From: an uncultured Planctomycetaceae bacterium
Lineage (GTDB): Bacteria; Planctomycetota; Planctomycetia; Planctomycetales; Planctomycetaceae
Reading direction: 5' to 3'
NCBI GenBank assembly: GCA_963815195.1
Contig: CAWFGE010000018.1
Coordinates: forward strand, 64,001-128,000
Length of the DNA stretch: 64,000 nucleotides
A program made the translations under genes and the position numbers. How positions within the stretch are numbered: the first letter of the stretch is position 1; each line of letters starts with the position of its first letter. Positions 1 through 64,000 of the stretch are shown here, in pieces. Below the pieces are notes generated by a model that ran no database searches, was not told the DNA's origin, and worked only from the letters and a program-made list of their open reading frames with translations.

Positions 1-275
1 AGGTGGACAGAGTTCCTTGGGCACCAAAGGGGTTGGAGGAAGACATAAGGCGACCTTTTTCCAGAAATTGCCGGGGCGAACCACAAAACGCTGCTTCAGT
101 GCGCATGCTAGCAATTGACCGTTTTGATGAGAAGCGCCCCGCCCGGGGAACTCCGCTTTCGCTCCTGGATCGGATTCGCGTCTTGGCATATCATGGGACC
201 CTTCCCCACGAAGGCAGGCAGGCAACCACGAAGACACGAAGAGCGTCACAGCAATCTTCAAGCTGTAAGAGGATG

Positions 276-569
276 AACCACGAAACACACGAAAAGAAGT
301 CGAGAGGCTTCGGTTTGGGTGAGGCAGTTCCTGTGGTCGCAATCGGTAGGTCAAACAGTTTTGAACCGCGGATCACGCGGATTTTCGCGGATAAAGGCCT
401 AAGCGGCCACTACGCTTCTCGCGGGGAAATGGGAATGCATGAAGCAAAAGATTTCCTTGGATTGCTCCGCGAAATCCGCTGTGCTCGAGTGCTCTCAGTC
501 CTGCAGCGGGAGGCGAGAAGATTTCAATAAATCCTGCGATTTTTCGTGTCATTCGTGTGTTTCGTGGTT
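276..569. repeat. Perfect 18-bp inverted repeat pair (AACCACGAAACACACGAA) bounding a non-coding ~290-bp segment
   Basis: 276-293 is the exact reverse complement of 552-569. A related motif AACCACGAAGACACGAAG lies at 224-241. Confidence 0.8.
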
Positions 570-634
570 AAAAGCCTTTACAGTTTGACTTGAATCGTTG
601 TTTTGGATTTCATTATTTCGAAAGCGGTGGCTCG

Positions 635-2656
635 ATGATGGGGCGGTTATTGGCGGTTGTTTGCGTTGTGGTGGTTTCGGGGGATCGGCTTCGGGCGGAC
701 GATGAAAAAGACGATCCGCAGCGGCCGCCCGCGGTGCAGACCGAAAACGTGCCGGCCGTTCCGAAAGAACTCCTGGAGCGGTTGCGGCAGTATCAAAACA
801 TGCGGTCGGCGGAGTTTCGCGGCTGGTCGCCCGACGGCCGGGGTATTCTGATCCGCACGCGGTTCGGGGACACGTCGCAATTGCACCGCGTGTACGAACC
901 GGGCGGCCGGCGCGAGCAGGTCACGTTCTTCGAGGAGCCCGCCGACGGCGAATTTCTGAACAAAGCCGCCGACGGCACGCTGCTCTTGTCCATGAGCTCG
1001 GGCGGGAACGAGAATTATCAGGTGTATTCGCTCGACCGCCGGTCGGGGCGGGCATTGATGCTCACCGACGGCAAGTCGCGGAACCTGCTCCAAGCCGTGC
1101 ATCCCGACGGCAACCGCATCGCCGTCGCGAGCAACCTCCGCAACGGGAAAGACACCGACCTCTACATCGCCAACCCCCGAAGGGCCGGCTCGCTCAAATG
1201 CATCCTGGAAACGAAGGACGAGTTCTGGTCCGTGTCCGATTGGTCGAGCGACGACTTCACGCTGCTCGTCAACCGCTATGTCTCGATCAACGAAACCTAT
1301 CCCGCCCTGTTGGACATCGTCAGTGGCGAGAAGCGGGCGATCCCGATCCCCGGCGACAAACAAGCCGCGTTCGGGGCGATGAAGTTCTCGCCCGACGGCA
1401 AACTCGCCTACGTCTCCAGCGACGCCAACGGCGAGTTCCGGCAGCTCGCGGTGATCGAGCTTCAAACCTTCCGCTACCAATGGCTCACCGCCGACATCCC
1501 CTGGGATGTGGACGAAATCGAAATCGGCCCGGAGATCGGCGGCAAATACACCGTCGCATTTACCGTGAACGAAAACGGCGCGAGCCGCCTGTATCTGCTG
1601 TTCGTCGGCCGCAATGAAAAGACCGGGGCGATGATGTTTTACCGGGCGATCGAAAAGGCCAGCCTGCCTTTGGGTATTGTCGATTCGCTCAACTTCTCGC
1701 CCGACGGCGGGCAGTTGGGGTTCACGCTGTCCCGGCCCGATGCGCCTGCGGATGCATATTCGATCCGGTTGGATTTCTACGACGGCCCGCGGCCGGAAGG
1801 CGCAAAGCCGGATGCGCCCAAGCTCACCCGCTGGACCTACAGCGAGACCGGCGGTTTGAGCCCCGAGCAGTTCCTCGCCCCGGAGCGGATCGAGTTTGCT
1901 TCGTTCGACGGCCGAAAGATCCCCGCGTATTATTTCAAGCCGCCCGCCTCGTCCGGGGACCGGCCGGTGCCCGTGGTCGTCAGCATCCACGGCGGACCGG
2001 AAAGCCAATACCGCCCCTACTTCAGCAGCCTCGATCAGTTCTTTCTGAAGGAAATGGGCTATGCGGTGATCCGCCCCAACGTCCGCGGCTCGGCGGGGTA
2101 TGGGAAATCTTATTTGCTTCTGGACAACGCCGAGAAGCGCGAGGACAGCGTGAAGGACATCGGGGGCCTGTTGGATTGGATCGCCAGGCAGCCCGAACTC
2201 GACAAAGACCGCGTGGCGGTGATGGGCGGCTCGTACGGCGGATACATGGTGCTCGGGTCTCTGGTGAACTTCAGCGGCCGGCTGAAGGCGGGGATCGACA
2301 TTGTGGGGATTGCGAGCTTCACGACGTTCCTCAAAAACACGAGCGAATACCGCCGGGATCTCCGCCGGGCCGAATACGGCGATGAGCGCGATCCCAAGAT
2401 GCAGGCCGTGTTCGACAAGATCAACCCCGCGAACAATGCCGAGAAGATCAAGTCCGCCCTGATGGTGGCCCACGGCCGGAACGACCCCCGCGTGCCGTTT
2501 TCCGAAGCCGTGCAAATTGTGGAGAACGTCCGCAAGAACGGCAAACCCGTCTGGACGGTCTACGCCGACAACGAAGGCCACGGCTTCGCCAAGAAAGCCA
2601 ACCGCGATTACCTTTACGCCGCGATGGCGCTGTTCCTAGAGCAGCAGTTCAAGTGA
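635..2656 (+). CDS. S9 family (prolyl oligopeptidase/acylaminoacyl peptidase-like) serine peptidase, probably exported
   Basis: N-terminal hydrophobic signal-like stretch, beta-propeller repeats (FSPDG), IHGGP, nucleophile GGSYGG, NDPRV Asp and EGHG His. Confidence 0.9.
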   Translation: MMGRLLAVVCVVVVSGDRLRADDEKDDPQRPPAVQTENVPAVPKELLERLRQYQNMRSAEFRGWSPDGRGILIRTRFGDTSQLHRVYEPGGRREQVTFFEEPADGEFLNKAADGTLLLSMSSGGNENYQVYSLDRRSGRALMLTDGKSRNLLQAVHPDGNRIAVASNLRNGKDTDLYIANPRRAGSLKCILETKDEFWSVSDWSSDDFTLLVNRYVSINETYPALLDIVSGEKRAIPIPGDKQAAFGAMKFSPDGKLAYVSSDANGEFRQLAVIELQTFRYQWLTADIPWDVDEIEIGPEIGGKYTVAFTVNENGASRLYLLFVGRNEKTGAMMFYRAIEKASLPLGIVDSLNFSPDGGQLGFTLSRPDAPADAYSIRLDFYDGPRPEGAKPDAPKLTRWTYSETGGLSPEQFLAPERIEFASFDGRKIPAYYFKPPASSGDRPVPVVVSIHGGPESQYRPYFSSLDQFFLKEMGYAVIRPNVRGSAGYGKSYLLLDNAEKREDSVKDIGGLLDWIARQPELDKDRVAVMGGSYGGYMVLGSLVNFSGRLKAGIDIVGIASFTTFLKNTSEYRRDLRRAEYGDERDPKMQAVFDKINPANNAEKIKSALMVAHGRNDPRVPFSEAVQIVENVRKNGKPVWTVYADNEGHGFAKKANRDYLYAAMALFLEQQFK

Positions 2657-2740
2657 CGGGCGGAAAACGATTGTTCGTCGATTGATCGAAATGTTACCAT
2701 AGCGGATGGACGAACATTCAACTTTCAGGGAGTTGACCCG

Positions 2741-3302
2741 ATGAGCACGATCGCCCGATTCACAGTGGAGGAATACGACCGCATGATCGCATGCGGCGCA
2801 GTTCGATCCGCGCCGCGAGCGCCGCATCGAACTGATTCGAGGAGAACTTCGCGAAATGAATCCCCCCGGCCCCATGCACGAAGATTTGATCGATTGGCTG
2901 GCACGATGGAGCATGGAAAACACCAAAAAGGACGAGGTCCGGGTGCGGGTGCAGAATTCGATTGGGTTGCCGGACACCTACAGCGCCCCGCAGCCGGACA
3001 TTGCCTGGGTCAAACCCCAGAATTACCGCGACGCTCGACCGCTGGTCGCGGATGTGCTGTTGGTCATCGAAATCTCGAATAGCAGCCTCGATTACGATCA
3101 GCACGACAAAGCTCGCCTCTATGCCGAAGCCGGGATCAAGGATTATTGGATCGTCAATGTTCCGTTTTGGTGCGTGGACGTTTATCGCGAGCCGCAGGGT
3201 GAAACGTTTCAGTCTATGACGCGGTATGACCAGACAGCCGATGTTTCGCCGCTGGCCTTTCCTGAAGTAGGGCTCTCGGTGCGGGAACTGTTTCACGTGT
3301 GA
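2741..3302 (+). CDS. Uma2 family (PD-(D/E)xK) endonuclease, split by a frameshift near 2800
   Basis: MSTIARFTVEEYDRM in one frame continues as RIELIRGELREMNPPGPMH...PQPD...LVIEIS...K.RLYAEAGIKDYWIVN in the next. Confidence 0.8.
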
Positions 3303-3352
3303 ATGGTTCCGGAGAATCCCCGCGGCATTTCCCTTTCCTTGGAGAAGCAATC

Positions 3353-4302
3353 ATGTCAGGACGTCGGAATCTGTTGGTGATGTTGGCGGCGATTCTTTTG
3401 CCGGCCGGAATGGCCCAGGCCCAGAATGGGGTATTGTTGCGGTATAAGTTTTCCAAGGAGGAGCCCGCCGTGTTTCGCACGACGACCGAAATGAACCAGA
3501 CCATGCAGGTCGCGGGGCAATCGTTCGAGCAAAAGGTCACCCAAACCGAAGTGAACTCGATCTCCCTGGCCGAGTTGACCAAGGAAGACAATCTCAAGCT
3601 CCGCTACGCGAACAAGCGGCTGTCCGCGAAAGCCGACATGGGCCCGGCCGGCACTTACGCGTTCGATTCGGAATCGAGCGAGCGCAAAAAGGGACCGCGC
3701 TGAGCAATGCCCTCAATCCGGTGTATCAAACCTTGAGCGGCGTCGAGTATTTCGTCACCATCACGCCCCGCGGTAAGGTCGAAGCGCTCGAAGGCTACAA
3801 GGAAGTCCTGGAGAACCTGACCAAGGACAATCCCATCGCGGCCAAGTTCACGGGCGGCGGCAGCGAGAACGCCCAAAAAGAAAGCCTCGCCGAAATCTTC
3901 TTCGTGCTCGCCGAGAAGCCCGTCCAACCCGGCGACACCTGGGAAGAGCCGATCGAAATGGACTTCCCCCAAATCGGCAAGGCCAAGGGCAAACGCGTCT
4001 ATAAATTCGAAGGCCCCGCGAAAAAAGACGACGACAAAATCGTGAAGATTTCCATGAGCTTGGAGATGTCCTTCGATTTCGACCTTAAGACCGAAGCGGC
4101 CAAAGTCACCGGCAACATCGGCACCGACTCCTCGAAGGGCGAGATCCGCTTCGACACCGAGACAGGCCAGGTCGTCTCGGCGAACCTCGAATACATGCTG
4201 TCCGGGAACATCAACACCGTCATCGGCGATCGGATTTTGAAAACCACAATCAAACAAAAACAAACCCGCACCACCACCCGCCTCACGGACTTGCCCAAAT
4301 AA
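3353..4302 (+). CDS. Exported protein, DUF6263-like, split by a frameshift near 3690
   Basis: Signal peptide (..AQAQ) and LRYKF in ORF 3299-3703. It continues in ORF 3721-4302 with PVQPGDTWE and GEIRFDTETG motifs. Confidence 0.6.
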
Positions 4303-4338
4303 CGGCGGTCGAAAACCAACTCCGCCGGCAACGGGTTT

Positions 4339-4491
4339 AACGCAAAGGCGCAAAGAGGAGACGCAAAGGAAAATACGCCTCAGCTTCACCCCGGGCAGGC
4401 TGAACCGAAAACCGCTCCATTTCCGCAAAGCCTTTCTTGCAGACGAACAAATCTTTGCGCTCTTGGCGTCTTTTCTTTGCGTCTCTGCGTT
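4339..4491. repeat. Imperfect inverted repeat with 9-nt periodic units (AACGCAAAGGCGCAAAG...)
   Basis: 4339-4368 resembles the reverse complement of 4462-4491; intergenic. Confidence 0.65.
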
Positions 4492-4616
4492 CAACGCTCT
4501 TTTCTTGCGTTGGGGTCATTCGGGGGAGGCGGATTGTCAGAGGCTGGGGGCTGCGATACAGTTTTGAGAAGCGTCTGCCCGTTTTTGCAGCCTATTGATG
4601 AAGGAGCCGGCCGCCG

Positions 4617-5318
4617 ATGTTGGGGCAAGTCAATCCCACTCCGTTCGATCTCTATTTTCCGCTATTCGGGATCCAAGTGCGAGTCACGCCCTGGTTCTGG
4701 CTCGCGGGAGTGCTCACCGGCTATTCGCTACTGCGGGATGCGCATTACGATCTGCTGTTGGTGTGGATCGCCTGCCTGTTTGTGTCGATCCTCATTCATG
4801 AACTAGGCCATGCCATCGCGGGGCGGTGTTTCGGCTGGCCCTCGGACGTGATTCTCTACCACTTCGGCGGCGTGACGCGGTTTGCCCATCAGGCCAGCTT
4901 TTCGACTGGGCGTTCGGTCGTCGTCTCCTTCGCCGGCCCCTGGGCCGGGTTTCTGCTGTATGGGGTCGTCATTGGCCTCGAATACCTGCTGTTTCATGAG
5001 GGGATGCCGTTCGAGTCCACACAGGCGAACCGGTACGCGCTGTTCGCCATCCTGCAGTTGAAGTGGGTCAACCTGTATTGGGGACTTATCAATCTGCTCC
5101 CCGTGCTGCCTTTGGACGGCGGGCATATTTCGGAAAGCATGCTCGAACGCTACCGCCCGCGGGATCGCGCGCTGTGGTGCCTCAGGATCAGCACGGCGGT
5201 GGGGGCAATGGCGGCGGCGGGTTTCTTCCTGACCGGCTACCGCTACGCCGGGATCTTGTTCGCGCTCTTGGCCGTGGACAATTTCCAACGCCTCGAACAA
5301 CACCGCGGCGGTTGGTGA
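4617..5318 (+). CDS. Site-2 protease (M50) family membrane metalloprotease
   Basis: HELGH zinc motif, AGP, NLLPVLPLDGG, several TM segments. Confidence 0.9.
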   Translation: MLGQVNPTPFDLYFPLFGIQVRVTPWFWLAGVLTGYSLLRDAHYDLLLVWIACLFVSILIHELGHAIAGRCFGWPSDVILYHFGGVTRFAHQASFSTGRSVVVSFAGPWAGFLLYGVVIGLEYLLFHEGMPFESTQANRYALFAILQLKWVNLYWGLINLLPVLPLDGGHISESMLERYRPRDRALWCLRISTAVGAMAAAGFFLTGYRYAGILFALLAVDNFQRLEQHRGGW

Positions 5319-5409
5319 CCACTGCGGTTTCCGATACAGTGGAGAGGAAACGCCGGTCGAAGTGTTCGCCGGCGGGACAGGCCTCTCCTCATTTCGCCGA
5401 AAACCTTCC

Positions 5410-6354
5410 ATGCCGACGTTTGCCGAGATTCAGGGCGCCCACGAGCGGATTCGTCCCCACATTCATCGGACGCCGGTGTTTTCGTCCGCGTTCCTCAGCG
5501 GCGAGTTGGGCGCGGAGGTCGTGTTCAAGTGCGAGAACCTGCAGAAGGCGGGGGCATTCAAATCCCGCGGGGCGTGTAATGCCGTGTTTTCATTGAGCGA
5601 GGAGGAAGCCGGGCGGGGAGTGATTACGCATTCCTCGGGCAATCACGCCGCGGCCCTCGCGCGGGCGGCGGGACTTCGCGGCATCGCGGCCTACATCGTG
5701 ATGCCCAAAAACGCCCCCGCGGTGAAGGTCGCCGCGGTCCGGCATTACGGCGGGCAGATCACGTTCTGCGAACCGACGCAAGCCGACCGGGAAGCGACCG
5801 CCGAGCGGATTCGGCAAGAAACCGGCGCCCAGATGGTGCACCCTTACAATGATGAGCGGATCATCGCCGGCCAGGGCACGGCCGCGGTGGAGTTGTTGGA
5901 GGACCGGCCCGATTTGGATGTGATCCTCGCACCCGTGGGCGGCGGCGGCTTGCTTTCCGGAACCGCGATCGCCGCCAAATCGATCCAGCCCGCGATTCAA
6001 GTCTTCGGCGGCGAACCGGAACGATTGAACGACGCCTGGCAAAGTTTGCAGACCGGGCGGATCGAACCGGCGACCGGAGCTGAGAGTCTGGCGGATGGCC
6101 TCAAAACCAGCCTGGGCACGTTGACGTTTCCCATCCTCCGCGAATGGGTCGATGGGATTCTGCTCACGGACGAAAGGACGATCATCGAAGCCATGCGGTG
6201 GGTGTTCGAGCGAATGAAACTGGTTGTCGAACCGTCCGCCGTGGCGCCGCTCGCGGCGCTCTTTCTCGCCCGCAGCGAGTTCGCCGGGCGGAAGGTGGGC
6301 GTGATTTTATCGGGCGGCAATGTCGATCTGGCTCATCTTCCTTTTGCCGAGTGA
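5410..6354 (+). CDS. PLP-dependent threonine/serine dehydratase or serine racemase family protein
   Basis: KCENLQKAGAFKSRGA (PLP lysine), HSSGNH, PVGGGGL, VVEPS, LSGGNVD; no ACT domain. Confidence 0.88.
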   Translation: MPTFAEIQGAHERIRPHIHRTPVFSSAFLSGELGAEVVFKCENLQKAGAFKSRGACNAVFSLSEEEAGRGVITHSSGNHAAALARAAGLRGIAAYIVMPKNAPAVKVAAVRHYGGQITFCEPTQADREATAERIRQETGAQMVHPYNDERIIAGQGTAAVELLEDRPDLDVILAPVGGGGLLSGTAIAAKSIQPAIQVFGGEPERLNDAWQSLQTGRIEPATGAESLADGLKTSLGTLTFPILREWVDGILLTDERTIIEAMRWVFERMKLVVEPSAVAPLAALFLARSEFAGRKVGVILSGGNVDLAHLPFAE

Positions 6355-6366
6355 GCGAGCCTGCCC

Positions 6367-7382
6367 GTGACCGATTCGCTGCTCGCTGAACTGGATGCAC
6401 TCATTCGCCGGGACCCGGCGATGCGGGGCTTGATTTCCTCCGAGGCGAAGTTCGGCCCCGTCTGCAAAGGCCATTTCGCGGCCGCCGCGAGAAGCCTGGC
6501 GGAACCGGACCTCAAAGTGGCGATCGTCACCGGTTTTTATGTGCCAAAAGCCAACCCGCCCGCCGCCGAAACCGACGGCCCGCCCGGTGCGGTTCGTCTG
6601 GCTCTCGCGTTGGAAGCGATCGGGCATCAGGTGCTGTTGGTTACCGATGCCTGGTGCGCCCCGCGCTCCGAGTCGCGGCCGAGGTCATGGGCTTTCCTTC
6701 CGAAAAGGTTCTCACGTTTCCCGGCGATGCGGAAGCGGATTCTTGGATGGAAGCCTTCTTCACGAACGGATTCGGCCGCCGGTTGTCTCATCTGATCGCG
6801 ATTGAGCGCGTGGGACCGAGCCATACGGTGGAATCGTTAAGAAAGCAAACTGACGATTCCGCCATCATCGAAGCCTTTCTCGCGGAGGTGCCGCCGGAAT
6901 CTCGCGGACATTGCCACAACATGCGCGGGGAAATTCTGGATGAGTGGACCGGCGGCGTGCATCGGCTGTTCGATTGGGTGGAGACACATTGCCCCGGCGT
7001 TCGGACGATTGGCATCGCCGACGGGGGCAACGAGATCGGCATGGGCTGCCTGCGGTGGGATGACATCGCCCGGCGGCTGTTGGGACCGCACGCCGCCCGC
7101 ATTCCCTGCCGAGTTGCCACAACGTGGAACATCATCGCGGGCATCAGCAACTGGGGCGGCTATGCCCTCGCCGCGGGCGTGATGACTCTCCGCGATCAGA
7201 CCGACGTCATCGCCCCTTGGACCAGTGAGCGGGAACAGCAAGTCTTAGAACACCTCGTCACCCAAGGTCCGGCCGTGGATGGCGTGACCCGCCTTCCCGA
7301 ACCCACCGTCGATGGCTTACCGTTCCTCACGTACATCCAAACCTGGTCCGCCATCCGCCGCCGCCTGGGCTATGAAGATTGA
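6367..7382 (+). CDS. D-glutamate cyclase-like (DUF4392) protein, split by a frameshift near 6660
   Basis: IVTGF..ETDGPPGA in the first frame; IAIERVG, HNMRG, GIADGGNEIGMG, SNWGGY and DG in the second. Confidence 0.8.
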
Positions 7383-7387
7383 ACCCC

Positions 7388-7702
7388 CTACAATGGCACA
7401 TAAACCACTTCAAATTCGGGACCAAGTTCCAAACGCACCAAAGTTAAAACCTTCGATGCAGCCTCCTCAAATTGCTCGTTCTCGGCCGACGTCCAAGGAC
7501 TGGGATCAGGAGGATATTCTTGGTTGAGTTTGCTGTCGTGCCACTCGGATAATCTGGCCAGTTGCTCGCGGGTGCTTGGCGATAATGGGAGCGAATCCTC
7601 GCACGGCCCAACGTTATATTGAGAGCGAGCGGCATCATTCCCACACCACAGGCAGCCACCGCCCCATTCGAACATCAATCGCACAACGTACCTTGCCGCC
7701 AT
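7388..7702 (-). CDS. Small hypothetical protein
   Basis: 104-aa ORF with ATG and RBS, directly downstream of glnA; lower GC than neighbours. Confidence 0.6.
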   Translation of the reverse strand: MAARYVVRLMFEWGGGCLWCGNDAARSQYNVGPCEDSLPLSPSTREQLARLSEWHDSKLNQEYPPDPSPWTSAENEQFEEAASKVLTLVRLELGPEFEVVYVPL

Positions 7703-7735
7703 CGCCTTTCCCTTTGCCCCTTTGCTCCTTCAAAT

Positions 7736-9145
7736 TCAAATATCATAATACATCGAAAACTCAAACGGATGCGGCCGTTCTCTGAGGGCGGCGACTTCGT
7801 GGGTGGTCTTGTACCAGATCCAGGTGTCGATCACATCTTCGGTAAAGACATCTCCGCGGGTGAGGAACTCGTGGTCCTTGCGGAGGGCGTTGAGGGACTC
7901 TTCCAAGGTGACCGGCGTTTTGGGGACGGTTTCCATTTCTTCGGGGTCGAGATCGTAAATGTCCTTGTCCAACGGCGAGCCGGGGTCGATGCGGTTTTGG
8001 ATGCCGTCGAGCGCGGCCATCAGCACGGCGGACATCGCCAGGTACGGGTTCGACGAAGAATCGGGGCAGCGAAACTCGAAGCGTTTGCTGTCGGGCGTCG
8101 GCGTGTGGACGGGAATCCGAATCGCCGCCGAGCGGTTGCGGTAGCTGTAGGTCAAATTGACCGGCGCCTCGAAGCCGGGGATCAGCCGCTTGTAGCTGTT
8201 GGTCGTCGGGCAGCAAAATGCAAGCACGGCCGAAGCGTGCTTCAAGATGCCGCCCATCGCGAACACGGCCATGTCGCTCAATCCCCCGTAGCCGCTGCCG
8301 GCGAACAAAGGCGTGCCCTTCTTCCACAGCGAGAAGTGCAGGTGCATGCCGGAGCCGTTGTCGTTCCAGATCGGCTTGGGCATGAAGGTCGCGGTCTTTC
8401 CGTGCCGGGCCGCGACGCATTTGACGACGTATTTATAGCGGAGCAGATGGTCGGCCACTTTCATCAACGGGCCGAACTTCATATCGATCTCGCATTGCCC
8501 GGCGGTGGCGACTTCGTGGTGCTGGGCTTCGACCTCGACGCCACATTCCATCAGCGTCAGCATCATCTCCGTGCGGAGGTCCTGAAGCGTATCCGTCGGC
8601 GGGACGGAGAGATAGCCTTCCTTGTTCCGCACACGATAGCCCGCCCGGCCGCGGCCGGCTTCGCCCCGCGTCCACACCCCTTCGATGCTGTCGATGTGAT
8701 AATAGGCCTCGTGCTGGTTCTCGTCGAACCGCACATCGTCGAACACAAAAAACTCCGCTTCCGGGCCGATCATCGCGGCATCGGCGAAGCCGGTGGACTT
8801 CATGTAGGCTTCTGCTTTTCGGGCAACATTGCGCGGATCTTTGGCATACTCCTCCCGCGTGATCGGATCGTGAATGTTGCAGGTGATCGCCAGGGTCTGC
8901 TGCATGAAGGGATCGACAATCGCCGTCTCCGGTTGCGGCAGGACGAGCATGTCGCTCTCGTTGATGGCCTGCCAGCCGCGCAGCGACGAGCCGTCGATCC
9001 CAAACCCTTCCTCGAAACTGCGTTCCGTCAACGCCTGCACCGGGATCGTAAAATGTTTCTGGGTGCCGGGGAAATCCATAAACCGCAAATCCACGGCCCG
9101 GATCTCCCGCGATCGGCACAGGGCGAGCACTTCCTTCGGCGTCAT
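7736..9145 (-). CDS. glnA: Glutamine synthetase type I
   Basis: DGSS, GPEAEFF, HHEVA, TFMPKP, GSGMHLH, RNRSAAIRIP, EFRCPD, C-terminal PHPFEF.MYY. Confidence 0.97.
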   Translation of the reverse strand: MTPKEVLALCRSREIRAVDLRFMDFPGTQKHFTIPVQALTERSFEEGFGIDGSSLRGWQAINESDMLVLPQPETAIVDPFMQQTLAITCNIHDPITREEYAKDPRNVARKAEAYMKSTGFADAAMIGPEAEFFVFDDVRFDENQHEAYYHIDSIEGVWTRGEAGRGRAGYRVRNKEGYLSVPPTDTLQDLRTEMMLTLMECGVEVEAQHHEVATAGQCEIDMKFGPLMKVADHLLRYKYVVKCVAARHGKTATFMPKPIWNDNGSGMHLHFSLWKKGTPLFAGSGYGGLSDMAVFAMGGILKHASAVLAFCCPTTNSYKRLIPGFEAPVNLTYSYRNRSAAIRIPVHTPTPDSKRFEFRCPDSSSNPYLAMSAVLMAALDGIQNRIDPGSPLDKDIYDLDPEEMETVPKTPVTLEESLNALRKDHEFLTRGDVFTEDVIDTWIWYKTTHEVAALRERPHPFEFSMYYDI

Positions 9146-9194
9146 CGGAGTTTGGTTCCTGTCAATTGAGAGCTGTCCTTTGTACCGGCAGACC

Positions 9195-9211
9195 TGCCTC
9201 AAAAATGGGCA
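9195..9211. promoter_or_regulatory. Candidate NtrC-type binding site
   Basis: TGCCTCAAAAATGGGCA, a 17-bp TGC-N11-GCA dyad upstream of glnA. Confidence 0.45.
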
Positions 9212-9233
9212 AGTCTCTCAGATTATACACCTG

Positions 9234-9249
9234 AGCAAAATCCGCACCA
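9234..9249 (-). promoter_or_regulatory. Candidate sigma-54 (-24/-12) promoter of glnA
   Basis: Minus strand TGGTGCGGATTTTGCT, GG-N10-GC spacing. Confidence 0.6.
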
Positions 9250-9338
9250 GAGTGGGAGATTTGTGAGTTGAGTGTTGTCGGCAAATCGTGTTATAAGCCA
9301 ACGCGAGATAACTCGATTTTCCAATCGCGGAGAAATTG

Positions 9339-9839
9339 ATGGCCAAGCAGAAAACCACAGGCAGGACGCAGTATTGGTTGTTCAAGTCGGAACCGACTTC
9401 GTATTCCATCGATGACCTGGCGAACGAGCCGACCAAGACCACGCATTGGGACGGGGTGCGGAATTATCAGGCGCGGAACATGCTGCGGGATGAGGTTCAG
9501 GTGGGCGACCGGGTGTTTTTCTATCACTCGAACGCCAAGCCGCCGGCGATCATGGGGACGGCGGAAGTGGTGCAGGCGGGTTATGCCGACCACACGCAGT
9601 TCGATCCGAACGATCATCATTACGACGAGAAAGCCGACCCGGACGATCCCACGTGGTTTATGGTGGACATCAAGTTTTTACAGAAGTTCCCAGAACCCGT
9701 GGACCGCGAGCAGCTTGGCGGGGACGAGGCGACCCAGAGCATGGGCGTGTTGGCCCGCGGGTCCCGGCTGTCCATTCAGCCGGTGACGGCAGCCGAATGG
9801 AAAGCCGTCCACAAGCTCGCGGGCGTCAAAGAGAAATGA
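9339..9839 (+). CDS. EVE domain-containing protein
   Basis: YWLFKSEP, WDGVRNYQARN, FFYHS, RLSIQPV. Confidence 0.93.
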   Translation: MAKQKTTGRTQYWLFKSEPTSYSIDDLANEPTKTTHWDGVRNYQARNMLRDEVQVGDRVFFYHSNAKPPAIMGTAEVVQAGYADHTQFDPNDHHYDEKADPDDPTWFMVDIKFLQKFPEPVDREQLGGDEATQSMGVLARGSRLSIQPVTAAEWKAVHKLAGVKEK

Positions 9840-9933
9840 GGCGAGCGTGGGGCGTAGGCCCGGGCGTAGGCCCCATGATTTCATGGATTGTTCAAGAGCG
9901 TCCTTTTCGGGGATCGACGAACAAAGGCGCAAA

Positions 9934-9986
9934 CCAACCCAAGCGCTCGCGAGCGATCAGCCGGCTTACGCCGGCCGCTCGCCAAG
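9934..9986 (+). repeat. 53-bp REP-like repeat, copy 1
   Basis: 49/53 identical to the reverse complement of 12109-12161. Confidence 0.8.
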
Positions 9987-10015
9987 AACCACAAGTCAAC
10001 AAGCCGGGTTCGGGT

Positions 10016-10651
10016 TTAATCCAACCCCGCGCCGAAGGGGTCTTCGTCGTCGTCGGTTTTGCTGGCGACGCTTTCCCAGTCGTGGCCGTTCTTGCGGGCG
10101 CTTGCGCGGTGGTGCGGCGTGCCCGGCTGGCCGGCCGGTTCGATGCGATGGCTCGTGTCCTTCGAGCTGCGGAAGACCATCGGCATCGCGGTGTCCGAGT
10201 AATCGTCCACCTCGTCCTGAAGAGCAGCGTAGTTGTCCTCGCCGTAGTCGTCGTAAGTGCAGACGTAATCCGGCTGCTGGGCGAGGACCAACTCCTCTTC
10301 AAAGGATTTGATCACATGCTCCTGGATCAACTCCCGGCATTCGGAATTGATCGGGTGGGCGATGTCGGCGTAGAGCTTGGCCCGGCCGTCGGTGTCCTTG
10401 ATGGCCCGCTCATCGTCCAGCTTGGCTCCGCACTGGTTGCAGTGCAGGGCCCGCAAGTGGTTTTTGCACTGGCACTTGGGGCAGCGGTCTGTGAGCTTGC
10501 GGCTGGGCATGGCCACGAACGGCCCCTTCGCGCCCTGGATGATTTTCAGGTCGCGGATGACGAAACAGCCATCGAAGGTGATCGAACAAAAGGCCTGAAG
10601 CCGATCATGGGGATCATCCATGAGCTTGATCCGAACTTCGGTGATTTCCAC
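10016..10651 (-). CDS. spoVG: SpoVG family protein with Zn-ribbon insertion and acidic tail
   Basis: [35 protein letters not shown]; CxxC..CxxC insert; GTG start with AGGAGG RBS. Confidence 0.88.
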
Positions 10652-10677
10652 GGCCGTCCTCCTTCTCGGTGCAGCGT

Positions 10678-11616
10678 TTAGAATTGACTCCGTGCCACGA
10701 CGACGCGTCCGATGCGCCGGGATGACAACCGGGCGGCGACTGTTTCGGCGTGCCGGCGCTGGCCGCACACTCCGAAATAGGCGGTTCCGCTTCCGCTCAT
10801 CATGTGGCCTAAAACAGGCTCTTTCGAGAATACTTCCCGCAGCCGCGGAATGTCCGCGTTGAGCTGTTCCGCGGGTCGCTGTAACGCATTAAACAAGGTT
10901 TGGCCCAGAAGGGCCGAGGGCCCGCGGGAAAGTTCCTGGATCAAAGGCATCGCCGACCGGCAGGCACCGGCGGATCGCCAACGGCGAAAGACTTCGGGAG
11001 TGGACAGCCCGCTCTCGGGTTTGACCACCACGAAATAGAGCCCCAAGGGCAATGCCAACGGTTCGATGATTTCTCCGCGGCCCCGGCACAATGCCGCCCG
11101 CGCTGGACTGAGGAAAAACGGCACATCGCTGCCCAGTTTCGCCGCGAGGGACGAGAGCTCCTCAGGTGTGAGATTCAATTTCCACAGACGGTTGAGGCCG
11201 GCCAACGCGGCGGCGGCATCGCTGGATCCGCCCGCCAAGCCGGCCTCGGCCGGGATCCGTTTCCACAATTCGATTTCCGCCCCGCCCTCGAATCCCGTGT
11301 GCTGTTTGAGTAGCAAAGCCGCTTTGACGACCAAGTTTTCCGGGCCCGCGGGAATCGCGGACTTCTTTTCCGCATCGCCCGTCTGAGCCTGGGGGGAATT
11401 CACAGAAAACACACGCAATTTGATGGCGGAGTCGGTTGCTTTTGCGTCGGCATTCGGGATACTGCTGAGCCGGAGCGTGTCATAAATCCCGATCATCACC
11501 ATCACGGTTTCCAGTTCGTGGAATCCGTCGGGGCGTTTGTTCAGAACCTCCAAAAACAAATTGAGTTTCGCTGGAGTGTGAACGACAAGAGATGATTGAT
11601 CCCATCGAACGAGCAT
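10678..11616 (-). CDS. ispE: 4-(cytidine 5'-diphospho)-2-C-methyl-D-erythritol kinase
   Basis: [45 protein letters not shown]. Confidence 0.95.
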
Positions 11617-11994
11617 CGGCTTCACATCCTGTGAACCAGTGCGACCCGATTCGTCAAAAATGGAGTTGAGAACTCAACTCGGGAAAACAACGACCGGAAC
11701 CGAAAGCCGGCCAATTCCCGCGCATACTTTCGGCTATACCGATCATTCGTATCTAGTCATGGATGCTAGCGGGATCGGCGAAACGCGTCAAGATGAGTCT
11801 GGCAGATTTGTTGTTTGCTGGTGCACTGGGATCTCGACTGTGGCGATTCCACAGAATCGTGGTTCACAATCATTGTTTTGTCAAAGGCACCAAATTCCGC
11901 AACGCGGGGGAATGCGCCGGCATCTGCGCAAAAGCCGACGCGCCCCTGGCCCTAAGCATTTCGGCGTTTTACCTAGCTTGACTGGGGCTTTGTC

Positions 11995-12003
11995 TGCTAT
12001 AGT
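11995..12003 (+). promoter_or_regulatory. Candidate extended -10 promoter for rpsA
   Basis: TGCTATAGT about 300 nt upstream of rpsA; nearby TTGACT has non-canonical spacing. Confidence 0.4.
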
Positions 12004-12108
12004 CCCGTAATTCCCCTCTTTGATTTCTGAGCCGATCGCGTGGATTGGTCCAATACGGGGGACCGGTCTTTTTTAGCGTTCGAATTTGGTTGTGCGGCCA
12101 AGGGCGAT

Positions 12109-12161
12109 CTTGGCGAGCGGCCGGCGTCAGCCGGCTGATCACTCCCGAGAGCTTGGGTTGG
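12109..12161 (-). repeat. 53-bp REP-like repeat, copy 2 (upstream of rpsA)
   Basis: Inverted copy of 9934-9986; internal palindrome GCCGGC..GCCGGC. Confidence 0.8.
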
Positions 12162-12305
12162 GTTACCTTTTCATTTGAGAACTTTGTTTTCGATGGTTGC
12201 TGAGAGATTTGGCGAAATCATGGGGTTGACGCCCCACGCTCGCCTTCACGGAACCCAGGCAACAACGGCGCCACTTCTTCGGGCGGAAACGGACACGAAA
12301 CGGTT

Positions 12306-14186
12306 ATGGTTGATCGGAACTTGATTCGGCAATTTAACGTCCAGGATGATGAACTCGCCGTCATCCTGCAGGAACTGGGAGAAGCGCAGGAAGACATCGA
12401 TTACAAAGTCGGCGACGCCCCCGATGTCAACACCATCGTCGAAGGGCGGATCCTCCGCATCGAAGGCGACGAAGTCCTCGTCGACATCGGCTACAAGAGC
12501 GAAGGCGTGGTGCCGCTCGATGAATGGTCGGAAGACCCCAACCCGCCCGAGCCCGGCCAGGTCTGCGAAGTGCTCCTGGAAGAAGTCGAGGACGACTTCG
12601 GCCTGATCCTGCTCTCCAAGCGGAAAGCCGACCGCATCCGCGAGTGGGAAGAAATCATCAACAAGCACCAGGAGGGGGATGTGGTCACCGGGACCGTGGT
12701 CCGCAAAATCAAGGGCGGGCTCCTGGTCAACATCGGCGTCAACGTGTTTCTCCCCGCCAGCCAGGTGGATATCCGCCGGCCCCGCGACATCGCGGACTAC
12801 ATCGGCAAAGACATCGAATGCGTGATTCTCAAAATCGACGAGTCCCGCCGGAACATCGTCGTCTCCCGCCGCAAGCTCATCGAAGACAAACGCGAGACGC
12901 AAAAACAGAAACTGCTCTCGGAGATCAAAGAAGGCGACGTGCGGAAGGGCGTGGTCAAGAATATCGCCGACTTCGGGGCCTTCGTGGACCTGGGCGGCAT
13001 CGATGGCCTGCTCCACATCACGGACATGAGTTGGGGCCGGATCAACCACCCGTCCGAAAAGGTCAAAATCGACGAATCCGTCGAGGTGAAAATCCTCAAC
13101 ATCGACCGCGAGAAGGAAAAAATCGCCCTGGGGATGAAGCAACTCACCCCCAGCCCCTGGGAGCAGGTCGAAGCCAAGTATCCGGTGGGCACCAAGATCA
13201 AAGGCGAAGTCGTCAACGTCATGTCCTACGGGGCGTTCGTCAAGCTGGAAGACGGCATCGAAGGCCTGGTGCACATCAGCGAGATGTCCTGGGTCAAGCG
13301 GATCAACCATCCCAGCGAACTCGTCAACATCGGCGATGAGGTCGAAGTCGTCGTCCTGGGCATCAACCAGGACAAGCAGGAAATCTCCCTGGGCATGAAG
13401 CAGACCCAGCCCAACCCCTGGGACCACGTGGCCGAGAAATACCCGCCCGGCACCAAAATCCAAGGCACCGTGCGGAACCTCACCAACTACGGGGCCTTCA
13501 TCGAATTGGAAGAAGGGGTGGATGGGCTCCTCCACGTCAGCGACATGTCCCACACCCGCAAAATCTCCCACGCCAACGAAATGCTCAAGCGGGGCGACGT
13601 CGTCACCTGCCAGGTGCTCTCCGTCGATGAGGACCGCAAACGCATCGCGTTGGGCCTCAAGCAACTGACCGACGATCCGTGGGAAACCACGATCCCGGCG
13701 AAATACCAGCCGGGTTCGCTCGTCAAAGGCAAAGTCACCAAGATCACCAACTTCGGCGTGTTCGTCGAGTTGGAAGACGATCTCGAAGGCCTGTTGCACA
13801 TTTCCGAACTGGCCGACCACAAAGTCGAAAACCCGGAAGAAGTGGTGCAGGTCGGGCAGGAACTCGAAGTCCGCATTCTTCGTGTGGACACCGACGACCG
13901 CAAAATCGGCCTGAGCCGGAAACTCGAAGCGGAATTCGAGGCTCCCGAAGAAGAAGCGGAACCCGGCAAAGCCCCCAGCACCCCGAAGGAACTCAAAGGC
14001 GGCACCGGCGGCGAAAGCGGCCCGCTGTTCAGCCTGGGCGGCCCCGCGGAAGCCGCCGCGGAGGAAGAAAGCCCGTCCGAGGAGGAAGCCGCTATGCAGG
14101 AAACTCCCGCCGCCGAGGAAACAGCCGCCGAAGAAACGGCCGAAGTCTCGTCTCCGGAAGAAGCCCAAGAGAAGACGGAAGAATAA
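12306..14186 (+). CDS. rpsA: 30S ribosomal protein S1
   Basis: Tandem S1 domains (DIGYKSEG, FLPASQVD, FGAFVDLGGIDGLLHITDMSW, YGAFV, GLLHISE) and acidic tail. Confidence 0.97.
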   Translation: MVDRNLIRQFNVQDDELAVILQELGEAQEDIDYKVGDAPDVNTIVEGRILRIEGDEVLVDIGYKSEGVVPLDEWSEDPNPPEPGQVCEVLLEEVEDDFGLILLSKRKADRIREWEEIINKHQEGDVVTGTVVRKIKGGLLVNIGVNVFLPASQVDIRRPRDIADYIGKDIECVILKIDESRRNIVVSRRKLIEDKRETQKQKLLSEIKEGDVRKGVVKNIADFGAFVDLGGIDGLLHITDMSWGRINHPSEKVKIDESVEVKILNIDREKEKIALGMKQLTPSPWEQVEAKYPVGTKIKGEVVNVMSYGAFVKLEDGIEGLVHISEMSWVKRINHPSELVNIGDEVEVVVLGINQDKQEISLGMKQTQPNPWDHVAEKYPPGTKIQGTVRNLTNYGAFIELEEGVDGLLHVSDMSHTRKISHANEMLKRGDVVTCQVLSVDEDRKRIALGLKQLTDDPWETTIPAKYQPGSLVKGKVTKITNFGVFVELEDDLEGLLHISELADHKVENPEEVVQVGQELEVRILRVDTDDRKIGLSRKLEAEFEAPEEEAEPGKAPSTPKELKGGTGGESGPLFSLGGPAEAAAEEESPSEEEAAMQETPAAEETAAEETAEVSSPEEAQEKTEE

Positions 14187-14218
14187 TCTCCGGCGAACGG
14201 GCTCGCACAACTTTGAAC

Positions 14219-14262
14219 CACCGGCTGTCCAACGATCGAGTTGGGCAGCCGGTGTTTTTTTT
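14219..14262 (+). terminator. Rho-independent terminator of rpsA
   Basis: Stem CACCGGCTGTCCAAC / GTTGGGCAGCCGGTG followed by T8. Confidence 0.85.
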
Positions 14263-15143
14263 GGACGGTTTTCAATCGGCCGTCACCCGTCTCCGGCCGG
14301 ACGTGGTGGGCATGAACAATTACGGTCTTGCGAATTTACAGGGGGAATTTGCCGGCGTCGATGCCCCGCTCGATGCCTTCGCCGGTTCGGTTCAGCACGG
14401 TCAGGTAACAGGAAATCGGCTCGCCACGAATCAACACGGTTCCGGATTCCAAAACCAGTTGGAGCGGCGCGAATCGAGGTTGGTTCTCCACAACGAGGTT
14501 CTTTAACGCTTTGTTTTCTGGTTGGAGCATTAAGTTCATCTTTCACAGGCCCGACTTGGCAGCGAACCCCTCGTTGAGTGCGAACGAGCGAATTCGGAAA
14601 GCAAGAAACAGAAGTCCATACGCGGTGCGACATCCATATCGGGACATTCCCTATTATATACCTCCCGCATTCCCCGTATGCAAATCGTCAGGCCACGGGA
14701 TCGACGCGAATTCTCAAATAATTCATCCATCCGGGCGACGGCGATGTTGGCTGACGCGGTGTCGAAATCGACGTCAAGCAGCCGGGCTTCCGGAAACTGC
14801 CGCATGCGCGACCGAAAGTCGTCCGTCCGTTCCCGGATGAACAACCCCGTCACCGGCAGCCTGAGCGGATGAGCCTCGTCGAAGTGGTCGTCCTTCGGCG
14901 GTTCCTCGGCGACCGCCGGTGCGACGGGGCGGACGGCGGGGGAAGCGAAGTCTGGAACCGCGCGGGTGATTCAACATTTTCGCGGGATCGGCCCCTGAGA
15001 ATTGCCGAGCTTCCGGCGAAAGTTACGCTGAAAGCCTGCGGGCTGGGGGATTTTCCGAGAGACGACGATTGATTGCGCATTGCCCAGCGGATAACGTGGG
15101 GGTTGATCCGGCAAGCCATCACCCGCCGCTTTTAGAGACCGTC

Positions 15144-16742
15144 ATGGCCCTACGTTCGACCGGCAAACCTGTTGACAGCTCGTTTTCCATGACGGGCGTG
15201 CTGGCGATGTTGTGCGGCGGCGGGGTGCTGTTTTTTTATTGGAAGTTCGCCCGGCCCAGCGGCGAACTGACGCGGGCGGCGCGAATCATCCTGCCGCTCA
15301 CCTCCGTGATCTTGCTGTTTTGGGGCGCGGAGCAAATCTTTGGGGATCTGATTCCCGGTTTGCGGTTCCGCCGTCGGCCTCCGAAGTCCGAAGAAAAACC
15401 GCCCCTCGAGATTTCCTGGATGGGCATTCTGTTGATGTTCATGGGGCTGCAACTGTTTTTCCTCGTGGGAAATTTCAGCGGCCGGACCGTGCGGTTGTTT
15501 CTGGTGATGCTCGGCGTCCTGGTGGAGTTCTGGGGCATTCGCGAAGTCGCCTTGAAAATGATGATCGCCTCCCCCATCGAGCGCGTGCAGCGGCGGGTCG
15601 CGCTGCCGCCTTCGGGACTCGCCTATCTGGTCATCATGATCGTGCTGTTCGTCGGTTCGCAGGTCGGCCAGTCGAACATGCTGATGCTGGTGTTCTCTTT
15701 GATGGCGGGGCCGTTCGTCATCAACGGCTCGGTCATCGTCATTATGCTGCAGAAGCTCCGCGTCCAGCGGGTGATGCCGGAGTCCGCGTTCGCGGGCGAG
15801 TTGATCGCGGTCGAGTTGGTGCTCAAGAACGAGAAGTCGGTGTTTTCGTCTTCGCTGATGGCGGTGACCGACACGATCGCCAACGACCGCGAGCGGCTGC
15901 AGTCGGGCGTGTTGATCGCCCGCGTCCCGCCCAAAGATGAACGCAGCGCGCGGTATCAAATCACGCTGATGCAGCGGGGGCGGTATCGCTTCGGCCCGGT
16001 GTATGTCGGTTCGCGGTTCCCTTTGGGCATCGTCGAACGGGGACTGGTGTTCGATCTGCCCGGCGAGATTCTGATCGCGCCCCGCTTGGGCCGGCTCACG
16101 CCTCGCTGGCAGCGAGAGCATGGTCTCGCCGATGAATTGGTGCACCGCCCCGACACGCGGGCCGGCATCTTCGAGGACGAGTTCCACCGGATCCGCGAAT
16201 ACCGGCCTGGCGACAATCCGCGGATGATCCACTGGCGATCCTCGGCCCGGCAGAACGAATTGATGGTCCGCGAGTTTCATCAAAGCCGGAACCAAAGCCT
16301 GATCGTGCTTTTGGATCTCTGGCTCTCCGACGATCCGACACCCTCCGAGGAAGACCGCGTAGAACTCGCGGTGAGCTTCGCCGCCACCATTTGCCACGCC
16401 CAGATGCGGCAAAGCCGGGACGCGAATTTGTTCGTGGCCTCGGCGGGGGACCGGGTCTTGGAATGGTCGGGCAAAACGGGAGCCGCGAGCCAGGAGTCCT
16501 TGATGAAGTTTTTCGCCCGCCTCGAAGCCGGCCCGTCGCCTCGCGTGGATCGGATTGTGGATTCGGCGCTCAACGAGCGAGGCGTGGGCACGCGGACGGT
16601 GGTGATTTCCACGCGGAAGCGCGTCAAAGGCCGCCTGCCGGTGCTGGAGCAACTCAAAACCGCCGCCGAGTTGGGCAAGGACGTGACGGTCTTCACCACG
16701 GATGCTGAAGAACTGGAGCCGTACTTTTATCTGCCGCAATAA
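15144..16742 (+). CDS. DUF58 domain membrane protein with N-terminal TM extension
   Basis: RGRY.FGP...SRFPLG, EFHRIREYRPGDNPRMIHWRSSAR, LMVREF. Confidence 0.85.
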   Translation: MALRSTGKPVDSSFSMTGVLAMLCGGGVLFFYWKFARPSGELTRAARIILPLTSVILLFWGAEQIFGDLIPGLRFRRRPPKSEEKPPLEISWMGILLMFMGLQLFFLVGNFSGRTVRLFLVMLGVLVEFWGIREVALKMMIASPIERVQRRVALPPSGLAYLVIMIVLFVGSQVGQSNMLMLVFSLMAGPFVINGSVIVIMLQKLRVQRVMPESAFAGELIAVELVLKNEKSVFSSSLMAVTDTIANDRERLQSGVLIARVPPKDERSARYQITLMQRGRYRFGPVYVGSRFPLGIVERGLVFDLPGEILIAPRLGRLTPRWQREHGLADELVHRPDTRAGIFEDEFHRIREYRPGDNPRMIHWRSSARQNELMVREFHQSRNQSLIVLLDLWLSDDPTPSEEDRVELAVSFAATICHAQMRQSRDANLFVASAGDRVLEWSGKTGAASQESLMKFFARLEAGPSPRVDRIVDSALNERGVGTRTVVISTRKRVKGRLPVLEQLKTAAELGKDVTVFTTDAEELEPYFYLPQ

Positions 16743-16760
16743 CGAGCGGGAGGTTTTTCG

Positions 16761-19700
16761 ATGCGATTTTCGTTGGCGATTTCTTTTGCAATGCTGCTCG
16801 GCGGTGCGGGGCCGGCGATTCCGGCCGACGATGCCGCGGGCGTTTTTTTTGAGAAGTCCGTGCGGCCGGTGTTGGTTCGGCGATGCTTGAAATGTCACGG
16901 GGAAAAAGCGTCGGGCGGTCTGCGGCTGGATTCGCGAGCCGGTCTCGTGAAGGGCGGCGAGTCGGGGCCGGCGATTGTTCCAAAGAACGCCGGCGAGAGT
17001 TTGCTGTTTCAAGCGGTGAAGCGCGAGGGCGGATACGAAATGCCGCCCGACGAAAAACTCTCCGCGGCCGAAGTCGGCGTGTTCGAGCGCTGGATTGAGC
17101 TCGGCGCGCCCTGGCCGGACGCGAAGATTCTCAAACCCGAACAACAGGCGGACAAAGCGAAAACCCACTGGGCGTTTCAGCCGGTCGGAAAACCTGCGGT
17201 CCCGAACGTCAACGAGGCCTGGGTGCGAACGCCGATCGATGCATTCGTTCTGAAGACGCTCAAGGAGCAGGGCCTAAAACCTTCGCCCGCAGCGGACCGG
17301 CGGACGTTGATCCGCCGGGCGACCTACACGCTGACCGGATTGCCGCCGACGCCTGAGGAAGTCGAGGCGTTTGTCCGCGATCCGGATCCGCTCGCTTACG
17401 AGAAGTTGGTGGATCGTCTGTTGGAATCGCCGCACTACGGGGAGCACGGGGCCAGGCAATGGCTGGACCTGGCCCGCTATTCGGACACCAAGGGCTACGT
17501 TTACGCCCGCGAGGAACGGTTTTGGGTCCATGCCTGGGCGTACCGCGATTGGGTCGTCAGGGCCCTCAATGAGGATCTGGCGTACGACCGGTTTTTGCTG
17601 TTGCAGCTCGCGGCCGATCAAGTCCAGGACAAAAAACCGGGCGACCTGGCGGCGATGGGGTTTTTGACCTTGGGCCGGCGGTTCTTGGGCGTGACGCACG
17701 ACATCATCGACGACCGCATCGACGTCGTTTGCCGGGGCACGATGGCGCTCACCGTCGGTTGTGCCCGCTGTCACGATCACAAATACGACCCGATCCCCAC
17801 GGGCGATTACTATTCGCTCTACGGGGTCTTTGACAGTTGTGCCGAGCGGATGGTCCCGTTGTCTCCAGGGCCGACGGGCGATGGAAACTATCAAAAGGAA
17901 CTCGCGGCCAGAAAGCAAAACCTCGCCGACAAACTCGCGGCCGCCCGCTTGGAATCGGCGAACCGCGTGCGCGAGCGGATTGCGGATTATCTCCACGCTC
18001 AAACGGAACTGGAGAAATATCCCTCGCAGGGCTTCGATCAGATTTTTGAAAAGTCGGACATCCTGCCCGCGTTCGTCAGACGCTGGGCGGCCCATCTGCG
18101 CGACGCCGACCGGCGGAAGAATCCCGTCTTCCGGCACTGGCACGCGTACAAGGCGATCCCGCGCGAAGAGTTCTCCGAACAGGCGGCAAAAATCACCCAG
18201 CAACTTGCCGAGCAGAAACCGGACAAAGTCAATCGTCTCGTCGCGGAGGCTTTTCAAGAACCGCCTGCCACGTTTGACGAGGTCATCGGCCGCTATGCGA
18301 AACTGTTTGCTCAAGTCGACGGCGAGTGGAAGAGCCTCCTCGCCAAAGCGAATGAGAACGGCGGCGACCCGCCCGCGTATTTGCCGGACGCCGACGCGGA
18401 AAGCCTGCGGCGGGTGTTGTACGGGCCGGGGGCTCCGTGCGAAGTGCCCGACGAGCCGATCGTGCATACGGAAATGGACTTCGACTCCGGGACCTGCACC
18501 GCGCTTTGGAAACTGCAAGGCGAAGTGGACCGCTGGATCATCCGTTCGAAATACGATGTGCCTTATGCATTGACCTTGGTGGATCGGCCCGCGCCCCGGG
18601 AACCGCGAATCTTCAAGCGAGGCGATCCCGCGAACAAAGGCGAAGAAGTGCCCCGGCATTTCCTGTCGCTGTTTTCCGCATCGAACCCCGAGCCGTTCCA
18701 GCGGGGCAGCGGGCGGCTCGAACTTGCGAAAGCGATCATCGATCCCGCCAATCCGCTGACCGCGCGGGTGATCGTCAACCGCGTGTGGGCCTGGCATTTC
18801 GGCGAAGGGCTGGTGACGACAACCAGCGACTTCGGACTGCGGGCCGATCCGCCTTCGCATCCGGAACTTTTGGATTGGCTCACGCGGGACTTCCTCGAAA
18901 ACGGCTGGAGCCTCAAGTCGCTGCACCGCAGGATTTTGCTCTCGGCCGCATATCGGCAGTCGTCGCGGGGGCCGGGCGACGCTGCTTTGAAAGCCAAGGC
19001 CAAGCGGCTCGACCCGGCCAACCGGCTGCTCTGGCGGATGAATTCGCACCGCTTGACGTTCGAGGAATTCCGCGATTCGCTGCTCGCGGTCACTGGCCAA
19101 CTGAACCCCGAAGTCGGCGGCAAGCCCGTCGACTTGTTGAAACCCCCGTTTTCCGATCGGCGGACGCTGTATGGCCTGGTGGATCGGCAATTTTTTCCCA
19201 GCACGTTTCGCGTCTTCGACGTGGCCAATCCCGATTTGCACATCGCCGAGCGCAGCGAAACCACCGTGCCGCAACAGTCGCTGTTCTTTTTGAACCATCC
19301 GCTCGTCCTGGCCCGTGCGCGGGAACTGGCGAAACGCATTTCACCGAGCGAACCGCAAGCGGACGTTCGGTCACTGTTCCAAAGCGTGCTCGAACGCGAA
19401 CCAACGGAACAGGAACTCGCGGAGGCCGTCGCGTTTCTCGAAATCACGGAGCCCGCTCCGCATGCCGCCGGCCCGCCGGTCGCGGCGAAGGATTGGCAGT
19501 ACGGGTTTGGTTTTTATGACGAGGAGAAGCAGCGGGTTGCGGGGTTCCAGAATTTGCCGCACTTCACAGGCTCGGCATGGCAAGGCGGGGCAAGTTGGCC
19601 GGATGCGAAACTGGGTTGGGTGCAGCTCACCGCGGCGGGCGGGCATCCGGGGAACGATCGCCAACATGCCGCGGTCCGGCGGTGGACCGCGCCGGGCGAC

Positions 19701-20072
19701 ATGACGATCCAAATCCGCTCCAAGCTCGTCCACGAACCGGAAGCGGGCGACGGCGTCCGGGCGTTCGTGGTGAGTTCGTCTTCGGGGTTGTTGAAGTCGC
19801 TGGCGATCCATCAATCGTCGATCGACTTGAACGTGGACTCCCTTAGGGTGAAAGCGGGCGAGACGATTGACTTCGTCGTCGATATCGGCAAGGTCCTAAA
19901 CAGCGACCAATACCTGTGGACCGCCGAGGTTCAGGAACTCGCAGCGGCCGGCTCGTTGAAGGCGTGGAATTCGAAAACCGACTTCCCGCAGCACCGGCCG
20001 CAAAAGCTTACGCCCTGGGAACAACTCGCCCAGGTCCTGTTGTGCTCGAACGAGTTTTTGTTCGTGGATTGA
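16761..20072 (+). CDS. PSD1/planctomycete cytochrome c domain protein (DUF1549 + DUF1553)
   Basis: CLKCHG, HWAF, PIDAFV, WLDLARY.D, CARCHDHKYDP, NPLTARVIVNRVW..HFG, PSHPELLDWL, LLCSNEFLFVD. Confidence 0.93.
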   Translation: MRFSLAISFAMLLGGAGPAIPADDAAGVFFEKSVRPVLVRRCLKCHGEKASGGLRLDSRAGLVKGGESGPAIVPKNAGESLLFQAVKREGGYEMPPDEKLSAAEVGVFERWIELGAPWPDAKILKPEQQADKAKTHWAFQPVGKPAVPNVNEAWVRTPIDAFVLKTLKEQGLKPSPAADRRTLIRRATYTLTGLPPTPEEVEAFVRDPDPLAYEKLVDRLLESPHYGEHGARQWLDLARYSDTKGYVYAREERFWVHAWAYRDWVVRALNEDLAYDRFLLLQLAADQVQDKKPGDLAAMGFLTLGRRFLGVTHDIIDDRIDVVCRGTMALTVGCARCHDHKYDPIPTGDYYSLYGVFDSCAERMVPLSPGPTGDGNYQKELAARKQNLADKLAAARLESANRVRERIADYLHAQTELEKYPSQGFDQIFEKSDILPAFVRRWAAHLRDADRRKNPVFRHWHAYKAIPREEFSEQAAKITQQLAEQKPDKVNRLVAEAFQEPPATFDEVIGRYAKLFAQVDGEWKSLLAKANENGGDPPAYLPDADAESLRRVLYGPGAPCEVPDEPIVHTEMDFDSGTCTALWKLQGEVDRWIIRSKYDVPYALTLVDRPAPREPRIFKRGDPANKGEEVPRHFLSLFSASNPEPFQRGSGRLELAKAIIDPANPLTARVIVNRVWAWHFGEGLVTTTSDFGLRADPPSHPELLDWLTRDFLENGWSLKSLHRRILLSAAYRQSSRGPGDAALKAKAKRLDPANRLLWRMNSHRLTFEEFRDSLLAVTGQLNPEVGGKPVDLLKPPFSDRRTLYGLVDRQFFPSTFRVFDVANPDLHIAERSETTVPQQSLFFLNHPLVLARARELAKRISPSEPQADVRSLFQSVLEREPTEQELAEAVAFLEITEPAPHAAGPPVAAKDWQYGFGFYDEEKQRVAGFQNLPHFTGSAWQGGASWPDAKLGWVQLTAAGGHPGNDRQHAAVRRWTAPGDMTIQIRSKLVHEPEAGDGVRAFVVSSSSGLLKSLAIHQSSIDLNVDSLRVKAGETIDFVVDIGKVLNSDQYLWTAEVQELAAAGSLKAWNSKTDFPQHRPQKLTPWEQLAQVLLCSNEFLFVD

Positions 20073-20084
20073 CCGCGGCGGCGA

Positions 20085-20507
20085 CTATTCGAACGTCGAG
20101 AACCACACGGGGACCGTGTGCTCGTACCACCAGGAGTGGTCCGTGCGGTTGTCGGGACGCAGGGCGGATCGCCCTGCCCATTTCCGCATTTGAATCCGCC
20201 GCGTGCGCTGCTGGGCTTCAAACACCGCCCGCTGGTGGATGTACCGCTGAGCCGGCGTGCGAACATTTCGCACGTTGGTGTTTTGGGATCGGTTTTTCAC
20301 ATTCGCCGGGATGAAGGTCGTGCGGGAAGTCTTCGGCGCCTGGGTTTGGATGATCGGCGGCTCGGTCTGGCGTTGCGGGGCCTCCAGAATGATCGTGCCC
20401 GAATTGTTCGCGGGAAGTTCGCCCGGGCGAAAGCCGTCCTGAGCCACCACGGTCCCGTTGGCCCCAATCAGCAATCCCAGGCCCAAACCACTCATCCACT
20501 TCCTCAT
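20085..20507 (-). CDS. Small exported hypothetical protein
   Basis: Signal peptide-like N-terminus, RBS GGAG. Confidence 0.6.
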   Translation of the reverse strand: MRKWMSGLGLGLLIGANGTVVAQDGFRPGELPANNSGTIILEAPQRQTEPPIIQTQAPKTSRTTFIPANVKNRSQNTNVRNVRTPAQRYIHQRAVFEAQQRTRRIQMRKWAGRSALRPDNRTDHSWWYEHTVPVWFSTFE

Positions 20508-21040
20508 TGCATCATCTCCTAAGGGGCCGAGTGTCGCCAATCTGAACATCGAAACGAACAACCGAGTGCGGTCAAACCGCGACCAGCGACCGATGGTTCG
20601 CCGGTTTTTCTCCTATCGGCTCAAGCGGCCTTGCGGTTTGAGCGGAATCTGCCGATTGCAGCGATTTTGTGGAGTTACGCCCACTTATCACAGGATCATG
20701 GTTTACCGCATCATGATTTTGTGAACCATGATTTTGTTCAATTCGCCACACCGACGACTGGCGATGACACCTGGGAATTTCTTTAGAGAATTTTGGGGGA
20801 TTTGCCTAAATTCCGGGAACTCTATTTGCGGAACACGCATCTTAACTTTCACACACCTCGTCAACTACGCACACAACCCGCCGACATTTGCTCGAGGTGT
20901 GATCGCCTTCGCGATCGGCGGGAACTCTGATTCTCAACAACTCATACCTTGGTTGGGCCGCGTTTTTGCGGGGCATCAACGGGGATGAGCCAAGTTCGTC
21001 GCGGGCTAGATTGGCCGACTTCGGCCCTCAAGGAGAAGCG

Positions 21041-21442
21041 ATGAATTTGCACACGGTTCAATGGGACGAGGAAAGTGCGCTCTGGCGGACTCGCGTGATC
21101 CGCGATGTCGATCCCCGCGAGCCCCTCGTCAAACAAAATCGCCAGGGAGAGCCCTGGCTGGCGTGGAATACGCCGGGACGTGAAGACGGCCTGGTGGAGT
21201 TCGTGGAGCTGGAAAGCGTGGCGGCGTGGATTCCGCCCGAGGGAGAAATCCTCTTGTTCTACCGCCCGGCTTTGGAGTATTGGCAAACGGTGAATCTTCA
21301 AGCCGCCTGCCACGTCGAATGGCTCGAGCGTGAATGGCCGACCTTCGGCGAAGTGGCCCTCGAACAACTGAACACGATCGCCCAAGCCATCCAACAAGAA
21401 TCCCGCCCCGGCCGGTCGATGACGCTGGAGACCTGGGAGTAA
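21041..21442 (+). CDS. Hypothetical protein (133 aa)
   Basis: ATG with AAGGAG RBS; GC3-type codon usage. Confidence 0.65.
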   Translation: MNLHTVQWDEESALWRTRVIRDVDPREPLVKQNRQGEPWLAWNTPGREDGLVEFVELESVAAWIPPEGEILLFYRPALEYWQTVNLQAACHVEWLEREWPTFGEVALEQLNTIAQAIQQESRPGRSMTLETWE

Positions 21443-21914
21443 GGCGATCGCGTTTCCAACAAAAGATGTTGTCAAAATCAGCCGCAGGGCGCTAGGCTGG
21501 GCTGTTAAGAAATTGGTATTGAAGTCTAAAAACGCGGGTTCTGGCTTGCGCCACCTTTGTTCTCGTTTTTTTGGAAAGCATTAGGGCCGAAGGCCCGGCT
21601 CTCTGTCAGCCCAGGGCCAGCGCAGCGCCGCCCTGGGTTACGGATGTAATGAAACGCAAGCCCCAAGGGGGCGGCCCACGTGGCTCTCGCCACGGAACAA
21701 GGCATTGCGGATTTCCGAATTCGGGCCGCCCCGTTGGGGCTTCGGCATTTTGTTCGTTCCCGTTCCCAGGGCTGCGCCCTTATAGGATTTGCTGAGGGAT
21801 GGATCGGCCGCGGGAGAGGGCGGGGGGACGCAAGTCTCTCCCCACGGACTCTTCCGCGCCGGAGCCGATCCAGCGCCGTTTTTTTCCTGTTTTTCCAGCC
21901 CCAACTTTGAGAGG

Positions 21915-22097
21915 ATCAAAATCAGGCACGCGTCGCCCCGCTACGAATCGTGCGCCCCATCGCTTCAACGATTGAGCCCAGACTTTCGAGCGGGACGATG
22001 CTCTTGGGAACCAACGAATCACTCCAGATGATGACGCCAAAACGTCTCGGACTATAAGGTTTTCGCCCGCTCCCAAGATCGCGTGCCCTTTTTGATT
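21915..22097 (+). ncRNA. IS110 bridge RNA (target- and donor-binding loops); transcript probably starts near 21795
   Basis: Closing stem GGCACGCG/CGCGTGCC. Loop 1 has TGCGCCC and AGCCCAG (target); loop 2 has CAGATG and CTATAAG (donor). Each guide pair is separated by a short hairpin. Confidence 0.88.
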
Positions 22098-22127
22098 GTG
22101 TTTCACTTTAACAGGAGACGATCCCCC

Positions 22128-23411
22128 ATGCACTCGAATTTGCTCGACCCCAATGCCTGTGTGCTGATCGGCCTCGATTGGGCCGACCGCGAACATGCCG
22201 TCTGCCGGCTGCTTCCCGACGGCGGAACCGAACACCGGCAACTCGAACACACGCCCGAAGCGATTGCCGACTGGCTCGCCGGCCTGCGGAAGCAATTCCC
22301 CGGTCGCCCGATTCGGATCGCGTTGGAGCAAAGCCGCGGCGCGCTGATGAACGCGCTCCGCCGTTTCGCCGACCTGGAACTCGAACTGTATCCCATCAAT
22401 CCCAAGCAGCTGGCCCGCTATCGGGACGCGATTCATCCTTCGGGAGCGAAATCCGATCCAGACGATGCGCAGCTCTTGGCCCGCTTTCTGCAAAACCATC
22501 AGGAGCAACTCCTCCCGTTCGTGGCGGACGATCCCGAAACCCGCCGCCTGGCCGAGTTGTCCGAACTTCGCCGCAAGCTGGTCGATGACCGCAAAACCCT
22601 TGTGCAGAAGCTCGAAGGCACGCTCAAGCTGTATTTTCCGCAACTGCTCGAATGGTGTGCCGGCAAGAGTCGCCAACCCCTGTTGCTCGCCGTGCTTCGC
22701 CGCTGGCCGAGCTTGGGCGATCTTAAGCGGGCTCATCCCAAAACGCTGCGCACGTTCCTCGCCGAGCATGGCCTGCGGAACCCCGACCAGCAAACCGAGT
22801 GGATCGACAACGTCCGCCCCGCCACCCCGTTGACCGAGGATGCCAGTTTGATCGAACCCCGCGCGATGTACGCCCAAAGTCTCGGCCGGCAAATCGAGGA
22901 ACTGAACGAGGCCATTGCCAAATTCGAGAAGCAACTGGACGAGGCGACCGCCGCGCATCCCGACCACGAACTGTTCCGCTCGCTGCCCGGTGCCGGCGAC
23001 GTCCTCACGCCGCGACTCATCGTGGCGATGGGCTCCGACCGGGACCGCTACCAAGACGCCGGGGACGTGCAATCCAAAAGCGGCATCGCCCCGATCACCA
23101 AGCAAAGCGGGAAGACCCGGCTCGTGTTGTCGCGAATCGCCTGCCCCAAATTTCTCCGGCAGACATTCCACGAGTTCGCCGACCAGGCCCGCCGCTGGAG
23201 CGATTGGTCCCGAGCGTTCTATCAAATGAAACGCGCGGCCGGCATGAGCCACCACGCCGCGGTCCGCGCCTTGGCCTTCAAATGGATTCGCATCATCTTT
23301 CGGATGTGGCAAACCGGCACCCCTTACTCGGAAATGAAGTACCAGGAACAACTCACAATCAGAAACAGCCCCGTCTGGAATTTATTGGAAACAACAACAG
23401 AAACCACCTGA
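22128..23411 (+). CDS. IS110 family transposase/recombinase
   Basis: RuvC-like DEDD (IGLD, IALE, KSDPDDA), coiled coil, C-terminal LPGAG..SGIAP..QSG; AGGAG RBS. Confidence 0.95.
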   Translation: MHSNLLDPNACVLIGLDWADREHAVCRLLPDGGTEHRQLEHTPEAIADWLAGLRKQFPGRPIRIALEQSRGALMNALRRFADLELELYPINPKQLARYRDAIHPSGAKSDPDDAQLLARFLQNHQEQLLPFVADDPETRRLAELSELRRKLVDDRKTLVQKLEGTLKLYFPQLLEWCAGKSRQPLLLAVLRRWPSLGDLKRAHPKTLRTFLAEHGLRNPDQQTEWIDNVRPATPLTEDASLIEPRAMYAQSLGRQIEELNEAIAKFEKQLDEATAAHPDHELFRSLPGAGDVLTPRLIVAMGSDRDRYQDAGDVQSKSGIAPITKQSGKTRLVLSRIACPKFLRQTFHEFADQARRWSDWSRAFYQMKRAAGMSHHAAVRALAFKWIRIIFRMWQTGTPYSEMKYQEQLTIRNSPVWNLLETTTETT

Positions 23412-23658
23412 AACCCACTTGAAAAAACCTCAGATGTCTGGGCTGACAGAGGGCCGGACCTTCGGTCCTTATTTCTCAAATTTGAAACAGTTGAATTTAC
23501 GAACGGTCGAAAAGCTCCGCAAAGACAAATCGTCGTCAACACCAAATTTTTAACGGCCCAGCGCTAGCCCCGGTTCATCGCGCAGGGCGCGTAGTCCCGG
23601 TTCATCGCTGCGCGAACCGGACGCTAGCACATACCGGCTGAGGGACCTTGGATGCCGA

Positions 23659-24770
<1,112 letters not shown>

Positions 24771-24943
24771 TGCGGTGTTCCTTGCGGTGGGAGTTGAATT
24801 GTTATTTGTGCCGGTGACCATGTCCCTCTCCTTGTGTGAAATGCTCCAAAAGAAACAAACGAATAGTATGTTCCTTTACGACTTAACACAAGTGGACATT
24901 CTGGACAAAATTCAAGTTTTTTTGAGAATTCCAAAAAAACCGC

Positions 24944-25496
24944 TCACCCTTTTTCCAAGACCAGCGTGAGATAAGACCGGCGTTCGGAGTTTTCCAGGTT
25001 CCAATGCCTGGCGAGGGACAAAATCGCTTCCTGGGCTTTTTTGCGGTCATTGTCGCCCGCCAGGGTTTCGATTTCCAGGTACCAGCCCAAGCTCTCCACA
25101 TCATCCAGCGTGACTTCCATGTCCCGGCCTTGCCAAGAGAGATGGTAGGGCGTGCGGGTTTTCTTGACGGAGCGGACTTCTGTAAACCCCAGGGCCTCAA
25201 GGAGTTCCGCCATTTGTTCCGCGGTGGCTTGGCCGTCGGCCAGGGAAAGTTCGATCTCGCGGCGGGTTTTGGTGGCCTGATCCAAGACCGGGCCTTTGTA
25301 AGTCAGGCGGGTTTGCTCGCCGGATTGCCTGATCCGAAACGCCTCGTGCGTCTGGCCGAAATCCCGCGCGGGGTGATTGAAATACCGGTCGCACTGCTGG
25401 AGAACCGGCTGCTCCTCGGCCCCGATTTCTTTGAGGGCCGCGAGCAACCGGTCTTTATCCGCCAAGGGAAATTTGAGACTCGATTTCGTAACTCAT
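24944..25496 (-). CDS. CYTH/class IV adenylate cyclase-like protein, frameshift near 25478
   Basis: MSYEIE.KF start, D.YF.HP.RDF, LTYKGP, R.EIE, V.K.R, LG.YLEIE; start overlaps the upstream stop. Confidence 0.85.
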
Positions 25497-25846
25497 AAGG
25501 GTTCCGTTTCCGAGGGAGCGGGGGGAGATTCATCCACGGTCACGGCGGGATCGTTCGCCAACCGCCGCAAATGGTCCCAGGTATAAAGACCGGTCTGGTG
25601 GCCGTCGTTCCAGAAAATCTTGAGGGCATAATTCCCGGAGAACTCCAGGTGCATCGGGCGGACTTGCTCGGGGATCTGATCGGTGTCCAACCTGCGGATG
25701 CCGGTGTCTTCATCGACGCACTCCGCGCACGGGCACCGTCCCCGTAGAAATTTGTACGGATAATGATGAGCCGGCCCGTCGGACCAGCGGATTTCCAAGA
25801 AACCCTCATCCTGGTGAGCACGCACTGCGGTGGGGATCGTTGTCAT
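25493..25846 (-). CDS. DUF971 / GBBH-N-like small protein
   Basis: LEIRWSDG, LRGRCPCAEC, GNYALKIFWNDGH.TGLYTW. Confidence 0.88.
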   Translation of the reverse strand: MTTIPTAVRAHQDEGFLEIRWSDGPAHHYPYKFLRGRCPCAECVDEDTGIRRLDTDQIPEQVRPMHLEFSGNYALKIFWNDGHQTGLYTWDHLRRLANDPAVTVDESPPAPSETEPL

Positions 25847-25850
25847 GGAA

Positions 25851-27440
25851 TCAATCGCGCCAGGGGTGTTTGACTTTGTCCCAATAGGTGTCGAATTCGA
25901 ACTTCGGGCTGTTCTCGTAGTCGTGGCATTTGACGCAGAGGTGGTCCTTGGCGGCGGCTTTGGTGAGTTGGATCTGTTTGCGGGCGGCGATGAGTTTGTC
26001 GTTGTCGACGCTCTCGCGGTCCTTGGCCCAGAGCCGTTCGAGATCGACATGCCCGCTGCCGGGGCCGTGGCAGTTCTCGCATTGCTGGCCTTGCAGCTTG
26101 TGGAACAGTTGCGGCCGGCTCCGCGCGTCGGCCAATTCTTGCGGAAGAAAACCCGAGTCGTAGCGGGTGACTTCCTGGGGGTTCCAGCCGGCGACGTGGC
26201 AGCACAGGCATTCGGGGTCGTGAATCCGCGAAATCGGCCGGCTGTATTGCCCCTTCCGGCCGGTCTTCAACGTTTCATACGCGTGGGCGTGCTTGGTGGA
26301 TTTCCATTTTTCGTAGGCTTTTTTGTGGCATTCCCCGCAGGTGGCGGCTCCGACGTAGGTGCTGTCCGCTCCGCTCACGCCGTCCAGTTGTGCGAAGATC
26401 TCCGCCGCGTTTTGTTTGAGATCTTTTTGATACTCGATCAGAATCGGCTCGATGGATTTCGCGTTCTCGAAGTTCTTATTGTCCAATTCGACGAGTTCGT
26501 ACTGAAACCTTTTCGCCGGCTCCTTCTGGCCGGGAAAGTAAGCCAGGACGCCGACGTATTTGCCTTTCCAGCCGACCTGGATGACCTGCGACTTCCCGAC
26601 GGTTTTGGAATCGTCTTTGCCTTCATCGCCGCCCGCTTCGCAGAGGGCGATTTCGAATTGAGGAAACTGTTTCAAGAGGTCTGCGGTCTCCTCGAAGGTG
26701 GCGTGGGAGAGGAGCACGTTGAAGTCGGTCTTTTCCTCGGCGAGTTCCTGGACGATGCCGGGCAGCACGAGGGCGGGGTTTTTGATGTCCACATCGGCGG
26801 CGGCATTGTCGCCCAGAAGCTTTGCTCTGACCGATTGCCCGACGACCGCCACCACGCCGATCTTCACCGCCCCGACTTCGATGACCTGCCGGCGGACGGG
26901 CATGTCGGGGATTTCGAAGATGGAGACATTCGCCCCCGCCAAGACGGGCCGCACGTCTTCGCCTTGGGGGTTGAGGTAGGTTTGATAGCGGCTGAGCAGC
27001 GTGCCGCCCCTCAGCCGGAGTTCCTCATACCCCAAAGCCATCGTGCGGTAGTCCATTTCGTGGAGGGCTTTCAAGATGGCATCGAACTTGAGCTGGCTTT
27101 GCAGGTTGTCGCGTTTGAGGTCGCCGCCCAGATCGAGCCCCGCGACGGGCCAACCGAGCTTTTTCATCATTTGCATCAAATCGGCCCGGCGGGCCAGGCC
27201 GCCCGATTGGGTTTCCGAGCAGCCGCAGGGTTCGATGTAGCCGTGCTGCTCGCCGGAGAACACCAGCGCGGCGGCGGGTCTTTTCCATTCTTTGAATTTG
27301 AGGGCCGGCGGCTTGGGCGGAGCGGGCGGATCGACGGCGACTTCGTCTTTCCCGCAGCCGGAAACAAACAGCCAGATTCCCGCAGCGCCCGCGACGAGCA
27401 AACCGACCAACGCGAAGACTTTCGACTTTTTTTCCGACAT
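25851..27440 (-). CDS. Membrane-anchored multiheme c-type cytochrome (c554-like) with N-terminal metallophosphoesterase-like domain
   Basis: HGYIEPCGC..GGLARRA; four CxxCH motifs (CGECH, CLCCH, CENCH, CVKCH). Confidence 0.85.
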   Translation of the reverse strand: MSEKKSKVFALVGLLVAGAAGIWLFVSGCGKDEVAVDPPAPPKPPALKFKEWKRPAAALVFSGEQHGYIEPCGCSETQSGGLARRADLMQMMKKLGWPVAGLDLGGDLKRDNLQSQLKFDAILKALHEMDYRTMALGYEELRLRGGTLLSRYQTYLNPQGEDVRPVLAGANVSIFEIPDMPVRRQVIEVGAVKIGVVAVVGQSVRAKLLGDNAAADVDIKNPALVLPGIVQELAEEKTDFNVLLSHATFEETADLLKQFPQFEIALCEAGGDEGKDDSKTVGKSQVIQVGWKGKYVGVLAYFPGQKEPAKRFQYELVELDNKNFENAKSIEPILIEYQKDLKQNAAEIFAQLDGVSGADSTYVGAATCGECHKKAYEKWKSTKHAHAYETLKTGRKGQYSRPISRIHDPECLCCHVAGWNPQEVTRYDSGFLPQELADARSRPQLFHKLQGQQCENCHGPGSGHVDLERLWAKDRESVDNDKLIAARKQIQLTKAAAKDHLCVKCHDYENSPKFEFDTYWDKVKHPWRD

Positions 27441-27630
27441 GCTGACGATCCTTCTTGCTGCCTGACGGGGCCGCCGAGGAAAGGCGGCGTCGCCTCTCCG
27501 TGGCTCAGGCGGTTTGTGCTTGGGGAACAAGGAAGCGGGCGTGTTTCGAAAATTCAGCGCATTGTAGCGGCATCGGCCCCGCTGCGGGAGAGCGATCCCC
27601 GCCGGAACCCCGGTTTTCGCGATTGCCCGT

Positions 27631-28821
27631 TCAGTTCTCGAATGTGGAGACGTACTCGACGTAGAATTTGATTTCCGGCGCGTTCGGGTGATTGGTTTTC
27701 AGGATCACCCGGGCGGCGTTTTTTTGAAGGTGGGATGCCGGCGGACTGCCGGGCTTCACCTGGAAGGTGACCAAAAACGCTTTGTGCGAACTGTTCGAGC
27801 GCGACTCTTGCGGGGCGACCGAAACGCTGAGCGAATCCACGCTGGGTTCGATCTTCTCCACGTGGAATTCCTGACCCTTGGGCATATCGCCGACGACCAT
27901 CGTGTACCAGCCCTCGGCTCCTTTGGCCGCGGGGAACTTGCCCAGGTCGATCGCCATCAAATCGGTCGTCCAGTGGATGCCGGGGTTTGCGGCCCCCTTG
28001 GGAATGAACGGGAAGAGCTGGATCGAGCCCAAAAACGTTCCCGTGATGTCGAGAGGGATCTCTTTGGAGCTTTCGAGATTCGTGTGCACCACGATCTTTT
28101 CCGCGATTTTCCCGACTTTCATGTCCTTCGAATGCAGCGACACGGACACGTGATAGCCGCACTTCGCCCGCCATTCCGCCAACTCGGCGTCCGTCATCGG
28201 CCGGAATGTGGGCTCGACGGCGGGGCTCGACGCATCGATCGATTGGATTTCAAACTTGTCCAGAATCTGGGAATAAATCTCGCCCGTGAGGGTTTCGTTT
28301 TCGCCCCGGCCGATGCTGGGCCGGTTCCAGCCGCTTTCGGGGTGGATCGTCAACAACTCGTGGACGGGACCGGTGACCGTCAAGCGGATGAGCTTGTTGT
28401 CGGGATCGTTCGTGTGGATGGACGCCTCCTGCGTAAAGTCGGGGCCGGAGGATTTCGGGGTCCAGGTGAGTTCCACCTCGGCCTGGGCTCCCTGGGGAAT
28501 CGAGTCCTTCGCGAGATCGCTCAAGGTGCATTTGCAGGTGGTCTCGCCCTTTTTCAGCCGCAGCGGAGCCTCCCCTTCGTTCTTGATGATAAACGTATGC
28601 GACTGCGACGCCCCGACCGACATCGGCTCGAAATGATAGGTTGTTTCGGGGACCACCGCTTTGGGGTAAGGTCCCGTCGCAGAGATTTCCAGGCCTTCCG
28701 AATCCGTTGTCGACTTGGGCGGCGTCACCTGGACCTGGTCCACGCCCCCGGCAATCCAGACAATTCCCCCCACACACGCCCCCGCCACCACGAGAGCCAA
28801 TAACAGCGTGCCCATTTTCAT
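27631..28821 (-). CDS. DUF1573 domain (Ig-like) membrane-anchored protein
   Basis: HTFIIKNEGEAPL, TTCKCT, HTNDP; N-terminal TM helix. Confidence 0.8.
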   Translation of the reverse strand: MKMGTLLLALVVAGACVGGIVWIAGGVDQVQVTPPKSTTDSEGLEISATGPYPKAVVPETTYHFEPMSVGASQSHTFIIKNEGEAPLRLKKGETTCKCTLSDLAKDSIPQGAQAEVELTWTPKSSGPDFTQEASIHTNDPDNKLIRLTVTGPVHELLTIHPESGWNRPSIGRGENETLTGEIYSQILDKFEIQSIDASSPAVEPTFRPMTDAELAEWRAKCGYHVSVSLHSKDMKVGKIAEKIVVHTNLESSKEIPLDITGTFLGSIQLFPFIPKGAANPGIHWTTDLMAIDLGKFPAAKGAEGWYTMVVGDMPKGQEFHVEKIEPSVDSLSVSVAPQESRSNSSHKAFLVTFQVKPGSPPASHLQKNAARVILKTNHPNAPEIKFYVEYVSTFEN

Positions 28822-29021
28822 GGCAACCCCCACTTTGAAATGAAATCCGCAAGATAGGATGATTCCTTCATTGTAAACAGCAGTCCGCTCCAATCAATCG
28901 CCAGGCCGCGGGGAACTCGCGGAATCGAAAATCCACGCTGCGAATTTCCCACGGGTGGCAATCCGCGGAACCGGCGATAGAATCGAGTTGGTTGATGATT
29001 TCCAAGCAGCGGAGGTTGGCC

Positions 29022-29786
29022 ATGCAAATCGAGGGACGGGCGTTTCTGATCGCGGGCGGGAGTTCCGGTTTGGGAGCCGCCTGCGTTCGGCGGTTGGCGG
29101 AGTCCGGCGGAAAGGTCGTCATCGCCGACGTCAATCCCGCGGGAGAGGCCCTGGCGGAGGAACTGGGCGAGAACGTTCATTTCGAGCAAACCGATGTCAC
29201 AGTGGAATCCGACGTCCGCCGGGCAATCGAAGCCGGCTGCGAGCGGTTCGGCTCGCTGCACGGGGCGGTGATCTGTGCCGGGATCATCCACGCTGAGCGC
29301 ACCGTGGGCCGAAATGGATCCCACGACCTGGACGCCTTCCGCCGAGTCATCGAGGTCAACCTCATCGGCACGTTCAATGTCTGCCGGCTCGCGGCGGAAC
29401 GGCTGTCGAGAGAAGAACCCCAAGAGCACGGCGAGCGGGGCGTGATCGTTATGACCTCCTCGGTGGCCGCGTTCGACGGGCAAATCGGGCAGGCGGCCTA
29501 CGCGGCGTCCAAAGGCGGCGTGGCCAGTCTCGCGCTCCCCTTGGCGCGGGATCTCAGCAAAGTCGGCATCCGCGTCGTCGCGATTGCGCCGGGCGTGTTT
29601 GAAACGCCGATGATGTCCGCCGTCAGCGAGGAGTACCGAAAATCCCTCGCCGAGAACGTGCCCTTTCCCGCCCGTTTGGGTTACCCCAGCGAGTTCGCCG
29701 CGCTCGCGGCCCACATCATCGAAAACCACTATCTCAACGGCGAAACCATCCGCCTCGACGCCGCCCTCCGCATGCCCCCCCGCTGA
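29022..29786 (+). CDS. SDR family 3-hydroxyacyl-CoA dehydrogenase type II-like
   Basis: [43 protein letters not shown]. Confidence 0.9.
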
Positions 29787-29825
29787 CCGAACTTGGCGAC
29801 CCCCGCTGGTGTCACTACACTTAAA

Positions 29826-29961
29826 CAGAGGCCAGGGATCGGAGGCCGGAGGTCAGTTTTTTTTCATCAGCAATTCAGTGGAATTTCAGAGGTTGATTGC
29901 GAACAGAAACCAGGTTTCCTTCAAAACTCCCTGACCTCTGGCCCCCGACCTCTGATCTCTG
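29826..29961. repeat. Inverted arrays of 7-nt periodic repeats (CAGAGGT-like)
   Basis: CAGAGGCCAGGGATCGGAGGCCGGAGGTCAG faces CTGACCTCTGGCCCCCGACCTCTGATCTCTG. Confidence 0.6.
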
Positions 29962-29988
29962 AAATTGGTCATTGGGATTTTCAACAAA

Positions 29989-31092
29989 ATGCGTGTCGTA
30001 CTGGCGATGAGCGGCGGCGTGGACAGTTCCGCGTCGGCGTATCTTCTCAAACAGCAGGGTTACGAGGTCATCGGACTGTTTATGCGGTCGGGTGCCCACG
30101 AAGAGACCGCGTGCGCGACGCCGGACAACCCTCTCGCCATTATCAATTCAAAGAGCCACAAGCAGGGTTGTTGCAGCGCCTCCGATGCCGCCGATGCCCG
30201 CCGCGTCGCCGATGCCTTGGACATTCCGTTTCATGCATTGAACTTTCAGGATGCCTTCGGGCGGATCAAAGATTACTTCGCCGATGAATACCTCGCCGGC
30301 CGCACGCCCAACCCCTGCGTGATGTGCAACAACTGGCTCAAATTCGGCAAGCTGTGGGACTTCGCCCGCCAGGTCGGAGCCGAGCGAATCGCCACCGGGC
30401 ATTATGCGAGATTGATTCCAATGGAAGGCGAAGATCAGCCGGCGTTAATGCGGGGCGAGGATTTGACGAAGGACCAGTCCTACGTGCTGTTTGGAATCCG
30501 CCGGGAACTTTTGAGCAAAATCATCTTCCCCGTCGGCGAAACACGCAAACGCGATCTCCGCGAAATGGCCCGGCAAGTGGGAATCCAAACCGCCGAGAAA
30601 AAAGACAGCCAGGAAATCTGCTTCATTCCCGACCAGGATTACGTCGGCTTCATCAACCGCTACCGCGGCCCCCAGGAAACCGCCGGGGAAATGGTCGACA
30701 CCAGAGGCGAAGTCGTCGGCCATCACGCAGGCTACGAAAACTTTACGATTGGCCAGCGTAAAGGATTGGGAGTGGCCTTTGGTTCCCCCCGGTACGTCGT
30801 CGCCATCGAACCCGAAACCCGCCGCGTGGTCATCGGCGAAAAAGAAGACCTGGCCCAAAGCCACTTGGAAGCCGACCGTCTGAATTGGTTGGTCCCCGAA
30901 GTCCCCCACCGCTTCCGGGCCCTCGCCAAAATCCGCTACCGCCACGACCCCGCGCCCGCCGAAGTTGAACTCTTGAATGACGATAAAATCCGCGTGGAAT
31001 TCGACGCCCCCCAATTCGGCATCGCCCCCGGCCAGGCTGTCGTCTTGTATGATGAAAATCGCGTCCTGGGAGGCGGCTGGATTCTGAATTGA
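29989..31092 (+). CDS. mnmA: tRNA 2-thiouridine(34) synthase
   Basis: AMSGGVDSS, GRTPNPCVMCN, ATGHYAR, KDQSY.L, DSQEICF, TIGQRKGLG, PGQAVVLY. Confidence 0.97.
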   Translation: MRVVLAMSGGVDSSASAYLLKQQGYEVIGLFMRSGAHEETACATPDNPLAIINSKSHKQGCCSASDAADARRVADALDIPFHALNFQDAFGRIKDYFADEYLAGRTPNPCVMCNNWLKFGKLWDFARQVGAERIATGHYARLIPMEGEDQPALMRGEDLTKDQSYVLFGIRRELLSKIIFPVGETRKRDLREMARQVGIQTAEKKDSQEICFIPDQDYVGFINRYRGPQETAGEMVDTRGEVVGHHAGYENFTIGQRKGLGVAFGSPRYVVAIEPETRRVVIGEKEDLAQSHLEADRLNWLVPEVPHRFRALAKIRYRHDPAPAEVELLNDDKIRVEFDAPQFGIAPGQAVVLYDENRVLGGGWILN

Positions 31093-31290
31093 ATGGAACC
31101 ACGAAACACACGAAAAACACGAAAGGCGTTGGGTCCGCTGTGCGGGCCATTTTGCGTTTCGGTCCGCACGGCGGACCCTTCATTATTGCTGCTGGTCGGC
31201 CGAATTTTCGTAGGGTCCGCGTGAGTCAATAAGTCAAAACGGCTGAACCGGTCGTAGCGTGTCGTTTCGCCAACAAATTGAGCCGGACAG

Positions 31291-31740
31291 ATGCCTTTAC
31301 CACAGTTGACGAGTTCCGGGGAATTGCCGTTGGGCGTGCATTCGGCCTCGTTGAAGGAGATCCTCGATCGATTTGGCGGGGGACTCCCTCAAAGGGTTGC
31401 GGTCGGCAAACGATTGGAGCGAATCTACAATTTGGTCAAAGCCACCGGAGAGCTCGCTCGATTCGTCGTTTTTGGCTCATTTGTCACCGACAAAACGGAA
31501 CCAAACGACGTCGATGTATTGATCGTCATGGAGGATGCGTTCGATGCCGGAACTCTCCAAGGCGAAACGGCGTTGGTTTTCGATCACGCCGCTGCAGATG
31601 CGCATTTCGGTGCCAGTGTGTTTTGGGTGCGCCGGTTAGCAGCTTTTGGAGGTGAACAAGCTATGATAGAATACTGGCAAGTGAAACGTGGCGGCGGGAA
31701 GCGCGGCATTGTCGAAATCGTTGAGGAACCCGATGATTAA
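31291..31740 (+). CDS. Minimal nucleotidyltransferase-fold protein (DUF6932-like)
   Basis: GELPLGVH, FGSFVTDK.EPNDVD, GIVEI. Confidence 0.75.
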   Translation: MPLPQLTSSGELPLGVHSASLKEILDRFGGGLPQRVAVGKRLERIYNLVKATGELARFVVFGSFVTDKTEPNDVDVLIVMEDAFDAGTLQGETALVFDHAAADAHFGASVFWVRRLAAFGGEQAMIEYWQVKRGGGKRGIVEIVEEPDD

Positions 31741-31938
31741 AACCGACCAGGAATTTCAAGCGACGCTCGAACGGATTCAGCAACTTCAATCGCAGTTGCG
31801 CATCTGCGAAAGACGGAAACCAACCCCGCGAATTATCGGTTGTCCGCCTCCGGGTTTCTTTCAGAAATCGACCGCATGCAATTGGAGGTTCGGGAGTATC
31901 TCAGTTCCCTTCCCGCGAAAACGGCCTCGTCCGCCTGA
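31733..31938 (+). CDS. Small helical protein coupled to the NTase gene, frameshift near 31800
   Basis: ATG overlaps the NTase stop; MIKTDQEFQATLERI... continues in another frame as HLRKTETNPANYRLSASGFLSEIDRMQLEVREYL. Confidence 0.6.
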
Positions 31939-32124
31939 GACTTCCCCACCGGTCCCGAATGCGGCGGAAGCGACAGAGTGGCGGGGGTCGATCTGCCGCT
32001 GGTCGTGTCGAGTCCGGTTTCGACGTCTTCGGCAGATTGCCCCCAGCGATCGAGGATGCCTTCGCTGGTGAGCGAAGTAGGGCCTAATCCACCCACCCTA
32101 AATTTGATTTGATTAATCATCCTC

Positions 32125-34251
32125 ATGAGCATCGTCGTTCCTGAATCCAAGCTCCCCCAAGAACTCACGACCGATCAGGCGGTGGAGGCGGCTTATGCTT
32201 GCGAGCTCGCGGATGTGACGGGCGACCTTGTGCGGGGGCTCCCCGTGTTGGTGGAATGCGACAAGGATTTGGTGCCTTGGCTGTTTATCAATGTCCGCGG
32301 GCGGCTCAAGCAGCATGAGCTTCGCAGCTTGTTTCTGGACGGCCGGCCGGGGCCGGACGATCAGGGCGGCGGCATGGGGCCGCCGACGTTTGTCGGGGTG
32401 ATGCTCTCCCAACTGCGGGCGGCGGTCCGCGGGGCGGTGGAGAAGCGCGTGGTCGTGTTGCCGCATTTGGATTTGCTCACCACCAGCCAGGGCGGACTCA
32501 CCGCGGAGGCCCGCGAAGTCATTCCGCTGCTTTATGAAAACCCGGAACTGGTTTGGCTGGGGTTTAAGGATCCCTCCTTCCCGCTGCCCCGCGTCATCGA
32601 AAACCTGTTCCCCCGGCGGTATAGCCTGTTGGGGATCGCCCGGGATCGGCTGTCCCATCTCGTCACGCAAAAGGAAGCCCGCAAGTTCGGGCGGGATTTT
32701 AATCCCTGGGCTTTGTACAAGCACGTCTCCGGCATGAATGCCGCCCGACTGCGAAAACTGCTCTCCACCTTGGAGGGCGAAGACTATCCCGCCAACCCCC
32801 GCCGGGCCGTCGCCCAAATTCGCCAGGCCACCTTGGGCGGGCAGTTGGAGGTGCCCAACGTCGATCTGGAAACCGACATCGGCGGCTATCCGAAAGTCAA
32901 ACAACGCCTGCGGGCCGAGATTCTCGATGTGCTCGCCGCCAAGGACCAGGCCAGCGATCCCGCCGAGATCACCCGCATGGAAAAACTCATTCCCCGCGGC
33001 ATGATCTTTTGGGGACCGCCGGGCACGGGGAAAACGCTGTTCGCCAAAGGCATGGCGACCGCGCTCGGGGCGGCCATCACGATTGTTTCGGGACCGGAAC
33101 TCAAAAGCCGCTGGGTCGGCGAGAGCGAAGAAAACCTGCGGCTGATTTTCCACCGCGCCCGGCAGTCGGCTCCTGCGATCATCGTGTTCGACGAATTGGA
33201 TTCCTTCGCCTCCGCCCGCGGGACCTACACTGGTTCCGGCGTCGAGCATTCGATGGTCAACCAGATGCTCACCGAGATGGACGGCTTTCATTCGGACGAG
33301 TTGGTGTTTGTCGTGGGCACGACGAACTTTGTGGAAAGCCTCGATCCGGCGCTGTTACGGCCGGGGCGGTTTGAGTTTCATCTGCACATCCCCTATCCCG
33401 ACCGTGACGACCGCCGGGAGATTTTGAAGATTTACGATGCCGCGATGGACCTGGGCATGGACGAGGAGACGCTGGAATACGCCGTCAAACGCAGCGGCGA
33501 ATATGTCGAAGGGGCGGTGTTGGGCACGCGGTTCAGCGGCGACCACATCAATGCTCTCTGCCGGGCTTTGGCGCGGATTCGGCTCCGCGAAAAAATCGAG
33601 CGCCCCACCACGTCCGAGGACATCGAACGCGCTCTGACCGAGTGGATCGACCGCCCGAAGATGACGCCCAAGGAGCAGCACGTCGTCGCCACGCACGAAG
33701 CCGGGCATGCGGTGTGCGCGCTGTTCTGCGAGCACGCCACGCCGATCGAGCGGATTTCCATCCAAGGCGACGCGGCCGGGGCTTTGGGGTTTGTGCAATA
33801 TCAGGACCCGGCCCATAAATACGTCGTCACCCGCGGGCAGTTGCTCGATGATTTGTGCATCCTGATGGGCGGCCGCGAAGCCGAGCAATTGTTGCTCGAT
33901 GATCTTTCGATCGGTTCCGCCGATGATCTCCGCCGGGCCACGAACATTGCCCGGGCCTTGGTGGAAGAGTTCGGCATGGGCGGCGATGCGGTGGGTGTCT
34001 GCCGCTACGAAGCCGACGACGACCGCCAACCGGGACGCTTTCGCCAACTCTCGCCCGCGCAATTGGAACATCTCGACCGCCGGGTGCGGGAACTTTTAGA
34101 AGAAGCCCGCAACCGAGCCGCGGCCATTCTCGCGGAGAACCAAACCCTCGTGGAAACGCTGCGGGATCTGCTCATCGACCGCAAAGTCATCGACGCAAAG
34201 TCCCTCAGCAGCCTCACGGGCAAACCGGTCGGGCAAGAGAGTTCACAATGA
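32125..34251 (+). CDS. Soluble FtsH-like AAA+ ATPase with C-terminal M41 peptidase domain
   Basis: GPPGTGKT, pore loop WVG, IIVFDELD, DPALLRPGRF, HEAGH, GGR.AE, DL.RAT; no TM helices. Confidence 0.88.
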   Translation: MSIVVPESKLPQELTTDQAVEAAYACELADVTGDLVRGLPVLVECDKDLVPWLFINVRGRLKQHELRSLFLDGRPGPDDQGGGMGPPTFVGVMLSQLRAAVRGAVEKRVVVLPHLDLLTTSQGGLTAEAREVIPLLYENPELVWLGFKDPSFPLPRVIENLFPRRYSLLGIARDRLSHLVTQKEARKFGRDFNPWALYKHVSGMNAARLRKLLSTLEGEDYPANPRRAVAQIRQATLGGQLEVPNVDLETDIGGYPKVKQRLRAEILDVLAAKDQASDPAEITRMEKLIPRGMIFWGPPGTGKTLFAKGMATALGAAITIVSGPELKSRWVGESEENLRLIFHRARQSAPAIIVFDELDSFASARGTYTGSGVEHSMVNQMLTEMDGFHSDELVFVVGTTNFVESLDPALLRPGRFEFHLHIPYPDRDDRREILKIYDAAMDLGMDEETLEYAVKRSGEYVEGAVLGTRFSGDHINALCRALARIRLREKIERPTTSEDIERALTEWIDRPKMTPKEQHVVATHEAGHAVCALFCEHATPIERISIQGDAAGALGFVQYQDPAHKYVVTRGQLLDDLCILMGGREAEQLLLDDLSIGSADDLRRATNIARALVEEFGMGGDAVGVCRYEADDDRQPGRFRQLSPAQLEHLDRRVRELLEEARNRAAAILAENQTLVETLRDLLIDRKVIDAKSLSSLTGKPVGQESSQ

Positions 34252-34256
34252 AAGGA

Positions 34257-34844
34257 TAAACCACGAAGACACGAAGGAGACATTGACCGCTGTCTCGCAA
34301 ATCCCGCCGCTTGTTGTCGGCGTCTGTCTCTATGTCTTGTTTTCTGGGAGAGTCTGGTGGCAACATTCAAACGGCTCGATCCGAAGACGGAAGAGATCGC
34401 ATCGGCGATTGTGGATTCCGTCTATCGCGTGCATTCGACGTTAGGGCCCGGATTGCTCGAAAAATTGTATGAGGTATGTTTGTGCCATGAATTAAATCAA
34501 CAAGGCTATCAAGTTGAACGCCAACTTCCCGTGGCGATTGAATACGGCCAACTGCACTTTGACGAGGGATTTCGGATTGATCTTTTGGTCGAAGGTTGCA
34601 TCCTTTGCGAATTGAAGGCGGTCATGGAAATGCATCCTGTATTCCAGGCGCAATTAATGACGTACCTGAAGTTAACCCGGAACCGGCTGGGTTTCTTGAT
34701 CAATTTCAACGTCCCATTGATCAAGGACGGAATAAAACGAATCATTATGTAATAGACCAGCCTCGTAAAAAATCGCCAAATCCCAGGGGCACGCGGATGA
34801 GTTTTTAGCGAGCTTCTCGCCGTTCTTCGTGTCTTCGTGGTTTA
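34257..34844. mobile_element. Inverted-repeat-bounded GxxExxY cassette (putative mobile unit)
   Basis: Perfect 20-bp IR TAAACCACGAAGACACGAAG at 34257-34276 and 34825-34844; lower GC inside. Confidence 0.65.
34357..34752 (+). CDS. GxxExxY protein (PD-(D/E)xK nuclease-like)
   Basis: LGPGLLEKLYE, RIDLLVE..ELKAV, AQLMTYLK, GFLINF. Confidence 0.92.
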   Translation: MATFKRLDPKTEEIASAIVDSVYRVHSTLGPGLLEKLYEVCLCHELNQQGYQVERQLPVAIEYGQLHFDEGFRIDLLVEGCILCELKAVMEMHPVFQAQLMTYLKLTRNRLGFLINFNVPLIKDGIKRIIM

Positions 34845-34867
34845 AAACCTGTCAAGGAGAACTCAGC

Positions 34868-35155
34868 ATGGCTGAGATGACGATTAGTTTGCGGATCGAT
34901 CCGGTGACGAACAAGAAAGACATCGTGGTGACGCTGCGGTCCGATGAGGATGCGCTGCCTCACGAGCACGAACAGCTGCACCGCCAATTGGTGGACCGAT
35001 TGATCGAAGGCGGACTCTTGCAAGCAGGCGAGGCCGGGAATCTGGTGATCGAGCGCGAGGAAGAATCCGCCGTCCCGGAAACGCGGGCACCGGCCGAAGG
35101 CTGGTCTGGTTCGCCCGGCGAATCGGAGCGACGCTCCGCCGCGGAAGGCCAATAA
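34868..35155 (+). CDS. Small hypothetical protein of the FtsH/MoxR locus
   Basis: AAGGAG RBS; MAEMTISLRIDP..KKDIVV..SDEDALPHEHEQLH. Confidence 0.75.
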   Translation: MAEMTISLRIDPVTNKKDIVVTLRSDEDALPHEHEQLHRQLVDRLIEGGLLQAGEAGNLVIEREEESAVPETRAPAEGWSGSPGESERRSAAEGQ

Positions 35156-35188
35156 AAAGTTCCCCAACCCACTTCACGCCTCGCCTCC

Positions 35189-38100
35189 ATGATTCTGCTG
35201 TTTCCCGATAAGTCGACGTTGAAACTCGCGCTCACGTCCGGGCTCTTGCCGGCGGCGGTGGCGTCCGCGCCCAGCGAATTTGCCACGCACGAAGACGGGC
35301 GGGTGTGGGTGAAGTCGGAATGCGAATTGGAGCAGAGCCTGCGGGAATCGCTCCAACCTCTGGGCGTCAAGTTTCGCAAAACCACGCGGGGGGCGACGTC
35401 GCCATTGCAATCGGCGCGCTGTTGGCCGCAGATGCTGCCTTTGGAAAAAACAGCGGGCGCCAACGGTCTGGGCGAACGCACGCCGGTGCTGTTTGACTTG
35501 CCGGAATCCGCGAGGCTGGCCGACGTCGTTTCCGAAATGCTCCGCCTGGGGAACGACCGCCAAAGCTTTCGGCAGCAAGAAACGCCCGACGGCGTGCGGA
35601 CGCTGCTCCAAGTCAAAGGGCCGCCTTATTACACCTTGTTGCGGGCGATCGATCACATCGATGGCCAGGCGGCGCCGCGGGCGTATGTCGAGCAGCAGCC
35701 CCGCGTGTGGGTGGAAGTGGGTTATTCGCATCCGCTCGCCGAGCAAATCCAGCCGGCCCCCGGCACGTTTTTGCTTCTCAGTTCCCCGCGGGAATGGACC
35801 CTTATCGAAGATGGCAAATTCCACGACATCTACGAAGCCCTGCGGTTTACCGTTCAGGGCGAACCGATTCGCTGGGAAGCGGGGGAACTCAAGGAGAAGC
35901 TCAAAGTCCGCCTGCGTCTCGTTCGCGGCGGCAGCGATGCCCCGGCCGAGCTTTGGGTGCTCAATGAAGCCGGCGTCTCGCAGTTGGAAGAGTTGGTTTA
36001 CGGCTCGGACGATCGGCTGATTTCGCGGCTGGCGTTTGCGGTGGGAACTTCTGAAGATTCCGAAAACAGCCGGACGGTGGTGGTCAAAGTCCGGCCGGGC
36101 AAAGAGGCTCCGCCGGTGTTGGTGTTGGACGGCGTGGCCTGCCGGAGTTATTTGCGGATCCCCAACCTGTTTGTGCCTGTGGGCTATCGCCTGCATCCGC
36201 CGCTCCGCCGGGATGCGGTGAAGCAGCTCCTGGCGGCCGATCCCAACCTCGACACCTGGCTCGTTCCAGAAGCGGGCGGTCAGTTCGTTCCCCAAAGCCT
36301 GCCCGACAGCGCGTTTCGTCCGTTGTCGGACTGGGTGGATTACGTGCTGGAGTCCGAGCAGGAACCGCTCGCGGCTTGGATGGGTTCGATGCAGTTCGAT
36401 TTCGAGTCCTTCATCTGTCCCGATGAAGGCCCCGACCGCAGCCCGCGCGCGAAGATGGAACGCCCCGAAAAAGAAATCAAAGAGCGGAAACCATCGCAGC
36501 CCAAAACTCCCCAAGCCCCGCGAACCAAACACGCGGCGGACAAGAAGCCGGAGGCTTCGGCTCCACGTGCGAACAAGCGCTCGCCGCGCTCGGCAAAAGG
36601 GGACGCCGTTCCGGTAAGTGAACTCCAGTTGAAGCTCCAAGGGCTGGAACACCGGTTTCGCGAGTTGTCCCTGCCGGCGGATGATCCGGAACGGCTCGCT
36701 TTGTGGCGGGAGTTGGCGGAAACGCACATGGCGCTCGGCGGGCAGCAAAAAGCCGAGGGCGGCGTGTGCTACGTCCACGGGCTTTGGGAACAGCCCGACA
36801 TCCCGCCGGATTGGGTGGAGGACTGGTTCGCCGCCGAGGTCGACGGGCGGAACATCGAGCCGATGGCGGGCGAGGAATTCTCGTCGGCAGTCGAAGCCGA
36901 GAAACCCACGCCCCAGCAGCTCAATCAGATCACGGTGCACCTCATTGCCGCCGCCTTTGGGGAGCACGTTTCGCCGGACCCGGCCCTGATCCAAAAACAT
37001 CTCGGCCGGGTGCAGAAGCTGCTCAAGATGTATGACGCGTTTCTGCCCATCCGCACCGTCTGGCTCGCGTGGCTCGCGTGCGTGAAACTGGCCCACAACG
37101 ATGTGCTGCTTCTGGCCCGCGTCCGCGATCGGCTGTTGGAACGGCTCTATCAATACGGCCTGAGTGCGGAACTCGATCTGCCGGGCTTCCTGCGGTCGTC
37201 GGGCCGGCGGACCGGCGAACGCTACCGCAAAATTCAGGAAGACCTCCTCGCCCTCCGCCCGCGGGTGCAGGCTTGGATCAAGCGGGAACTCGAATCGACG
37301 AGCAGCACCGGCCGGGGACAAACCGCCGCTTATGCCGACTTGATCCTGGCCTATGGATATTCCCGCGTCGGCCTGGCGGAAGAATGCGGGCGGCTGTTGG
37401 AAGAGACGCAGGAACGGCTGTCGCGGCCGAACGTCAAGCACCCGGTGCACGATTGGCTGCGGGAGGCGTTTCGCTACCGCATCACGCAGTCGCTCCAGGG
37501 CAAAAGCCGGGCCGGGGCCTTGCCCGATGAGTTGATGAAGGTGCTCATCGAAAAGCAGATCGAGCCCGGGCTTGTGTTTATTATCGATTCCCTCCGCGGC
37601 AAATCGCGGGTCCTGCAACCTTATGAGCAAATCGGCGGGCACACGCGGTTCCTCGCCAGCCTGAACGACAGCAACAAAAGCCTGGCGTCCGAAGTCGAGC
37701 ACCTCTCGGACATCGACAACCGCGTGGAACTTGCCGAGCGGATTCGCGATCTGCTCGAGCAACATGGCGGAGACCAACCCCTCGCGGAACCGAAATCGAA
37801 CGTGCCCCTGTCCCGCGGATTGGCATCCACCGATTCGGAAAACCATCAGGTGCTGCTCACGGCGGTGCTGCCGTTTGCCCCAAGGCTCGGCGAAAACCAC
37901 GCGAACGAGCTCTTAAACGAAGTCGCGGGCACGCTCGAGCGATTGTCCGATCCCCGCCGGCAAGCGATCCTCCTCGATAAGAGCCTGTTTGTCGCGGCCC
38001 ACTTCGGGCATTCCGTCCATGTCCGGCAGCTCGTGGAACAACTCGACGCGTTGTTTGAATCCGCCAGCGCGCCGAGACGGCCCGCGTGTTCGGGGAACTC

Positions 38101-38727
38101 TTGGGCCAATCCTTTCGCGGGCTTCGCAAACTCGGCATGCGGGGCGAGATCTCTAAACTCCTCGAGCACATCGACCGGCTCCTCGCGGCGGGGCGGTTTG
38201 AACCCGCTCAACAAGAATCGAGCGCCGGCAAAAAGCCCAAATCAATCCGGCCCTCCAAAGAACGCGAGAACGCCTCGCTCGCCAGTCGCGCGGCATCGAT
38301 GATGCTCCGCATGAACCTGGCCGCGGGCTGGTTTTTCTTTGGGAACTCCGAACGGGCGAACGCGATCGTCGAGGAGGTGGCGAAGTTTCTTTACGAAGAA
38401 CACAGCCTGCCGCCGCACCTCCGCCGGCTGCTCGCGCGGCAATATGCCTCCGTGCTCGAGCACGCTCCGATCGACGTGGCGATTCCCCGGCTCAATGAGG
38501 TTTTCGAAAAGCTCGCGAGCATCACCAAAGGCATCGGGGCGGGCATTCAAGATCAATACTATGCCCAAGAGCCGTTGGAAGTTGTGGAATCCGCGGTACT
38601 TGCGTTGGTGAGCGATGAGTTTACACTGGATCCTAAAGCTCGAAAGCTGATGGATGAATATGAATTCTCCATCCGCCGCAGAATCCACCACGACATGGAA
38701 CACGCCCGCCACGAAGCCGGTCTATAG
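35189..38727 (+). CDS. Large (~1180 aa) unknown protein with helical C-terminal half, frameshift near 38075
   Basis: ORF 35189-38302 degrades after ~38075, where ORF 38086-38727 takes over with protein-like sequence. Confidence 0.75.
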
Positions 38728-38827
38728 GCAAATTTAGGAAACACTCATCGACGCGAATCAAGCTGAGTTTTAGTGCGGCACGTGAAAAATTGCTGCCGCC
38801 GCTTCGCGGCTATTACCGTCTTAATAA

Positions 38828-39892
38828 ATGAGAATAGCAGTCGAGAACTTTATGAATACAACAACCCTATCACCATCCGCCTCTCGCTTGCTGGAAGACT
38901 GGTCCTTTGAGGACCTGAAGGACGAAGCGGACGAGATTCGCCAGCGATTGAACCGGTTTCGCACCTCCGTCAGCCGGTTTTTCGTCAAGAAGCAAGAGCT
39001 GGTCGATTTGATGCTCATCGCGGCGGTCGCCCAGGAACCGCTGCTACTGGTCGGACCGCCCGGAACGGCCAAGTCGGATTTGATCCTCAAGTTCAAAGAT
39101 GCTTTAGGCGTTCCGGACGAAGACTATTTCGAGTATATGCTCACGCGGTTTACCGAACCGTCGGAAGTCGTGGGGCCGATCGACATCAACCAGCTCCGCG
39201 AAGGCCGCTATATCCGCCGGGAGCAGGGGAAACTACCGACGGCGCGGGTCGCGTTTCTGGATGAGATCTTCAAATCGAACTCCGCGATCTTAAACATCCT
39301 GCTGACGATCATCAACGAGAAGAAGTTCTATCAAGACGGCCGGCCGCAGCCCGTGCGGCTGAGGATCTTGTTCGCTGCGACGAATGAAGTTCCCGAGCAC
39401 GGCGAACTCGCCGCGCTCAAGGACCGGTTTGTGTTGAAGGCCGAGAGTCTGTCGGTCGCCGACGATTATTTCTCCGAACTCATCGACAGGGGCCTCGAGG
39501 CGGAGGTCTATCGCAACTTGAACCAGAAGCCTTGGATGGAAGGCCACGCCTCGCTCGATGATGTGCTCAAGGCCGGGCGATATATGACCTATCTGTTCGG
39601 GCAAAAGCAGAACGTCGGCTCTCATAACGAGCAAACCGACCGCAAGCTATTTTTTCCCGATGAGATTTTCCGCGAATTTCAAAGGCTGGTGAAGACGCTG
39701 GTCCGCGAGCATCGCATTTTTGTGAGCGACCGCAAGCTGGTGAAGCTGTATAAGCTCATGCGGATCCGGGCCTGGCTGTTCTCCGGCGGCACGGTCACCC
39801 GCGACGACTTGAAGCTCCTCACCTATCTCGGCGAAACGCACCAGGAGATGGCGCTGTTAAGAGAGCAGGTTCCGATCCTGCTCGGGGAATAA
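38828..39892 (+). CDS. MoxR/RavA-type AAA+ ATPase
   Basis: LLVGPPGTAKS, YMLTRFTEPSEV.GP, AFLDEIFK, ILN.LLT..NE, AATNE, ALKDRF, SDR. Confidence 0.88.
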   Translation: MRIAVENFMNTTTLSPSASRLLEDWSFEDLKDEADEIRQRLNRFRTSVSRFFVKKQELVDLMLIAAVAQEPLLLVGPPGTAKSDLILKFKDALGVPDEDYFEYMLTRFTEPSEVVGPIDINQLREGRYIRREQGKLPTARVAFLDEIFKSNSAILNILLTIINEKKFYQDGRPQPVRLRILFAATNEVPEHGELAALKDRFVLKAESLSVADDYFSELIDRGLEAEVYRNLNQKPWMEGHASLDDVLKAGRYMTYLFGQKQNVGSHNEQTDRKLFFPDEIFREFQRLVKTLVREHRIFVSDRKLVKLYKLMRIRAWLFSGGTVTRDDLKLLTYLGETHQEMALLREQVPILLGE

Positions 39893-39922
39893 GGACCATT
39901 CGAGAAATAACTGTCCAATTCT

Positions 39923-39981
39923 CAGCCGGAACGCGCTCGTGTCCGGTTCTTCCCATGAACCGGGGCGGACCACCCTGCGGG
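39923..39981 (-). repeat. REP family A copy
   Basis: Reverse complement CGCAGGG..GCCCCGGTTC..AACCGGAC.CGAGCGCGTTCCGGCTG, same family as 48504-48567 and the split copy at 21480/23563. Confidence 0.7.
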
Positions 39982-40146
39982 CGGTGCCCCCCGGCGGCTA
40001 ATAAATCGGACAATTTTTGATCGAGCGATCCTAAACTGGCCGCTTCGCGGCTAACGAATTTCCACCGACGCCGCGCGTAAGAAAGCCGGGCCGCATTGGG
40101 AAGGTTCCCAGCGCGGCCCGGCGCGATTCTGAGGAGGCAGGATGTG

Positions 40147-43100
40147 CTAGAGCGGCGAGGCGCCGATGAGGTCTTCCTCTTCCTCTTGGATGATGATCCG
40201 GGGGGTGACCATCAGCATCAGGCTTTCCGTTTCCCGGCCCACGCCGGTGTTCTTGAACAGCCGGCTGATGTAGGGGATTTTGTTGAGGATCGGGACGCCG
40301 GCCATGTTTCGGCCTTCGCGGAGTCGTTTGATGCCGCCCAGGAGGACGGTTCCGCCGTCGGGGACGCTGACGGTGGTGGTGACGTTGACGACTTCGAAGA
40401 CAGGCTGCTGAATGGTGGTGGTTCCGACCGCTCCGCCGCCACCGCCGCGATTCCCGCCGCCGCCTTGACCGCCGCCGCCTTGACCACCGCCGAAGCCGCC
40501 GCCGCCTTGACCGCCGCCGAAGCCGCCGCCGCCTTGACCGCCGCCGAAGCCGCCGCCGCCGAATTGCGAGGGGAGTCCGAGGGAGAGGGCATTGGCCGCG
40601 GGCGGACCGCCGCCGATGCCTCCGAAGCCGAAGTTTCCGCCGCCGCCGCCGAAGCCGCCGCCGCCTTGACCGCCGCCGAAGCCGCCGCCGCCTTGACCGC
40701 CGAAGCCGCCGCCGCCGCCGCCGCCGATGCCGCTGGCGTTACCGCCGAAGCCGGCCCCGCCGCCGCCGAAGCCGCCGCTGACGCCGTTGTTCGCGGCCCC
40801 GTTGGCCCCGCCGGCTCCGCCGCCGCCGCCTTGGAACGAGAAGGTAAATACGTCGGTGATGTTGGTGAAGTTGGGGATCACGGTCAGTCGGACGAACCGC
40901 CGGTCGGCCGAGATGACGGCGAGGACCTGCAGGGTGACGCCTTCCGAGAGCGTGGTGATCTGGGGCGTGAAGCCGACGGAGAAGAAGCCCACCGTCGGAA
41001 TCAAACTGGTGACGAACGGCCGCTGCGTGGTGCTTTGCACCGTGGCCGTCTGCCCGTTAAACAGCGTGACCTTGGGAGCGAACATGATGTTGGTCCGCTC
41101 GTCGGCCTGGGCCGCCTGGATGAAGAAGAAGGCTTCGATGTCCGACAGGATGGCCATCCCCACCTGGACGCCCGCGTTGGGGTTGAAGTTGCCGAAGTCG
41201 GGTACGCCCAGGTCGAACGAACCCTGTTGGAACTGCACGTCCAGGCTGGGAGTGAACTGACCGGGAGGCGCTCAGACCGACGATGGTGCCGTTCTTGGGC
41301 CAGTTGTCCAAGGCGGGCAGGTTGAGGAGTCCGGGCGGACGCAAGAACTGTGGGCCGGATCCCGCGGCCCCGCCCGCTCCGCCACCCCCGCCGATCCCGC
41401 CGACGTTCCCACCGGCCCCGCCGATGCCGCCGCCGCCGATGCCGCCGAAGCCGACGTTGCCTCCGGCGTTCCCGCCGACGTTCCCGCCGACGTTGCCGCC
41501 GACGTTCCCGCCGACGTTGCCTCCGGCGTTGCCCTGGTTTCCGAAGCCGCCCGAGATATTGCCTTGAAGGGGGGCACCGAAGGCGGGCGGAGTCTGGCCG
41601 AGCGTGTCGCCTTCCACGTTGTCTTGCACGTTGAAGTCGAAGTCGATCCCGATTCGTTCGAAGAACCGGTCGGTCACCGTGATGAACCGCACTTCAATCG
41701 TCACCTGCAAATCCTGCAGCCGGCGAAGCTGCTCGAGCAGGTCGCGGATTTCTTCGTGGACTTTCTGCGTTTGGCGAATCACGAGGCTCAGGGTGGTGTC
41801 AAAGGACCGCACCGATCCGCTGCCGCCGGCCTCGGCCCAGGTGTCCGGCTCGATCGTGCTCACGATCAGATCCGAGAGCGTATCGAAATCCACCGAGGAG
41901 CCGCCGCCGCGGAGGCTGGCTTCGAGACCGGGGGCCGCCCAGGGATTGTCGAGATTCCCCGCCCCGCCGAAGTTGTCTTGAACCTGAAACTGGGCGGCGG
42001 CCACCGGCTGCAAGCTGCCGCCGGCGGGGATGCTGAAGTTCGCCGGACCTTGCCAGGCGTTGTTCGCCGGGCCGCTGCTCGTCAGGCCGGTCCCGCCGCT
42101 GGGCTTGAAGTTGGGGATCGGCGTGACCAGGTCGGCGACCGAATAGGTCCGCACTTCCAACTTGCCCTGTTGCCGGATTTCGCTGGTGATTTTCAGCACT
42201 TCGTCTTGAATCATGTAGGACAACCGCAACGGTTCCAGAATCAAATGCAAAGCGCTCGAAAGCTTGATGCCCTCCACGTTGATCGTGATCGGCTGGTCCG
42301 GCATGATGCCTTCATCGCTGAGGCCCAGGTTGTCGACCACCACGTTAATGCCCGCCGTCGTCGCCACGTGCTGCACGACTTCGTTCAACGGCGCTTCGGA
42401 GAAGTGCAGCGAGATCGGCCGTTCCAGGCTCTTTTCGATCCTCTGCTCTTCCTCGGTCTTGGCCCGGTTGTCCGTCCCGTAGCGGCTGCGGCGAGTTTTG
42501 ATTTCCGACCAATTCTTGGGAAACTTAATGGGGCTGTCGTCGCCCACATCCACCACGACGGCCTGTTCCACATCATCCAACTGCTTCCAAAAGCTCTCTT
42601 CCTTGCGATCCTGGAGATTGTTGTTGCTGGCGTCCCGGCGGGCAAAGCGGGCCTTCCAGAACATCGTCACCGTCACCGGGTTTTCGGGATCGAGTTCCCG
42701 GGCTTTCTTGGCGACGACTTCCGCTTCCGCGTACCGGCGTTGTTTGAAGAGCTTGTTGTACTCGTCGACCATTTCCGCCAGTTCCTGCTCGATGCGGACT
42801 TCGATCTCGCGCCCGCGGCGAATGTCGTCGAGGACCTGCTTGTTTCGCTCTTCCAACTCGAGGATCGGAGCCCGCTGCTTCTGCCAGGCTTCAATTTCCC
42901 CGCGGGACAGCTTGAGCTGGTTCAAAAGCGGCGCGAGTTGCTTTTCGGTCAGATCGGAATCGCCGATATTCGCAATCGTGCGGTCGATGAGTTCGAGCGC
43001 CTCGGTCGGTTTTTTCTCCCGCAGCCGGTCGGCTTGGAAGATCGCGTTGAAGGTTTCCGAGCGAAGCTTTTCGTACTTCACGGCTTGCTGTTTTTCCACG

Positions 43101-45112
43101 AGGCCGATGCTGCCCGTTCCCGGTCCCACGCGGTGCTCTTCGTTCTTCACCTGCCGAATGCCGCCGGCGTGCTTCTTCTGGACGATCGGCCGCAGCGATT
43201 GCAGCATGTCCTGGAGGGACTGGGCCCGGTAGGGATCGAGCTTCTGCCCCGAGTTGTAACACTTGAGGAAGGCGTCGTAAGCGGTCTCGTAGTCGCCGTC
43301 CTTGAAGTGCTTGAGGCCCTGGTCGAATAGCTCCTTGGCCGTCACGCCGGACGACTGCACCACTCCGGTTTCCGAGTCCGGCGGGGCGGGGGCTGTTTTG
43401 GCAATGTCAAATCGGCCCGGTTCTTCCACCGGCAACGGCGGTTGGGCGGAGGGGCGCGGCTCGCTCGTTCCCGGCGCGGGAAGAGTCGGAAGCTTCGCCA
43501 CCGGTTGCTGCGTTTTCGGTTGAGGCGCGATGGCGGGACGCGGCGCGGCCGGGTGTTCCGGTTTTACCTCCGTCTCGGGAGGAAGCAGATTGGCGATCGG
43601 CTTTTCTTCCGGGAAGCCGGGGGCTTGGATCGTGGGAGCCCGCGGCGCTTCGGGAGCCGCCGGTTGCGTCTTGGCGACCGGCGGGAATCCGGGGAAGCTC
43701 GGAGCCGGTTCCGGCTCGGCGGGCGCCGGCCGCTTATATTGCTCCAACAGAGCCGCCACCGATTGGGGCTTGTCGTCGAAGAGGTCGTATTTGGCGTTCA
43801 GGCTCTTGGCTTCTTGGATTTTGTGTTCGGCGGCGTCGAACCGGGCGGCGCGAATGTCGGCCCGCGCTTCGTTCAACAGCTTCTGAGCTTTATCGTGTTT
43901 GGCGATCTCGGCGGGATCGGGCGGAGCCGGCATCGTCCGCGGACGGATGACGGGAGCCTGCTGCTGCGCCACCGTCTGGGCTTGGGACTCGATGCGATTG
44001 ATGTCCTTCAAGACCAGCTCGGGCGTCTCGTCAAACACGAGATAAACCACGTCCAACTGCTCGGCTTGTTTGATCTTGTCGCGCGCCGATTGAAACCGTC
44101 CCGCATGGGCTTCCTGGCGGGCATCGGCCATCAACTGTTGGGCTTGGGCTTTCTTCCGGTCGTTTTGATTCTTGGGAGCCGGCGGAGCCTCTGGCGGCTG
44201 CCGACCGGCGGCCGCAAACGGATTGCCCATGGGCGCTTTGGGATTCGTGCCGGGCTGGGAATTGCCCGCGGCGAACGGATTTTGCACCGGGGCCTTGGGA
44301 TTGGCGTTGTTGGGAGACCCGGCCGAGGCGAAGGGATTGCCGATTTCGTTTCGGGGCGTGATCGTCGTCGTATTGGATTTCCGCTCGATGTCGGCGAGCA
44401 TTTGCTGGGGGGTTTCTTCAAACAATCCCCAGGCGGCCTTGAGCTTGCTGGCTTCGAGGGCGATGGCGCGGGCCTCGTCGATTCGCCCGGCGTTGAGCGC
44501 CGCGCGAGCCTGGCGGAGAAGCCCCTGGGCTTGCCGCTTCGCCGGGGAATCGGAACCCGGCAGCGTGGGCACCGGACGCGCGGGGCGCTGTTGGAGGGCA
44601 TTCGCCTGTTGGAGGGCATTCGCCTGTTGGGACGCGTCAAAGTCCGGGCCGGCCGCGAGATCCGGAGCGGCATCCTGGTCCGGGGCGAACGGATTGCCGA
44701 GCGCCGCCGGCACGCCGCGCTTGGGAATCGGGCGGCCTTGGACGCGAGCGATGAACTCCGCCGGCCATTCCGCGTTCGGGTTGAGCGGGATGTGCGCCGC
44801 TTGCACCAGGGCGTTTGCCGAGTTCGCAAACCGCAGCGCCGCGTTCATGTTGCCCCGCCGTTCCATCTCGGCGGCTTTTTGCATGAAGTCGTTGACCCGC
44901 GCTCGCTGCGCCGCCTGGAGGCGGTCGTTCTCCGCCGAAGGCGGCCCCCCGAATCCCGGCGGTCCTCCCGCGTTCGATTCCGGTTCGGTTTGAGCCAATA
45001 TGGCTTGAGTGGTTTGCTGGGAACTGGCCCACCAAACCGAAGCAGCGACCACGGTCGCACAAGCGAACAATCCGATTGTCTTGCCCAACGGTAGGTTCCT
45101 CCTACAGGCCAT
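40147..45112 (-). CDS. Giant secretin (T2SS GspD/PilQ-like), frameshift near 41260
   Basis: STN-like [11 protein letters not shown]-domain [28 protein letters not shown]-terminal [39 protein letters not shown]. Confidence 0.85.
40461..40725 (-). repeat. Coding tandem repeats (~27-nt unit, GGGGFGGGQ)
   Basis: Repeated GCCGCCGCCTTGACCGCCGCCGAAGCC units inside the secretin gene. Confidence 0.8.
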
Positions 45113-45640
45113 AAGACGCAGTGCTGACTTCAACGTCCATGTTGCGTCGTCATAAAATCCAAAACGTTCCGCCTAAAATCATCCGGGATTTCGTCGCGTC
45201 GAACACAAAGGAGCATGACACGCCAGGAAACGAGGCGAATCCCAAACGACCCCGTGCCGCGTGGAAGACCCGCCGAATTGTGATTTGAAGGGTGAGATCA
45301 CGAGACACGTAAGGTGTGCATCGAGAAAGGCGGGGGATAGATAACGAAACCCCGAAAGCGGGTCAAGACGGCTCTCGGTAAATTGAACAATTCTCTTGCA
45401 ATTTTCACCTGATTCCGAGGCAAGACGCCGAAGCTCCGAGGCCGGGGCAAAACACGGGGCAAGAGGAGAACGAGGCAAAAGGGATAAGCCAGAGCAAAAA
45501 AGCGAGCAGCCCGAAGCCACCGGCCGCCCGCCATTTTATCCCCCTTGCCCGGATGCTCGCGAATTCGCCCCGACAATTTGAAGCGTGGAGGATTCGTTGG
45601 AACCGTTGGCCCCAAGGGTCCGCCGGGGTTCACTCGTCGA

Positions 45641-45674
45641 AAACCGGGGCTAGCGCGGCTAGCGCCCTGCGGCC
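45641..45674 (-). repeat. REP family A half copy with 9-bp tandem duplication
   Basis: AAACCGG-GGCTAGCGC-GGCTAGCGC-CCTGCGGC. Confidence 0.65.
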
Positions 45675-45697
45675 AATCTCTCAACCAAGCTCGAGTC

Positions 45698-46126
45698 CTA
45701 AGACGGCACGAAGTGGATGCGGGCCTGGCAGTGTTTGCACGCGACTTTTTGCCCCATGTATTTCTGGGACACGCGGAGTTCCTCGCCGCATTCCGGGCAA
45801 TCGGCGTAAAACGCCTGCACCGTGAGGTGCGGGCTGTCGAGAATCAGATCGTATTGGGCCCGGCAGATTTTGCAGCTCACGCGGAGACCCGCATATTTGC
45901 GGTTCACGCGCAGCTCTTGCGAGCAATGCGGGCACTCGACGTAAAACCCTTTGGCTTTGACATCGACCATGCTGTTGATCTCCTCCAAAGGGATAAATTC
46001 GGGAACCGCCACACTGTCGACCTGGAGCTCCTCATTCAAAAGAGCGCGGCAGGATTGGCAATGGATGAGATTCTCCGGCATGTATTCGCCGCACTTCGGA
46101 CACGGTCCGCCGGGCCAAGCTGGCAT
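45698..46126 (-). CDS. Multi-zinc-ribbon protein
   Basis: Six CxxC pairs (CPKC, CQSC, CPHC, CKIC, CPEC, CKHC) with an internal repeat. Confidence 0.75.
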   Translation of the reverse strand: MPAWPGGPCPKCGEYMPENLIHCQSCRALLNEELQVDSVAVPEFIPLEEINSMVDVKAKGFYVECPHCSQELRVNRKYAGLRVSCKICRAQYDLILDSPHLTVQAFYADCPECGEELRVSQKYMGQKVACKHCQARIHFVPS

Positions 46127-46607
46127 AACGCAGCCGCCTCCCCTTCCAAGAGGTTCTGTGTTCGAGGTTTCCGGATTTTCCACCCCGGCCCAGAGGGAAA
46201 GACTAACAACGTCAAGTCGCCGTTGTTTGACGGCCAACTTCAGAGGAGATCGTAAAAAAGCGAGACGAAACACCAATCCCGCTGCTCCTTTTACCTTCTC
46301 AAACCGGACGGCCTCTGTCCAGACTTCCGCCGCGAGAATTCCCGCGCCGCGGACTTTTCCCGGGCAATCAGGTCGGCTGGATCCGGTCGCGCGCGGCCAT
46401 TAGCTCTGTATCACGTCGACGGTTTGCGCGGGGCGGACGATGGGGCCAGAGATTGTCCGCCGTGTTCCAAGACGGAAACCAGAACGCCGGCTTGCCCTTG
46501 TCTCGCAGCTTCCTTCGCGAAGCGAACCGCATCCGCAAGGTGGCATCGTCCCGCCGTGGGCACGGTATCCACCTACGCTAAAAACCAAAGACATTGACTC
46601 GAACAAG

Positions 46608-47474
46608 TCATCCCCTCTGCTTCTCCGCCGCGATCCCCGCGTAGGGATACTTGGAAACGGCCTCCCAGGCGATCTTTTGCAGGATCGCTTGTTGCGCTTC
46701 GGTCAGGTTGGGCTGCGGCGTTTTCAGGCCTTCGGGATTTCTGCGGTAGATCGCGGCGAAATTGCAATAGCTTGCCAAAGCCTGGATGTGCTGGTTGCCG
46801 TGCCCGATCGGGTCGCGAAACAACTCCGACTGCGTTTTCACGCCGGGGAATTTCCCGTCCACGACGAGCTTCCGCAGTTTGACCACCGCATCGCCCACCG
46901 GCACGATGAACACCGCCCGGCGGCCGTGCTGTTTGTTGAGTTCATCCGCCTGGGCTTCCAATCGTTTGCGCCATTCATCGACCGCCGCCTGCAAATCTTC
47001 AATCTTCATCTCGTCCCGCTGGCTGTTCTCGCGGATGCGTTGGCCCGCATCGGGAACATCGAAGGGATACCAAGACGCTTGCACCAGCAACCGCAACGTC
47101 GGGTGATGCTCCAAACCGAGTTCTGTGAATTTGGCGATGCCGGGATCGGGAACCGTCAAATGGGCGGCCATCGTGAATACGTCCACGTTGCCTGTCTTGA
47201 GCGCGGCTTTGGCTTTGTTCTTCTCGTCCGCCAAATCCCAATGCTGGATCACGCGCGAACCGCCGATGCCCTGCGTTCCCACCAACTGATGGTTTTCGAT
47301 GCCCGCCGCTTTCACCAATTGCTCGACCTGCCGGGGCACGAACATGTGAAAGCTATGCCCCGTGTAGAACACCCGCTGCCCGCCCAAGGGCACGGCGTTC
47401 TCCTCCGCGCGAAGCGGCTGATGAAAGGCGGTCAAACAGACCCAAGCCAAAAGGCAGACCGCGAATCGCGGCAT
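46608..47474 (-). CDS. Exported hypothetical protein, SGNH-like fold
   Basis: Signal peptide; VFYTGHSF, VPVGDA, LFRD.IGH. Confidence 0.65.
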   Translation of the reverse strand: MPRFAVCLLAWVCLTAFHQPLRAEENAVPLGGQRVFYTGHSFHMFVPRQVEQLVKAAGIENHQLVGTQGIGGSRVIQHWDLADEKNKAKAALKTGNVDVFTMAAHLTVPDPGIAKFTELGLEHHPTLRLLVQASWYPFDVPDAGQRIRENSQRDEMKIEDLQAAVDEWRKRLEAQADELNKQHGRRAVFIVPVGDAVVKLRKLVVDGKFPGVKTQSELFRDPIGHGNQHIQALASYCNFAAIYRRNPEGLKTPQPNLTEAQQAILQKIAWEAVSKYPYAGIAAEKQRG

Positions 47475-47722
47475 GCGAAGATTCAACAGCATGATCGGCT
47501 CCAGAAAAGCAAGGCGGAAAACTGCGACGCCGCACGACGCCACTAACATACCAAGCCCCCCGGCAAACCGCACGCGCCGTTCGTATTGGCGCAGGGAAAA
47601 CAGAACTCTCAAAATTCGAAATCGGCCGCCGATCTCGAAAACGCCGATTCCTGGATTCATCGACTCCCCAACCATCTGACGCTGCCCTATAATCAACGGG
47701 CACGTTTTGTTGGAGTTTGGCG

Positions 47723-48469
47723 ATGCCGATGCATGATTGGACCCGAGTCGAACCGGGAATTTTTCACGCGTTTCATCACGAGTGGATTTCCGAAATCTCG
47801 AAGGCGTTGAATCAGGAATTGCTGCCGGACGACTATTACGCTCTGCCGGAGCAGGTCGCCGCCGGGTTCGGACCGGATGTGCTCACGCTTCAAGAAGAAC
47901 CGCCCGATGCCGTGCCGAATGCCCAAGACACCGGCGATGCGCGGTCGGCGACCGGACTGCAAACGCGTCCGCAGACGACTTTCACGGCCGAGACCGACGC
48001 GGAATTCTACCGCCGAAAGAAAAGCTCGATCGTCGTTCGCCACGTCAGCGGCGACCGGATTGTCGCGCTGCTCGAGATTATCTCGCCCGGCAACAAGTCC
48101 AACCGGCATGCGCTTCGGGCTTTTGTGGAAAAGGCCTGTGAACTCCTGGAGCATCGCATTCATCTGCTCATCGTGGATCCCTTTCCTCCCGGCCCGCGCG
48201 ATCCCAACGGCATTCATGCCGCGATTTGGGAAGAGGTCGAAGACGACGCGTTTCACCTCCCGGAGGGCCGCCCGCTGACGTTGGTGGCCTACGAGTGCGA
48301 ACTGACCACAAGGGCCTTCATCGAAACTATCGCCGTCGGCCAACCCCTGCCCGACATGCCGCTGTTTCTCAAACCCAACGGCTGCGTGATGATCCCGCTG
48401 GAAACCGCCTACCAAGCCGCCTTCGCCGTCCTTCCCAAACGCTGGCGAACAGTCCTCGAAACCGCCTAG
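47723..48469 (+). CDS. DUF4058 family protein
   Basis: MPMHDW..FHAFH, PDV, EIISPGNK, HLLIVD, LP.MPLFL, PLETAY. Confidence 0.8.
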   Translation: MPMHDWTRVEPGIFHAFHHEWISEISKALNQELLPDDYYALPEQVAAGFGPDVLTLQEEPPDAVPNAQDTGDARSATGLQTRPQTTFTAETDAEFYRRKKSSIVVRHVSGDRIVALLEIISPGNKSNRHALRAFVEKACELLEHRIHLLIVDPFPPGPRDPNGIHAAIWEEVEDDAFHLPEGRPLTLVAYECELTTRAFIETIAVGQPLPDMPLFLKPNGCVMIPLETAYQAAFAVLPKRWRTVLETA

Positions 48470-48503
48470 TGCTCCGTCAGAGCATGAATCTCGGATTGAA
48501 AAT

Positions 48504-48567
48504 AGCCGCAGGGCGCTCGCCCCGGTTTTCGCCGAGCAAACCGGACGCTAGCTAGCGCGTTCCGGCC
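48504..48567 (+). repeat. REP family A copy
   Basis: AGCCGCAGGGCGCTCGCCCCGGTTT...AAACCGGACGCTAGCTAGCGCGTTCCGGC. Confidence 0.75.
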
Positions 48568-49001
48568 GATCCGAATTCTTAGCATTGGCGAGCCGACGAT
48601 CACAGGCCCTGGGACGAAGACCCAGGGGAACGATTCATGCGGGAGAGCGAAGTCCGCTCGGCCCGGTTCGGGGAACTCCTGGAAACGCTGATGGACCATC
48701 CCGACCCCGATGAAATCACCCGCCGGGAGATGGACGGGGAGCGTGACGACGAAATCGAACTGGAGGATGAACCCGAGCGGAAGGCGGAAACGATCGAGGC
48801 GATGAACGAACCGCTGAGCGAAGAGGAGCTGAAGACAGCCGGCCCTATCACGGCTGGTGCAAGATCTCGACAGCCAGCCGCAATGGGCCGACTGCGAGTT
48901 TCACATCGCCGGCCCGAAAAACGAAGCCGCATCAGTCGCGGTTTCCACGATTTGACGCGGCGCGTCTTCGAACCGCGACGGAAAATTGAAGCGGCTTTCT
49001 A

Positions 49002-49052
49002 TTGACGACATTCGTCGTTGTCCGTAAACTGAAAAACGACATGTGTCGTTTT
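49002..49052 (+). promoter_or_regulatory. Sigma-70 promoter overlapped by two palindromic operators
   Basis: TTGACG(49002)-N17-TAAACT(49025); ACGAC-N4-GTCGT at 49005-49018 and 49036-49049. Confidence 0.8.
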
Positions 49053-49070
49053 CTGGTGGGAGGAAAGTTT

Positions 49071-49487
49071 ATGGGCAAGCCGGAAGGCCGGTTGACGCCG
49101 GCGCAGCATGAGATCATGGACCTCGTCTGGCAAGCGGAATCGGCGGGGGCCACGGTGACGGAGATCTGGACCGCGATCGCGGAAAGCCGGGATGTCACGC
49201 GGACCACCGTGCTCAATCTCGTCGACCGCTTGGAAAAGCGCGGCTGGCTCAAGCGGCGGAAGCGGAAAGGCGCATTCCACTACTTCGCCGCCGTGCCAAG
49301 AGATGCCGCCGCGCGGGAGTTGGCCCGGGAGTTTGTGGACGATTTCTTCGGGGGCTCGGCGGGCGATCTGGTGATGAGCCTTCTGGGATCGAAACGCCTG
49401 CGGAAAGAGGATGTCCTCAAGCTTCGCCAAAAACTCGACGCCCTGCTCGCCGAAAACGGATTATCCGACGAAGACCGGCCGAAATAA
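49071..49487 (+). CDS. BlaI/MecI/CopY family repressor
   Basis: LTPAQHEIMDLVW, TTVL.LVDRLEKRG.L, FVDDFFGGS. Confidence 0.92.
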   Translation: MGKPEGRLTPAQHEIMDLVWQAESAGATVTEIWTAIAESRDVTRTTVLNLVDRLEKRGWLKRRKRKGAFHYFAAVPRDAAARELAREFVDDFFGGSAGDLVMSLLGSKRLRKEDVLKLRQKLDALLAENGLSDEDRPK

Positions 49488-49539
49488 TCGGCGACGCTTT
49501 TCATCACGAACCTTTCTTCTCCCGTTCCGGGACGTTTTG

Positions 49540-52500
49540 ATGTCGGCGCATTTGCTGGACCTGTCTCAATCGCTGCTAATCATTGATGCCGTCCTCGCGG
49601 CATTGTTGATCTGCGGCCTGGGATTGGGAACCCAAAGGCTCCTCAAACGCGGCTCCGCCCCGCTCCGGCATGGCGTGCTCCTCGCCGCGGTGGTGCTCAC
49701 TTTGCTTTCGCCGGGATTGGTGATTTCGCTCGCGCATCTCCGCGGCGGTTGGTTTTCGGTGAAGGAGGTTTCGACTTCCAGCCCGCTACCTGAATCCAAA
49801 CCGGCATTGACGAAAGACCCCATCGTTCGAAATCCCACCGAACCGCAACCGCCCTCGATTGAGGAAAACATTACAGCGCAGTCATCGCCATCGCCAAAGC
49901 CATCTCCAAACAAATCAAAGGTTCGACGCTTGGCTCCATCGCCCGCATCGCAAACGACACACTCCGCACCCGCCCCAATTCGCGAGAGCAACGAACCTTC
50001 CATCACGCCCGGCGGGGAATCTCCCAAACTCGCGAGACGGAAGCGGCCGCGGTTATCCGAGGAACCTGAAACGTCCGCGTCGCCCAAAACCGAGGCACGG
50101 CACGAATTCGCATCGCGTCAGAACCCCGAGACTTCCGAGGAATCCCGGTCGTTTCTTTCGCTGTCTGTCACGGCTGTTGTGCTGGTTTGGATGGCGGGGA
50201 CGGGCGTTTGCTTCTTGCGGAGTCTTCGCAGTTGGTGGCTGATCGGGCGGTTGTTTCGTTCGCGAACTTTGGTGAAGGATCCGCGCGTAAAGCGGTCGGC
50301 TGCGTCGGCGGCTCGTGTCTTGAAACACGGTTCGCCGTTGCGGGTTTACACATCGCCTCTGGCTCCGGTTCCGTTGTCGCTCGGCTGGTGGTCGAACTCG
50401 ATCGTGTTGCCGGTCGGTCTTGCGGACGAATTGAGCGATCGGCAGTTGGAAGACATCTTCGTGCACGAAGCCGCGCATCTGGTCCGCCGGGATGCGTGGA
50501 TTGCCGTGCTGCAACAGTTGGCGGCCTCGCTCTTCTGGTGGAACATATTCTTGATCCTCATCAACCGCCGCCTGGGACGATTGCGGGAAGAAATCTGCGA
50601 CGATTACGTCCTGGCTGAAGGGGGCAGCGGCCGGCGGTTTGCGGAAACGTTGGTCCGCGTGGCCGAGTGGTCCGTGAACCGCCCGCCGCTTCCCGCGGGC
50701 GGCACTTCGCTGCTCTCGAACATCGACGAACTCGCCGAACGGCTGACACATCTCACAAAAGGAATCCCTCCCATGTCCCTTCGATTGACTTTAAAATCTC
50801 GCCTCCTGCTCTTGGCGTCGGCGACGACGATCGGCCTCGCCTGCTGCCTCCCGCTCGTTAAAGCCGACGATCCGCCTAAGGCCGATGCGGACAATCCCAC
50901 TTTTGCTCAAGAGACTTCGGAAGCCGCGAAAGAAAAGCAAGCAGAAGCCGAGCGGCAAAAGGCGATTGAAGAACAACAGCGGCAGCGGTATTTGGAATTT
51001 CGCAGAGCCAGCGCAGCCCAAGGGCGAAAACTGGAGCAGCAAATCCGCGAGAGGGATTTGGAGCATCTCCGCCTCATTCAAAATCGCCTGCTGGATTTGA
51101 TGGTGCGCGACGGGTCGCCGGGGGAACGGCTATTTGGTGCATTTGGAAGTTTTCAGAGCTGGCCCAAAACTCATGTGGTGGATTCCAATGTGCTGCGCGC
51201 CTTCGCGGAACTCCGGACGCTAACTCCCGGGGACTTCGGCCCGGACACCAAAGCGATCACGCCGGAGAAAGTGGCGGAGTTGGTCAAGAAAGCCGATGGC
51301 AAGTTGTTGGACAGATTTCGCAAGGCCGAGACGGCCTACCGTGAGTTGTCGAAACAGCCCAGCCCGTTGGATTGGTCGCCCAACGCGGACCAGTGGTATC
51401 AATTCGCCGCCGACTTTCTCGCGGAGGGGACCGACGAAGAACTGGCGAACCGCTGGAAGCAACAAATCAAAGCCCACCCGGAGTCGGTGGATTTAATCAC
51501 CTTGGCGTATCTGGATCAAATTCAGGGCCGCCAACCGAAGTTTGTGGACAAACCGATTCTGGAAAGTTTTTGTTCCAAAGATTCCCTGACGCCGACCGAG
51601 CGGTTCACGCGGCTCGTCTTGGTCCTGGCCGCGTGGGACAAGGCCGGCTTGCCTCGCGATGACAAATTTCGCGAATCGCTGTGGACGCAGTCGTTGGATT
51701 TGCTTCGCAAGAAAGAAATCCGCCTGTCTCGGCATGACCAGAACCTCCGCGTGATCGCCCGCGTCTTCGCCGACTTCTGGCAGGGATTGAAGGCCGAGGA
51801 ACACACGGCGTTCGTCAATGCCATGTTAATCGATCAATCCGCTTTTACGATCCAAGCCCTGGCGGGATTGGCGGGGATCGATCCGGCGACGCAGCGGCGG
51901 TGGTTTCTCGCCCGGCCCGTCCGCGGAGACTTTCAGCAGACGCCGTTTCTTGACGCCTTGGATTTCATCAAAGACGCCTCGCATGCGACGATCTGGCAGG
52001 ATCCCGCCGTCGCGAACTGGGACAAGAAATTCACGATGAACATCGAAGGCACGTGGTTCGAGACGCTCGGGCAACTGCTTGCCAAGACGCCTTTCGAGGC
52101 GGCGCTCTTGGACGATGGCATCGTGTGGATCGGCCCGCCCGCGAAACGCGAAGCCTCGGCCCGGCGGCTGCGGGAGATCAAGGGCTTGATTCCCGATCGC
52201 CCGGAACTTCAAAACTCCGTCGAGATCGAGTTCATCGAAACGCCGGTCAAAGATGCCTTCGAATTTCTCTCCGATGCCAATGATATTCCCATTTATTATC
52301 TTGGCGAACAGGACATTCCGATCAACCTCATCGCCGACGCCAACCTGCCGTTGTATCTCGTGATTGAGATGGTCACCGAAATCGCCGGGGCTCGCTGGGA
52401 TGTGTTGGGGAACGCGGTGGTCGTCGCGCAAGCCAAAGAATTCCCCCTTTGGCAAAAAGCCATCGCCGACTACCGCCGGCAGCAGATCACGATCACGCGG

Positions 52501-53103
52501 TTGCATCTCGCCGGCAATCCGCTGGTTGAGAAATTCGAAGGGCGGGTCGACGTGGAATTTATCGACACACCCGTCAAGGATGCGTTGGATTTTATGGCGG
52601 ATGCGACTGGCGCGTCGATTGTCTATCTGGGCAACTCGCCGAACGCTCCGGTTCGATTTATATCGAGTAGCCACTTTCTCCCCGCAGCATTAACCTTGAT
52701 GCTCGCCCCGCTGGATTTGTCTTGGGACACCGATGGGCACATGATCGTCGTCAGCGACCGCGAAACGCTTTCGCGGTTTCGGGAATTGACGGCGCGCGGC
52801 GATGAGAAGAAAAGAACCGCGACGGCGGCGGTGCGGAAGGCTCTGGCGAAACCGGTTTCGACAATTCTCGCCAACAAGCCGCAGCAGGCGAAGGATCAGT
52901 TCGACGCCGTGCTGAAAATCCTCTCGCAGCAAACCGGCGTGACGATCGAAACGGCCCAGGGCGTGCGGCAAAACTGGACGCAGCAGATGCCCTGGATCAG
53001 CGATGTGCCCTTGGAAACGGTGCTCGATCTCTTCGCGGCCAGGGCGCAGGCCGACTGGAAAGTCACGACCGAGGGCCACATCCGCCTCGAACCGATCAAG
53101 TAG
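49540..53103 (+). CDS. BlaR1/MecR1-like M56 peptidase with large extracytoplasmic C-terminus (STN-like repeats)
   Basis: TM segments, HEAAH..RRD, WWN, REEICDD; repeats F..TP..DA..F. Confidence 0.85.
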   Translation: MSAHLLDLSQSLLIIDAVLAALLICGLGLGTQRLLKRGSAPLRHGVLLAAVVLTLLSPGLVISLAHLRGGWFSVKEVSTSSPLPESKPALTKDPIVRNPTEPQPPSIEENITAQSSPSPKPSPNKSKVRRLAPSPASQTTHSAPAPIRESNEPSITPGGESPKLARRKRPRLSEEPETSASPKTEARHEFASRQNPETSEESRSFLSLSVTAVVLVWMAGTGVCFLRSLRSWWLIGRLFRSRTLVKDPRVKRSAASAARVLKHGSPLRVYTSPLAPVPLSLGWWSNSIVLPVGLADELSDRQLEDIFVHEAAHLVRRDAWIAVLQQLAASLFWWNIFLILINRRLGRLREEICDDYVLAEGGSGRRFAETLVRVAEWSVNRPPLPAGGTSLLSNIDELAERLTHLTKGIPPMSLRLTLKSRLLLLASATTIGLACCLPLVKADDPPKADADNPTFAQETSEAAKEKQAEAERQKAIEEQQRQRYLEFRRASAAQGRKLEQQIRERDLEHLRLIQNRLLDLMVRDGSPGERLFGAFGSFQSWPKTHVVDSNVLRAFAELRTLTPGDFGPDTKAITPEKVAELVKKADGKLLDRFRKAETAYRELSKQPSPLDWSPNADQWYQFAADFLAEGTDEELANRWKQQIKAHPESVDLITLAYLDQIQGRQPKFVDKPILESFCSKDSLTPTERFTRLVLVLAAWDKAGLPRDDKFRESLWTQSLDLLRKKEIRLSRHDQNLRVIARVFADFWQGLKAEEHTAFVNAMLIDQSAFTIQALAGLAGIDPATQRRWFLARPVRGDFQQTPFLDALDFIKDASHATIWQDPAVANWDKKFTMNIEGTWFETLGQLLAKTPFEAALLDDGIVWIGPPAKREASARRLREIKGLIPDRPELQNSVEIEFIETPVKDAFEFLSDANDIPIYYLGEQDIPINLIADANLPLYLVIEMVTEIAGARWDVLGNAVVVAQAKEFPLWQKAIADYRRQQITITRLHLAGNPLVEKFEGRVDVEFIDTPVKDALDFMADATGASIVYLGNSPNAPVRFISSSHFLPAALTLMLAPLDLSWDTDGHMIVVSDRETLSRFRELTARGDEKKRTATAAVRKALAKPVSTILANKPQQAKDQFDAVLKILSQQTGVTIETAQGVRQNWTQQMPWISDVPLETVLDLFAARAQADWKVTTEGHIRLEPIK

Positions 53104-53176
53104 CGGTTTGCTGCGCGCGCCTGGGATCTTGTGATCGCTGCGCTCCGGGACGTGACAGCGAACCGCTGCCGGCGGC

Positions 53177-54928
53177 TCACTCGTTCGTGGTGAGGCCGCC
53201 GGTGGTGACGCGGATTTGATTGGGCGCGATCTGGATGCTCAGATAGACCGCGTCCAGAATCTGGAGCACATCTTCCAGCCGCTTGAGGCGTTTCTCGGCC
53301 TCGTCGCGCGGCAGCGCGTGCGAGGCGACGGCTTGTTCCAGGAGAAAGTCGTGGTGTTCTGACACGAACTCGCGGATCGCCTGCCAGCTCACGAACAGCA
53401 CCTGGCCTTCCGGCGAAGTTTGCCGGCCGCTCCAGAGCCGATAGACGGGACTCGCCGTGAGTTTGGGTTCGGCGGGCGAAAGGAATTCCGCGATCACCTC
53501 GGGCGAGCTGGCGAAGATCAAATAGTCGGACGACACCGCATACGCGGGGCGATAAGGGCCGACGGATTCCACCCAATGCGTGTCGCCGGCGGCGTCTGGT
53601 TTGGATTTCACGACCGCGGGCGGATTCGATGTTTGCATCGCAGCCAGCAAGTTGAAGCCCGTGTTGAGCGCAGTTCCCGATCGCTTTGCGGACGGTGATG
53701 GGATCGTTGTCGGCCGGGGCGGGCGGAAGCTGGATCGCCAACAATCCTTCCACCGGGACCGCGTCTTTATCCAACGGTTCGCGGGGCACGAGATAGAAAC
53801 CCCAATTCGGGCGGAACTTGGGCAGGACATCGTCGAACAGGTCCATTCCCAACAAAAGCCCGCGAACAATCTGCCGGGCGTTCTGCCATTTTTGGCGGCT
53901 GGGTTCGTCCATCTTGGCGGTGGCGAGATGGTCGATGCCCGCCAAGTCCTGCTTACCCGCAAACACGACCAGCGCCGCGCGGGCACCTGGTTCAAGAACT
54001 GGGGAAACCCGCTCGTGCGGCTGACCAATTGCTGCCAGCGTTCGGGAAGGGCCGTCGGATCGTAGTGCAGCACCAAATCGACCGCCAATCCCTGGTTCGC
54101 CCGGAGGCCCACCGCCACGGCCCGGCAGCGTTTCCACAGCGCCGCCGCGAGTTGCTCAGGCTCCGTCTTGCCCTCCGCGATCGTCCAACCCGTCTTCCAG
54201 GCTTGGGGATCGAAATACACCGTCGCCAGGCAATCGGCGGCGAGGGACTCTTTCGCGAGCCGATAGTTCCCGTTCTCGCCGAGCGACGGTTCCTGCAACT
54301 GCCCCAGGTTGCGGCGGATGACGTCGCGAATCGCTTCCTCATCATCCGACAGGGCGAAGAGGTCGCCTTCGGCGAAATAGAACTGCGGGCGGCCGGCTTC
54401 GGGGTTTTTGCCTTTGAACTCGGTGCGGCGGAAGTATGGGGCTTTGGAAAACGTCAAGGGTTCCAGCTTGACCCGCTCGTCGCGGTTCCAGAGGGCAAGG
54501 GCGCTTTGGAGCGATTCGCTGCTCGCGGCTCTCAGCAAGAGCACGCCGGCCGGTTTGCCCGCCGGGCGCGGATACGCCGCGAACACCACCTGCTGCCCGA
54601 ACAAATTCAGAGCAAACCGGCCGAACGGCTGGCCGGTTTGGTGTTGGATATAACTGCGAACGTCCGTGAGTTTTTGAAACTCCCGGCTTTCTTTCCACGC
54701 GAGAAACACCGGAAGCTTCTCCACCCGATCGAGGAGCGCCGAATGCGTGAGTTCCGGGACCCGCCGATTCAGGTCGGAGACTTCCAGGCACAGCCCCGCA
54801 TTGGACCCGACAAACGAGAGCAACTCCCCATGCGAGGCTTTCGCCTGCCCAAAAGCCCCGTGCGGAATTCCCAATCCCAGAACGGAAACCCAACCGGCGA
54901 CAATGAGCAACGGGGAGCGTGTTAACAT
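53177..54928 (-). CDS. Exported hypothetical protein, with two compensating frameshifts (~53980, ~53680)
   Basis: Signal peptide; the central segment reads sensibly only in the alternate frame (ORF 52896-54137). Confidence 0.65.
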   Translation of the reverse strand: MLTRSPLLIVAGWVSVLGLGIPHGAFGQAKASHGELLSFVGSNAGLCLEVSDLNRRVPELTHSALLDRVEKLPVFLAWKESREFQKLTDVRSYIQHQTGQPFGRFALNLFGQQVVFAAYPRPAGKPAGVLLLRAASSESLQSALALWNRDERVKLEPLTFSKAPYFRRTEFKGKNPEAGRPQFYFAEGDLFALSDDEEAIRDVIRRNLGQLQEPSLGENGNYRLAKESLAADCLATVYFDPQAWKTGWTIAEGKTEPEQLAAALWKRCRAVAVGLRANQGLAVDLVLHYDPTALPERWQQLVSRTSGFPQFLNQVPARRWSCLRVSRTWRASTISPPPRWTNPAAKNGRTPGRLFAGFCWEWTCSTMSCPSSARIGVSISCPANRWIKTRSRWKDCWRSSFRPPRPTTIPSPSAKRSGTALNTGFNLLAAMQTSNPPAVVKSKPDAAGDTHWVESVGPYRPAYAVSSDYLIFASSPEVIAEFLSPAEPKLTASPVYRLWSGRQTSPEGQVLFVSWQAIREFVSEHHDFLLEQAVASHALPRDEAEKRLKRLEDVLQILDAVYLSIQIAPNQIRVTTGGLTTNE

Positions 54929-55001
54929 GGTTTTGTTCTCGAAGGCAAAATTGGTGGCACGGACAGTCTGGCCGGTGCGGGTTCATTGATGGCAACGGCT
55001 T

Positions 55002-55811
55002 CTATAACCGGGAACCATCGCCCGGTAGGACATCCAGGAGAAAGCCCATGGCCTGGCCGACGTCGTGGCCGACCGGTTTCAGGCCCGCTCCGATTCCGTC
55101 CATCCATTGGGACGAGGACTTCGTTTCCGGGTTGGGGTGTTCGGATTGAGGAGACGGCGGCGATGACGGGCGGGGAACGAACACGGCGGCGCTCGCGAAC
55201 GAGTCGGCCGTGTCGCTGGCCAGCACCCCAAACGCCGACCCCGCGTCCTGAGCCAACGCCTGCCAATCCCGCTCGGCCCCGTCTGCTTCCGGCAGCGGAA
55301 CGGACGGATTTTTTTCAGCGAACGCAGGGGAATCGCCCTCGTTCGCCGGCGGCGATTGGGGATTTGTTTTGGAGACCAGGTGAGTGTCCGGCAAGTCGTC
55401 GCCGGCCGGCCTGGGAACGAAAAATACCACAACGCACGCCAGGGCCGTCGCCGCCGCCGCGAGCAGGATCGTCAAACCGGGACGGCCGTTGAATCGGCGG
55501 CCCGAATCCGAATGGGGCTTCGCCACGGCATGATTGGAGGCGGCCTGCTCTTCGCGCCAGCGGGCGATCACGGCATCGGCAAGATCGACCGCGGGGACGC
55601 TGTCTTTCCAGGCGGGCAGCACCCGCTCCAAGAGCGCGAACTCGTTCCACAAGGTTCGGCACGCGGGGCAGGCGTGCGCGTGGGAGCGGAGTTCCCGCCA
55701 CAGCGCCTCGTCGGACTCGGACGCCTCCGCGGACAACTCGACCGGCGAGCGGCGGTCTTCCACCGCCTCGGCCAACCGCTCTTCAAACTTCATGCAATTC
55801 AAATCGGGCAT
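55002..55811 (-). CDS. Zinc-binding anti-sigma factor (ZAS-like) with TM helix
   Basis: HAHACPAC (HxxxCxxC), TM helix, overlaps the sigma factor gene end. Confidence 0.75.
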   Translation of the reverse strand: MPDLNCMKFEERLAEAVEDRRSPVELSAEASESDEALWRELRSHAHACPACRTLWNEFALLERVLPAWKDSVPAVDLADAVIARWREEQAASNHAVAKPHSDSGRRFNGRPGLTILLAAAATALACVVVFFVPRPAGDDLPDTHLVSKTNPQSPPANEGDSPAFAEKNPSVPLPEADGAERDWQALAQDAGSAFGVLASDTADSFASAAVFVPRPSSPPSPQSEHPNPETKSSSQWMDGIGAGLKPVGHDVGQAMGFLLDVLPGDGSRL

Positions 55812-56370
55812 CGGGTACGACTCCTCGGCGCTCCAGAAACTCGGCCAGTTCCCTTCGGGCGCGGTGCAGCCACGTCTTCACCGTGCCCGGCGGGCGGTTC
55901 AAAACTTCGCTGACTTCCGTCAGGCTCAATTCCTGCTGATGAAACAAAATGATGCAAGTCCGGTACTCTTCGCGAAGCTGCTCGAGAGCCAACTGCAATT
56001 CCTCCCCGAGCGCGTCGCTCTCTTCGTGGACATCGCGGCAGGATTCGTTGGAGACGAACTCCGTGGGCGTCGGGCGGCGGTTGCGTTTCATAAGAGCGGT
56101 CCGGCAGCGATTGGCGGCAATCGTCAACAACCACGGCTTGAACGGCCGCGTCGAATCCCAGGTGTGCAAACTGCGAAACGTGCGGACGAAAACATCCTGG
56201 GCCACGTCCTCGGCGTCCTCGCGGTGGCCGAGCATCCGAAAACACAGCCCGAACACCGCCCCTTGAAAACGTTCCACGAGACAGCGCATGCTGGCTTCAT
56301 CACCGCCGAGGCAGCATTCTACGAGTGTCGCATCATCATCGGCCACAAGCACCTCGCCCCGCGATGTCAA
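55783..56370 (-). CDS. ECF RNA polymerase sigma factor
   Basis: DAEDVAQDVF, FKPWLLTIAANRC, GTVKTWLHRAR. Confidence 0.92.
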   Translation of the reverse strand: MTSRGEVLVADDDATLVECCLGGDEASMRCLVERFQGAVFGLCFRMLGHREDAEDVAQDVFVRTFRSLHTWDSTRPFKPWLLTIAANRCRTALMKRNRRPTPTEFVSNESCRDVHEESDALGEELQLALEQLREEYRTCIILFHQQELSLTEVSEVLNRPPGTVKTWLHRARRELAEFLERRGVVPDARFELHEV

Positions 56371-56450
56371 CTCTGTCTCAAAAAAACGCCTCCTTGCAGC
56401 GATCCTTCAAGGGAAATTACCCCAGGCCCGCCCGGAGGGTTTCAAAAGAA

Positions 56451-56495
56451 ATGACCAATGGAATTGACCAATGACCAAGCCCCAATGACCAAAAA
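56451..56495. repeat. Short periodic repeats (AATGACC)
   Basis: ATGACCAATGGAATTGACCAATGACCAAGCCCCAATGACC; reverse complement motif at 29965-29976. Confidence 0.5.
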
Positions 56496-56587
56496 AGGCA
56501 AGCGTGGGACGAACGTCCCCTGATCTTCCCAAACGCCAGGACATTCTCGTGAACGACGAGATCACGGGGCTGACGCCCCGCGCTCGC

Positions 56588-57592
56588 CTAGGCCTGCGGG
56601 TTGCCCTTGTTGCGGTAGCGGTCGCTCGCGCGGGCCAGTTGGCGTTTTTCCGATTCGGACAGCGAATCCATCCCGTGCTGATGAACCTTGTCCAACAGCG
56701 CATCCAGCAGGCGTTCGTTTTCGAGTTCCTTTTCCGCTTGCCGGCGGGCTTTTTCTTCCCGGCGGCGCTGCCGCCACCGCTGCCAGAATCCCGGCGGGCG
56801 TTCCGTCGGGGTTTCCGACTGCTCCAGGCTCGTGTAGCCTTGGGAAAAGTCGTAGCCCATGAACGACTCGTCGTAATGGTCGGCCTGCTGCAATTGATGG
56901 CGTTCGATCAGGCTGGCGATGAACACGATCGCCCCCATCAACACCAGCCACGCCCATTCCACGAAGACGCCGATCACCATCGCGATCACGCCCACGATGA
57001 ACCCCACGACCACCGACAGTTCGATCGCCCGCCGGGGGCCCATCCGCATGGTGGCGATGCTCCGCAGCATGTGCCCGCCGTCCAAGGGCATCACCGGGAC
57101 CAGATTCACGAGCAGCAGCACCCAGTTCAGACAGAACGTGAGCACCACGAGATCGCGGATCAGATGATTTCCAAAATGCAGCGTCGGCAACACAAACGGG
57201 TTGAGCGAATCCTTGAGAAAGTCGTTTTGGAACGCGGTGTAAAATGTCAGCGCACAGAGCGCGACGTTGACCAAAGGTCCGCCGCCGGTGGTGAGCAGTT
57301 GCGATTTCATGGTGTTGGCGGGGCGGACGAAGGCGAGGCCTCCCAAAGGCCACAGGAGGATTTCATTCCCCGAGCCGCCGGTGAGCCGGGCTCCCGCGAT
57401 ATGGCCGAACTCGTGGAGCAGCACGCTCACCACGAGCACACAAGAGACCGCCACGCCCATCTCGAGACTGAACCCGGGCTTGATGAGAAAATACGCGATC
57501 AAGATCGGGAAGAACCAACTGATGCGGACCTGGACTCCGAACCAGTTGCCCAACGGGAAGGACCAAAATGCGATGCTGTCCTGGTGATTCAT
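56588..57592 (-). CDS. Site-2 protease (M50) with C-terminal DUF6576-like helical domain
   Basis: HEFGH, WPLGGLA, NLVPVMPLDGG; LDALLDKVHQHG.DSLS..EK. Confidence 0.88.
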   Translation of the reverse strand: MNHQDSIAFWSFPLGNWFGVQVRISWFFPILIAYFLIKPGFSLEMGVAVSCVLVVSVLLHEFGHIAGARLTGGSGNEILLWPLGGLAFVRPANTMKSQLLTTGGGPLVNVALCALTFYTAFQNDFLKDSLNPFVLPTLHFGNHLIRDLVVLTFCLNWVLLLVNLVPVMPLDGGHMLRSIATMRMGPRRAIELSVVVGFIVGVIAMVIGVFVEWAWLVLMGAIVFIASLIERHQLQQADHYDESFMGYDFSQGYTSLEQSETPTERPPGFWQRWRQRRREEKARRQAEKELENERLLDALLDKVHQHGMDSLSESEKRQLARASDRYRNKGNPQA

Positions 57593-57803
57593 GGAGAAGG
57601 GCCGCTCTTCCGATGTGAGGAGTTTTCAAAATCACCGCGGGGGACCTGCGCACGGCGATCTCAAAATTTTACCACTCAAAAAACCCGCCCGCAATTCTTG
57701 TTCTCCGCGAGCGGGGCGGCATGCGGAAAACCCCGCATTCCCGGAGGAATGCGGGGTTTTGGCAAAACTTGAGGATCCGGCCCGGAAAAGCCGGTTTTTC
57801 AGG

Positions 57804-59111
57804 CTAAAACTGCAAACCCGCGCGGCCGATGAATCCGGGATTCACATCGAACGCAGGGGTGCCTCTCAGAAACTGCACTTCCCGGCTGAAGACCACGCCG
57901 GCTTCAAAAAAGGCCGACACTCCGTAGGGATTCACCGTCCGCAGACCGCCCAGCACCCGCCAGTCGCGGTACTGGATTTGATCGTTGTAGGGATGGTCGA
58001 CGCCGGCGAACCGGATCGGCTGGCGCTGGATTTGGTAGGATTCCACATGGTATTCGCCGCGGAGGTACGCCCATTTCGCGATCCCGCCGCCGTCGCTGAT
58101 CAGGAAACTGATCCGCGGATTGGGGAACACGAGAATGTATTCCCGCCGCGGGCTGGGCCGGCGGATCACGCCGATGTAAGGCAGAATGATGTCGTCCACG
58201 CGGTCCCAATACAAGACCCCGCCGACCAACGTGGTTTGCGGCGAAACGCGGTGGAACATGACCGCCCGCGCGTCCAGGTTCCAGGCCGTGCTGGACAGGG
58301 AACTGTTGAAGTCGGTGTTGATCGACGGGTTGAAACCCACCTGGTACACCACCGGGTTGTCCACCGGCGTCGTCAATTCAAAATCGGTGCCGAAGTGGTG
58401 CAAGCTTCCCGGCAGATCGATGGCGTTTTGGTAGAGATTGCCGGCATTGATCGGCGACGCGTTGTTGGGGCCGTTCCAAGACCGGAGCCCGTATTGGAAG
58501 GTGTAGGAAAAGATCGACCGGTCAAAAATTGGAAACGTGTATTCCCCGGCATAATCGAACTCGAAAATCCCCAGATTTCCCAGTTGCGATCCGTAGTTTT
58601 TGTCGCGTTCGGTGTCCATCACCGGGAGCATGCCGAAGTTCAGGCGATGCGTCACCCCGAAACGGTAGGGCTGGAGGCCGTTGATCGAATAGGACACGGG
58701 CAACAGTCCCGGCGGGTCGGAAACCTGCGTCAGCGGGACCACATTCTCGCTTCCGCCCATAAACGGATCGGACGTAAACGGATCGGTGCTAAACGGAGCC
58801 GACGGCTGCGAGGGCGGCAGGACCGGCGCATAGTTCGGCACGGGCGACCCCCCGGGAATCCCGCCGTCCGGCACGACCATGCCCGGCGAAAAGGTGGGGG
58901 GCGGCGCAGTTTGCAACGGAATGCCCGGCTGAACCGGGCCGCCCAAGGTCGGGCCTTGGGCATAAACCGGCATCGATTGGTAGAACGGATCGGGACTTTG
59001 CGCCCGAACCACGCGCTCGAACCGCGGTGAAGGGGAAGACACGCTGGGAATCGCGGGATCCGCCGGCGGGGCAGTCAGCGCGCTGACGAGACAGAGAAAG
59101 GTTGCGTTCAC
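57804..59111 (-). CDS. Putative outer-membrane beta-barrel protein with Pro-rich N-terminus
   Basis: Alternating aromatic strands, C-terminal GRAGLQF. Confidence 0.6.
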   Translation of the reverse strand: MNATFLCLVSALTAPPADPAIPSVSSPSPRFERVVRAQSPDPFYQSMPVYAQGPTLGGPVQPGIPLQTAPPPTFSPGMVVPDGGIPGGSPVPNYAPVLPPSQPSAPFSTDPFTSDPFMGGSENVVPLTQVSDPPGLLPVSYSINGLQPYRFGVTHRLNFGMLPVMDTERDKNYGSQLGNLGIFEFDYAGEYTFPIFDRSIFSYTFQYGLRSWNGPNNASPINAGNLYQNAIDLPGSLHHFGTDFELTTPVDNPVVYQVGFNPSINTDFNSSLSSTAWNLDARAVMFHRVSPQTTLVGGVLYWDRVDDIILPYIGVIRRPSPRREYILVFPNPRISFLISDGGGIAKWAYLRGEYHVESYQIQRQPIRFAGVDHPYNDQIQYRDWRVLGGLRTVNPYGVSAFFEAGVVFSREVQFLRGTPAFDVNPGFIGRAGLQF

Positions 59112-59285
59112 GGCACAGCCTATTGCGGAAAGGAGAGATGGAGTTGAAAGGCGTTAAAACCGACCGGATCGGTCGATGAGTGAGAGGTGGCGGGATTCTC
59201 CACAACTCCCGAAATCCGTCAAGACCAACTCTTGAGGAAATGTTCCGCATTTCCACCGTTTTCAAAGATTTTTCCGCCGCGCACA

Positions 59286-59335
59286 AAATGGGGACAGGCA
59301 CTATTTCCCTACGGAAACGGTGCCTGTCCCCATTT
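59286..59335. repeat. REP-like hairpin (16-bp perfect IR)
   Basis: AAATGGGGACAGGCAC / GTGCCTGTCCCCATTT. Confidence 0.8.
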
Positions 59336-59454
59336 CTCAAACCCGCTGGTTTCTCGTTCTCTCCCCTTCCCCCAAACTCCCTTTCTTCCCTTCTTTCCAA
59401 AAAAGGGAAAACATCGGAACGAGCAAAAGGCGGATCCAACAAGATGCGGGACGT

Positions 59455-59691
59455 TTATTTATGGTATCCGAGGTCCTCGATGACCCGGTACAACTCGGCA
59501 TAGGTGATGAATCGCCGGCGGTGCTGGAGCTTGTAGCAATCGACCGCCTGGGCCAATTCGGCCACTTCCGGGCGTTCCGAATCGTGCGAGTTTTGGAATT
59601 GACGCCGTTCGGGTCCGTCCGGCCGCTTGCCCGGTTCGCTCGTTCGGCGATCCACAAACGGGGCAGGCTTCTGCTCTAGAGTCTGATTCAT
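59455..59691 (-). CDS. Small hypothetical protein (78 aa)
   Basis: GGAG RBS; FVDRR..ERRQF..ELAQAVD.YKL.HRRRFITY.EL..LGY. Confidence 0.7.
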   Translation of the reverse strand: MNQTLEQKPAPFVDRRTSEPGKRPDGPERRQFQNSHDSERPEVAELAQAVDCYKLQHRRRFITYAELYRVIEDLGYHK

Positions 59692-59889
59692 TAGACTACT
59701 CCAAAAGGGAAAGGAAATTCTGAAGAAACCTAATCTCCGAAACCTGTACGGGCAAATAAATTCCCCGGTCAAACTGCGGGGTTTCCGAAAAAAAGCGGAT
59801 TTCTCAGGGAAATTCCGAACACAGCCGCTCGGGGGTTTTGCCGGTCCGATTCTGTCGCTTCTTAAACCGTCTCCCACGATCGAATCCCG

Positions 59890-60885
59890 ATGTCCACCAA
59901 AATCACTATTTTGGGTAACGGGGCGATGGCCACCGCCTGTGCGATTCTGCTCAGCGAGAATCCCGAACAGCGCGTGGCCATGTGGACCCGCAACCCCGCC
60001 TATGCCGAGGAAATCTCCCGCGACCGGGAAAACCGCCGGCTCTTGCCCGGCGTCCCGCTGCCCGAATCGCTGGAAGTCACCGGGGACATCGACCAGGCCA
60101 TCGAGGGGGCGGAGTTTCTGATCGCCGCGATCCCCACGAAATATCTGCGGTCGGCTTTGATGCAGTTGGCACCGAGCCTCAAAGGCGACCGGCCGGTCGT
60201 CAGCGTGATCAAAGGCCTCGAAAACCAAACCTTCATGCGGCCCAGCGAAATCATCGAAGACGTCCTGGGCAGCCGGGCGGTCGTCGCATTGGGGGGCCCG
60301 AGCCATGCCGAGGAAATCTCCCGCCGGCTTCCCGCGAGCGTGGTCGCCGCCAGCGGCGATGTCGCCTTGGCCAAGACCGTGCAGGAGATGTTTACGACCG
60401 ACCGCTTCCGCGTTTACACGAACCAGGACATCATCGGCGTCGAACTCGCCGGGGCGCTCAAGAACATCATCGCCATCGCCGCGGGCATCTCCGACGGCCT
60501 CAAATACGGCGACAACGCCAAGTCCGCCCTGGTCACGCGGGGGCTGGTCGAGATCACCCGCTTCGGCGAATCCCTGGGAGCCGAGCCGTTGACGTTCTCC
60601 GGCCTCGCGGGCATGGGGGATTTGATCACGACCTGCACCAGCCGCTACAGCCGAAACCGCATGGTCGGCGAACGGTTGGGCCAAGGCGAAAACCTCAACG
60701 ACATTCTCAATTCGATGCGCGGCGTCGCCGAGGGCGTGACCACGACCAGCAGCGTTTACGAACTCGCCGAGAAAATGGCGATCGACATGCCCATCACGCA
60801 GGAAGTCTACCGCGTGCTCTTCGAGGAAAAATCCCCCGAAGAAGCCACCAACACCCTCATGCTCCGCCCCCCGCGCGATGAATGA
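59890..60885 (+). CDS. gpsA: NAD(P)H-dependent glycerol-3-phosphate dehydrogenase
   Basis: KGLE, GPSHAEE, GALKNIIAIAAG, GDNAK, GLAGMGDLITTC.S..SRN, AEGV.T. Confidence 0.95.
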   Translation: MSTKITILGNGAMATACAILLSENPEQRVAMWTRNPAYAEEISRDRENRRLLPGVPLPESLEVTGDIDQAIEGAEFLIAAIPTKYLRSALMQLAPSLKGDRPVVSVIKGLENQTFMRPSEIIEDVLGSRAVVALGGPSHAEEISRRLPASVVAASGDVALAKTVQEMFTTDRFRVYTNQDIIGVELAGALKNIIAIAAGISDGLKYGDNAKSALVTRGLVEITRFGESLGAEPLTFSGLAGMGDLITTCTSRYSRNRMVGERLGQGENLNDILNSMRGVAEGVTTTSSVYELAEKMAIDMPITQEVYRVLFEEKSPEEATNTLMLRPPRDE

Positions 60886-61164
60886 GTGATCCGCCGATGT
60901 CGAATCGTTCGCTTCTAATTCGACTCGAGAAAGCGATAGAGGACGTCGAGCACCATCGAATCGAGTTCGGTGAGTTATAGACGGTTGGGTGGCTGGGGCG
61001 CAATTTCCCCTTTGAATCAAGTTTGAATTGCGAATGCTGGGGCTGTGGACGAACAATAAAAAGGTCACACGGCCCCAGCACTCAAATCGCGGTTTTTGCT
61101 CGGGCCATTTTTTGCGCCCCAGCCACCCCTCCGCTACGGACGCTGATCGCAGTGTGTGCAGAAA

Positions 61165-62838
61165 TCACAACCGGCCGCTGCGGAAGATGCCGTAGATCAG
61201 CCAGACGCCGAGGAGACTGGACACCGTAAACACGGGGACGCTGATCCACAGGGTCAGGGTCGCGCCGCCGGAGATGACGAGGGCCGAGGCGACGATCAGC
61301 GAGGCGAGGACCATGCCGATGACGAGGCGGTTGCTCGAGCGGTCGATTTCGGTCATCAGGTTCTCGACCCCGCGGTGTTCGAACTGGATGCGAAATTCGT
61401 CGTCGCTGAGCTTTTCGATCGTGCGGGCGATTTGCAGCGGGGTGTCGTGGAGCAGGCGTGCGAAGGTGCGGGCCTCGGCGTAGATGCGGTGGATGAGCCG
61501 CTGCGGATTGTACCGCTCGCGCACGACGTTCTCGATGAACGGGGCCAGGTGCTCGGCGAGGTTGAATTCCGGATCGAGGTCGCGGCCCACGCCTTCCAAA
61601 GTGACGATGGCCCGGACCAAGAGCATCAAATCGCTGGGAAAGCGGATGCCGTGATGGGCGACCATGCTCACGAAGTCCGAGAGCATTCGCCCGACTTTCA
61701 CGCGATCGAGCGGCATGCCGTAGTAGTTCTCGATAAAATCCCGCAGGTCCGCGCGGAGCACGGGCAGATCGACGGGCCTCCAGGCCTCGCCGAGGACGAG
61801 CATCGTATCCACGGCCAGGTTCACGTCGCGGTGGTGGATGGCGAGGATCAGATCGACGAGGGTCTCGCGCATGTCCTCGTCCAGCGTCCCGACCATGCCG
61901 TAATCGAGCAGGCAGATCGTCCCGTCCCGCAGGATGCGGATGTTGCCGGGATGCGGATCGCCGTGAAACACGCCCAGCTCGAACGCCTGCTTCATAAAGA
62001 TTTTCGCCCCGTTGGCGGCGAGCGGCCGCGTGGCGAGGCCCATCTCCTCGAGGGCGGCTTTGTCGTCGATCCGGCAGCCGCACACGAAGCCCATCGTCAG
62101 CACCGCTTCGGTGGTCAGGTCTTCGTAAACCGTGGGGACGACGAGCGTGGCGTCGTCCCGGAACATCCGCGCGAACTCGTTGATCGTCCGGCATTCGCGG
62201 AGGAAATTCATCTCCCGCCGAATCGTCCGCGCAAATTGATTCACCAGCCCGACCGGGTCGAAGGTCTGGGCTTCGGGAATGTGCCGCTCGAAGAGCAAGG
62301 CGAGATCCGTCATCAGCGCGATATCGGTTTCCACGTCGCGGATGACGTTGGGCCGGCGGATCTTTACCGCGACCCGGGTGCCGTCGTGATGCACCGCCTG
62401 ATGCACCTGGGCCAGCGAACCGGCGGCGATGGGGATGGGGTCGAACTCCTGAAACAGCTCCGTCGCGCTCGCCCCGAACTCATCGAGCAAAACCTGCATC
62501 GAGACATCCGACGGAAAGGCCGGCACCGATTCCTGCAGCTTCGAGAGTTCGGAAATGACATCCGCCGGCAACACGTCCGGGCGGGTGCTCATCACCTGGC
62601 CGAACTTGATGTAGGTCGCCCCCAGGCTTTCGAGCGCGAGGCGGATCCGCTCGGCCCGGCTGTGGCGGGGGGCGGCTTCATCCATCTTCCGCCAGAACAA
62701 GATCCGCTTGCCCCATTGCACGTAAGGCGCGAGGTGCAAGCGCTCGATGACGTCGCCGAACCCGTGCATCAACAGCACGGTCGCAATCTGCCGGCTGCGG
62801 CCCAAATTCTTCAACAAGCGAAACGGGCGCGGCTCCAA
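61165..62838 (-). CDS. ABC1/UbiB family atypical kinase
   Basis: LGATYIKFGQ, AAGSLAQVH, VAVKIRRP, FHGDPHPGN, DYGMVG; C-terminal TM helices. Confidence 0.92.
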   Translation of the reverse strand: MEPRPFRLLKNLGRSRQIATVLLMHGFGDVIERLHLAPYVQWGKRILFWRKMDEAAPRHSRAERIRLALESLGATYIKFGQVMSTRPDVLPADVISELSKLQESVPAFPSDVSMQVLLDEFGASATELFQEFDPIPIAAGSLAQVHQAVHHDGTRVAVKIRRPNVIRDVETDIALMTDLALLFERHIPEAQTFDPVGLVNQFARTIRREMNFLRECRTINEFARMFRDDATLVVPTVYEDLTTEAVLTMGFVCGCRIDDKAALEEMGLATRPLAANGAKIFMKQAFELGVFHGDPHPGNIRILRDGTICLLDYGMVGTLDEDMRETLVDLILAIHHRDVNLAVDTMLVLGEAWRPVDLPVLRADLRDFIENYYGMPLDRVKVGRMLSDFVSMVAHHGIRFPSDLMLLVRAIVTLEGVGRDLDPEFNLAEHLAPFIENVVRERYNPQRLIHRIYAEARTFARLLHDTPLQIARTIEKLSDDEFRIQFEHRGVENLMTEIDRSSNRLVIGMVLASLIVASALVISGGATLTLWISVPVFTVSSLLGVWLIYGIFRSGRL

Positions 62839-62868
62839 AACAATCTCCCCCCTCCGAACGCGTCGGAA

Positions 62869-63513
62869 TTATCTTCCCTGCGTGATTTCTTGCATGTCCT
62901 CCGCGGGCAGTTCGTGCAATCGCCAGCAATACCACGTGGCGACGCTTGCATAAGGCCGCCAGGGTTCCGCCAGCCGGAACGCCGTGGTTTTGTCGGGCAG
63001 GTCTTCTAAATCGTAGAGAATCTTGAGGGCCGACCGCAGGCCGAAGTCGGCGTGCGGGAACACGTCGGGCCGGCCGAGCGCGAAAATCAGAAACATCTGC
63101 GCGGTCCATTCGCCGATGCCCTTTACCGCCGTGAGCTCTGCGATGATCTCGGCGTCCGACTTGCGGCCGATCGTGTTGAGCGTGAGCCGCTCGTCGAGCA
63201 CGTGCGCCGACAGATCGAGCAGATAGCCCGCCTTCTGGCCGGAGAGTCCCGCGGACCGCAACTCCTCGGCTGTTCTCCGGGACAGGCTCTCCGCCGAGAT
63301 GCCCTCGGGCCCGAGCAGTTCCTCCAACCGCCGGCGGATGGCCGCAGCGGCTTTGGTGGAAACCTGCTGCGAGAGAATCGAGCGGACCAGCATCCCAAAG
63401 CGGTCCGCGTTCGGGCGCAGCGTAAACGCCCCCACGCGGACAATCAAACCCCGCATCACCGGATCCGCGTCTTGCAAATGGCCGAGGGCGGCTTCTCGAT
63501 CCTGTCGTCGCAT
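62869..63513 (-). CDS. DNA-3-methyladenine glycosylase II (AlkA-like, HhH-GPD)
   Basis: ILSQQVS, GLSGQK, VKGIGEWTAQM, RPDVFP.AD.G, WRPY. Confidence 0.9.
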   Translation of the reverse strand: MRRQDREAALGHLQDADPVMRGLIVRVGAFTLRPNADRFGMLVRSILSQQVSTKAAAAIRRRLEELLGPEGISAESLSRRTAEELRSAGLSGQKAGYLLDLSAHVLDERLTLNTIGRKSDAEIIAELTAVKGIGEWTAQMFLIFALGRPDVFPHADFGLRSALKILYDLEDLPDKTTAFRLAEPWRPYASVATWYCWRLHELPAEDMQEITQGR

Positions 63514-63614
63514 GGGTCTCCAACTGAATTGGCGAGCAGACCACCCTCCGGCCGGTGCCCGCGTCAGCCCTTTTGATGGCTCCCAAAAAAGAATCGCCGA
63601 ACTCCGCGGATCGA

Positions 63615-64000
63615 TCACCAACCCCAAACCACGGGGGCCGGCAAGGGAGTGGCGTAGTAACCGGGGACATAATACGGAACGACGCCCGCCGGCACCATCC
63701 CGCCGGGAAATGCGTTGTCCGTCCCGGCGGAATAAGGACCGGGCGCGAGAACCGCCCCGGGCAAAATCGGCGCCGGTTTGGCGGATGCCTGCGACTTGTC
63801 GTCGGCGGATGTTTTCGTCTTGGCGAGGGAGGGTTCTTCAGACGTGTTTTCTTGCGTGGGTTTCGTGAAATCGACCATCCAGATATTGCGGAACCGCACG
63901 GGGTTGCCGTGGTTTTGCAGATTGATGGGCAGCGGGTTCGGCCCTTCGCCCACGCGTTTGCCGCCGCCGGTGGGCGTCTTGAGTTCCTGATCCTTCTGCA
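63615..64000 (-). CDS. DUF1080 (3-keto-disaccharide hydrolase-like) protein, C-terminal part
   Basis: [17 protein letters not shown]; truncated by the window edge. Confidence 0.8.

What the first reader, a model, noticed from the sequence alone, without database searches (positions are those of the whole stretch)
21915..22097. IS110 bridge RNA whose two loops encode this element's own target and donor sites
Seen: the empty target is ...CTGCGCC-CT-GGGCT... and the circle (donor) junction is ...CAGATGT-CT-TATAG.... The non-coding left end folds into a closing stem (GGCACGCG 21925-21932 / CGCGTGCC 22080-22087) holding two stem-loops. Loop 1 (stem CCCGCT.CGAA / TTCG.AGCGGG) contains TGCGCCC (21951-21957, equal to the left target), an ATCG/CGAT hairpin, and AGCCCAG (21975-21981, the reverse complement of core plus right target). 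Loop 2 (stem TCTTGGGA / TCCCAAGA) contains CAGATG (22025-22030, equal to the left donor), a GACG/CGTC hairpin, and CTATAAG (22052-22058, the reverse complement of core plus right donor). Known: IS110/IS621-type recombinases use a bispecific bridge RNA with this layout. Inference: this is an intact, reprogrammable RNA-guided recombinase from a planctomycete, with a larger (427-aa) enzyme and its own specificity.
Basis: partly seen in the sequence, partly recalled or inferred. Interest (0 to 1): 0.93.

Follow-up and report, generated by a model that had tools for sequence, protein, structure and literature searches.

The report
Bridge RNA of a planctomycete IS110
The flagged stretch is a genuine guide ("bridge") RNA gene inside a small jumping gene, and its two loops spell out the element's insertion site and its own joined ends; this is one more natural example of a mechanism described in 2024, not a new kind of system.

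Summary
Window 21779-23439 is a 1659-bp IS110-group insertion sequence. It has CT cores at both ends, a 347-nt left end, a 26-nt right end, and a 427-aa DEDD/Ser recombinase gene (22128-23411).

The genome holds five copies. All sit at the same point in a dispersed MITE-like repeat, and unoccupied copies of that site exist.

The left end folds into a closing helix that holds two stem-loops with internal loops.

A covariance model finds the same RNA upstream of 42 related recombinase genes. In these relatives:
- Helices covary (26 of 43 pairs compensatory).
- The target loop changes with the flanks. Left target: 5.6 of 7 cognate against 3.2 non-cognate. Right target: 15 of 20 perfect.
- The donor-loop handshake base pairs with target position 7 in 27 of 28 elements.

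The predicted protein fold is closest to the IS621 and ISCro4 bridge recombinases.

Not shown: the transcript, the DNA circle, activity, or engineered reprogramming.

Verdict: a new member of a known kind (Durrant 2024, Hiraizumi 2024). The scan has already noted 22 such findings on other DNA. Local peculiarities are the closing helix, the long leader, the short left donor guide and an inserted helical domain.

The parts
21772..21778 (+). Left target half (target positions 1-7, CTGCGCC) in the flanking repeat
   Evidence: Same flank at all 5 copies. Positions 2-7 plus the core C equal RNA 21951-21957.
21779..21780 (+). Left copy of the CT core dinucleotide
   Evidence: CT is the only sequence shared by the two junctions. 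The empty site carries a single CT.
21781..22127 (+). Left non-coding end (347 nt). It begins with the right donor half TATAG (also a -10-like hexamer) and has a roughly 140-nt leader with a long GC-rich hairpin (about 21800-21872) before the bridge-RNA module.
   Evidence: The leader is only weakly conserved among 7 relatives.
21924..22088 (+). [quoted passage not shown]
   Evidence: Covariance model R1 scores 161.6 bits (E 2.7e-36). 89.7% of cells are paired, and 26 of 43 pairs show compensatory change. The module is identical in all 5 genome copies.
21948..21958 (+). 5' strand of the target-binding loop. The left target guide is 21951-21957.
   Evidence: Matches target positions 2-8. Across 28 elements the cognate left-target score is 5.61 of 7 against 3.23 non-cognate.
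21973..21984 (+). 3' strand of the target-binding loop. The right target guide is 21975-21981 (complement of core plus GGGCT). The handshake bases are A21982 and C21983 (complement of donor positions 7 and 6).
   Evidence: The right target is perfect in 15 of 20 elements. The handshake base follows the donor in L075.
22019..22032 (+). 5' strand of the donor-binding loop. The left donor guide is 22025-22030 (donor positions 1-6). A22031 and U22032 do not match donor position 7 or the core C.
   Evidence: These two positions vary among homologues, and some carry the matching TC.
22047..22061 (+). 3' strand of the donor-binding loop. The right donor guide is 22052-22058 (complement of core plus TATAG). 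The handshake base G22059 is the complement of target position 7.
   Evidence: The handshake base pairs with target position 7 in 27 of 28 elements, using three pair types.
22128..23411 (+). Recombinase gene, 427 aa: a RuvC-like DEDD domain, a coiled coil with an inserted helical bundle (about residues 171-238), and a Tnp domain with the catalytic Ser327
   Evidence: Pfam. PDB sequence search finds ISCro4 at E 2.1e-9 and IS621 at E 2e-7. AlphaFold2 model has pLDDT 84.5. Foldseek's best matches are IS621 8wt9/8wt6 and ISCro4 9t56, TM-score by target 0.75-0.78.
23412..23437 (+). Right non-coding end (26 nt). It holds a -35-like TTGAAA at 23419-23424 and the left donor half CAGATGT at 23431-23437.
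   Evidence: A TTG(A/C)NN hexamer lies at this place in 22 of 22 homologues with a mapped right end.
23438..23439 (+). Right copy of the CT core
23440..23444 (+). Right target half (GGGCT)
   Evidence: Same at all 5 copies. It is the complement of RNA 21975-21979.
21585..21778 (.). Body of the MITE-like dispersed repeat that carries the target (limits approximate). It continues at about 23440-23475 beyond the element. The insertion point lies in the 3' arm of a CCCAGGG/CCCTGGG hairpin at the inner edge of one terminal inverted repeat.
   Evidence: Alignment of 10 empty copies with the window's flanks. 17 sites in the genome.

Best explanation
This is an IS110-group insertion sequence that carries its own bridge RNA.

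Inferred cycle, by analogy with IS621:
1. The element excises as a circle.
2. Joining the right and left ends brings a -35-like hexamer in the right end next to a -10-like TATAGG at the start of the left end.
3. Transcription from this junction gives an RNA that contains the two-loop module at 21924-22088.
4. The 427-aa DEDD/Ser recombinase binds this RNA.
5. The first loop reads the target. [quoted passage not shown] 6. The second loop reads the circle junction. Its 5' strand pairs with donor positions 1-6. Its 3' strand pairs with the core plus TATAG.
7. Strands are exchanged at the CT core. This is helped by handshake bases next to each 3' guide, which pair with the other DNA (A21982/C21983 with donor T7/G6; G22059 with target C7).

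The natural target is one inner edge of a terminal inverted repeat of a dispersed MITE-like repeat.

Shown here: the anatomy, the conserved and covarying fold, the guide-target and handshake covariation, the family and fold of the protein, and the five same-site copies with empty sites.

Inferred: transcription, circle formation, RNA-protein binding and catalysis.
For: Element and copies
- Ends and core.
- Five copies lie at the identical point of the same repeat. Four are full length and nearly identical, and one has an internal deletion of about 295 bp.
- An exact empty site and 16 near-matches exist, with 0 in the control.
- The RNA module is identical in all five copies and occurs nowhere else in the genome.

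Fold
- z -3.95.
- RNAalifold finds 27 of 46 pairs with compensatory change.
- With the curated structure, 89.7% of cells pair and 26 of 43 pairs are compensatory, with 0 of 500 shuffles as good. Slid controls give 29-41% paired.
- Model R1 finds 43 sense-strand modules in 67 sources, all upstream of IS110-type genes.

Covariation
- Left target: cognate 5.61 of 7 against 3.23, n = 28.
- Right target: 4.6 of 5 against 2.29, n = 20, with 15 perfect.
- Both permutation p <= 5e-5.
- The donor-loop handshake base pairs with target position 7 in 27 of 28 (G-C 19, C-G 6, A-U 2; p <= 5e-5).
- The donor loop and the donor ends are conserved while the target loop varies. Durrant et al. describe the same pattern (PMC11208160, passages read).

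Protein.

Junction promoter: the -35-like hexamer is conserved in 22 of 22 mapped right ends, 13-16 nt before the core.
Against: - No transcript evidence. No RNA run is listed, and no sigma-70-like promoter is found in the integrated element (0 sites).
- The -35 to TATAGG spacing across the junction is only 15 nt in this element (17 nt to TAGGAT).
- The left donor guide pairs with only 6 donor positions and not with position 7 or the core. The left target guide does not cover the core T. In IS621 these guides cover 8 and 9 positions (PMC11208158).
- Three of the five copies have broken reading frames. The assembly may also carry indel errors, since recA nearby is split by two 1-nt shifts.
- The covariation statistics treat related elements as independent after removing only identical loops, so the p-values are overstated.
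- Boundaries could be set by exact guide match for only 30 (left) and 22 (right) of 43 elements.
Confidence: 0.9

Rival explanations
1. A recently dead element. The RNA gene and guides are real by descent, but this family no longer moves in this genome, because no RNA or no active enzyme is made.
For: Three of five copies carry frameshifts or a deletion in the gene. No promoter-like site is found in the integrated state. There is no RNA evidence.
Against: The window copy and the C13 copy have full 427-aa frames differing at 1 nt. All catalytic residues are present. The copies are nearly identical, which points to recent spread. In IS621 the promoter is expected only in the circle (PMC11208160).
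Confidence: 0.07
2. The structured left end is only a cis-acting leader, for example a recombinase-binding or translational control element. The matches to the flanks would then be chance, or sequence carried over from the target.
For: The target is GC-rich and palindromic, and the loops are short. The composition-preserving shuffle for the left target guide alone gives only p = 0.034.
Against: The joint probability of the four matches is about 3e-9. The matches have the split sense/antisense layout of bridge RNAs. Loops change with flanks across 20-28 elements, and the handshake base tracks target position 7 in 27 of 28. Simple carry-over of target DNA would not produce these patterns.
Confidence: 0.02
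3. An IS1111-type arrangement, with the guide (seek) RNA encoded after the gene in the right end.
For: None found here.
Against: The right end is only 26 nt. The single hit of the model lies in the left end.
Confidence: 0.01

Closest known systems
IS621 of Escherichia coli with its 177-nt bridge RNA (Durrant et al. 2024, PMC11208160; Hiraizumi et al. 2024, PMC11208158; PDB 8wt6-8wt9)
   Same: - Same domain pair and same predicted fold (Foldseek TM-score by target 0.75-0.78).
- CT core, long left end and short right end.
- RNA in the left end with a variable target loop followed by a conserved donor loop.
- 5' strands equal the top strand of the left halves, and 3' strands complement the core plus the right halves.
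- A handshake base next to each 3' guide.
- -35 in the right end and -10 at the start of the left end.
- The target lies in a palindromic repeat.
   Different: - Only 17-19% identity in the structural alignment, and phmmer E 2e-7.
- 427 aa against 326-328 aa, with an inserted helical bundle at about 171-238.
- A 7-bp covarying closing helix ties both loops into one three-way junction. [quoted passage not shown]
- The module starts about 145 nt into the left end rather than at the junction.
- The left donor guide pairs with 6 positions instead of 8, and the left target guide with 7 instead of 9.
ISCro4 bridge recombinase (PDB 9t56)
   Same: Best sequence match among solved structures (E 2.1e-9). 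Same fold (TM-score by target 0.76-0.77, 19% identity).
   Different: Distant in sequence, 341 aa, and without the inserted bundle. Its RNA was not compared.
ISfinder elements ISCfr13, ISCps4, ISCps5 and ISEsa2, one cluster in the tree table of Durrant et al. (Supplementary Table 1)
   Same: The row printed shares long motifs with the window's protein in both domains (for example ALEQSRGAL, PSGAKSD, SLPGAG, FLRQTFHE-like). This is probably the same subfamily. A Colwellia locus (L077) is also among my hits.
   Different: Identity was not measured, because I did not feed the supplement's sequence into a tool. Their hosts are Proteobacteria. I did not see what bridge RNA was predicted for them, and the stored supplement file is cut.
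ISPpu10 and ISPpu9 of Pseudomonas putida (bioRxiv 10.64898/2026.03.19.712850, abstract read; PMC12288879, listing only)
   Same: IS110 elements that insert into many copies of one conserved intergenic or REP sequence able to form a GC-rich stem-loop. Here the target also lies in a GC-rich hairpin of a dispersed repeat.
   Different: Whether the hairpin adds specificity here is untested. The repeat here is a roughly 300-bp MITE-like unit with terminal inverted repeats, not a short REP.

Membership tests
IS110 family, IS110 group (bridge recombinase elements) | Recombinase with an N-terminal RuvC-like DEDD domain and a C-terminal Tnp domain carrying a catalytic Ser | tested here: met
   PF01548 E 3.7e-25 and PF02371 E 8.8e-14. 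In the 23-sequence alignment, D17 and E67 are conserved in 23 of 23, D110 and D113 in 22 of 23, and S327 in 21 of 23. E67, D110, D113 and S327 are invariant and D17 nearly invariant in the 20-sequence alignment. Fold is closest to IS621 and ISCro4.
IS110 family, IS110 group (bridge recombinase elements) | No terminal inverted repeats; a short core (usually CT) present once in the empty site and at both junctions; long left end and short right end | tested here: met
   CT at 21779-21780 and 23438-23439. The empty site carries one CT. Left end 347 nt, right end 26 nt.
Bridge RNA (IS621 type) | Structured non-coding RNA in the left end with two stem-loops, each with a large internal loop around a small hairpin | tested here: met
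   Fold. Covariation: 26 of 43 pairs compensatory, 0 of 500 shuffles as good. 43 homologous modules.
Bridge RNA (IS621 type) | First-loop guides match the element's own target, with the 5' strand in sense and the 3' strand in antisense, and they covary with targets across relatives | tested here: met
   7 + 7 nt in the window. Cognate against non-cognate scores of 5.61 vs 3.23 and 4.6 vs 2.29.
Bridge RNA (IS621 type) | Second-loop guides match the joined right-left ends (the donor) | tested here: met
   6 nt (donor positions 1-6) and 7 nt (core plus TATAG) in the window. The exact right donor guide located a left end in 30 of 43 elements, and the exact left donor guide located a right end in 22 of 43. 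The left donor guide is shorter than in IS621.
Bridge RNA (IS621 type) | Handshake guides: bases 3' of each right guide pair with position 7 (and 6) of the non-cognate DNA | tested here: met
   Window: A21982/C21983 with donor T7/G6, and G22059 with target C7. U22060 does not pair with C6. 27 of 28 elements pair at position 7. Definition taken from PMC11208158.
Bridge RNA (IS621 type) | Promoter rebuilt across the circle junction, with the RNA transcribed from it | tested here: inconclusive
   A -35-like hexamer is conserved in 22 of 22 right ends, and TATAG starts most left ends. However, the spacing here is 15 nt, planctomycete promoters are poorly known, and no RNA run is available.
Bridge RNA (IS621 type) | The RNA binds the recombinase and directs recombination; changing the guides changes the specificity | not testable with these tools
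   Needs binding and recombination assays. Natural covariation is the only support.
Rfam families | Match to a curated covariance model | tested here: not met
   cmscan of 21500-23700 against Rfam 15 at E <= 1 gave only two weak, unrelated hits in the leader (RAGATH-31, E 0.12; mir-3155, E 0.82). Nothing fell on the module.

The most novel reading that the evidence does not exclude
This clade occurs in Planctomycetota, Acidobacteriota, Gemmatimonadota and some Proteobacteria. It may be a structurally distinct subclass of bridge systems, marked by four features:
- a covarying closing helix that locks the target and donor loops into one three-way junction;
- a roughly 140-nt structured leader;
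- a left donor guide that leaves donor position 7 and the core unpaired, with those two RNA positions drifting freely among relatives;
- a recombinase about 100 aa larger, with an extra helical bundle in the coiled-coil region.

If these features change how the donor is held, or how insertion and excision are balanced, the clade would be a mechanistically informative and orthogonal alternative to IS621 and ISCro4.
Probability: 0.3. Interest if true: 0.45.

Novelty: new member of a known kind. Interest (0 to 1): 0.3.

Why it matters
This adds a well-documented natural bridge system from a poorly studied phylum, and it comes with a ready-made comparative data set:
- about 40 related RNAs;
- 28 natural left-guide/target pairs and 20 right-guide/target pairs;
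- a handshake base that tracks the target.

Together these define the guide code of this clade:
- left target positions up to 8;
- right target positions 8-14;
- donor positions 1-6 and 8-14;
- handshake at position 7.

A distant enzyme (17-19% identity to IS621) with its own scaffold could serve as an orthogonal recombinase. The element also shows one mobile element living on another, an IS that homes to one end of a MITE-like repeat. None of this changes the known picture of how bridge recombination works.

Tried and rejected
- Rfam 15 search. No bridge-RNA family matched. There were only weak, unrelated hits in the leader.
- Public sequencing runs. No RNA holder is listed, so expression could not be examined.
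- Laying contigs of four metagenome runs. This gave only joints that skip the element, with small differences at the junction. I read these as other, empty copies of the dispersed repeat or of relatives. No circle junction can be seen in contigs.
- Sigma-70 scan of the integrated element. 0 promoter-like sites. My search by eye for an internal promoter just before the closing helix found nothing convincing.
- Terminator-like sites on the + strand inside the left end. None was called. The U-runs after the leader hairpin (21878-21884) and after the closing helix (22090-22094) remain uninterpreted. In the long fold the latter pairs with 21914-21921.
- Conserved structure in the leader. Consensus energy was only -0.57 kcal/mol across 7 relatives, so I make no claim.
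- Exact motifs of the window's protein in Durrant's Supplementary Table 1. None was found. Looser clade motifs found one related ISfinder cluster. The stored file is cut and one PDF supplement was unreadable, so absence means little.
- Literature search for IS110 together with Planctomycet. 12 papers hold both terms. None of the 11 listed titles or abstract starts describes such a bridge RNA (listing only).
- IS1111/seekRNA layout. Rejected on anatomy.
- Three weak minus-strand hits of the model (L019, L048, L044; 21-25 bits) overlapped the sense hits. I dropped them before all counts.

Full report
**The element**

Reading 21600-23900 shows a left junction ...CTGCGCC|CT|TATAG... and a right junction ...CAGATGT|CT|GGGCT.... 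Only CT is shared between the two. The element is therefore 1659 bp (21779-23437 or, equivalently, 21781-23439). It has a 347-nt left end, one gene (22128-23411, 427 aa) and a 26-nt right end.

The protein carries PF01548 (E 3.7e-25) and PF02371 (E 8.8e-14), the IS110-family pair.

The genome (8.87 Mb, 25 contigs) holds four full-length copies and one copy lacking about 295 bp of the gene. All five are flanked by the same sequence on both sides. The reconstructed empty site occurs once exactly and 16 more times within two mismatches, against none for a reversed control pattern.

Aligning ten empty copies with the window's flanks shows the target lies in a dispersed repeat of roughly 300 bp with terminal inverted repeats of about 35 bp. 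The crossover point sits in the 3' arm of a CCCAGGG/CCCTGGG hairpin at the inner edge of one repeat end.

**The observation**

The minimum-free-energy fold of 21915-22097 reproduces the layout (-65.4 kcal/mol, z -3.95). So does a fold of the whole left end.

The guides are as follows:
- RNA 21951-21957 equals target positions 2-7 plus the core C.
- RNA 21975-21981 is the complement of the core plus GGGCT.
- RNA 22025-22030 equals donor positions 1-6.
- RNA 22052-22058 is the complement of the core plus TATAG.

Shuffling each loop strand while keeping its composition gives p = 0.034, 0.0039, 0.014 and 0.0019 for matches this long, a product of about 3e-9.

Using the definition of handshake guides in Hiraizumi et al. 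(PMC11208158, passages read), I also find these bases. A21982 and C21983 follow the right target guide and pair with donor T7 and G6, not with the target. G22059 follows the right donor guide and pairs with target C7. U22060 does not pair with C6.

**Relatives and structure**

A phylum-wide sample found the protein in 15 of 401 genomes at E <= 1e-30, the window's own included. A scan of species-representative genomes gave 50 loci, with 31-61% identity in the best segment. They come mostly from Planctomycetota, Acidobacteriota and Gemmatimonadota metagenome-assembled genomes, plus a few Proteobacteria.

The left end is alignable by blastn in nine of these loci.

A ten-sequence alignment shows conserved stems, a conserved donor loop and a variable target loop. 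Durrant et al. report the same pattern (PMC11208160).
- RNAalifold finds 27 of 46 pairs with compensatory change.
- With a curated six-helix structure, 89.7% of cells pair and 26 of 43 pairs show compensatory change. 0 of 500 shuffles reach this, and sliding the partners drops pairing to 29-41%.
- The closing helix itself has 4 of 7 pairs with compensatory change.

The covariance model R1 found 46 matches in 67 sources. Three weak antisense overlaps were dropped. The other 43, including the window, lie upstream of the recombinase gene on its strand.

In the window's genome the model finds exactly the five IS copies. The module is identical in all of them.

For each of the 43 elements I located two boundaries:
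- the left end, by an exact match to the complement of its own right donor guide;
- the right end, by an exact match to its own left donor guide followed by N-N-T.

This used the donor loop only. It succeeded for 30 left ends with at least 7 nt of flank and for 22 right ends. The rest lacked flank or an exact match and were left out.

After removing identical loops, the target loop was compared with the flanks, allowing a one-base register slip in cognate and control comparisons alike.

| Comparison | Cognate | Non-cognate | n | Permutation p |
|---|---|---|---|---|
| Left target | 5.61 of 7 | 3.23 | 28 | <= 5e-5 |
| Right target | 4.6 of 5 (15 of 20 perfect) | 2.29 | 20 | <= 5e-5 |

The donor-loop handshake base pairs with target position 7 in 27 of 28 elements, using G-C (19), C-G (6) and A-U (2), with p <= 5e-5. 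In the one relative whose donor ends differently (L075), the target-loop handshake bases change to match.

These elements are related, and only identical loops were merged, so the p-values overstate the case. The direction and size of the effect are nonetheless clear. Homologues with other targets do not keep the same loop sequences, so the refutation test is passed.

**Departures from IS621**

- The left donor guide ends two bases short. A22031 and U22032 face donor T7 and the core C without matching. Among relatives these two positions vary (AU, AC, CU, CC, UG, UA, UC and others), and some carry the matching UC.
- The left target guide covers the core C but not the T. Some relatives cover both.
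- In IS621 these guides span 8 and 9 positions.
- A closing helix joins the two arms. [quoted passage not shown]
- The module starts about 145 nt inside the left end, after a long GC-rich hairpin and a U-rich stretch. That leader is only weakly conserved.

**Expression signals**

No sigma-70-like site is found in the integrated element.

Across the inferred circle junction, a TTG(A/C)NN hexamer lies 13-16 nt before the core in 22 of 22 mapped right ends. Most left ends begin with TATAG. This fits the junction promoter described for IS621. In this element the hexamers are TTGAAA and TATAGG with 15 nt between them, or TAGGAT at 17 nt.

No RNA run is on record, so transcription is inferred, not shown.

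**The protein**

- In a 23-sequence alignment, D17 and E67 are conserved in 23 of 23 sequences, D110 and D113 in 22 of 23, and S327 in 21 of 23. In a separate 20-sequence alignment, E67, D110, D113 and S327 are invariant and D17 is nearly invariant.
- Among solved structures, only ISCro4 (E 2.1e-9) and IS621 (E 2e-7) match by sequence. The alignment skips about residues 168-245.
- An AlphaFold2 model built on 20 sequences has mean pLDDT 84.5. The loop around S327 has low confidence.
- Foldseek ranks IS621 and ISCro4 chains first (E about 1e-13, TM-score by target 0.75-0.78, 17-19% identity). TIGR-TasR and Nop5-type proteins follow.
- The extra length is a bundle of short helices (about 171-238) between two long helices.
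- Relatives are of similar size (398-421 aa matched), so the larger enzyme is a clade trait.

**State of the copies**

The window copy and one other have full frames and differ at one base. One copy has a 1-nt insertion, one has several changes including a 2-nt deletion, and one has the internal deletion.

The genome's only recA, about 220-250 bp beyond the element's right end (its stop codon is at about 23659), is split by two single-base shifts. Some of these breaks may therefore be assembly errors.

**Host**

A genome placed in the same family as the window's (G137) is identical over the shared contig to a record titled Planctomycetaceae bacterium.

**What is known**

Bridge RNAs were described in 2024. 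Durrant et al. predicted them in 85.7% of ISfinder IS110-group elements and analysed 5,511 RNA-target pairs (PMC11208160, passages).

Their Supplementary Table 1 lists 31 Planctomycetes rows. It also has a cluster holding ISCfr13, ISCps4, ISCps5 and ISEsa2 whose printed domain sequences share long motifs with this protein.

This scan already holds 22 notes of the same kind in at least 16 genomes.

The finding is therefore correct, well supported and ordinary in kind. I rate it a new member of a known kind, interest 0.3.

Noticed in passing
window 23659-24821 (- strand); frame changes near 24405 and 24253: recA is split over three reading frames by two single-base shifts that are not in long homopolymers (profile positions 3-100, 94-148 and 143-262). 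No other recA above the Pfam cut-off exists in the genome. This is either a real disrupted recA or assembly indels, which bears on how far broken frames in this assembly can be trusted.
   Followed up: partly
window about 21585-21778 and 23440-23475; empty copies in L008-L017: A dispersed MITE-like repeat of roughly 300 bp with terminal inverted repeats of about 35 bp and GC-rich hairpins. At least 17 empty and 5 IS-occupied copies of the site exist. The other inverted-repeat end offers the right half of the target but only 3 of 7 left-half positions, so it is a possible half-match site.
   Followed up: partly
window 21800-21892: The left-end leader has a long GC-rich hairpin followed by two U-runs (21878-21884 and 21890-21894). 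It gives a weak Rfam RAGATH-31 hit (E 0.12) that I take as chance. Whether it acts as an attenuator or insulator before the bridge-RNA module is open.
   Followed up: partly
L043, L044, L062, L019 (flanks of related elements): Several relatives also sit in short GC-rich palindromes, with the CT core at or near the hairpin tip (for example GCACCCC/GGGGTGC around the core in L062). Hairpin targets may be general for this clade, which recalls the target stem-loop reported for ISPpu10.
   Followed up: no
L049, L054, L061, L064, L065, L068, L078 (Vicinamibacterales and other Acidobacteriota loci): A subgroup shares nearly the same target loop and a longer donor-loop hairpin, and it appears to read ...CCTCGCC before the core. 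The core could be read as CC or, shifted by one base, as CT.
   Followed up: no

Follow-up and report, generated by a model that had tools for sequence, protein, structure and literature searches.

The region at positions 21925–22087 of the window (the whole stretch of 64,000 nucleotides that was analysed) very probably bears the guides of an IS110 bridge RNA with the same mode of action as the IS621 one. It carries handshake guides of the IS621 type, as had been predicted from the sequence: the first base 3′ of each right guide (21982 in the target loop, 22059 in the donor loop) forms a co-varying pair with position 7 of the other DNA. The complementarities, their co-variation across a clade of orthologous elements and the choice of insertion site are direct observations made here. 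The mechanism, its directional effect and longer right guides are already published, and the finding will not surprise a specialist. What it adds is a clade of IS110 elements, far from IS621, in which the handshake rule applies; natural variation in this clade shows which handshake base is selected, that at position 7 and not that at position 6, giving a usable design rule. Its donor is fixed, its targets are freely reprogrammed and its right guides are naturally 7 nt long, which also makes the clade a tidy source of bridge recombinases.

The element and its genomic copies

Target and donor sites are numbered 1–14 with the core at 8–9, as in the IS621 papers. The element has the following features.

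21779–23439, plus strand: IS110-family insertion sequence with a CT core at each end (21779–21780 and 23438–23439); ends identical in 5/5 copies, flanks differing
21772–21785, plus strand: left junction (target positions 1–7, core, donor positions 10–14), from sequence and copies
23429–23444, plus strand: right junction (donor positions −1 to 7, core, target positions 10–14), from sequence and copies
22128–23411, plus strand: IS110 recombinase of 427 aa (PF01548, 88.9 bits; PF02371, 52.1 bits; NF033542, 171.9 bits, cut-off 140)
21590–23465 (approximate ends), no strand assigned: interspersed palindromic repeat interrupted by the element, with the core in the 3′ arm of a hairpin

The recombinase scores above the cut-off of all three models. 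Residues E67, D110, D113 and S327 are invariant in 15/15 alignment rows and D17 is kept in at least 90%; this conservation suggests that D17, E67, D110 and D113 form the DEDD motif and that S327 is the catalytic serine. The only solved relatives of the protein are the recombinases of ISCro4, the closest at E 2.1e-09, and IS621 (E 2e-07). In keeping with the shared core dinucleotide, fixed target site and lack of long terminal repeats that mark the IS110 family, CT is found at both ends, all five copies share one 14-bp site, and empty sites carry a single CT. The long left end of 347 nt, which holds the RNA, and the short right end of 26 nt place the element in the IS110 group and not with IS1111; a weak imperfect repeat around the donor site is the only sub-terminal repeat seen.

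All five copies in the genome lie at the same 14-bp site of the interspersed palindromic repeat, and the region 21925–22085, the junctions and the guides are identical in 5/5. The recombinase gene is unbroken in two copies and frameshifted in the other three, one of which also has a deletion. The neighbouring recA (23659–24821, minus strand) is split over two reading frames, both parts of which match PF00154; this split and the three frameshifted copies may reflect errors in the assembly and not pseudogenes. Contig C15 of G000 carries, at about 246460–246544, the orphan right end of a related element. Its donor arm is the same, a small piece of the 3′ end of the gene remains, and the flank that follows is unrelated. 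The target repeat itself (21590–21780 and 23440–23465 of the window) has inverted arms and tens of copies; both arms have many matches in the genome, and 34 of the 66 matches to the left part span at least 120 bases.

Architecture of the predicted bridge RNA

The RNA and its guides are laid out as follows, all on the plus strand.

21925–22087, plus strand: two-loop core of the predicted bridge RNA (fold z = −3.0 over 21900–22125; consensus fold of 88 orthologues)
21932–21999, plus strand: target-binding loop of the predicted RNA
22002–22077, plus strand: donor-binding loop of the predicted RNA
21950–21958, plus strand: left target guide; 21951–21957 match target positions 2–8 (sequence and clade-wide matching)
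21975–21981, plus strand: right target guide, 7 nt, complementary to the core and 23440–23444; co-variation at positions 9–14
21982–21983, plus strand: target-loop handshake guide, predicted to pair with donor 7 (23437) and 6 (23436) after top-strand exchange
22022–22030, plus strand: left donor guide; 22025–22030 match donor positions 1–6
22052–22058, plus strand: right donor guide, 7 nt, complementary to the core and 21781–21785; tracks core and position-10 changes in orthologues
22059–22060, plus strand: donor-loop handshake guide; 22059 is predicted to pair with target 7 (21778) after exchange, 22060 mismatches target 6 (21777)
23419–23424, plus strand: candidate −35 box, which in the circle would lie 17 bases before a candidate −10 box at 21783–21788

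As in IS621-type bridge RNAs, there are two stem-loops with large internal loops and well-supported stems. In the consensus fold of 88 orthologues 41 of the 48 pairs show changes on both sides, and 3831/4192 cells are standard pairs, the structure having been derived from the same alignment. A conserved A on the four arms is kept in 86, 88, 83 and 68 of the 88 orthologues. The base five after it is U in 83, 79, 81 and 86 of 88 and G in one; the IS621 arm pattern, in which a flipped-out A is followed five bases later by a syn G on all four arms, is not the pattern of this clade. The target-loop guides begin 7 bases past the conserved A in 71/83 clusters on the right and 46/74 on the left, which is also the guide start in the target loop of IS621. 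Left and right guides co-vary with target and donor as in IS621, the left guides matching the bottom strand and the right guides the top strand.

With respect to the candidate −35 box, a TTG stands 16–18 bases from the same place in 29/69 clusters. GC-rich hairpins at 21800–21900, which precede the two-loop RNA in the left end, are possibly the 5′ part of the transcript. A match of this stretch to the Rfam family RAGATH-31 is weak (24.1 bits against a gathering score of 71.8) and is taken as chance, and the Rfam search returned no bridge RNA family. Contigs of four DNA runs contain empty repeat sites and no circle joint, a comparison in which contigs cannot exclude such a joint.

Orthologue set

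The comparisons below draw on 186 orthologous loci, including 80 of 335 metagenome hits and 77 loci from 567 confirmed genome hits. The protein was matched in 185 of them and an RNA region of at least 170 nt was obtained from 142; the left donor guide could not be parsed in 39 loci and the right end in 22, owing to short contigs or divergence. Five duplicate loci and L067, whose left junction is doubtful, were dropped before clustering, and 137 loci were clustered at 90% RNA identity into 89 clusters, each represented by one locus; L002, which occupies a non-cognate site, was passed over in this choice. The left junction is available for 74 clusters, the right for 83 and both for 69. Guide columns were taken from an alignment of the RNA only and compared with the junctions afterwards. 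The junctions were located by donor-end motifs with one mismatch allowed at donor 6; since these motifs leave donor 7 and target 6–7 free, the handshake tests are not circular; at positions 10–14 the right donor guide matches partly by construction. The recombinase tree was made with FastTree, with six rows less than half filled and three long branches. For the viral loci L176–L186 neither the ends nor the RNA could be parsed with the motifs used.

The handshake base at position 7 is selected

In this element the nonamer at 21975–21983 (AGCCCAGAC) is the exact reverse complement of the right junction at 23436–23444, and the donor-loop nonamer at 22052–22060 is complementary to the left junction at 21777–21785 in 8/9 positions, the mismatch being T22060 opposite C21777. 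Both matches had been reported from the sequence and are confirmed here, as is the observation that the left guides stop matching at or just before the core. The left target guide at 21951–21957 equals target 2–8 (21773–21779), so that the first core base is included and the second fails; the left donor guide at 22025–22030 equals donor 1–6 (23431–23436), with a mismatch at position 7 and a possible U·G wobble at 8.

Could such complementarities arise by chance? The nonamer does occur by chance twice more in the window, at 43974 and 62264, neither time in an element-like context. Among 5000 dinucleotide-preserving shuffles of the 161 nt at 21925–22085, though, a 9/9 match to the right junction turned up in 3 and one of at least 8/9 to the left junction in 8, and co-variation across 74–83 clusters refutes chance as the explanation; its probability is practically negligible.

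The original prediction had proposed comparing the handshake positions across orthologous elements, and in that comparison the first base of each loop (21982, 22059) forms a conserved, co-varying pair. Base 21982 pairs with donor 7 in 83/83 clusters (77 A-T, 5 U-A and 1 C-G; permutation mean 71.7), and 22059 pairs with target 7 in 70/74 (58 G-C, 9 C-G and 3 A-T; permutation mean 49.5). The recombinase tree has 12 changes at target 7 and 10 at its guide base. It offers nine independent pairs with different bases at target 7; on average the guide base changes in step in 7.3 of these, and in 0 does it move the opposite way (sign test, median p 0.016). At donor 7 and at its guide base there are three changes each, too few to test. 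Watson-Crick pairs at position 7 before exchange are found in 3/74 and 2/83 clusters.

The 9/9 match in the prediction suggests that both bases of each handshake dinucleotide carry this function. It is true that 21983 pairs in this element, that 22060 pairs with target 6 slightly more often than under permutation (22/74 clusters against a mean of 15.3; p 0.026, uncorrected for kinship), and that a change at position 167 of IS621 raised recombination about 1.2-fold, according to the available text of PMC11208158. Against selection of both bases, 21983 pairs with donor 6 in 41/83 clusters where permutation gives 40.5, being C in 41 and G in 38 of the 83 opposite an almost fixed donor G, and it changes 13 times on the tree. 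Independent pairs give no sign that 22060 tracks target 6 (median p 1 in either coding), and the co-variation described in the accessible text of PMC11208158 names position 7 only. It is thus unlikely that both bases are selected to pair after exchange: only position 7 co-varies, and position 6 does not. The second base (21983, 22060), whose pairing with position 6 is present in the target loop of this element and absent from its donor loop, appears to be an optional extra to the selected first base.

Further pairings of this kind found no support. A third handshake base would be paired in 12/74 clusters (permutation 16.8). A mirror-image handshake of the left target guide into donor 10–11 is paired in 6 and 23 of 74 clusters, with shuffled maxima of 24 and 21, and one of the left donor guide has a base at position 7 equal to target 7 in 16/69 (permutation mean 16.1). 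When the right guides were followed past position 14, one of 25 donor comparisons and one of 9 target comparisons gave an uncorrected p < 0.02; the pairs in these two are few (16/74 and 21/82) and we do not take them as real. Avoidance of self-pairing at position 6 was not significant, and the top five columns by mutual information with 21983 include no complementary one that could be its partner within the RNA.

In five of the 107 loci that have both junctions (L072, L080, L081, L105 and L108) the donor-loop handshake pair at target 7 is missing. L080 and L081 look like recent retargeting without the matching change in the guide.

Direction of exchange

By analogy with IS621, from which we take expression from a circle-junction promoter, the cut positions, the order of steps and the effect on direction, insertion would proceed as follows. 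The element would circularise, and the junction so formed would set the −35-like box (23419–23424) 17 bases from the −10-like box (21783–21788). The RNA and a recombinase tetramer would bind the target and the circle junction, the target loop opening the 14-bp site in the palindromic repeat and the donor loop opening the circle junction of the element. The recombinase would then cut both top strands after the CT core and swap them. Bases 21982 and 22059, each lying directly 3′ of a right guide and having no Watson-Crick pair with the DNA of its own loop, would pair with base 7 of the incoming strand only after exchange, so that exchange would gain pairs in the insertion direction and lose them in the direction of excision.

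The prediction that the natural RNA favours insertion is well supported by the pair counts. The handshake guides of this element have 0 Watson-Crick pairs before top-strand exchange and 3 after it, the donor loop showing two G·U wobbles beforehand as read from the sequence; across the clade there are more pairs after exchange than before in 66/69 clusters, equal numbers in 3 and fewer in 0. That the handshake favours insertion is the published mechanism of IS621 and is not new here. The available text of PMC11208158 names the handshake guides, describes co-variation at position 7 among hundreds of orthologues and presents structural evidence for the pairs; that of PMC13626964 reports that direction is set by the handshake pairs, of which wild-type IS621 has one before exchange and three afterwards, a pattern it calls highly conserved.

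Some observations fit this model less well. Four of 74 clusters lack a Watson-Crick pair at 22059, and in 66/83 clusters the donor-loop base makes a G·T wobble with its own donor 7, so that the gain in the donor loop is one from wobble to Watson-Crick pair. The available part of the preprint 10.64898/2026.08.31.748434 argues for excision of IS621 by a single-strand route that uses the donor loop only and would bypass the handshake bias. The recombinase is also far from that of IS621 (E 2e-07), and the mechanism is thus carried over a long distance.

The position-7 bases might instead mainly recognise the completed junctions, to allow excision or to hold the product, and not drive the insertion exchange. 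The same complementarity is the pre-exchange state of excision, with the right guides on the top strands of the junctions (PMC13626964, available text), and by sequence alone the two readings cannot be told apart. In IS621, though, the same configuration lowers excision and raises insertion (same source), and nothing in this clade hints at a reversed polarity. We regard junction recognition as a very unlikely primary role and retain the reading that pairing at position 7 would drive insertion.

Comparison with characterised elements

Published systems are cited here from the accessible parts of the papers. The element belongs to the IS110 group and has a bridge RNA, working like IS621 and departing from the IS621 scaffold in two tested details. 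It shares with E. coli IS621 (PMC11208160, PMC11208158, PMC13626964; PDB 8wt6) a DEDD and serine recombinase, the CT core, a long left end with a two-loop RNA and four guides, insertion into a palindromic repeat, and a first handshake base that is A opposite donor T7 and G opposite target C7, with three pairs after exchange. The pairs before exchange number one in IS621 and none here (PMC11208158, PMC13626964). The IS621 protein differs in its length of 326 aa, against 427 aa, with a sequence match of only E 2e-07; its natural right target guide is 4 nt long and that of our element 7 nt; the syn G five after the conserved A is U or C here; and the left donor guide, covering positions 1–8 in IS621, appears to run from donor −1 to 6 or 7 here and never reaches 9. 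In the IS621 structure too the left donor guide stops short of 9, at position 8 (PMC11208158). The right donor guide is unbroken in this element, unlike that of IS621.

ISCro4 (IS622; 10.1101/2025.05.14.653916, PDB 9t56), the best solved relative of the recombinase, follows the same scheme in the published text, with 14-base recognition of target and donor and handshake guides. It differs in its short, IS621-like protein (a chain of 341 aa against 427 aa) and in a natural target that was edited at positions 12–14 to fit the guide; the natural target of our element already does so. ISPpu10 of Pseudomonas putida (10.64898/2026.03.19.712850) resembles our element in a left interface of 6 and a right interface of 5 positions around the CT core, and in a target within a repeated intergenic stem-loop. 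Texts joining the terms IS110, bridge RNA and Planctomycet were not found, and the figures on diverse bridge RNAs by Durrant and colleagues (2024, PMC11208160) could cover the clade.

Left and right guides in target choice

The right guides had been predicted to extend 5 nt beyond the core and to carry more specificity than in IS621. As regards length this stands: the target guide reaches 5 nt past the core and is longer than the natural guide of IS621. Longer natural right guides are already in print, the available text of PMC11208160 describing orthologues with naturally longer right target guides and higher specificity with 7-bp guides. A shift of specificity from left to right is not borne out, since the left guide pairs at positions 2–7 in 57–73 of 74 clusters and separates occupied from empty sites.

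A target specificity resting mainly on the right guide, with a loose left guide, would agree with the 7/7 match of the right guide in this element and in 55/83 clusters, with the mismatches of the left target guide at positions 1 and 9 in this element, and with ISPpu10, where the right guide is the stricter one (10.64898/2026.03.19.712850, accessible text) and from which our element differs in that the left guide visibly decides between copies of the repeat. Site occupancy in this genome speaks against it: among sites perfect at positions 2–14, 5/7 are occupied, and among those with the core, a perfect right half and one left mismatch 0/17 are (Fisher p 0.0005, where the five insertions may not be independent). 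Within the hairpin copies the figures are 5/6 perfect sites against 0/10 with one left mismatch (p 0.0014), and a single site with a perfect left half and one right mismatch is too few to gauge strictness on the right side. Pairing also declines with distance from the core much alike on the two sides. The right target guide pairs at positions 10–14 in 82, 81, 72, 71 and 61 of 83 clusters, and the left target guide at positions 1–9 in 39, 57, 65, 66, 72, 69, 73, 68 and 33 of 74, its register having been chosen on positions 2–7, where shuffled means are 36–54. In eight copies in Stieleria, moreover, right position 14 is matched in only 2/8. A mainly right-sided specificity is accordingly a rather improbable account, and we favour one in which the left guide contributes to the choice of site.

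The left guide reads the hairpin loop of the repeat, and a one-base difference in that loop is seen in most of the empty copies. L002, an element from the same genus (G070), is 93% identical to ours and shares its target guides; it sits in a site that fits neither of these guides. Its right flank matches the right donor guide at 4/5 bases plus a wobble, and it resembles the 'RD-only' class among the half-match events that the available part of 10.64898/2026.08.31.748434 describes together with a donor-only excision route; no other of the 129 loci whose right flank could be read shows this. In L030, L038, L012 and L033 the left flanks fit their own left target guide poorly and resemble the guide of another element, the flank of L030 being that of L029 and the flank of L038 that of L026, as if these elements had moved in trans or been misassembled.

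Core pairing and donor geometry

The right guides pair with the core in 83/83 and 74/74 clusters, and the left target guide with core position 8 in 68/74 and position 9 in 33/74. The left donor guide pairs with donor 7 in 41/83 clusters, with 8 in 29 (38 more by wobble) and with 9 in 0/83, and the core does not lie inside all four guide pairings as the IS621-type scheme would have it. At slot 7 or 8 after the conserved A, the donor loop carries CTC, invariant both in the RNA and at donor positions −1 to 1 (83/83 each); an extra base follows it in 26/83 clusters, this element included. By this sequence match CTC at 22022–22024 may pair with donor −1 to 1 across a one-base bulge, in which case the left donor guide would lie two bases further out, although invariant bases cannot show co-variation. 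Alternatively, 22022–22023 could pair with 22057–22058 inside the RNA (88/88 in the consensus fold), or CTC could reflect the sub-terminal repeat, a weak inverted repeat around the donor that is centred on positions −1 and 14 (uncorrected for kinship).

Taking these details together, the clade, whose recombinases are long (about 420 aa), may have a left donor guide set two bases out (donor −1 to 6 or 7, in some elements, ours included, across a one-base bulge) that releases the core, a donor window of 16 bp against a target window of 14 bp, U in place of the syn G on four arms, one handshake base per loop, and a second exchange or repair that is strand-directed. This joint description is tentative, and we rate it as possible though short of probable. 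The accessible texts on IS110 bridge RNAs mention neither a shifted left donor guide nor U for G.

The strand-directed step concerns the bases at positions 6 and 7. The available text of PMC11208158 places the bottom-strand cuts of IS621 between 9* and 10*, which by our mapping of the IS621 numbering is between positions 6 and 5, and its authors suggest later mismatch repair. Among the 107 loci with both junctions, many of which are copies (69 clusters), donor-type bases at 6–7 of the left junction occur in 0, and the right junction has the donor base at position 7 in 107 and at position 6 in 106; the natural product thus follows the top strand. If true, retention of the top-strand bases at 6–7 despite an outer bottom-strand cut would mean that the second exchange or the repair is strand-directed. 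The same outcome may hold equally for IS621 and not be special to this element.

The second core T, called almost invariant among IS621 relatives in the accessible text of PMC11208158, is replaced in several orthologues that have a CC core (L070, L074, L076, L088, L093, L096, L110, L158, L160, L161 and L170). Both right guides change along with this core, in 7/83 and 4/74 clusters.

Follow-up and report, generated by a model that had tools for sequence, protein, structure and literature searches.

Judged by the protein families they encode, the four genes at 32125..39892 of the window (the whole 64,000-nucleotide stretch that we analysed) make up the middle half of an FtsH ternary system of the simpler type, whose eight genes are dispersed. 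A computer-predicted system of this type is already known, and the locus adds one further copy to it: the main text of Kaur, Burroughs, Iyer and Aravind 2020 (PMC7159879) treats it as vWA-MoxR subsystem 3, a prediction only. Pfam covers the simpler type with the families fvmX3-analog, fvmX5, fvmX6, fvmX7, ivWA, ivWA-helical_N and bpMoxR. The sequence-only reading had proposed an FtsH ternary system and an HMM search as its check; that search matched the fvmX3-analog, fvmX7 and bpMoxR models. The family assignment is right, because these models match and ivWA, X5, X6 and a radical SAM protein are encoded in the same genome, but the locus is not self-contained, being one half of the following set.

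32125..34251, + strand: soluble FtsH-like component, 708 aa (Pfam AAA, E 9e-40; Peptidase_M41, E 6e-40)
34257..34844, + strand: insert as a whole, a GxxExxY gene with two flanking inverted repeats
34257-34276 and 34825-34844: perfect 20-nt inverted repeats (I2) bracketing the GxxExxY gene
34357-34752, + strand: GxxExxY (PD-(D/E)XK) gene (PF13366, E 6e-38; TIGR04256, E 3e-40)
34868-35155, + strand: fvmX3-analog (X3a), 95 aa (PF20002, E 4e-27)
35189-38727, + strand: fvmX7 giant gene (PF20005, E 4e-90)
38828-39892, likely start 38852, + strand: MoxR AAA+ ATPase (bpMoxR) with P-loop GPPGTAKS (PF20030, E 1.5e-58)
Contig C15, 198.6-200.0 kb: divergent vWA (ivWA) with a large helical N-domain (PF19997, E 7e-43)
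Contig C12, 991.2-991.8 kb: NrdG-like radical SAM, inside a radical SAM-X6-X5 block
Contig C12, same block: fvmX6 (PF20004, E 7e-83)
Contig C12, same block: fvmX5 (PF20003, E 2.5e-58)

The eight genes are thus spread over three contigs rather than gathered in one neighbourhood, but the system-specific X3-analog, X5, X6 and X7 are all present, and because the gene set is complete the system is filed as a dispersed member of the simpler type. With the described system it shares the FtsH-like AAA+, the MoxR with a GxxxTAKS P-loop (here GPPGTAKS), the helical-N divergent vWA, the radical SAM protein, a planctomycete host and the gene order of the four-gene block; it differs in its dispersal, the main text of Kaur 2020 showing operons, and in that no peptide-effector gene was seen. 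The NEFF1 effector and a standalone peptide gene belong to the simpler-type definition in that paper's source data (PMC7159879), and no small ORF or peptide gene is called beside the radical SAM gene of this genome. A multicellular host and defence against invaders are predicted for the simpler type. The complex type, with its beta-propeller vWA, Ubl tri-ligase, EAD1 and caspase, has the same ATPase core, and X5 resembles its fvmX2 (98/124 family members) and X3a its fvmX3 (22/127), but the present loci lack genes for a Ubl ligase, JAB, EAD1 or a caspase. The features of MoxR-vWA-beta-propeller systems (a vWA with a C-terminal beta-propeller, bpX) are likewise absent from the system apart from a sub-threshold bpX2 match in fvmX7 (E 0.005); contig C21 of the same genome carries a separate beta-propeller system that has a MoxR of its own.

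The four genes, FtsH-like, X3a, fvmX7 and MoxR, are co-oriented as first described, although a fifth co-oriented gene, GxxExxY, had been missed. Since that gene sits within a perfect inverted repeat and is missing from the loci of two congeners (G001 and G002), the insert is unrelated to the system and not a part of it. A gene-neighbourhood survey, also suggested by the earlier reading, found FtsH-X3a-X7-MoxR adjacent in 24 of the 80 related loci surveyed, many of them cut off by contig edges, so the arrangement is not due to chance. The neighbours are housekeeping genes (recA, mnmA, a secretin), and a promoter scan gave nothing exceeding chance.

The first protein is FtsH-like in layout, with an N-domain (~1-240), an active classical AAA+ domain (~245-440) and then an M41 zinc peptidase. 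The reported intactness of the AAA+ and HEAGH peptidase holds: Walker A (GPPGTGKT, 297-304), Walker B (FDE, 355-357), the pore loop (WVG, 330-332), the arginine fingers R412/R415 of this second, active FtsH-type AAA+ domain and, in the M41 site, H524, E525 and H528 of HEAGH (524-528) together with D601 are invariant in 10/10 orthologues. The enzyme does appear membrane-less, as proposed, with a maximum 19-residue hydropathy of 1.43 in a scan run without a positive control. By its scores it is not an FtsH orthologue, because the AAA domain alone gives 189 bits to CDC48 vs 150 bits to FtsH, whereas two canonical FtsH domains of the same genome reach 410 and 398 bits. The protein falls below the family cut-offs of both canonical FtsH (TIGR01241, 284 bits against 600) and Cdc48/VAT, and its best PDB sequence matches are VAT/p97. 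It shares the order of AAA+ and M41 with the former and a two-domain ATPase layout with the latter, but it has no evident membrane anchor and carries a 240-residue family-specific N-domain. The main text of Kaur 2020 (PMC7159879) takes the N-domain of the FtsH component to be an inactive AAA+ domain; here residues 1-240 contain no P-loop, match the active AAA domain weakly in profile comparison (probability 0.8%, E 0.07) and find no match in Pfam or PDB.

X3a is likely a metal-binding small subunit, judging by its conserved residues. E33, H34, E35 and H38 are kept in 134/134 close relatives and HExxH in 146/150 divergent ones; of the HEHEQLH motif noted at first, E-H-E-x-x-H is therefore conserved, but the first H is variable, being found in 61/150 relatives. 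No PDB sequence relative of X3a was found, and an ESM Atlas search returned fvmX3-type and unnamed clusters only. In the structural model of X5 (pLDDT 89.7), a helix-grip/TBP-like core bears long strand pairs and a helix of 67 residues, and the model's best structural match (Z 8.9, rmsd 3.0, 94 aligned) is within the common-fold range. Homology of X5 to DUF1257, X3a to DUF2997 and the N-domain to that of Ycf46 received profile-profile probabilities <2%, and neither DUF1257 nor DUF2997 is among the Pfam member matches of X5 and X3a. The MoxR, first called RavA-like, does match the RavA model (E 3e-41) but scores below its cut-off; identity among 18 carriers is 54-95%. Like RavA-ViaA and other MoxR-vWA pairs it has a co-inherited vWA partner, but it is shorter than RavA, has a TAKS P-loop, and comes with a divergent vWA and five or six more co-inherited proteins.

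In the deposited assembly the giant fvmX7 gene is two ORFs (1037 and 213 aa). A 675-base contig of a public run has one extra base near 38071, and three congeners also carry one base more at the break; because of this independent contig and the congeners, the frameshift is an assembly error on sequence grounds, and the predicted protein of ~1180 aa is restored. It comprises an alpha/beta N-region, a disordered linker and a ~700-residue alpha-solenoid. Modelled with AlphaFold (pLDDT 85.8), the unbroken orthologue of G002 resembles generic solenoids only (best Z 12.9, rmsd 8.2, 257 aligned, the N-region barely covered), no internal repeat in the N-region is significant, and we predict that fvmX7 is a scaffold. 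The vWA gene is split too, both halves matching the protein of another genome (G037). A window lacking four of the genes, with X7 and vWA each broken, could suggest a decaying remnant, an operon that has lost vWA, X5, X6 and radical SAM and whose giant gene is broken. This has next to no likelihood: the four missing genes are found at other places of the genome, a single extra base in contigs of a public run closes each break, similar assembly errors occur in recA, and dN/dS against G001 is 0.04-0.20 for all eight genes. With the missing genes located on other contigs and the breaks traced to assembly, we regard decay as effectively refuted.

The panel set 18 carriers, which were selected through X7 or X3a and include kin that are not independent, against 32 non-carriers: X5, ivWA, the FtsH N-domain and an orthologous MoxR (E < 1e-110) each occurred in 18/18 carriers and 0/32 non-carriers, the N-domain thus being found in carriers only. 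Radical SAM was found in 15/18 carriers and X6 in 16/18. All eight genes lay together in 0/18 panel genomes, but in 6/80 further loci; system genes can be scattered over as many as six or seven places, and in one genome (G144) six of them each sit alone amid unrelated genes. The component trees agree with that of RpoB (r 0.78-0.85; 5-9 of 7-9 supported splits common) and the genes are under purifying selection, so the sequences indicate that the machine is inherited vertically rather than being a mobile defence island. Such inheritance, like the housekeeping neighbours, is equally compatible with a non-defence role.

Kaur et al. 2020 (PMC7159879) argue, in their main text, that all ternary systems are self-activating anti-phage defences, and the sequence-only reading likewise suggested a possible anti-phage role with MoxR-assisted assembly and proteolytic activation. 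In this view, infection might prompt MoxR-vWA to free a latent complex, whose protease would activate its own effector (X7, X6 or a radical-SAM-modified peptide). Consistent with such self-activation, the ATPases are constant while X7, X5 and vWA evolve faster (slopes 2.0, 1.9 and 2.8 relative to RpoB), and presence is patchy and all-or-none, an RpoB tree of chosen genomes with 28 tips requiring no fewer than 6 changes. We nevertheless consider it quite improbable: direct support is lacking, the neighbours are housekeeping genes with no defence-island context, the trees give no sign of horizontal transfer, the genes are dispersed, and X7 is under purifying selection (dN/dS 0.16). Domain searches found no nuclease, pore or NADase domain, the radical SAM gene has no peptide gene beside it, and PADLOC matched the system's proteins only through a generic AAA domain. 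In viral contigs, none of 270 pattern matches was confirmed as an X3a relative (the patterns being planctomycete-biased), and X5 has no viral match at E 0.001.

Unlikely, but less so, is a chaperone-protease with a housekeeping role that serves a lineage-specific structure or a metalloprotein, comparable to RavA-ViaA-type assembly factors, in which the radical SAM and HExxH proteins would mature a cofactor or subunit and TIGR02996 proteins would merely share lifestyle or ancestry. Single copy, vertical inheritance, purifying selection, a MoxR as slow as RpoB (slope 1.03), the NrdG-like radical SAM, the placement of the locus right after mnmA in G002, the existence of complete operons where the genome has no TIGR02996, and the lack of any recognisable toxic effector in domain searches all fit such a role. 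The system is dispensable, however, because only 7/201 phylum and 5/151 order genomes have it; no client operon co-occurs in the examined loci, and shared lifestyle fails to explain why TIGR02996, WGR and WD40 genes were inserted repeatedly into the operon.

TIGR02996 is a 45-residue domain of mostly LRR proteins. All 13 same-class carriers have 3-20 matches, whereas 29 of the 32 non-carriers have no match and the other 3 have a single one each. Across 151 evenly drawn genomes, those with at least 4 matches are precisely the 5 that carry fvmX7; the remaining 146 have 0 (126), 1 (17) or 2 (3). The 80 X3a loci (1.18 Mb) hold 14 copies, in 9 of them, vs ~1.6 expected, inside or beside the operon at several different positions; 52 control loci had 0 matches with only 0.3 expected, a control that says little. 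This genome has 8 copies (5 with LRR, 1 with an FGE-sulfatase-like domain), the nearest ~13 kb from a system gene and none adjacent. Nine further carriers, for which the prediction was set beforehand, gave 44, 10, 3, 3, 2, 2, 0, 0 and 0 matches, and in total 8/27 carriers tested had none, including one with a complete eight-gene operon (L174). The link is one-way and not obligate, because TIGR02996 is absent from 5/5 deep-branching and 3/9 further carriers. Among 7 low-copy TIGR02996 genomes, searched with the X5 and N-domain queries that had matched in the panel and with no positive genome alongside, X5 was absent in 5/5 and the FtsH N-domain in 5/5. Homotypic docking is not supported by the sequences, because no system protein carries a TIGR02996-like domain; an iterated profile did not recover the degenerate TIGR02996-like stretches noticed by eye in some of the operon inserts, and these are not counted. 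In the literature we found no experimental study of FtsH ternary systems and nothing for TIGR02996 or 'repeat-companion domain', and fvmX, ivWA and bpMoxR gave unrelated papers only, among the matches listed. The main text of Kaur 2020 (PMC7159879) mentions neither M41 nor TIGR02996, and LRR once, in the reference list.

Tentatively, and at somewhat less than an even chance, we favor a model in which the two halves form one cytoplasmic, ATP-driven degradation machine fed by TIGR02996 repeat proteins. Family membership, intact catalytic motifs, strict core co-occurrence, vertical inheritance and the genomic TIGR02996 tie are its observed parts. By comparison with MoxR-vWA pairs already known, the MoxR would act with the divergent vWA to open or rearrange the complex on the X7 solenoid; from their domain content, the double-ring AAA+/M41 enzyme would thread and cut the client, and X3a (HExxH) and X5 may serve as small cofactors. 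Co-expansion and gene neighbourhood suggest that TIGR02996 docks LRR, FGE-sulfatase-like or WGR modules onto the machine, and the family probably represents its swappable target receptors. Such docking would parallel an F-box or effector-associated domain, and TIGR02996 would fill the adaptor place of the complex-type EAD1-Ubl. The likeliest use would be intracellular surveillance of foreign or aberrant proteins, the weakest step of the model.

In SCF, F-box substrate receptors direct degradation. TIGR02996 proteins resemble F-box proteins and those with the effector-associated domains of Kaur 2020 in that a short constant N-terminal tag precedes variable LRR or other repeats in expanded paralogues, with an alpha-solenoid scaffold and a degradation machine alongside; this is an analogy, with no homology claimed, and the present system differs in having no ubiquitin-like tag. 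Taken to its full extent, the analogy would have up to dozens of LRR, FGE-sulfatase-like or WGR receptors delivering targets through an F-box-like tag to an ancient, vertically inherited planctomycete machine, in which X7 would be the scaffold, MoxR-vWA would remodel and the protease would be a soluble Cdc48-like AAA+/M41 enzyme; we hold this stronger version to be improbable.

The eight-part machine is complete though scattered, so cloning the four-gene block would yield a false negative, and copies that look incomplete are probably complete. A clear variable part was missing from the simple FtsH ternary system, and TIGR02996 lacked a known partner; their co-expansion and recurrent linkage give a single testable answer to both gaps. 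If TIGR02996 is indeed a docking tag, bacteria would have in this system a counterpart of F-box-directed proteolysis or of innate immunity by repeat receptors, and the system might become a reprogrammable degradation tool.

The four genes of the block have the character that a sequence-only reading had given them, and they lie, in a genome of 25 contigs and 8.9 Mb, as follows:

32125-34251, + strand: AAA+/M41 protease, 708 aa
34868-35155, + strand: fvmX3-analog (X3a), 95 aa
35189-38727, + strand: giant gene fvmX7 (X7), split in the assembly
38828-39892, + strand: bpMoxR-family ATPase

That reading had also assigned them to an FtsH ternary system, and the rest of the genome agrees. The 'simpler' type of this system is described by Kaur et al. 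2020 (PMC7159879) as having a helical-domain vWA protein and a radical SAM enzyme. The vWA gene is absent from the window and lies on contig C15, and a radSAM-X6-X5 block lies on contig C12, each amid unrelated genes. A survey of 80 related loci, many of them ending at contig ends, found the four-gene block together in 24 and all eight genes in the order radSAM-X6-X5-FtsH-X3a-X7-MoxR-vWA in six. We regard membership of the simple FtsH ternary system as secure. The same genome holds a separate MoxR-vWA-beta-propeller ternary system on contig C21 (L029:5273-13298; bpX4, MoxR, bpX2, bpX0/bpX1, bpX3) and, in an insertion-sequence-rich region (C15:278336-286124; loci L045, L149), DUF1257-like, DUF2997 and Ycf46-like AAA genes, followed by ORFs judged ubiquitin-like and JAB-like on inspection by eye.

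The break in X7 is an assembly error, because a 675-base contig from a public run, which otherwise differs at one letter, has an extra base near 38071, three congeners likewise carry one more base there, and the run, possibly from the source sample and of low depth (3.7), differs from the assembly by further single bases, one of them in recA. A public contig likewise mends the split of the vWA gene. recA and a large secretin-like gene each fall in two ORFs (window 23659-24821, 25478, 40147-45133), and the public-run contigs have one base fewer at 24253 and at 25478. Single-base errors are scattered over the assembly, and split genes in this genome should therefore not be taken as pseudogenes. 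For the window's proteins, the closest relatives bear Planctomycetaceae or other Planctomycetia labels. A fifth gene, of GxxExxY type, sits between the protease and X3a genes within a perfect 20-nt inverted repeat (window 34257-34844) and is absent from two congeners' loci; gene and repeat probably make up a small element, either mobile or repeat-associated. The genome has 13 occurrences of the 16-nt repeat core and 17 of a related 18-nt motif, besides four further GxxExxY homologues. Between mnmA and the protease gene, where inserts vary from congener to congener, lie a DUF6932/nucleotidyltransferase-like gene and a short downstream ORF (window 31291-31939), missing at that place in two relatives (G001, G002). 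A partial copy, nearly identical, lies on contig C8, and PADLOC gives a weak match to PDC-M63A.

All 10 protease orthologues compared keep, without change, the two Walker motifs (A and B), the pore loop WVG, the pair of arginine fingers and residues H524, E525, H528 and D601; going by FtsH motifs, we take D601 to be the third zinc ligand. No segment of the protein exceeds a hydropathy of 1.43, in a scan whose positive control did not run. Scored against CDC48 and FtsH, its active AAA domain reaches 189 and 150 bits; for the genome's two true FtsH domains the CDC48 scores are 196 and 203 bits and the FtsH scores 410 and 398. The active domain therefore belongs to a separate classical-clade lineage with no special closeness to either. 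No confirmation was obtained for a dead AAA+ domain in the N-domain of the protease. The X7 orthologue of G002, a relative, has a confidently predicted fold (alpha/beta N-region at 1-390, disordered linker, long alpha-solenoid), and this architecture, with only generic matches in fold comparison, suggests a scaffold. The X5 model shows long extensions on an alpha/beta core of a common kind. Among 150 divergent relatives of X3a, E33 and E35 are present in all and HExxH in 146, a conservation consistent with metal binding as a predicted activity; a full zincin would not fit in a protein of this size. PADLOC, run on the system's proteins, matched the AAA domain and nothing else, and that the locus is a self-activating anti-phage system we consider unlikely.

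The system is rare: X3a occurs in 7 of 201 genomes of the phylum, X7 passes the cut-off in 5 of 151 of the order (two more have sub-threshold matches), and 9 of 41 relatives' genomes have the system. Our panel comprised all 18 carriers found and 32 X7-negative genomes from the 41-relative set, and its counts are descriptive because kin are not independent. X5, the divergent vWA family (ivWA), the FtsH N-domain and an orthologous MoxR were each found in 18/18 carriers and 0/32 non-carriers, six of which have a distant MoxR only (E 1e-36 to 1e-42); X7 and X3a are in all 18 carriers, X6 in 16 (one weak match among the 32), and the radical SAM gene in 15, in a search that covered carriers. The eight genes stand together in none of the 18 and seven in two, and two relatives (G003, G144) have them dispersed among unrelated genes at six or more places. 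Where assemblies are fragmented, some of the splits may be no more than breaks between contigs. Trees of the components, from which genomes holding under 45% of a protein were excluded, correlate with the RpoB tree at r 0.78-0.85 (12-17 genomes), and supported conflicts are limited to the genus of the window's organism and concern G003, which has a broken RpoB. Rates relative to RpoB are 1.0 for MoxR, 1.5 for FtsH, 1.9 for X5, 2.0 for X7 and 2.8 for vWA. Against G001, dN/dS is 0.04-0.20 for all eight system genes, and two housekeeping genes nearby have values of 0.09 and 0.11; that the locus is a relic seems highly improbable. From the all-or-none core, the RpoB-like trees and the dN/dS values we infer an old machine, inherited vertically and lost as a whole, rather than a mobile island. 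Such a machine might serve housekeeping assembly, which we hold to be somewhat unlikely. One family (L019, L021, L024, L194, L219) has two tandem X7 paralogues in the operon, usually preceded by an RNA 3'-phosphate cyclase (RtcA) gene, with MoxR and vWA elsewhere in the three such genomes searched.

Because its genes kept turning up beside system genes, we tested the TIGR02996 family, which has a 45-residue domain found mostly on LRR proteins. Each of 13 same-class carriers has 3-20 matches; among the 32 non-carriers 29 have none and three have one each, and the five deep-branching carriers have none. (In deep-branching loci L035-L038, which lack the domain, X3a is followed by opposite-strand genes that look kinase- or FHA-like by eye.) Within an evenly drawn sample of 151 genomes, at least four matches occur in exactly the five X7 carriers, the other 146 having none (126), one (17) or two (3). 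Seven of the 13 same-class carriers have a copy no more than about 2.5 kb from a system gene. With a home-built profile that recovers the same eight copies in the window's genome, 80 X3a loci yielded 14 copies in nine loci, where the mean carrier density would predict about 1.6 and the highest density 4.4. Operon-linked copies vary in position (after vWA, in the radSAM/X6 or X3a/X7 gap, before FtsH), and two carry WGR; the eight in the window's genome are joined to LRRs (five), an FGE-sulfatase-like domain (one) or no Pfam domain (two). As a test of prediction, nine further X3a carriers (10 drawn, one duplicate dropped; genome completeness not established) gave counts of 44, 10, 3, 3, 2, 2, 0, 0 and 0; one of the three zeros has a complete operon, and the vWA gene is present in a second but was not found in the third. 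The domain is thus missing from 8 of the 27 carriers tested. Expansion appears to need the machine, and the machine does not need the domain, a one-way tie that would be expected if the TIGR02996 proteins were optional receptors or clients. None of the system proteins carries the domain, our literature search found no paper naming it, and the main text of Kaur et al. 2020 (PMC7159879), whose source data may list it, does not mention it. WD40-type genes between X7 and MoxR (L174:13716-14720, confirmed by Pfam; L196:13680-14717; L042:13936-14901), one such insert being in a genome without TIGR02996, are possibly another receptor class. Small operon inserts (L183:9136-9984, L183:17533-18096, L196:6084-7114) show by eye a motif like the TIGR02996 core, which the profile search did not recover.

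The reading we favour overall, tentatively and with every step inferred, is a receptor-fed unfolding and degradation machine built on X7. TIGR02996-tagged binders, through putative binding, would deliver targets to a complex based on X7, which MoxR-vWA would rearrange, and a soluble double-ring protease would unfold and cut the target. On this reading the role of the machine would probably be intracellular surveillance, and it is the dispersal of its genes, their vertical inheritance and the link to TIGR02996 that give the locus its interest.
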